Notes under the pieces: model-generated
Seen by the model: the letters and a program-made list of their open reading frames with translations, nothing else
Told to the model about the DNA's origin: nothing
The model's database searches: none
Origin: Candidatus Micrarchaeota archaeon
GTDB lineage: Archaea; Micrarchaeota; Micrarchaeia; Anstonellales; Bilamarchaeaceae
Length of the DNA stretch: 14,775 bases
Reading direction: 5' to 3'
Assembly (NCBI GenBank): GCA_040754495.1
Contig: JBFMCO010000002.1
Span: forward strand, 1-14,775
Program-made: the position numbers and the translations under genes
In this document: positions 1 through 14,775 of the stretch, one piece after another
How positions within the stretch are numbered: the first letter of the stretch is position 1
How the letters are laid out: each line of letters begins with the position of its first letter

Positions 1-61
1 CTTGCAGCTCCCGTACTACTGCCAGCTTGAATTCTCTCGTGAACCTGCGCTTCAATTTCAT
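1..61 (-). CDS. IS3-family transposase OrfA, N-terminal fragment (truncated by window edge)
   Basis: ATG at 61-59 after a purine-rich RBS (AAAGGGGTG). Reads MKLKRRFTREFKLAVVRELQ, matching the RRxFTxEFKxxAV start of IS3 OrfA helix-turn-helix proteins. Confidence 0.8.
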   Translation of the reverse strand, partial: MKLKRRFTREFKLAVVRELQ

Positions 62-127
62 TTTTGCACCCCTTTTCAATAGTGGGATGAGTCTTTTCTA
101 ATTGTCCACTTTTAGGGGTGCAGTCCA
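1..127 (-). mobile_element. IS3-family insertion sequence, left end (IRL plus start of orfA), running off the window edge
   Basis: 2-127 is the exact reverse complement of 14650-14775. On the minus strand it starts TGGACTGCACCCCTAAAAGTGGACAA, a TG-terminated end resembling IS3/IS150-group IRs, and is followed by a transposase orfA start. Confidence 0.85.
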
Positions 128-128
128 G

Positions 129-272
129 GGGGTGCGCTTTGTCGCTGACAAGGGCGCGGACACAATCAGCCTGGCATTCCGGGACGGTGAGACCGGGAGA
201 TTCTACCTGGAGCGCCGCCGTCCCTTCCTCCTTGGCGGGCTGGAGCAGGCCGAGCCGCCCCCCGAGCCTTAG
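129..272 (+). pseudogene. Probable 3' remnant of a host gene interrupted by the IS3 copy
   Basis: Open frame from the IS junction to TAG 270-272 (GVRFVADKGADTISLAFRDGETGRFYLERRRPFLLGGLEQAEPPPEP*) with host-like GC-rich codons and no start codon. It converges on the next gene with a 2-bp gap. Confidence 0.35.
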
Positions 273-274
273 GC

Positions 275-589
275 TCAGCCCCTTCTAATCCCCACGTATC
301 CTATGCCCGCGAACAGGAGCACGAATCCGGCAGAGGAGCCCGGGCACTGCGACTCGATTTCACCGCACGCCCTCGCCGCGCTCCTCACGCACGAATCAGC
401 GGCCGCATAGCAGATGGACACGCTGCCTTCCTGGCAGTCCGCCCGGCCGTTCCCGCTCGAATACTGCGCGGTGCAGGCCTTCGGGTAGGCGCTCTGGGCG
501 CATCCTGCCACGAAAGAAAGCTGGGGACGGAGGGCAAGCCCTGCCAAGAGTGAAAAAATCTTGGCATACGACGGGGTTGGCTTATCCAT
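275..589 (-). CDS. Small Cys-rich predicted surface/membrane-anchored protein (104 aa)
   Basis: Likely start MDKPTP at 589, within the 275..781 track ORF whose upstream part overlaps the speD-like gene. Hydrophobic N-terminus ends in lipobox-like FVAGC; 7 Cys; C-terminal CPGSS-hydrophobic-RRG tail. Confidence 0.55.
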   Translation of the reverse strand: MDKPTPSYAKIFSLLAGLALRPQLSFVAGCAQSAYPKACTAQYSSGNGRADCQEGSVSICYAAADSCVRSAARACGEIESQCPGSSAGFVLLFAGIGYVGIRRG

Positions 590-615
590 ATAAATGATAA
601 AAAGAAGAGCAAAAA

Positions 616-1050
616 TCAGTTCCTGGCCCTTGCCACCATTATCTCCTTGGCATTGGAGCCGATTATCCGCACCTGCGGCTTCTGGTGGGTTGCCCTCGTA
701 TAGAGCACGCCGTGCCATTCGCGCAGGCCGAACTTCTCGTCCAGGAGCCTGACGACCTCGTTCTCGTCGAAGCACTTGCACGAGTAGAGGTCGAAGTATA
801 TCTCGTTCGTCCCGTCCTTGTGCGTGAAGAGGTGGAGCGAGCAGTGGCTTGTGGTTATCATCTGCACGAAGCTCTGGCCCGGAAAGTCCAGGTCCTCTGC
901 ATCGGCCCAGTTAAGGGGCCCCAGGGGCTTCATGTTGATGCTTCGCAGCAGCTTATTCACGAAACGCTGGGCCTCCTCCTTCGGCAGTGCCTTAAAATTA
1001 GGATCGACCTTAGCGTTCACCGTTATATGTATGTGTTCCAGTTTCGCCAT
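616..1050 (-). CDS. speD: Pyruvoyl-dependent S-adenosylmethionine decarboxylase (SpeD/SpeH)-like proenzyme
   Basis: Motifs GQSFVQMITT-SHCSLH and YFDLYSCK correspond to the GxSxxxxxxE-SHxSxH and D(V/L)(F/Y)(T/S)C motifs of small prokaryotic AdoMetDC. Substrate is uncertain. Confidence 0.75.
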   Translation of the reverse strand: MAKLEHIHITVNAKVDPNFKALPKEEAQRFVNKLLRSINMKPLGPLNWADAEDLDFPGQSFVQMITTSHCSLHLFTHKDGTNEIYFDLYSCKCFDENEVVRLLDEKFGLREWHGVLYTRATHQKPQVRIIGSNAKEIMVARARN

Positions 1051-1260
1051 CTTGGATCGGTTTTCTCCGTTCCATTTTTTTATTGCTATTTCTATTGATA
1101 TTAATTTTAAAAATCTATTCCCGGTTTTCCGGTTTTTCTCCTCCTTTTGCGGCCCGGCATTCCGCCAGGGCCATTTTTGGATAAAATCTATGTGGTGATA
1201 GTTTTAAAAGCGTATTCCCTGTTTCTCCACCTTTTCCAACTTAGAACGGGCGCCCGGGTT

Positions 1261-1276
1261 GCGCAAACTTTAAATT
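1261..1276 (+). promoter_or_regulatory. Putative archaeal BRE/TATA promoter of the rpe-tkt operon
   Basis: GCGCAAAC followed by TTTAAATT (TTTAAA at 1269-1274) in the AT-richer divergent intergenic region. Confidence 0.4.
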
Positions 1277-1382
1277 ACCTAAGAATCGTATCCTAATAAC
1301 GGGCGCGCGGGAAGGCTCGTTTTTGCAATTGGTGTTCCGGGAGCCGGAGCCGGAAACCTGGTGCGGCAGACGGGGGACGCTT

Positions 1383-2033
1383 ATGGAAGCAGTAGTCATA
1401 CCAGCCATATTGGTAAAGACGAGGCAGGAATTGCTGGACCGCATCTCCCGCGTCAATGGGCTGGTCCGCGAAATCCAGCTCGACATCATGGACGGCGTCT
1501 TCGTCCCGAACAAGACTATCGGGCTTGAGGACCTCAAGGACCTGCCTCCGGCAAGGTACGAGTTCCACTGGATGGTCATGGAGCCGGAGAAGTGGATAGA
1601 GAAGGTCCCTGGCCCGCACATGCACCTGGTCCACGTAGAGACTATCCGCGATTTCGCGGCCGTGGAAGGGGCGGTCAGGAAGGCCGGCGGCTCTCTCGGC
1701 CTTGCCATCAACCCCGAGACGCCGCTCGAGAAGCTCCTCCCTTATGTCAAGAGCGCGAGGCGCGTGCTCGTCATGACCGTGCGCCCGGGCTACTCCGGCC
1801 AGAAATATATCTACGAGATGGAGCACAAGGTCAGGAAGCTGCGCGGCATGTTTCCCGACCTGGATATCGAGGTGGACGGCGGGGTGAACAACGAGACCGT
1901 CCCGCACGCGTATTCCAGCGGCGCGAACCTGCTCGCGGCGGCGAGTGCCATATTCTCCAGCGAAGACGTGAAAGGGGCCATAGAGCATCTGAAGAAGCGC
2001 GCTATGGCGGGGTGTTCCCATGGAGCGCACTGA
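1383..2033 (+). CDS. rpe: Ribulose-phosphate 3-epimerase
   Basis: Start MEAVVIPAIL at ATG 1383. Motifs DIMDGVFVPN, HWMV, MTVRPGYSGQ, IEVDGGVN, SAIF; sits next to transketolase. Confidence 0.9.
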   Translation: MEAVVIPAILVKTRQELLDRISRVNGLVREIQLDIMDGVFVPNKTIGLEDLKDLPPARYEFHWMVMEPEKWIEKVPGPHMHLVHVETIRDFAAVEGAVRKAGGSLGLAINPETPLEKLLPYVKSARRVLVMTVRPGYSGQKYIYEMEHKVRKLRGMFPDLDIEVDGGVNNETVPHAYSSGANLLAAASAIFSSEDVKGAIEHLKKRAMAGCSHGAH

Positions 2034-2862
2034 CGACACCAAATCGCTTCTCCTCAGGGCGTATTCCATCCGGGAGGACATAGTCCGCATGCTCGCTGAA
2101 GCAAAAAGCGGGCACCCTGGCGGCTCGCTCGGCATGAGCGACATATTCACGGCCCTCTATTTCAGCGTCATGAGGCACGAGCCCAGGAACCCTGCCTGGC
2201 CGGAGCGCGACCGGCTCGTGCTCTCGAACGGCCACATCTGCCCGGTCCTCTATGCTTGCCTTGCAGAAGCCGGCTATTTCCCGAAATCAGAGCTTGCCGG
2301 CCTGCGCAAGGCAGGCTCCAAGCTCCAGGGCCATCCGCACCGGGGCGCCGTGCCCGGCATAGAGAATTCCTCAGGGCCTCTCGGCCAGGGAATATCCCAG
2401 GCAGTCGGGATGGCCATCGTGGGCAAGAGGGAAAAACAGCCATGGCGCGTTTTCGCGCTCATGGGCGACGGCGAGCTGAACGAGGGCCAGGCGTGGGAAG
2501 CGTTCATGCTAGCATCGAAATACAAGCTGGACAACCTGGTAGGCATAATCGACAGGAACAAAATCCAGATAGACGGGACCACCGAGGACGTCCTGCCGCT
2601 CGAGCCGCTTGCCGACAAATGCAGGGCCTTCGGCTGGGACGTGGCTGTGATAGACGGCAACGACATGGGCGCGGTGCTTGCCGCGCTGCGGGCGGAGCCG
2701 GCAAAGGGCAGGCCCAGGATGATAATCGCGAATACGCTCCCGGGCAAGGGCGTGTCCTTCATGGAAGGCAAATACGAGTGGCACGGGAAGGCCCCGAACA
2801 AGGAGCAGGCCGAAGCCGCGCTGAAGGAGCTGGAAGAAGCCAGGCGGAGGTTGTCTTCATGA
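2020..2862 (+). CDS. tktA: Transketolase, N-terminal (TPP-binding) subunit
   Basis: SGHPGGSLG, RDRLVLSNGH, LQGHP, SSGPLGQG and the TPP motif GDGELNEG...DRN; overlaps the rpe stop. Confidence 0.93.
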   Translation: MERTDDTKSLLLRAYSIREDIVRMLAEAKSGHPGGSLGMSDIFTALYFSVMRHEPRNPAWPERDRLVLSNGHICPVLYACLAEAGYFPKSELAGLRKAGSKLQGHPHRGAVPGIENSSGPLGQGISQAVGMAIVGKREKQPWRVFALMGDGELNEGQAWEAFMLASKYKLDNLVGIIDRNKIQIDGTTEDVLPLEPLADKCRAFGWDVAVIDGNDMGAVLAALRAEPAKGRPRMIIANTLPGKGVSFMEGKYEWHGKAPNKEQAEAALKELEEARRRLSS

Positions 2863-3839
2863 GCGCCGAAACGTATCTTGTGCCAGACCTTTTCTCGCCG
2901 GCAATCCAGAAGAAGGCGACGCGCGACGGCTTCGGCAAGGCCCTTGTGGAGCTTGGAGAGAAGAACCCGGACGTCTGGGCGCTCTCGGCCGACGTCTCGG
3001 AATCCAGCCGGACCCACTGGTTCGCCGAGAAATTCCCGGAGCGCTTCGTCCAGACCGGCGTGGCGGAGCAGAACATGGCCGGCGTGGCGGCCGGCATAGC
3101 CTCCTGCGGCAAGAAGGTCTTCATATCCGCTTTCGCGGCGTTCTCGCCCGGCCGCAACTTCGACCAGATACGCGTTTCGGTCTGCTACAGCAATCTCGAT
3201 GTCAAGATACATGCGTCCCATGCCGGAATAAGCGTTGGCCCTGACGGCGCCTCGCACCAGATGCTGGAAGACGTCGCGATGATGCGGGCGCTCCCGAACA
3301 TGGCGGTCTTCGTCCCATCCGACATGGAGCAGGCGAAGAAGGCGACAATGGCCGCGGCATCTCTCAAGACGCCGGCATACGTACGCACCTCCCGCGAGAA
3401 CTCCCCGGTTTTCACGACCGGGGGCACGCCGTTCGAAATCGGGAAGGCCAACGTCTGCCGCGACGGCTCTGACCTGGCGATATTCGCCTGCGGCCTGCAG
3501 GTCTATGAGTCGCTGAAGGCAGCGGAAGAGCTGAAGAAGGAAGGCATAGACGCCGCAGTGATAGACGTGCACACCATAAGGCCCATAGACGAGGCAGCGA
3601 TAGCGTCATTCGCGAAAAAATGCGGCGTCCTGCTCAGCGTGGAGGACCACTCGGTGAACGGCGGGCTCGGAAGTGCCATCGCGGAGGTCCTGTGCGAGAA
3701 GCACCCCGCCCCGCTGCTGCGCGCAGGCATGCGCAGCTTCGGCGAGTCAGGGAACGCCTACGACCTTTTCAGAAAATACGGGCTGGATGCCGCGGGGATA
3801 GAGAAGCACGCGAAGGAAGCGCTGAAGCTCAAAAAATAG
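2859..3839 (+). CDS. tktB: Transketolase, C-terminal (pyrimidine-binding and C-terminal domain) subunit
   Basis: True start MSAETY at 2859 (ATGA overlap with the N-subunit stop). Motifs GVAEQNM, GPDGASHQ, RALPNM, VEDHSVNGGLGS. Confidence 0.92.
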   Translation: MSAETYLVPDLFSPAIQKKATRDGFGKALVELGEKNPDVWALSADVSESSRTHWFAEKFPERFVQTGVAEQNMAGVAAGIASCGKKVFISAFAAFSPGRNFDQIRVSVCYSNLDVKIHASHAGISVGPDGASHQMLEDVAMMRALPNMAVFVPSDMEQAKKATMAAASLKTPAYVRTSRENSPVFTTGGTPFEIGKANVCRDGSDLAIFACGLQVYESLKAAEELKKEGIDAAVIDVHTIRPIDEAAIASFAKKCGVLLSVEDHSVNGGLGSAIAEVLCEKHPAPLLRAGMRSFGESGNAYDLFRKYGLDAAGIEKHAKEALKLKK

Positions 3840-4124
3840 CTATTTCCCGGTCGGAAGCGCCGCGTGGGTTCCTTCGCCCTGCAAATCTTCCCTCAGCTCA
3901 GGGAACTCCCCGAGGTATTTCGCGACCTTGCTGTCCTTGGCTGCCGCCCTTGCAAGGTCTTTCCTGAATTGTGCCGCCTCCTCGTCGGTGGCCGCCCTGA
4001 GGGCCCCGTCCGAGGACGAGATGTGCTCGAGGAGCCCTTTCCTGGAATGGAACATCCTGAATCCGTCGTAGGTCTTCCCGATGCCTGTGCTCGTTACGTC
4101 CGGCTCGGAATCGCGGTATCCCAT
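3840..4124 (-). CDS. Hypothetical protein (94 aa; alternative start at 4157)
   Basis: Fills the gap between tkt and tal on the opposite strand. GAGG RBS before ATG 4124; charged helical composition; no recognised family. Confidence 0.55.
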   Translation of the reverse strand: MGYRDSEPDVTSTGIGKTYDGFRMFHSRKGLLEHISSSDGALRAATDEEAAQFRKDLARAAAKDSKVAKYLGEFPELREDLQGEGTHAALPTGK

Positions 4125-4251
4125 CCGGTCTTCCTCTCTCTTCCTGCCCCTTCTCATAATTTTCGATTATCTAAAACAATATTTATTCTTTTCTCCCCCC
4201 GCATCGCAAGCTTACTAAACTCTTCCAATCGATTATCCATCAGGTGCTTTT

Positions 4252-4893
4252 ATGAAATTCTTCCTTGACACAGCGAACGTGGAGGAGATAAGGAAGGCCG
4301 TCGAGCTCGGTTTTTGCGATGGAGTTACGACCAATCCCACGTTAATCATGAAGGCCGGGAAAGGCCACAAGGAAGTCGTCCAGGAAATCGCCAAGGTCGT
4401 AAAAGGGCCGATCTCCGTGGAGGGGGCAGGCGAGACCTACGAGGAGCTCCTGAAGGAAGCCCAGGAGTTCTCGAAGTGGGCGCCGAACGTGGTCTTCAAG
4501 GTGCCCATGACCAAGGACGGCCTGCGGGCGGTCCGGGAGCTCTCGGCCCGCGGCATCAAGACCAACGTCACGCTCGTGTTCTCGCTGTCGCAGGCGCTTC
4601 TCGTCGCGAAGGCCGGAGCCACCTACATCTCCCCTTTCATAGGCCGGCTGGACGACATCTCGGAGGACGGGATGGGCCTCATCCGGGGCATCGTGAAGAT
4701 GTACAAGAACTACGGCTTCAAGACCGAGGTGCTGGCGGCTTCAATCCGGCACCCCATCCACGTGTGCGAGTGCGCGCTTGCAGGCGCGGATGTCGCCACC
4801 ATGCCCGCCGAGGTCCTTGAGAAGATGTGGAAGCATCCGCTGACGGACGCGGGGTTCGCAACCTTCAGGGAGCACCACAAGAAATATAAGTAG
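4252..4893 (+). CDS. tal: Transaldolase (short TalC/Fsa-type family)
   Basis: [17 protein letters not shown], Schiff-base Lys in [18 protein letters not shown]. Glu in SVE and Phe in SPF are the transaldolase-type rather than FSA-type (Gln/Tyr) residues. AGGTG RBS. Confidence 0.92.
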
Positions 4894-4922
4894 TTTATGG
4901 GATAAGAATGACGTGAATTCTC

Positions 4923-5321
4923 ATGAGAGAGTCAATACCGCTCACCTGGAGAAGGATTCCTGAAAGGTACCGCATGGTCGGCGTCAGGTGCCAGACCTGC
5001 AGCACGGCCTACTTCCCGAAGCGCTCGGTCTGCCCCAAATGCAGGCGCAAGGGCAAGCTCGCCGAAGTCCAGTTCGCAGGCAAGGGCAAAATATTCTCAT
5101 ACACCGAGGTCTCGGCCCCGCCGGACGGCTTCGAGGACCAGGTCCCCTACATCCTGGCCGTCATAGAGCTTGACGAGGGGGCGCGGCTCACCGGCCAGGT
5201 GGTGGATGCCAGGAAGGAAGACGTCAAGATAGGCTCAAGGGTGGAGCGCGTCTTCCGCGTCATCCAGCGCGACGACCCGGAGGGTCTCGTGCACTACGGG
5301 TTCAAGTTCAGGCTTGCCTGA
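4923..5321 (+). CDS. DUF35 family Zn-ribbon/OB-fold protein (thiolase/HMG-CoA synthase scaffold type)
   Basis: WRRIPERYR, CQTC...FPKRSVCPKC, GKGKIFSYT, PYILAVIELDEG, YGFKF. Confidence 0.88.
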   Translation: MRESIPLTWRRIPERYRMVGVRCQTCSTAYFPKRSVCPKCRRKGKLAEVQFAGKGKIFSYTEVSAPPDGFEDQVPYILAVIELDEGARLTGQVVDARKEDVKIGSRVERVFRVIQRDDPEGLVHYGFKFRLA

Positions 5322-5350
5322 ACGCGCCGATTGCACCGGAGGAAAATGGC

Positions 5351-6097
5351 ATGTCCGAGATAGCAGCACTGTTCGGGTTCCTTCTGCCGGCAGCTGCATT
5401 CGCAGGCGGGGCATACCTGATTTTCAGGGCCGCAGGAAGGCTCTCGCCGTCCGGCACGCTTTCAGGAGAAGTATCTTGTCCGAAGCCAGTCCAGGCGTTC
5501 GTGTCGGGGAAGGCGGCGGCTTACTCGAGGCTCGTCGTGGACTTCTACCAGGGCGGGCATGCGCCGTGGAAGAACGTGCTCGTGCTGGAGAAGCGCGCGC
5601 CTTTCACGGTTTCAGGGAAGGAGGTCGGGCCGGACCATGCTGATTTCAGGCTTTCCTCGCCGAAGGTCTACGTCGGCTATCCTGCGGTCGAGGGCGGGAT
5701 GATTGACGAGCTGCGGCATAACCTGAAGCAGCTGCAGTCCATGGCCGATTTCAGCGGCGAGGTGGGGCCGAACGAATCCATCCCGTCCGAAGTCCTCGCC
5801 CCGCTGATGGCGAACCCCGGCATCAAGGCGAAGCTCGCCCCGCACATGCGCAAGCCGCTCCGCATAAGCGAGTATTCGCTTGCGGAAGGCGCCAGGGTAA
5901 GCGTGCTATCCGACCCGGCAATCAGGCAGGGCGGCAAGACGCTAAAAGGCACCGTGGAGTTCCCACTCATCATCACCGACGACGATTCTGCCGCTTCCTC
6001 GGCCATGCGGGAAAAGGCGCTTCTCAGCGCCGGAATCGGGGTATTCCTTGTCCTGTTCTCCATCCTGCTGCTCTTCTTCGTCCTATCAGCGATGTGA
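5351..6097 (+). CDS. Two-TM membrane protein with a divergent GIDE/BAM-like domain
   Basis: N- and C-terminal TM helices. Shares YSRL, W, ExxAPF, VxPxxADFxL, ExxLxxG and LIITD motifs with the downstream paralogue. Confidence 0.6.
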   Translation: MSEIAALFGFLLPAAAFAGGAYLIFRAAGRLSPSGTLSGEVSCPKPVQAFVSGKAAAYSRLVVDFYQGGHAPWKNVLVLEKRAPFTVSGKEVGPDHADFRLSSPKVYVGYPAVEGGMIDELRHNLKQLQSMADFSGEVGPNESIPSEVLAPLMANPGIKAKLAPHMRKPLRISEYSLAEGARVSVLSDPAIRQGGKTLKGTVEFPLIITDDDSAASSAMREKALLSAGIGVFLVLFSILLLFFVLSAM

Positions 6098-6147
6098 TTT
6101 TATTTGCTTCATAGCAATTAAACTGCATATCAGCAGCTTTGTCGCTC

Positions 6148-7038
6148 ATGGCGCCGGTGGCGCTGTCCATGGTCGGCCTCATCCTGCTCCTCCTGGGATA
6201 TCGGGATTACTCCGTTTTCAGCAAAATACGGGATATCCCTCCCTCTAAAGCGCGCTCCACGGCTGCCGGCCTCGTAGAGTTGCATGGCACGGCTGCGCAG
6301 AGCGGCCCCCTCGAGAGCCACATCTCCCACTCCCCGTGCGTCTATTCCAGGCTCACCCTGGAGAAGTTCAGCAGGTTCAAGAAGAAGTGGGTGGGGATAA
6401 CGATATTCGAGAGGAGTGCGCCGTTCCTCATTTCCGACGAAAGCGGGAGCGTCCTTGTCGACCCCAGAGGGGCAGATTTCGACCTTTCTTTCCACACCCA
6501 GACATACGGTGCATTCATGCTCAGCAGCGGGAAAGCCGCGAAGACGCGGGCCGAAGCAATGAAAGAACTCGAGAAGCAAAAGGGCGAATTCAGCCTTGGC
6601 CCGGTTCAGGACGTAGTGTTGAGCGGCTCCCGCGCCGGCATGGAGAACGAGGAGTCCGCCGCGGCAATAATCCTCTCCCTGCCGCCCCGGGAAGAGGACG
6701 AACGGTTTGGGGGGTTCGCTTCGGCCAAGGCGCTGAACGATTACATCCTCTCCGACCAGAAAGCCGCGGCAGGGTTTCGGACGCTGGGAGCCGGGGAGGT
6801 GCGCCTTATCGAGCAGACAATCCCCGCTGGCTCAAAGCTCTATGTACTTGGGACCGCAGTGCCGCCCCAAAATCCCCAGGAGCAGCTTTCGCTAAAGAAG
6901 GCAGGTTGCATCCTCACGATTTCGGACTCATCAGAGCGCGAACTGGCGTCCAGGAAAATAACCCGGGCCATTGCATACCTCGCCATCGGCGCTCTAGCCC
7001 TTTCGTTCTCTGTTTTCCTGGCCCTTATCCTGATGTAG
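6148..7038 (+). CDS. Two-TM GIDE/BAM-domain membrane protein (MUL1/MAPL intermembrane-like domain, no RING)
   Basis: IRDIPPSK, GLVELHG, PLESxxSxxPCVY, APFLISDESGSVLVDP, ExxIxxGxxLYVLG, ISDSSERE; TM helix at each end. ATG 6148 preferred over TTG 6139. Confidence 0.75.
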   Translation: MAPVALSMVGLILLLLGYRDYSVFSKIRDIPPSKARSTAAGLVELHGTAAQSGPLESHISHSPCVYSRLTLEKFSRFKKKWVGITIFERSAPFLISDESGSVLVDPRGADFDLSFHTQTYGAFMLSSGKAAKTRAEAMKELEKQKGEFSLGPVQDVVLSGSRAGMENEESAAAIILSLPPREEDERFGGFASAKALNDYILSDQKAAAGFRTLGAGEVRLIEQTIPAGSKLYVLGTAVPPQNPQEQLSLKKAGCILTISDSSERELASRKITRAIAYLAIGALALSFSVFLALILM

Positions 7039-7449
7039 CTTCCTCAGCCATTCGGCATTCCTTGCAAGCTTCTGCCCCCTCGCATCATCCAGGCTGAGCC
7101 ACCGGAATCCGCTGAACTCGCCGGAAGGCCTCGCGGTCCTGTTCCTGGCCGTTACCTTGAAAACCAGGCAGGGAACAAGGTGGCGCCTTTTCCGCGAGCC
7201 CGTGTTGTGCCTGCCTTCCATCACGATTTCGTGTATCTCGCCGTCTATCCCGGTCATTCTGGGGAAGGCCTCCTTTATGTCCGCGAACGGGCTGCGCCCT
7301 GATGGCACCAGCACGCACGGCATCTCAAGCCTCTCGGCTCCGTGCTCGTCTTTCCGCAGGAGGAATAGCACGCGGCCCCCATCCTCGAGCATGCCGCAGG
7401 CGAGCGCCTTGGGGATAGGGGTCGCTGTAGGGACCCTCCTCCGCCCCAT
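6994..7449 (-). CDS. Nudix-fold-like protein with degenerate Nudix box (paralogue 2)
   Basis: Nudix-like layout (GxxEDGGRVLFLLR...MPC...TGI...FRWLSLDD), but the GX5EX7REUXEEXGU box is replaced by CVLVPSGRSPFADIKEAFPRMTGI. ATG directly follows the upstream stop. Confidence 0.7.
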   Translation of the reverse strand: MGRRRVPTATPIPKALACGMLEDGGRVLFLLRKDEHGAERLEMPCVLVPSGRSPFADIKEAFPRMTGIDGEIHEIVMEGRHNTGSRKRRHLVPCLVFKVTARNRTARPSGEFSGFRWLSLDDARGQKLARNAEWLRKLHQDKGQENRERKG

Positions 7450-7842
7450 TCACTCAACCCTCATGATGGGCTCCGAGAGCCAGGAGCCTTTTTTCGAATG
7501 CTTCCTGAGCTTCGCCTCATCAAGGGTGAGCCACTCGAAGCCAGCATAAGCCGATGCAGGGTCGGGTTCTTCCTTCCGGAGCTGCCTCATCTCAAGGACA
7601 AGGCACGGGATGTGATTCCCCTCGTGCTCGTACCTGCCTTCGAGCACTATCCTCCCGGCCTCGGCCTTGATGCCAGCCTGCTTCCTGAATGCTTCGGAGA
7701 GCTGGGAAACAGGGTCCGCGCTGAGGCTTCCGTATACGCACGGCATCTCTATGCCCGTCCCATGGCCTTCCTTGCGCAGCAGGAAAAGCGCCCTGCCGCC
7801 GCGCTCGAGCATCCCAACTATGAGCGCCTTCGGCTGGTTCAT
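7450..7842 (-). CDS. Nudix-fold-like protein with degenerate Nudix box (paralogue 1)
   Basis: Start MNQPKAL at 7842 (ATGA overlap with the trpS stop). Collinear with paralogue 2 (PKAL, GMLExGGRxLFLLRK, EMPCV, EAF, IVxEGR, PCLV, GFxWLxLD). Confidence 0.7.
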   Translation of the reverse strand: MNQPKALIVGMLERGGRALFLLRKEGHGTGIEMPCVYGSLSADPVSQLSEAFRKQAGIKAEAGRIVLEGRYEHEGNHIPCLVLEMRQLRKEEPDPASAYAGFEWLTLDEAKLRKHSKKGSWLSEPIMRVE

Positions 7843-9056
7843 TCGTAAATCCTCTCCCACATCTCGGCAGCCAGTTTCCCGTTTCGGGTGAAACGCTCCA
7901 GGTCCTTCTCGGCCTTCCTGCGCCTCTCGCGGTGTTCTTTCAGGAACGAATTCACCTTCTCGATTAGCATCACCTTCAGCTCGCCGGTCAGCAGCTTCCC
8001 GGCCCGGTAGTCGTCATGGATGGCCTTCAGCCTTGCATCGTCCGGCTCGAAGAGTATGGAGAGCCACTGGTAGGGCACGTCCACGTCCGGGTTGCCGCCG
8101 AGCCTCCGATGCTCCTCGACCGTCGCCTGCCCGCCCGAAAACGCGTACTTGCTGACCTTGTTCTTCACCGTCTTCTCGTCGTCCGTGAGCAGAATGGCGG
8201 TCTCGGCGCTTGCGCTCGAGCTCATCTTGCCAGTTACGCCCTGGAGCGGGGGGAGGAACCTGCTGTGGATGGCGGCCGTCTTGTAATACCCCATCGGCTC
8301 GGCTATATCCCTCTGTATCCTCCAGTACGGGTCCTGGTCTATGGCGCACGGGATGAGGCACCTCTTCTTCTCGAAGAACGTGGGAAGCGTCTGGATGGCC
8401 GGGTACATGTTCAGCCCGATGTTCGTCGAGTCGTCGAACCCGAAGACCGCCTTCACGGTCGAGCCGGTTATCCTGCGCGCGGTGTTCAGCAGGAGCGGGT
8501 ACATGTTCCGGATATACCCGCTGTCCCTGAATATGAACGTCCGCTCCGGGTCGAAGCCGACGGCTATTATGTCGAGTATGTTGTCGTGCGCGGCCTCCTG
8601 CACCTGCATCCACTGGTACTCCCTCTTGTGCAGGAACCCCTCGTCGTCGGTTATCTCTATGTAGAGGTTGACCTTGAACTTCTCCTGGAGCCACCGGGTC
8701 ATAATCATCGGGACAAGGTGCCCGATGTGCATCCCCTTGCTCGGCTTCCTGCCGGTATAGAGGAAGAACCCCTTCCCCTTCTCGTAGTCGTCCAGCACGA
8801 GGTTCAGGTCCCTGTGCGAGAAGAAGAAGTCCCTCCTCAGCATGTGGTGCGGCTCGTCCCCGCCGCACGCCTTGAGCATCCGCTCGCGCAGGGCCGAATC
8901 TATCCTGCTCGTCCCGAACTGCCTGATGAGCTTGTCGTAGTCGATTGCCCCGCTGACCTCCCAGGGCGTCACTTTGAACCCGGTTTCGCCACTTCCGTCT
9001 TTCCCCGTCCGTCTTGCCGTTCCTCCGGTGGCGAGACCGGGTTTGAACTCTTCCAT
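7839..9056 (-). CDS. trpS: Tryptophan--tRNA ligase, archaeal/eukaryal type
   Basis: FKVTPWEV, DYDKLIxxFG, FFFSHRD, LYTGR, HIGH motif, QDPYWR, KMSSS (KMSKS) motif. Confidence 0.96.
   Translation of the reverse strand: MEEFKPGLATGGTARRTGKDGSGETGFKVTPWEVSGAIDYDKLIRQFGTSRIDSALRERMLKACGGDEPHHMLRRDFFFSHRDLNLVLDDYEKGKGFFLYTGRKPSKGMHIGHLVPMIMTRWLQEKFKVNLYIEITDDEGFLHKREYQWMQVQEAAHDNILDIIAVGFDPERTFIFRDSGYIRNMYPLLLNTARRITGSTVKAVFGFDDSTNIGLNMYPAIQTLPTFFEKKRCLIPCAIDQDPYWRIQRDIAEPMGYYKTAAIHSRFLPPLQGVTGKMSSSASAETAILLTDDEKTVKNKVSKYAFSGGQATVEEHRRLGGNPDVDVPYQWLSILFEPDDARLKAIHDDYRAGKLLTGELKVMLIEKVNSFLKEHRERRRKAEKDLERFTRNGKLAAEMWERIYE
8973..9048. repeat. Palindromic MITE-like insertion inside trpS codons 3-28, flanked by 7-bp direct repeats
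   Basis: Direct repeats TTTGAAC at 8973-8979 and 9042-9048 (period 69 bp). Inverted arms AACCCGGTTTCGCCAC (8977-8992) and GTGGCGAGACCGGGTT (9028-9043), 15/16 complementary. Confidence 0.85.
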
Positions 9057-9077
9057 GGACGTAGAACTCAGTCAAGG

Positions 9078-9086
9078 ATTAAATAA
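9078..9086 (-). promoter_or_regulatory. Putative TATA box of trpS (probably leaderless transcript)
   Basis: TTATTTAAT on the minus strand 22-30 nt upstream of the trpS ATG; no Shine-Dalgarno-like motif in between. Confidence 0.4.
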
Positions 9087-9101
9087 GATAGGCAAGGGCT
9101 T

Positions 9102-9425
9102 TCACGAGAGCGCGAGGCCGATGAGGAAAGAGGAAAGATTGCACGCCGCGCTCGCCCCAAAGGCGCCTCCGGCATCCAGCTTCCGGAAAAGCGCAATGTA
9201 TACGCCCCCCTCGGCCAGGAAGGCAAATCCTTCGGCAAGCGCGGTCTGGATCCCCCAGCCAAGACCCAGGTACGGAAAGAAAAACCAGACGAGGGGCAGA
9301 GTAAGGGAGCTGGCAGCAACCGCGTTCCTCATGATTATCCCGGCGTCATATTTTCCCCGCAAAAAGAGGAAAAGCGCCGCGCCCTCCATCAGCAGCGTCA
9401 GCGCATACGCCTGCCAGAATTCCAC
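9102..9425 (-). CDS. Small multi-pass membrane protein (about 107 aa)
   Basis: GTG start at 9425, 4 nt after the upstream stop (track ORF extended to 9506). About four hydrophobic segments with TLLMEG, LTLPLVW, AExFAFLAE and NLSSF motifs. Confidence 0.7.
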   Translation of the reverse strand: MEFWQAYALTLLMEGAALFLFLRGKYDAGIIMRNAVAASSLTLPLVWFFFPYLGLGWGIQTALAEGFAFLAEGGVYIALFRKLDAGGAFGASAACNLSSFLIGLALS

Positions 9426-9429
9426 CGGC

Positions 9430-9915
9430 TCACTTTCTGAGGAATGCCGCACCCACCCCGGCAACAGCCAGGAGGATGAGCGAGAGGGGGCAGCCGGAGC
9501 TTCCAATCTTGCCTTGTATCTGCCCGCTCGGGGCGTCTATCGTGATGTCGTAGTTGTCGAAGCTGTCCGAGAAGTTGAAGCTCCCGGTCCTCACAGTGTT
9601 CCCGCCGTATTCGTAGGAGAAGTAACCCTCGGGGAATGCGAAGCAGGGATTGAACTTGTAATACCATTCTTCGTTCGTGCATGTGCCGCCGCTGCAGGAC
9701 AAGTTCAAGGGGTACGGCTCCACCGCGTTCGAAGTGTCGGTTTCGGTTGTGTCCATGCAGTGGTAGGTAATGCTCGTAACTGAAGCTTCGGGCTGCCCGC
9801 CGCTCACCATGTGGACTACGACCTTGGGCGGCGGCGGGGAAGGCCCCGCGTCTGCGAATGCGAGCGGCAGGGCAAGAACCAGGGCCAGGAAGGCCATTTT
9901 AAGGACGGATGCCAT
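9430..9915 (-). CDS. Secreted, C-terminally anchored protein (161 aa)
   Basis: Signal peptide MASVLKMAFLALVLALPLAFA followed by DAGPSPPPP; four Cys in the ectodomain; C-terminal SSGCPL-hydrophobic-RK tail. Confidence 0.8.
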   Translation of the reverse strand: MASVLKMAFLALVLALPLAFADAGPSPPPPKVVVHMVSGGQPEASVTSITYHCMDTTETDTSNAVEPYPLNLSCSGGTCTNEEWYYKFNPCFAFPEGYFSYEYGGNTVRTGSFNFSDSFDNYDITIDAPSGQIQGKIGSSGCPLSLILLAVAGVGAAFLRK

Positions 9916-9932
9916 GTCATTCTCTCGCCGCC

Positions 9933-9958
9933 AAGGTTAAAATGGCAACCTTTATATA
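9933..9958. promoter_or_regulatory. Divergent promoter region: inverted repeat abutting a TATA box
   Basis: AAGGTT-N8-AACCTT (9933-9952) overlapping TTTATATA (9951-9958) in an AT-rich divergent intergenic region. Confidence 0.35.
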
Positions 9959-10006
9959 GTTATAATGTGTATATATATGTGGATAAACTGACAGAGGTGC
10001 AGATGT

Positions 10007-10519
10007 ATGAGCAGCCCCCATGGCATCTGGTATAGGAACAGAGGGCCGACTTTTGCCGGAAAAGCCAAGGCCATAGCCAAAGGCGTCTTCATAAGCGGCG
10101 AGCCCCTCGTGGAGTATGCCGATTATATGCTGAGGGTGAACGGCTTATCCGCAGACGAGCGCCTGAAGCAGTATTCCCGCATCGCAAGGTCCGGTGACAG
10201 CGACAGGATTTTCGAGAAGCTTATGCAGGTTCGGGACCCGCGCGCGCAGGCAGTGCTCGCCGCAGGGTTTGAGCGCTGCTTCGATAACTCTATCGAGAGC
10301 CACAAGGCCGAGGACACTTCGCAGTACGCGGCGGCGGCGATGCTAGCCCACTGGGGGGAGCGGCGCAGGTACGTCCAGAAGGTTGAGGCCCAGGCAAAGG
10401 AGTTTTTGAAAAAATTCTGGGTCGAGTCAGAAGAGGCGAAGCAGAGCATGGCCAGCGTCCTGGAGAAAATAGAATCGCTCAAGGGTGAGGGGTGGATGAA
10501 AGAGGACAAGCGCTTCTGA
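10007..10519 (+). CDS. Hypothetical helical protein (170 aa)
   Basis: GAGGTG RBS before ATG; fills the space between the divergent promoter and the convergent ABC permease; no recognised family. Confidence 0.7.
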   Translation: MSSPHGIWYRNRGPTFAGKAKAIAKGVFISGEPLVEYADYMLRVNGLSADERLKQYSRIARSGDSDRIFEKLMQVRDPRAQAVLAAGFERCFDNSIESHKAEDTSQYAAAAMLAHWGERRRYVQKVEAQAKEFLKKFWVESEEAKQSMASVLEKIESLKGEGWMKEDKRF

Positions 10520-10527
10520 GCGGCATC

Positions 10528-12498
10528 CTAGACATAATTCGTAATGTCCCTTCTTTTAAGCGACACGAAACCGAGCAGGGCCGCAAGGAGCACGAAATAT
10601 GACATGAGCGCCGCAATGTCTATCGCCGGGTCGCCGTCAGTTATCAGCACTATCTTGAATATGCTCGTGACATGGGCAAGGGGAAGGAGCTGCTGCAGGA
10701 CCTGCGTGTAGCTCGGCAGCAGGTCCGGGGAGAAGATGATGTTCCCCAGGAAAAGCATCGGGATCGCGAGCAGGAGGCAGCTCTGTATGGCGGCCGACTC
10801 GCTTTTGGAGAAGAAGCCGACGAGCACCCCTATCGAGCTAAGCACGAGGGCGGATATGGCCGTCCCGTAGACCAGGACCGCCATGTTCTCCGGCGGCCTG
10901 ACTCCGAAAAGCAGGAGCGCTACTGCGAGAATCAACGCAATCTGCCCGAACGAGAGCAGGACGAGCGCCACTATCTTGCCTATCACGAGCTCCCAGAGGC
11001 CCCAGGGCACCATGAGCGCGCGCACGATGGTCTTGCGCATCTTCTCCCGGACCAGGCTTATCGAGCCGAGCAGGAAGCAGGAGAGCAGGAGGGATATGGA
11101 TATCACCTGCGGCATTATGAAATCCACGAAGCTCCCCCTCGCGTACTGGTTCTGCACCTCTACCGAAAGCGGGGACGCGATAAGGTCCGGGTCCTTGCCG
11201 GTCTGCTCGGCCACGGTCCCCTGCAGCGACGATATGAGCGAATCCACCGATGCCGTCTGGTTTAGGGCGTCGTCGAGGGTGGAGTCTATCTGCGTGACGG
11301 TGGCCTTCATGCTGGAGAGAAGGGCCTTGAGCTTCGCGACCTCCTCCTTCGCCTCGGCGAATGACGAGTCGAGCGAATCGAGGCTGGCCGACACGTTGTC
11401 CAGCGCCGATGCCATCTCGGCGGTCCGGTTCGCCCCGGCCTTCGCGAGCTGCACTTCCACAGAATACGCGTCGAGTGCCCCGCCGAATGAATACAAAGTC
11501 GTATTGAGCTCCTCCAGCCTGTCCATCTCGTCTTTCGCATCCTCTATCTGGCCGGCTGTGGAGTTGCGGAGCGCCTGAAGGCTCGCGATGTTCAGCTCGA
11601 GGGCCGCAATCATGGCGGTGTCGTTCGTGCCGCTCTTTATCGCCTCCAGCCCTGCAATGGACGAGTCAAGGACCGAAACGGTCTGGTTCAGCTCCTGCAC
11701 CTGGGAGGCCAGCTTTCCGTGTGTGTCATCCACCGCGTCTATGGACTCGTCGAGGGCGGACGAGGCGTTGATGAGGAAAATCTCGGTCTTGGCAAGCAAC
11801 TGCTGGTTGTCTGCCGACGCGTTGGAAAGGGCGCCCTTCTGCTCCTCGAGGAGCGCCTGCAGCGCGGCCACCTTAACGGAGGCGTTCCCCAGCGAGCCTT
11901 CCAGCCTGCCTGCGTCTATGGAATCCATGTCGGCCCTTGCGCCCGCCAGCGCGGCCTTCGTCTGCTGCATGCCAAGCCTCGTGCCAGCGATGTCCGAAGC
12001 GAGCGCCGCGGCCGAGTCGTTAAGGCCCCGGAGCTCCTCCCAGGCCGCAGTCACATAACCCTTCGTGATGTCGGCCGAAGAGGCTTCGATTACCGAGGAC
12101 ATGGCAGCGAGCACGGACTGCTCCAGGGCCAAATCCGAGTTGTCCACCACAATCCTGATTTTCGAGCCCTCCCCGCGCCGCAGGGACTCCTCGAAATCCT
12201 CGGGGACGACTATGACGGCCCTGAGCTGGCCGTTCCTGAAGGCGGTCATGGCCTCCTCCTCCGAGCCGAAGTCCTGCAGGTTGAAGGCCTTCGACTCGTT
12301 GAGGCCGGAAAAGAGGGCCTGCGAGAAGCTCGTGTTGACCGGCCCTGCCAGGCCGACCGGGAGGCCGTTTATCTCAAGCGAGCGGAAGGAGCTCCCCATG
12401 AATATCATCACGAATACCGGAAACGCGAGGAGCACCGCAAGCATTGTGCGGTCGTGGACCATCTCGAGGATTTCCTTCTTTATCGTTGAGACTATCAT
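10528..12498 (-). CDS. ABC-2 type exporter permease with a long extracellular coiled-coil (YhgE/Pip-like architecture), 656 aa
   Basis: True start MIVSTIKKE at 12498 (ATGA overlap with the ATPase stop). N-terminal TM, AVIVVPEDF/IRIVVDNSD loop motifs, about 300 aa of A/L/S-rich heptads, then DFIMP...RE...GK and a multi-TM C-terminus. Confidence 0.88.
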   Translation of the reverse strand: MIVSTIKKEILEMVHDRTMLAVLLAFPVFVMIFMGSSFRSLEINGLPVGLAGPVNTSFSQALFSGLNESKAFNLQDFGSEEEAMTAFRNGQLRAVIVVPEDFEESLRRGEGSKIRIVVDNSDLALEQSVLAAMSSVIEASSADITKGYVTAAWEELRGLNDSAAALASDIAGTRLGMQQTKAALAGARADMDSIDAGRLEGSLGNASVKVAALQALLEEQKGALSNASADNQQLLAKTEIFLINASSALDESIDAVDDTHGKLASQVQELNQTVSVLDSSIAGLEAIKSGTNDTAMIAALELNIASLQALRNSTAGQIEDAKDEMDRLEELNTTLYSFGGALDAYSVEVQLAKAGANRTAEMASALDNVSASLDSLDSSFAEAKEEVAKLKALLSSMKATVTQIDSTLDDALNQTASVDSLISSLQGTVAEQTGKDPDLIASPLSVEVQNQYARGSFVDFIMPQVISISLLLSCFLLGSISLVREKMRKTIVRALMVPWGLWELVIGKIVALVLLSFGQIALILAVALLLFGVRPPENMAVLVYGTAISALVLSSIGVLVGFFSKSESAAIQSCLLLAIPMLFLGNIIFSPDLLPSYTQVLQQLLPLAHVTSIFKIVLITDGDPAIDIAALMSYFVLLAALLGFVSLKRRDITNYV

Positions 12499-13226
12499 CT
12501 GACCACCGGCCTGACCAGGTACGCGAACACATCCTCCATCTGCTTGAGCTTGTATTTTTTCTTGAGCCCGGCCGGCGTCCCGCAATCCACGATGCGCCCC
12601 GCGAACATTATGGCCACCCTCCCGCAGAGCCTTTCTATCTCCTCCATGTAGTGGGAAGTTATGATTATCGTCTTCTTCGTCGCGTGCAGCTCCTCTATGA
12701 CGTCCCATATCTCCCGGCGCACCACCGGGTCCAGGCCAACGGTGGGCTCGTCCAGGAAAACGAGCTTCGGGTCATGCACGAGCGAGCATGCGATGTTCAG
12801 CCGCTTCTTCATGCCGCCTGAAAGCTTTGACGCCAGCACGTCCCTTTTCTCGAAAAGCCTCGTCCTCTCGAGGAGCCTCTTTATGCGCGGCCTGGCCTCG
12901 CCGCCCTTCACGCCGTGCTGGGAGGCGAAAAACTCCAGGTTCTCCATCACGGTGAGCGTCTCGTAAAAAGAGTCCTCCTGCGTCACGAACCCGATTTCGG
13001 GGGTGGCCTTCTGGAGCTCCTTCAGGTTCTTCCCCATGATGGTGACGCTTCCGGACGACGGGGCAAGGAGCCCGGAGAGCATGTTGAACGTGGTGGTCTT
13101 GCCCGAGCCGTTCGCTCCAAGCAACCCGAACACCTCCCCCTCCCCGACCGTGAAGGACACCCTGTCTACTATTATCTTCTCCTTGATGACTTTCGCCAGC
13201 TCGCTGACCACCACCGCATCGGGCAT
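12495..13226 (-). CDS. ABC exporter ATP-binding protein (DrrA/CcmA-like)
   Basis: Walker A GANGSGKTT, signature LSGGMKKR, Walker B VFLDEPT, H-loop TSH. ATG 13226 follows an AGGTGG RBS (track start 13241). Confidence 0.93.
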   Translation of the reverse strand: MPDAVVVSELAKVIKEKIIVDRVSFTVGEGEVFGLLGANGSGKTTTFNMLSGLLAPSSGSVTIMGKNLKELQKATPEIGFVTQEDSFYETLTVMENLEFFASQHGVKGGEARPRIKRLLERTRLFEKRDVLASKLSGGMKKRLNIACSLVHDPKLVFLDEPTVGLDPVVRREIWDVIEELHATKKTIIITSHYMEEIERLCGRVAIMFAGRIVDCGTPAGLKKKYKLKQMEDVFAYLVRPVVR

Positions 13227-13247
13227 GATTCCACCTTGCATTCCTGC

Positions 13248-13256
13248 ATTTTTAAA
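13248..13256 (-). promoter_or_regulatory. Putative TATA box of the ABC exporter operon
   Basis: TTTAAAAA on the minus strand about 25 nt upstream of ATG 13226. Confidence 0.4.
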
Positions 13257-13267
13257 CCTCGCTGGGA

Positions 13268-13855
13268 TGTTAAGTCAACCGGCCGTGCTAATGCTTTTCA
13301 GGTATAGCAGACCGGGGAAATCCTTGACCCCTTGGTGATAACGCTTATAGTTGTACCAGTCCTTGAACTGGGCCACCACATCTTCAAGTGAAAGGCCCAG
13401 GTGTTTCACCAGCCTAATGACTTCTTCATTCACATTCCTTATGCATCGTTCTACTTTTCCCTTGTCTCTTGGATAGTAGGGATGCGCAAAAACGGCTTCA
13501 ATGACGTTGGCTAGTAGGGCCTCTTTCCAGCTATCTTTGAATTGGCCGCCGTTATCAGACAGTATTTTCTCAGGTTTGCCGTGCATCGCAAATGCCTTCT
13601 CAAGATCAGCCACAATGTCTTCTGTTGTTGGGTCTTTGTCGTAAACTTTCAGGATAATCAGGCATCGGGAATAATCGTCGATAACAACCAGGATGAAATT
13701 CCTTTTTCCGTACATGTGCACCGGCCCTTTGAGGTCTATCTGCCACATCTCATTAGCCTTTGCAGCACGGAAGAATTTCCATTCGTGCAGCTTACCATAA
13801 GGAGAGCCATTCATTCTATGCCGTTTCAGCACGTTATTTATGGACTGCCTGCTTA
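13268..13855 (-). mobile_element. IS481-like element, 3' part (transposase catalytic core plus right end), interrupted by IS21
   Basis: Putative terminal TGTTAAGTCAACCGG at 13268 with the transposase stop inside it; lower GC than the flanking host genes; ends where the IS21 IR begins. Confidence 0.7.
13275..13855 (-). pseudogene. rve/DDE transposase (IS481-like), N-terminus missing
   Basis: WQIDLKGP, VVIDDYSR, SDNGGQF, HPYYPRDKGKVER, WYNYKRYH. The first 15 residues of the track ORF come from read-through of the IS21 left end (GTG at 13901). Confidence 0.85.
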
Positions 13856-14649
13856 TGATAACGCCGACTGAAAATTTACCACTTTCACCGACACGTGCCA
13901 CCAGCGATTATAACCCAACCAGTGTATGATGCTGGGAGAGTTATGATCACACGAGGTGGACACATGGAAATAAGGAATCTTTTGGAGAATGGGGTCTCAG
14001 TATCTGAGGCAGCCAGGGGATTGGGTGTGGCAAGGGCTACTGTCAGAAAGTACGCTGACATGCCCTCGTTCATAACCTATATCCGGGAAAAGAAGAAGCC
14101 GCACAAGCTTGAGCCATATAAGGAATACATCAAAGGGAGGCTGGAGAAGTACCCCCTGAGTAGTGTACGGCTGTACGAGGAAATCCTGAAGATGGGCTAC
14201 ACCGGCAAGATATCGCGCCTAAGGGATTTTGTGATGGAATTGCACCATGAAAAAGCGTATCATGCCGTCATGATGTTTGAGACTGCCCCTGGGCAGCAGG
14301 GGCAGATAGACTGGGGGGAGGTCGGTAAAATGCAGACTGACGAAGGGGAGGTGAAAATATACGTCTTCTGCATGATCCTCGGATACTCAAGAACGCGGTA
14401 TATCGAGTTCACACTCTCCATGAATCTTGAGACGCTTCTCAAATGCCAGATGAACGCCTATGACTATTATGGAGGAGCTCCGAATGAGCATCTCTATGAC
14501 AACATGAAAACTGTCGTCCTGGTGCGGGGCAAGACTTCCGATGAATCCGATTTCAACCCAAGGTTTGCCGACTTTGCAGCGTATTATGGCTTCAAACCAA
14601 AACTGTGCCGCCCATGCAAGCCACGCACAAAGGGCAAGGTGGAGAAGCT
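13856..14649 (+). mobile_element. IS21-family element, 5' part (IRL plus truncated istA), interrupted by IS3
   Basis: TG-terminated end TGATAACGCCGACTGAAAATTTACCACTTTCACCGAC resembling IS21-family IRs, followed by istA; istB is not in the window. Confidence 0.82.
13943..14649 (+). pseudogene. istA: IS21-family transposase IstA, truncated
   Basis: MITRGGHMEIRNLLENGVSVSEAARGLG helix-turn-helix, FETAPGQQGQIDWG, LGYSR, YDNMKT, FAAYYGF, PRTKGKVE. The frame enters the IS3 IR immediately afterwards and stops at 14665. Confidence 0.9.
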
Positions 14650-14775
14650 TGGACTGCACCCCTAAAAGTGGACAATTAGAAAAGACTCATCCCACTATTG
14701 AAAAGGGGTGCAAAAATGAAATTGAAGCGCAGGTTCACGAGAGAATTCAAGCTGGCAGTAGTACGGGAGCTGCAA
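14650..14775 (+). mobile_element. IS3-family insertion sequence, left end (IRL plus start of orfA), running off the window edge
   Basis: Starts TGGACTGCACCCCTAAAAGTGGACAA; identical to the reverse complement of 2-127. Confidence 0.85.
14716..14775 (+). CDS. IS3-family transposase OrfA, N-terminal fragment (truncated by window edge)
   Basis: ATG 14716, MKLKRRFTREFKLAVVRELQ. Confidence 0.8.
   Translation, partial: MKLKRRFTREFKLAVVRELQ

Follow-up and report, generated by a model that had tools for sequence, protein, structure and literature searches.

The RPEs of Rickettsia (Ogata et al. 2000) are short palindromic elements with inverted ends that lie in frame and stop-free within conserved housekeeping genes. 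RPEs are described as bacterial elements of 105-150 bp that number in the dozens, with many copies located in ORFs, and as adding a peptide segment that is tolerated in a reduced genome, with no autonomous partner known (PMC10969869, PMC2229807). An RPE-bearing guanylate kinase is reported to have been compared with and without its insert. The MJRE of M. jannaschii are described as archaeal palindromic repeats, some members of which lie inside coding regions (PMC10969869, PMC2229807). Bacterial MITEs have likewise been found fused in frame to ORFs, namely the ERIC/IRU and the 107-bp Correia/NEMIS elements (PMC2229807). Here we analyse an insert in the tryptophanyl-tRNA synthetase gene (trpS) of a Candidatus Micrarchaeota archaeon, and the family of palindromic repeats to which it belongs, against the background of these systems. 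A further point of comparison is provided by REP/REPIN elements, which are mobilised by RAYT.

Like the RPEs, the Micrarchaeota family has a palindrome, inverted ends and in-frame, stop-free insertions in conserved genes, and no autonomous partner was found for it. Unlike them, it is archaeal, its copies measure 67-148 nt and occur once or twice per genome with a clear 2-bp duplication, and only two (possibly three) of the 12 copies lie in coding sequence; the likeness drawn here is one of description. With MJRE it shares being an archaeal palindromic repeat family with coding members, although MJRE belongs to a different phylum, reaches a high copy number in one genome and is compared here by description only. 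The ERIC and Correia elements also resemble the family in having inverted ends, a brief target duplication, open frames and, once transcribed, a long stem-loop, but they are abundant and typically duplicate TA, whereas the Micrarchaeota copies are rare and carry a variable dinucleotide within T-NN-A. Finally, hairpin halves that are kept complementary by compensatory change and a location mostly at gene boundaries resemble REP/REPIN elements; however, REPs need a Y1 (HUH) transposase and make no target duplication, in contrast with the 2-bp duplication of the Micrarchaeota family and with the trpS-bearing assembly, where no Y1_Tnp was found.

The window, by which we mean the whole stretch of DNA that was analysed, is 14,775 nt long, and the features of the trpS region within it are as follows.

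7839-9056, minus strand: trpS (tryptophanyl-tRNA synthetase), 405 aa including the insert; from the ORF, Pfam tRNA-synt_1b (E 1e-22) and PDB 3JXE
8975-8976, no strand: probable target-site duplication TG, first copy, with T at -3; from flanks compared across family copies
8977-9043, minus strand: palindromic element of 67 nt, a short family member; from covariance model R1 and alignments
8977-8992, no strand: terminal inverted repeat, low-coordinate arm, AACCCGGTTTCGCCAC on the plus strand; from repeat search, arm pattern and pairing
8989-9016, no strand: imperfect tandem duplication of two 14-nt units (8989-9002 and 9003-9016), 79% alike; from repeat search
9028-9043, no strand: terminal inverted repeat, high-coordinate arm, GTGGCGAGACCGGGTT on the plus strand; from repeat search, arm pattern and pairing
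9044-9045, no strand: probable target-site duplication TG, second copy, with A at +3; from flanks compared across family copies
9078-9086, minus strand: putative TATA-like box TTATTTAAT, centred about 26 nt upstream of the ATG; from sequence and orthologous loci

The trpS product is a class I aminoacyl-tRNA synthetase whose closest solved structure is the Pyrococcus horikoshii TrpRS 3JXE (E 1.6e-136), and the structure-search alignment starts at query residue F27, which corresponds to F5 of the chain. Read along its coding (minus) strand, trpS opens with ATG GAA GAG TTC AAA, followed by 62 nt and then by G TTC AAA GTG ACG CCC TGG. Thus, 69 additional bases follow codon 5, keeping the reading frame and adding 23 residues to give the N-terminus MEEFK-PGLATGGTARRTGKDGSGETGFK-VTPWEV. 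A repeat search placed the 7-nt direct repeat TTTGAAC at 8973-8979 and 9042-9048 with a spacing of 69, and the inverted arms of 16 nt are 94% complementary, with 35 nt between them and one C.A/G.U position. The 67-nt element has zero stops in a six-frame check, and its 35-nt loop lacks T on the coding strand and carries ACGG four times. A first-pass annotation of this DNA had described the same arrangement, namely 69 bp in frame after the first trpS codons, 16-bp arms with one mismatch, a T-less loop with four ACGG and a body free of stops in all six frames, and our analysis recovered each of these, the last of them for the 67-nt element. The loop itself is partly a tandem duplication: the duplicated 14-nt unit copies a subterminal segment and forms most of the purine-rich loop, and because of this duplication ACGG is repeated there.

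The orientation of the trpS element is set by the subterminal motifs CACCGGAG and GACGGAAGTGGCG. Against R1 the element scored 50.9 bits (E 4.6e-9), although this copy is itself among the six sequences from which R1 was built. As RNA, the 5' region of trpS folds at -35.7 kcal/mol, no better than same-composition shuffles (z = -0.04); the signal of the insert is specific arm pairing and family membership, not folding energy.

The insert is confined to this copy of the gene among all TrpRS sequences that we compared. In a six-frame search, TrpRS was present in all but one of 40 relatives, and every match started at query residue 22-27, past the insert. The complete same-genus loci (more than 20 orthologues) begin M-x-x-F-[KT]-VTPWEV or shorter, with the extension in none, and none of 25 database TrpRS of 371-394 aa covers the insert, one of them starting exactly MEEFKVTPWEV. 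These 25 came from a search of 5.8 billion proteins with TrpRS residues 1-60, which returned no other protein that carries the insert. At the DNA level, a 151-nt contig from a public subsurface-metagenome run matches 8902-8979 with one difference, continues with TCTTCCAT... and then matches 9063-9094; this contig of a near relative is the trpS locus minus exactly 69 nt. The expectation that excision would restore MEEFKVTPWEV is thus borne out by more than 20 orthologues, 25 database proteins and one metagenome contig, and the relatives carry no homologous 23-aa extension. The host is itself a DPANN archaeon and does not belong to the Thermococcales. Because the trpS loci of relatives show this empty site, the insertion is recent and specific to the lineage of this archaeon.

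Elements with the same arms were collected with a degenerate arm pattern applied to the genus, the covariance model R1 (built from six copies), an order-wide search, a family-wide arm scan and an R1-filtered metagenome scan. Together they yielded 12 copies of a single repeat family, spread over seven genomes and one metagenome that all belong to one Micrarchaeota family; beside the trpS copy, the copies are distributed as follows.

G000:C62:28456-28546: one copy of 91 nt, in the same genome as the trpS copy, between divergent genes
G041 (Candidatus Micrarchaeota archaeon Sv348): two copies
G024, G010, G174 and G166: one copy each
G096: two copies
Contigs of one metagenome: two copies

The arm consensus AACCTGATYTCGCCAC is common to all copies, the terminal inverted repeats are 16 bp long in 12/12, and the alignments contain conserved subterminal motifs, CACC[TG]GAG and ACG[GC]AAGTGGCG. 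Most copies have a canonical body of 91 nt with an inner hairpin, GCCGCGTC...GACGCGGC. In the trpS copy, a derivative of 67 nt, both subterminal motifs are kept, the inner hairpin is missing and the small internal tandem duplication is present. Copy sizes range from 67 to 148 nt, with no transposase gene within any of them. G000, G041 and G096 hold two copies each and every other copy-bearing genome one, in assemblies that are 75-94% complete and from which repeats are often lost. When the 76-nt region, its arms and its loop were compared with their own 1.63-Mb assembly by blastn-short, only chance-level matches and no near-identical second copy were obtained, while weak matches of the 76-nt query in two relatives were complete hairpin elements with the same arms.

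Across the 151 sampled genomes of the order, no match fell outside this archaeal family, and neither did any true match of a GTDB-wide scan. Pattern scans of genome and viral contigs returned nearly all bacterial chance matches, the two genuine ones being the G041 copies. A near-identical arm with a different interior occurs in G044 (three copies), G003 (three) and G153, where there are at least 13, many of them lying at the ends of contigs. Six loci had no Rfam match at permissive thresholds, and a literature search found no paper joining Micrarchaeota with MITEs; the family is undescribed.

Comparison of the flanks across copies clarified the nature of the direct repeat in trpS. The flanking dinucleotides are identical in 10/12 copies (TG, TG, TG, CA, TT, TC, AA, GG, CC and AG), giving eight different duplicated dinucleotides with TG three times, and T occupies position -3 in 10/12 copies, the base after the right repeat usually being A. 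On these alignments, a 2-bp duplication in a T-NN-A target is more likely than one of 7 bp. A 4-bp TNNA or a 6-7-bp duplication was also considered and fits less well across copies; the G166 copy, whose terminal pair is G-C, retains only the 2-bp repeat. In trpS, TTTGAAC on one side consists of flank TT, duplication TG and arm AAC, and on the other side of arm TT, duplication TG and flank AAC. The 7-bp repeat, reported as GTTCAAA in the first-pass annotation, is thus present at both edges, but it is a composite: a 2-bp duplication (TG) is combined with the ends of the arms and with target bases similar to those ends when joined. We set aside one further regularity, the divisibility of insertion length by three in 11 of the 12 copies, which reaches at best p of about 0.05 after correction for the shared ancestry of the 93-nt copies.

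Taken together, these data favour the reading that the trpS insert is one copy of a small, mobile, MITE-like palindromic repeat, to which we assign a probability of roughly three in four. The first-pass annotation had proposed a MITE-like, coding-compatible element of an undescribed family, and it has gained support from the 12 copies (one more in the same genome and ten elsewhere), their varying flanking duplications, the empty sites of relatives, a second in-frame insertion in a DUF167 gene and the lack of an Rfam match. Against the MITE reading stand the very low copy number, one or two per genome, which is unusual for MITEs, the outcome of the search for an autonomous element described below, and the paired changes in the arms.

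The arms of the family are not only similar between copies but paired within them. When all 12 copies are aligned, 94.7% of the arm cells pair, and compensatory double changes occur at 5/16 arm positions in four copies, a level reached by 0/500 shuffles. These double changes lie at position 1 in G166, position 2 in G000:C62, positions 5 and 7 in the trpS copy and position 15 in G096. They suggest either a role for the stem as such or homogenisation between the arms; a pair of protein-binding sites, each decaying on its own, would explain them less well than would homogenisation or selection for a hairpin.

An alternative that draws on these changes is that the same mobile family moves as a structure-recognised hairpin (single-stranded DNA or RNA), in the manner of REP/REPIN with RAYT or of IS200/IS605-like elements, and not as a double-stranded TIR transposon; the arms would then stay complementary because the stem is the substrate. 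Compensatory changes at 5/16 positions in four different copies, together with our finding no DDE partner with matching ends in the assemblies searched, speak for it. Y1/HUH-mediated insertion, however, makes no target duplication, unlike the perfect, variable 2-bp duplication in 10/12 copies, and Y1_Tnp (PF01797) had no match in G000 (assembly 80% complete). Moreover, the paired changes could stem from different master copies. We therefore regard mobility through the hairpin as improbable, though it is the strongest of the competing explanations.

A second copy of the family also lies within a coding sequence. The copy on contig C76 of G041 sits within a 122-aa DUF167/YggU gene, where it interrupts the Pfam profile (E 3e-13); the insertion is 91 + 2 = 93 nt, in frame and stop-free, and adds 31 aa that are absent from thirty same-genus DUF167 orthologues. 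The closest orthologue, MIVEITAVPNSKRFSVSLKDGRLKV, compares with ...SVSLK[PDLATSEKTPVAKAASEHSRRRGSGGEIRFK]DGRLKV in G041, such that the empty site reads ...SVSLKDGRLK. NCBI annotates the G041 gene as one 122-aa DUF167 protein. The trpS and DUF167 insertions have the same phase relative to the arm and share the peptide ends [FL]KP[GD]LAT...SG(G)E[TI][GR]FK; with inverted arms and a length of 1 mod 3, the element encodes identical peptide ends whichever way round it lies. In the canonical arm, one phase in three meets a TGA.

These two are the only copies internal to genes among the 12. One more could form a C-terminus, as the G096 copy may provide the last 13 codons of a 270-aa ORF, and the remaining copies are intergenic, often no more than tens of bases from gene ends. 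Since the element peptide was found in no further protein among the longer and similar-length proteins of the 5.8-billion collection, which returned only the G041 DUF167 itself, coding insertions are the exception in this family.

In trpS, the element starts 13 nt past the A of the start codon. A TATA-like box lies 20-24 nt upstream of the ATG both in the window and, at the same distance, in about 20 orthologous trpS loci, and because this spacing is conserved, we infer that the trpS mRNA is leaderless or nearly so and starts at the conserved ATG. Translation would then read through the element, and the start of the conserved FKVTPWEV core stays intact because the arm ends and target regenerate the Phe-Lys codons. 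An AlphaFold2 model based on a 25-sequence alignment predicts a disordered N-terminal tail, with a pLDDT below 50 for residues 1-36, and a confident core (pTM 0.83). More than 70 residues precede the point equivalent to the FKVTPWEV start in human TrpRS chains. The enzyme is most likely active with a flexible, mildly basic 23-residue N-terminal tail.

The Val codon of FKVTPWEV is an in-frame GTG and a possible alternative start. If the element were transcribed in a new 5' leader and translation began at this GTG, TrpRS would be M-TPWEV with no extension. Some orthologues begin MKVTPWEV, such that residues before KVTPWEV are dispensable, and a stable stem adjoining the ATG could make it a poorer site of initiation. 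The conserved promoter-to-ATG spacing nevertheless fits a leaderless mRNA, no Shine-Dalgarno-like sequence directly precedes the GTG, and all orthologues examined have Lys or a similar residue before VTPWEV. Under a GTG start, the stop-free, in-frame state of the insert would also be a matter of chance, and the DUF167 copy needs read-through regardless. Initiation at the GTG consequently seems quite improbable, more so than hairpin mobility.

Still further from the evidence is the idea that the element is present in DNA and absent from the protein, either as a bulge-helix-bulge intron cut by the broad-specificity splicing endonuclease of these archaea or through ribosome hopping between the TTC AAA codons. 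Hopping has precedents in phage T4 gene 60 and the 'byp' elements of yeast mitochondria, and identical TTC AAA codons do flank the stem-loop on both sides. However, when the mRNA was scanned for the bulge-helix-bulge motif, in which a 4-bp helix separates two bulges of 3 nt, no candidate allowed in-frame excision of the element; those obtained had 2-bp helices or lost the start codon. In every copy, moreover, the 16-bp stem of the arms is continuous. The DUF167 copy has AAA before the insert and AAG after it, and since the trpS insert is open and in frame, its removal is unnecessary; we consider either route very improbable. A last alternative is that the insert belongs to no mobile family and arose through misassembly or chimerism of the metagenome-assembled genome, or through a single foldback or duplication event. 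That no other protein among 5.8 billion has the insert and that the genome contains no near-identical second copy might raise this suspicion, but it is equally implausible: the arms and subterminal motifs recur in six further genomes and one metagenome, all assembled independently, and the duplication and target obey the family rule, which neither an assembler nor a local foldback can produce.

Under the favoured reading of a mobile MITE-like repeat, the trpS insert would be a non-autonomous element of a low-copy family limited, as far as searched, to one Micrarchaeota family. A transposase that makes a 2-bp staggered cut, supplied in trans, would have inserted it 13 nt after the A of the ATG, where element and duplication together add 69 nt, in frame and stop-free. 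Translation from the original ATG would read through the element of the leaderless mRNA, and a functional TrpRS would gain a disordered, Gly/Thr/Arg-rich N-terminal tail of 23 residues. Such a tail would be tolerated because this end of TrpRS is exposed; eukaryotic TrpRS carry long natural extensions there. That the copy persists in so essential a gene is probably owed solely to the chance that it keeps the frame and contains no stop; it would be a passenger, neutral or mildly deleterious, and no adaptation.

A more far-reaching proposal is that the family is an archaeal counterpart of the RPEs suited to a streamlined DPANN genome. It would depend on the hairpin, with arms kept complementary (five pairs), and its canonical 93-nt insertion, a multiple of three, would give the same stop-free ends in both orientations (KPDLAT...SGEIRF), allowing it to settle in essential genes without being lethal; its mobilising enzyme would come from a class that has so far not been associated with elements of this kind. 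We think this proposal unlikely.

The trpS insert adds a documented archaeal (DPANN) case to the few apparently mobile palindromic repeats known to persist within protein genes that are essential; its empty site is documented, a related copy interrupts a second conserved gene, and a rule for ends and target is available. In tiny genomes, such insertions are among the few visible sources of new peptide segments. For annotation, the odd 23-residue extension of this TrpRS is explained, and the gene should neither be called a pseudogene nor have its start changed.

The family ends and target also provide a handle with which the enzyme responsible for moving hairpin repeats in Micrarchaeota could be traced. 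The first-pass annotation had suggested looking for an autonomous transposase or recombinase element with the same ends, and this search came back empty in G000, in 99 genomes of the family and in metagenome matches (assemblies 53-97% complete, repeats often lost). Arm-like pairs at IS spacing were likewise absent from G000 (assembly 80% complete), where Y1_Tnp, DDE_Tnp_1 and DDE_3 also had no matches. The rve-domain genes of G000, located in C25 and at 13275-14665 of the window, have ends unrelated to the family arms.

One candidate partner came from G003, where an HTH-rve transposase gene stops at a distance of 8 nt from a related arm. We considered whether this transposase was the autonomous partner, with the MITE as its deletion derivative, a relationship that is ruled out by homologous copies in G154, in which the IS proper has TGTT... 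ends flanked by CTAGC. The G003 transposase element is bounded by a 6-bp repeat, CTTAAC; it is IS481-like, has TGTT ends of its own and has inserted into a MITE-like copy.

Insertion length, taken as the element plus its 2-bp target-site duplication, was divisible by three for 11 of the 12 family copies, with the length of the copy in the archaeal genome G010 ambiguous by one base. The lengths divisible by three were 93 (eight times), 69, 108, 120 and 150 nt. The excess of multiples of three is marginal (p about 0.05) once the shared ancestry of the 93-nt form is allowed for. The one exception among the 12 copies, with an insertion length not divisible by three, is a 68-nt copy in genome G096 (G096:C3:97950-98017; L161:1501-1568), which overlaps the 3' end of a minus-strand 270-aa ORF. 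This ORF would end in ...KLSKWLLEPDLATYVKQPVG followed by a stop, so it may owe both a new C-terminus and its stop codon to the element.

Elsewhere in the genome of the window (G000:C26:10008-10024; L058:1501-1517), a stretch of 17 nt is identical to the arm and one further base of the intergenic C62 copy. This stretch is part of a 240-aa gene that contains GXGXG-type repeats, and there it codes for MQGGEIRLEG, a motif native to the gene product. The match is probably a coincidence, although the arm-encoded SGGEIR resembles that repeat.

Elements with similar arms and different interiors were present in the archaeal genomes G153 and G044:

G153: AT-rich element of ~180 nt with a nearly identical arm (AACCTGACTTCGCCAG), at 13 places, e.g. 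L168:273-455 and the starts of contigs C53, C73, C133 and C148
G044, C8:24564-24702: 139-nt element
G044, C24:13213, minus strand: 139-nt element
G044, C24:20063-20202: 139-nt element

All three G044 copies have the arm AACCTGACTTCGCCAC in common and an unrelated interior, and one copy has TTTTTAA on either side. The G153 assembly is repeatedly broken ~54 nt within the ~180-nt element. Among the family's relatives, this element may have the highest activity and offer the best starting point for a transposase search.

An IS481-like element (HTH and rve, 292 aa; ends TGTTAAGCGACACC and TGTTGCGTGACAGC) sits nested within a MITE-like copy in genome G003 (L177, G003:C86:15200-16836), accompanied by a 6-bp duplication, CTTAAC. 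In genome G154 (L182 and L184), the same IS is bordered at both contig ends by CTAGC, the classic IS481 target type.

Transposase remnants also lie at the contig end of the window (13275-14775), with ends like the element's arms absent from all of these ORFs:

13275-13901, minus strand: rve-domain ORF, 208 aa
13895-14665, plus strand: IS21 IstA-like ORF
near 14716: IS3 OrfA-like ORF, start only (MKLKRRFTREFKLAVV...)

The region upstream of trpS has a TATA-like box (TTTAAT or TTTTATC) in about 20 loci (L003-L021), always 20-24 nt from the ATG, with no Shine-Dalgarno sequence visible. Leaderless trpS transcription appears to be the rule across the genus.
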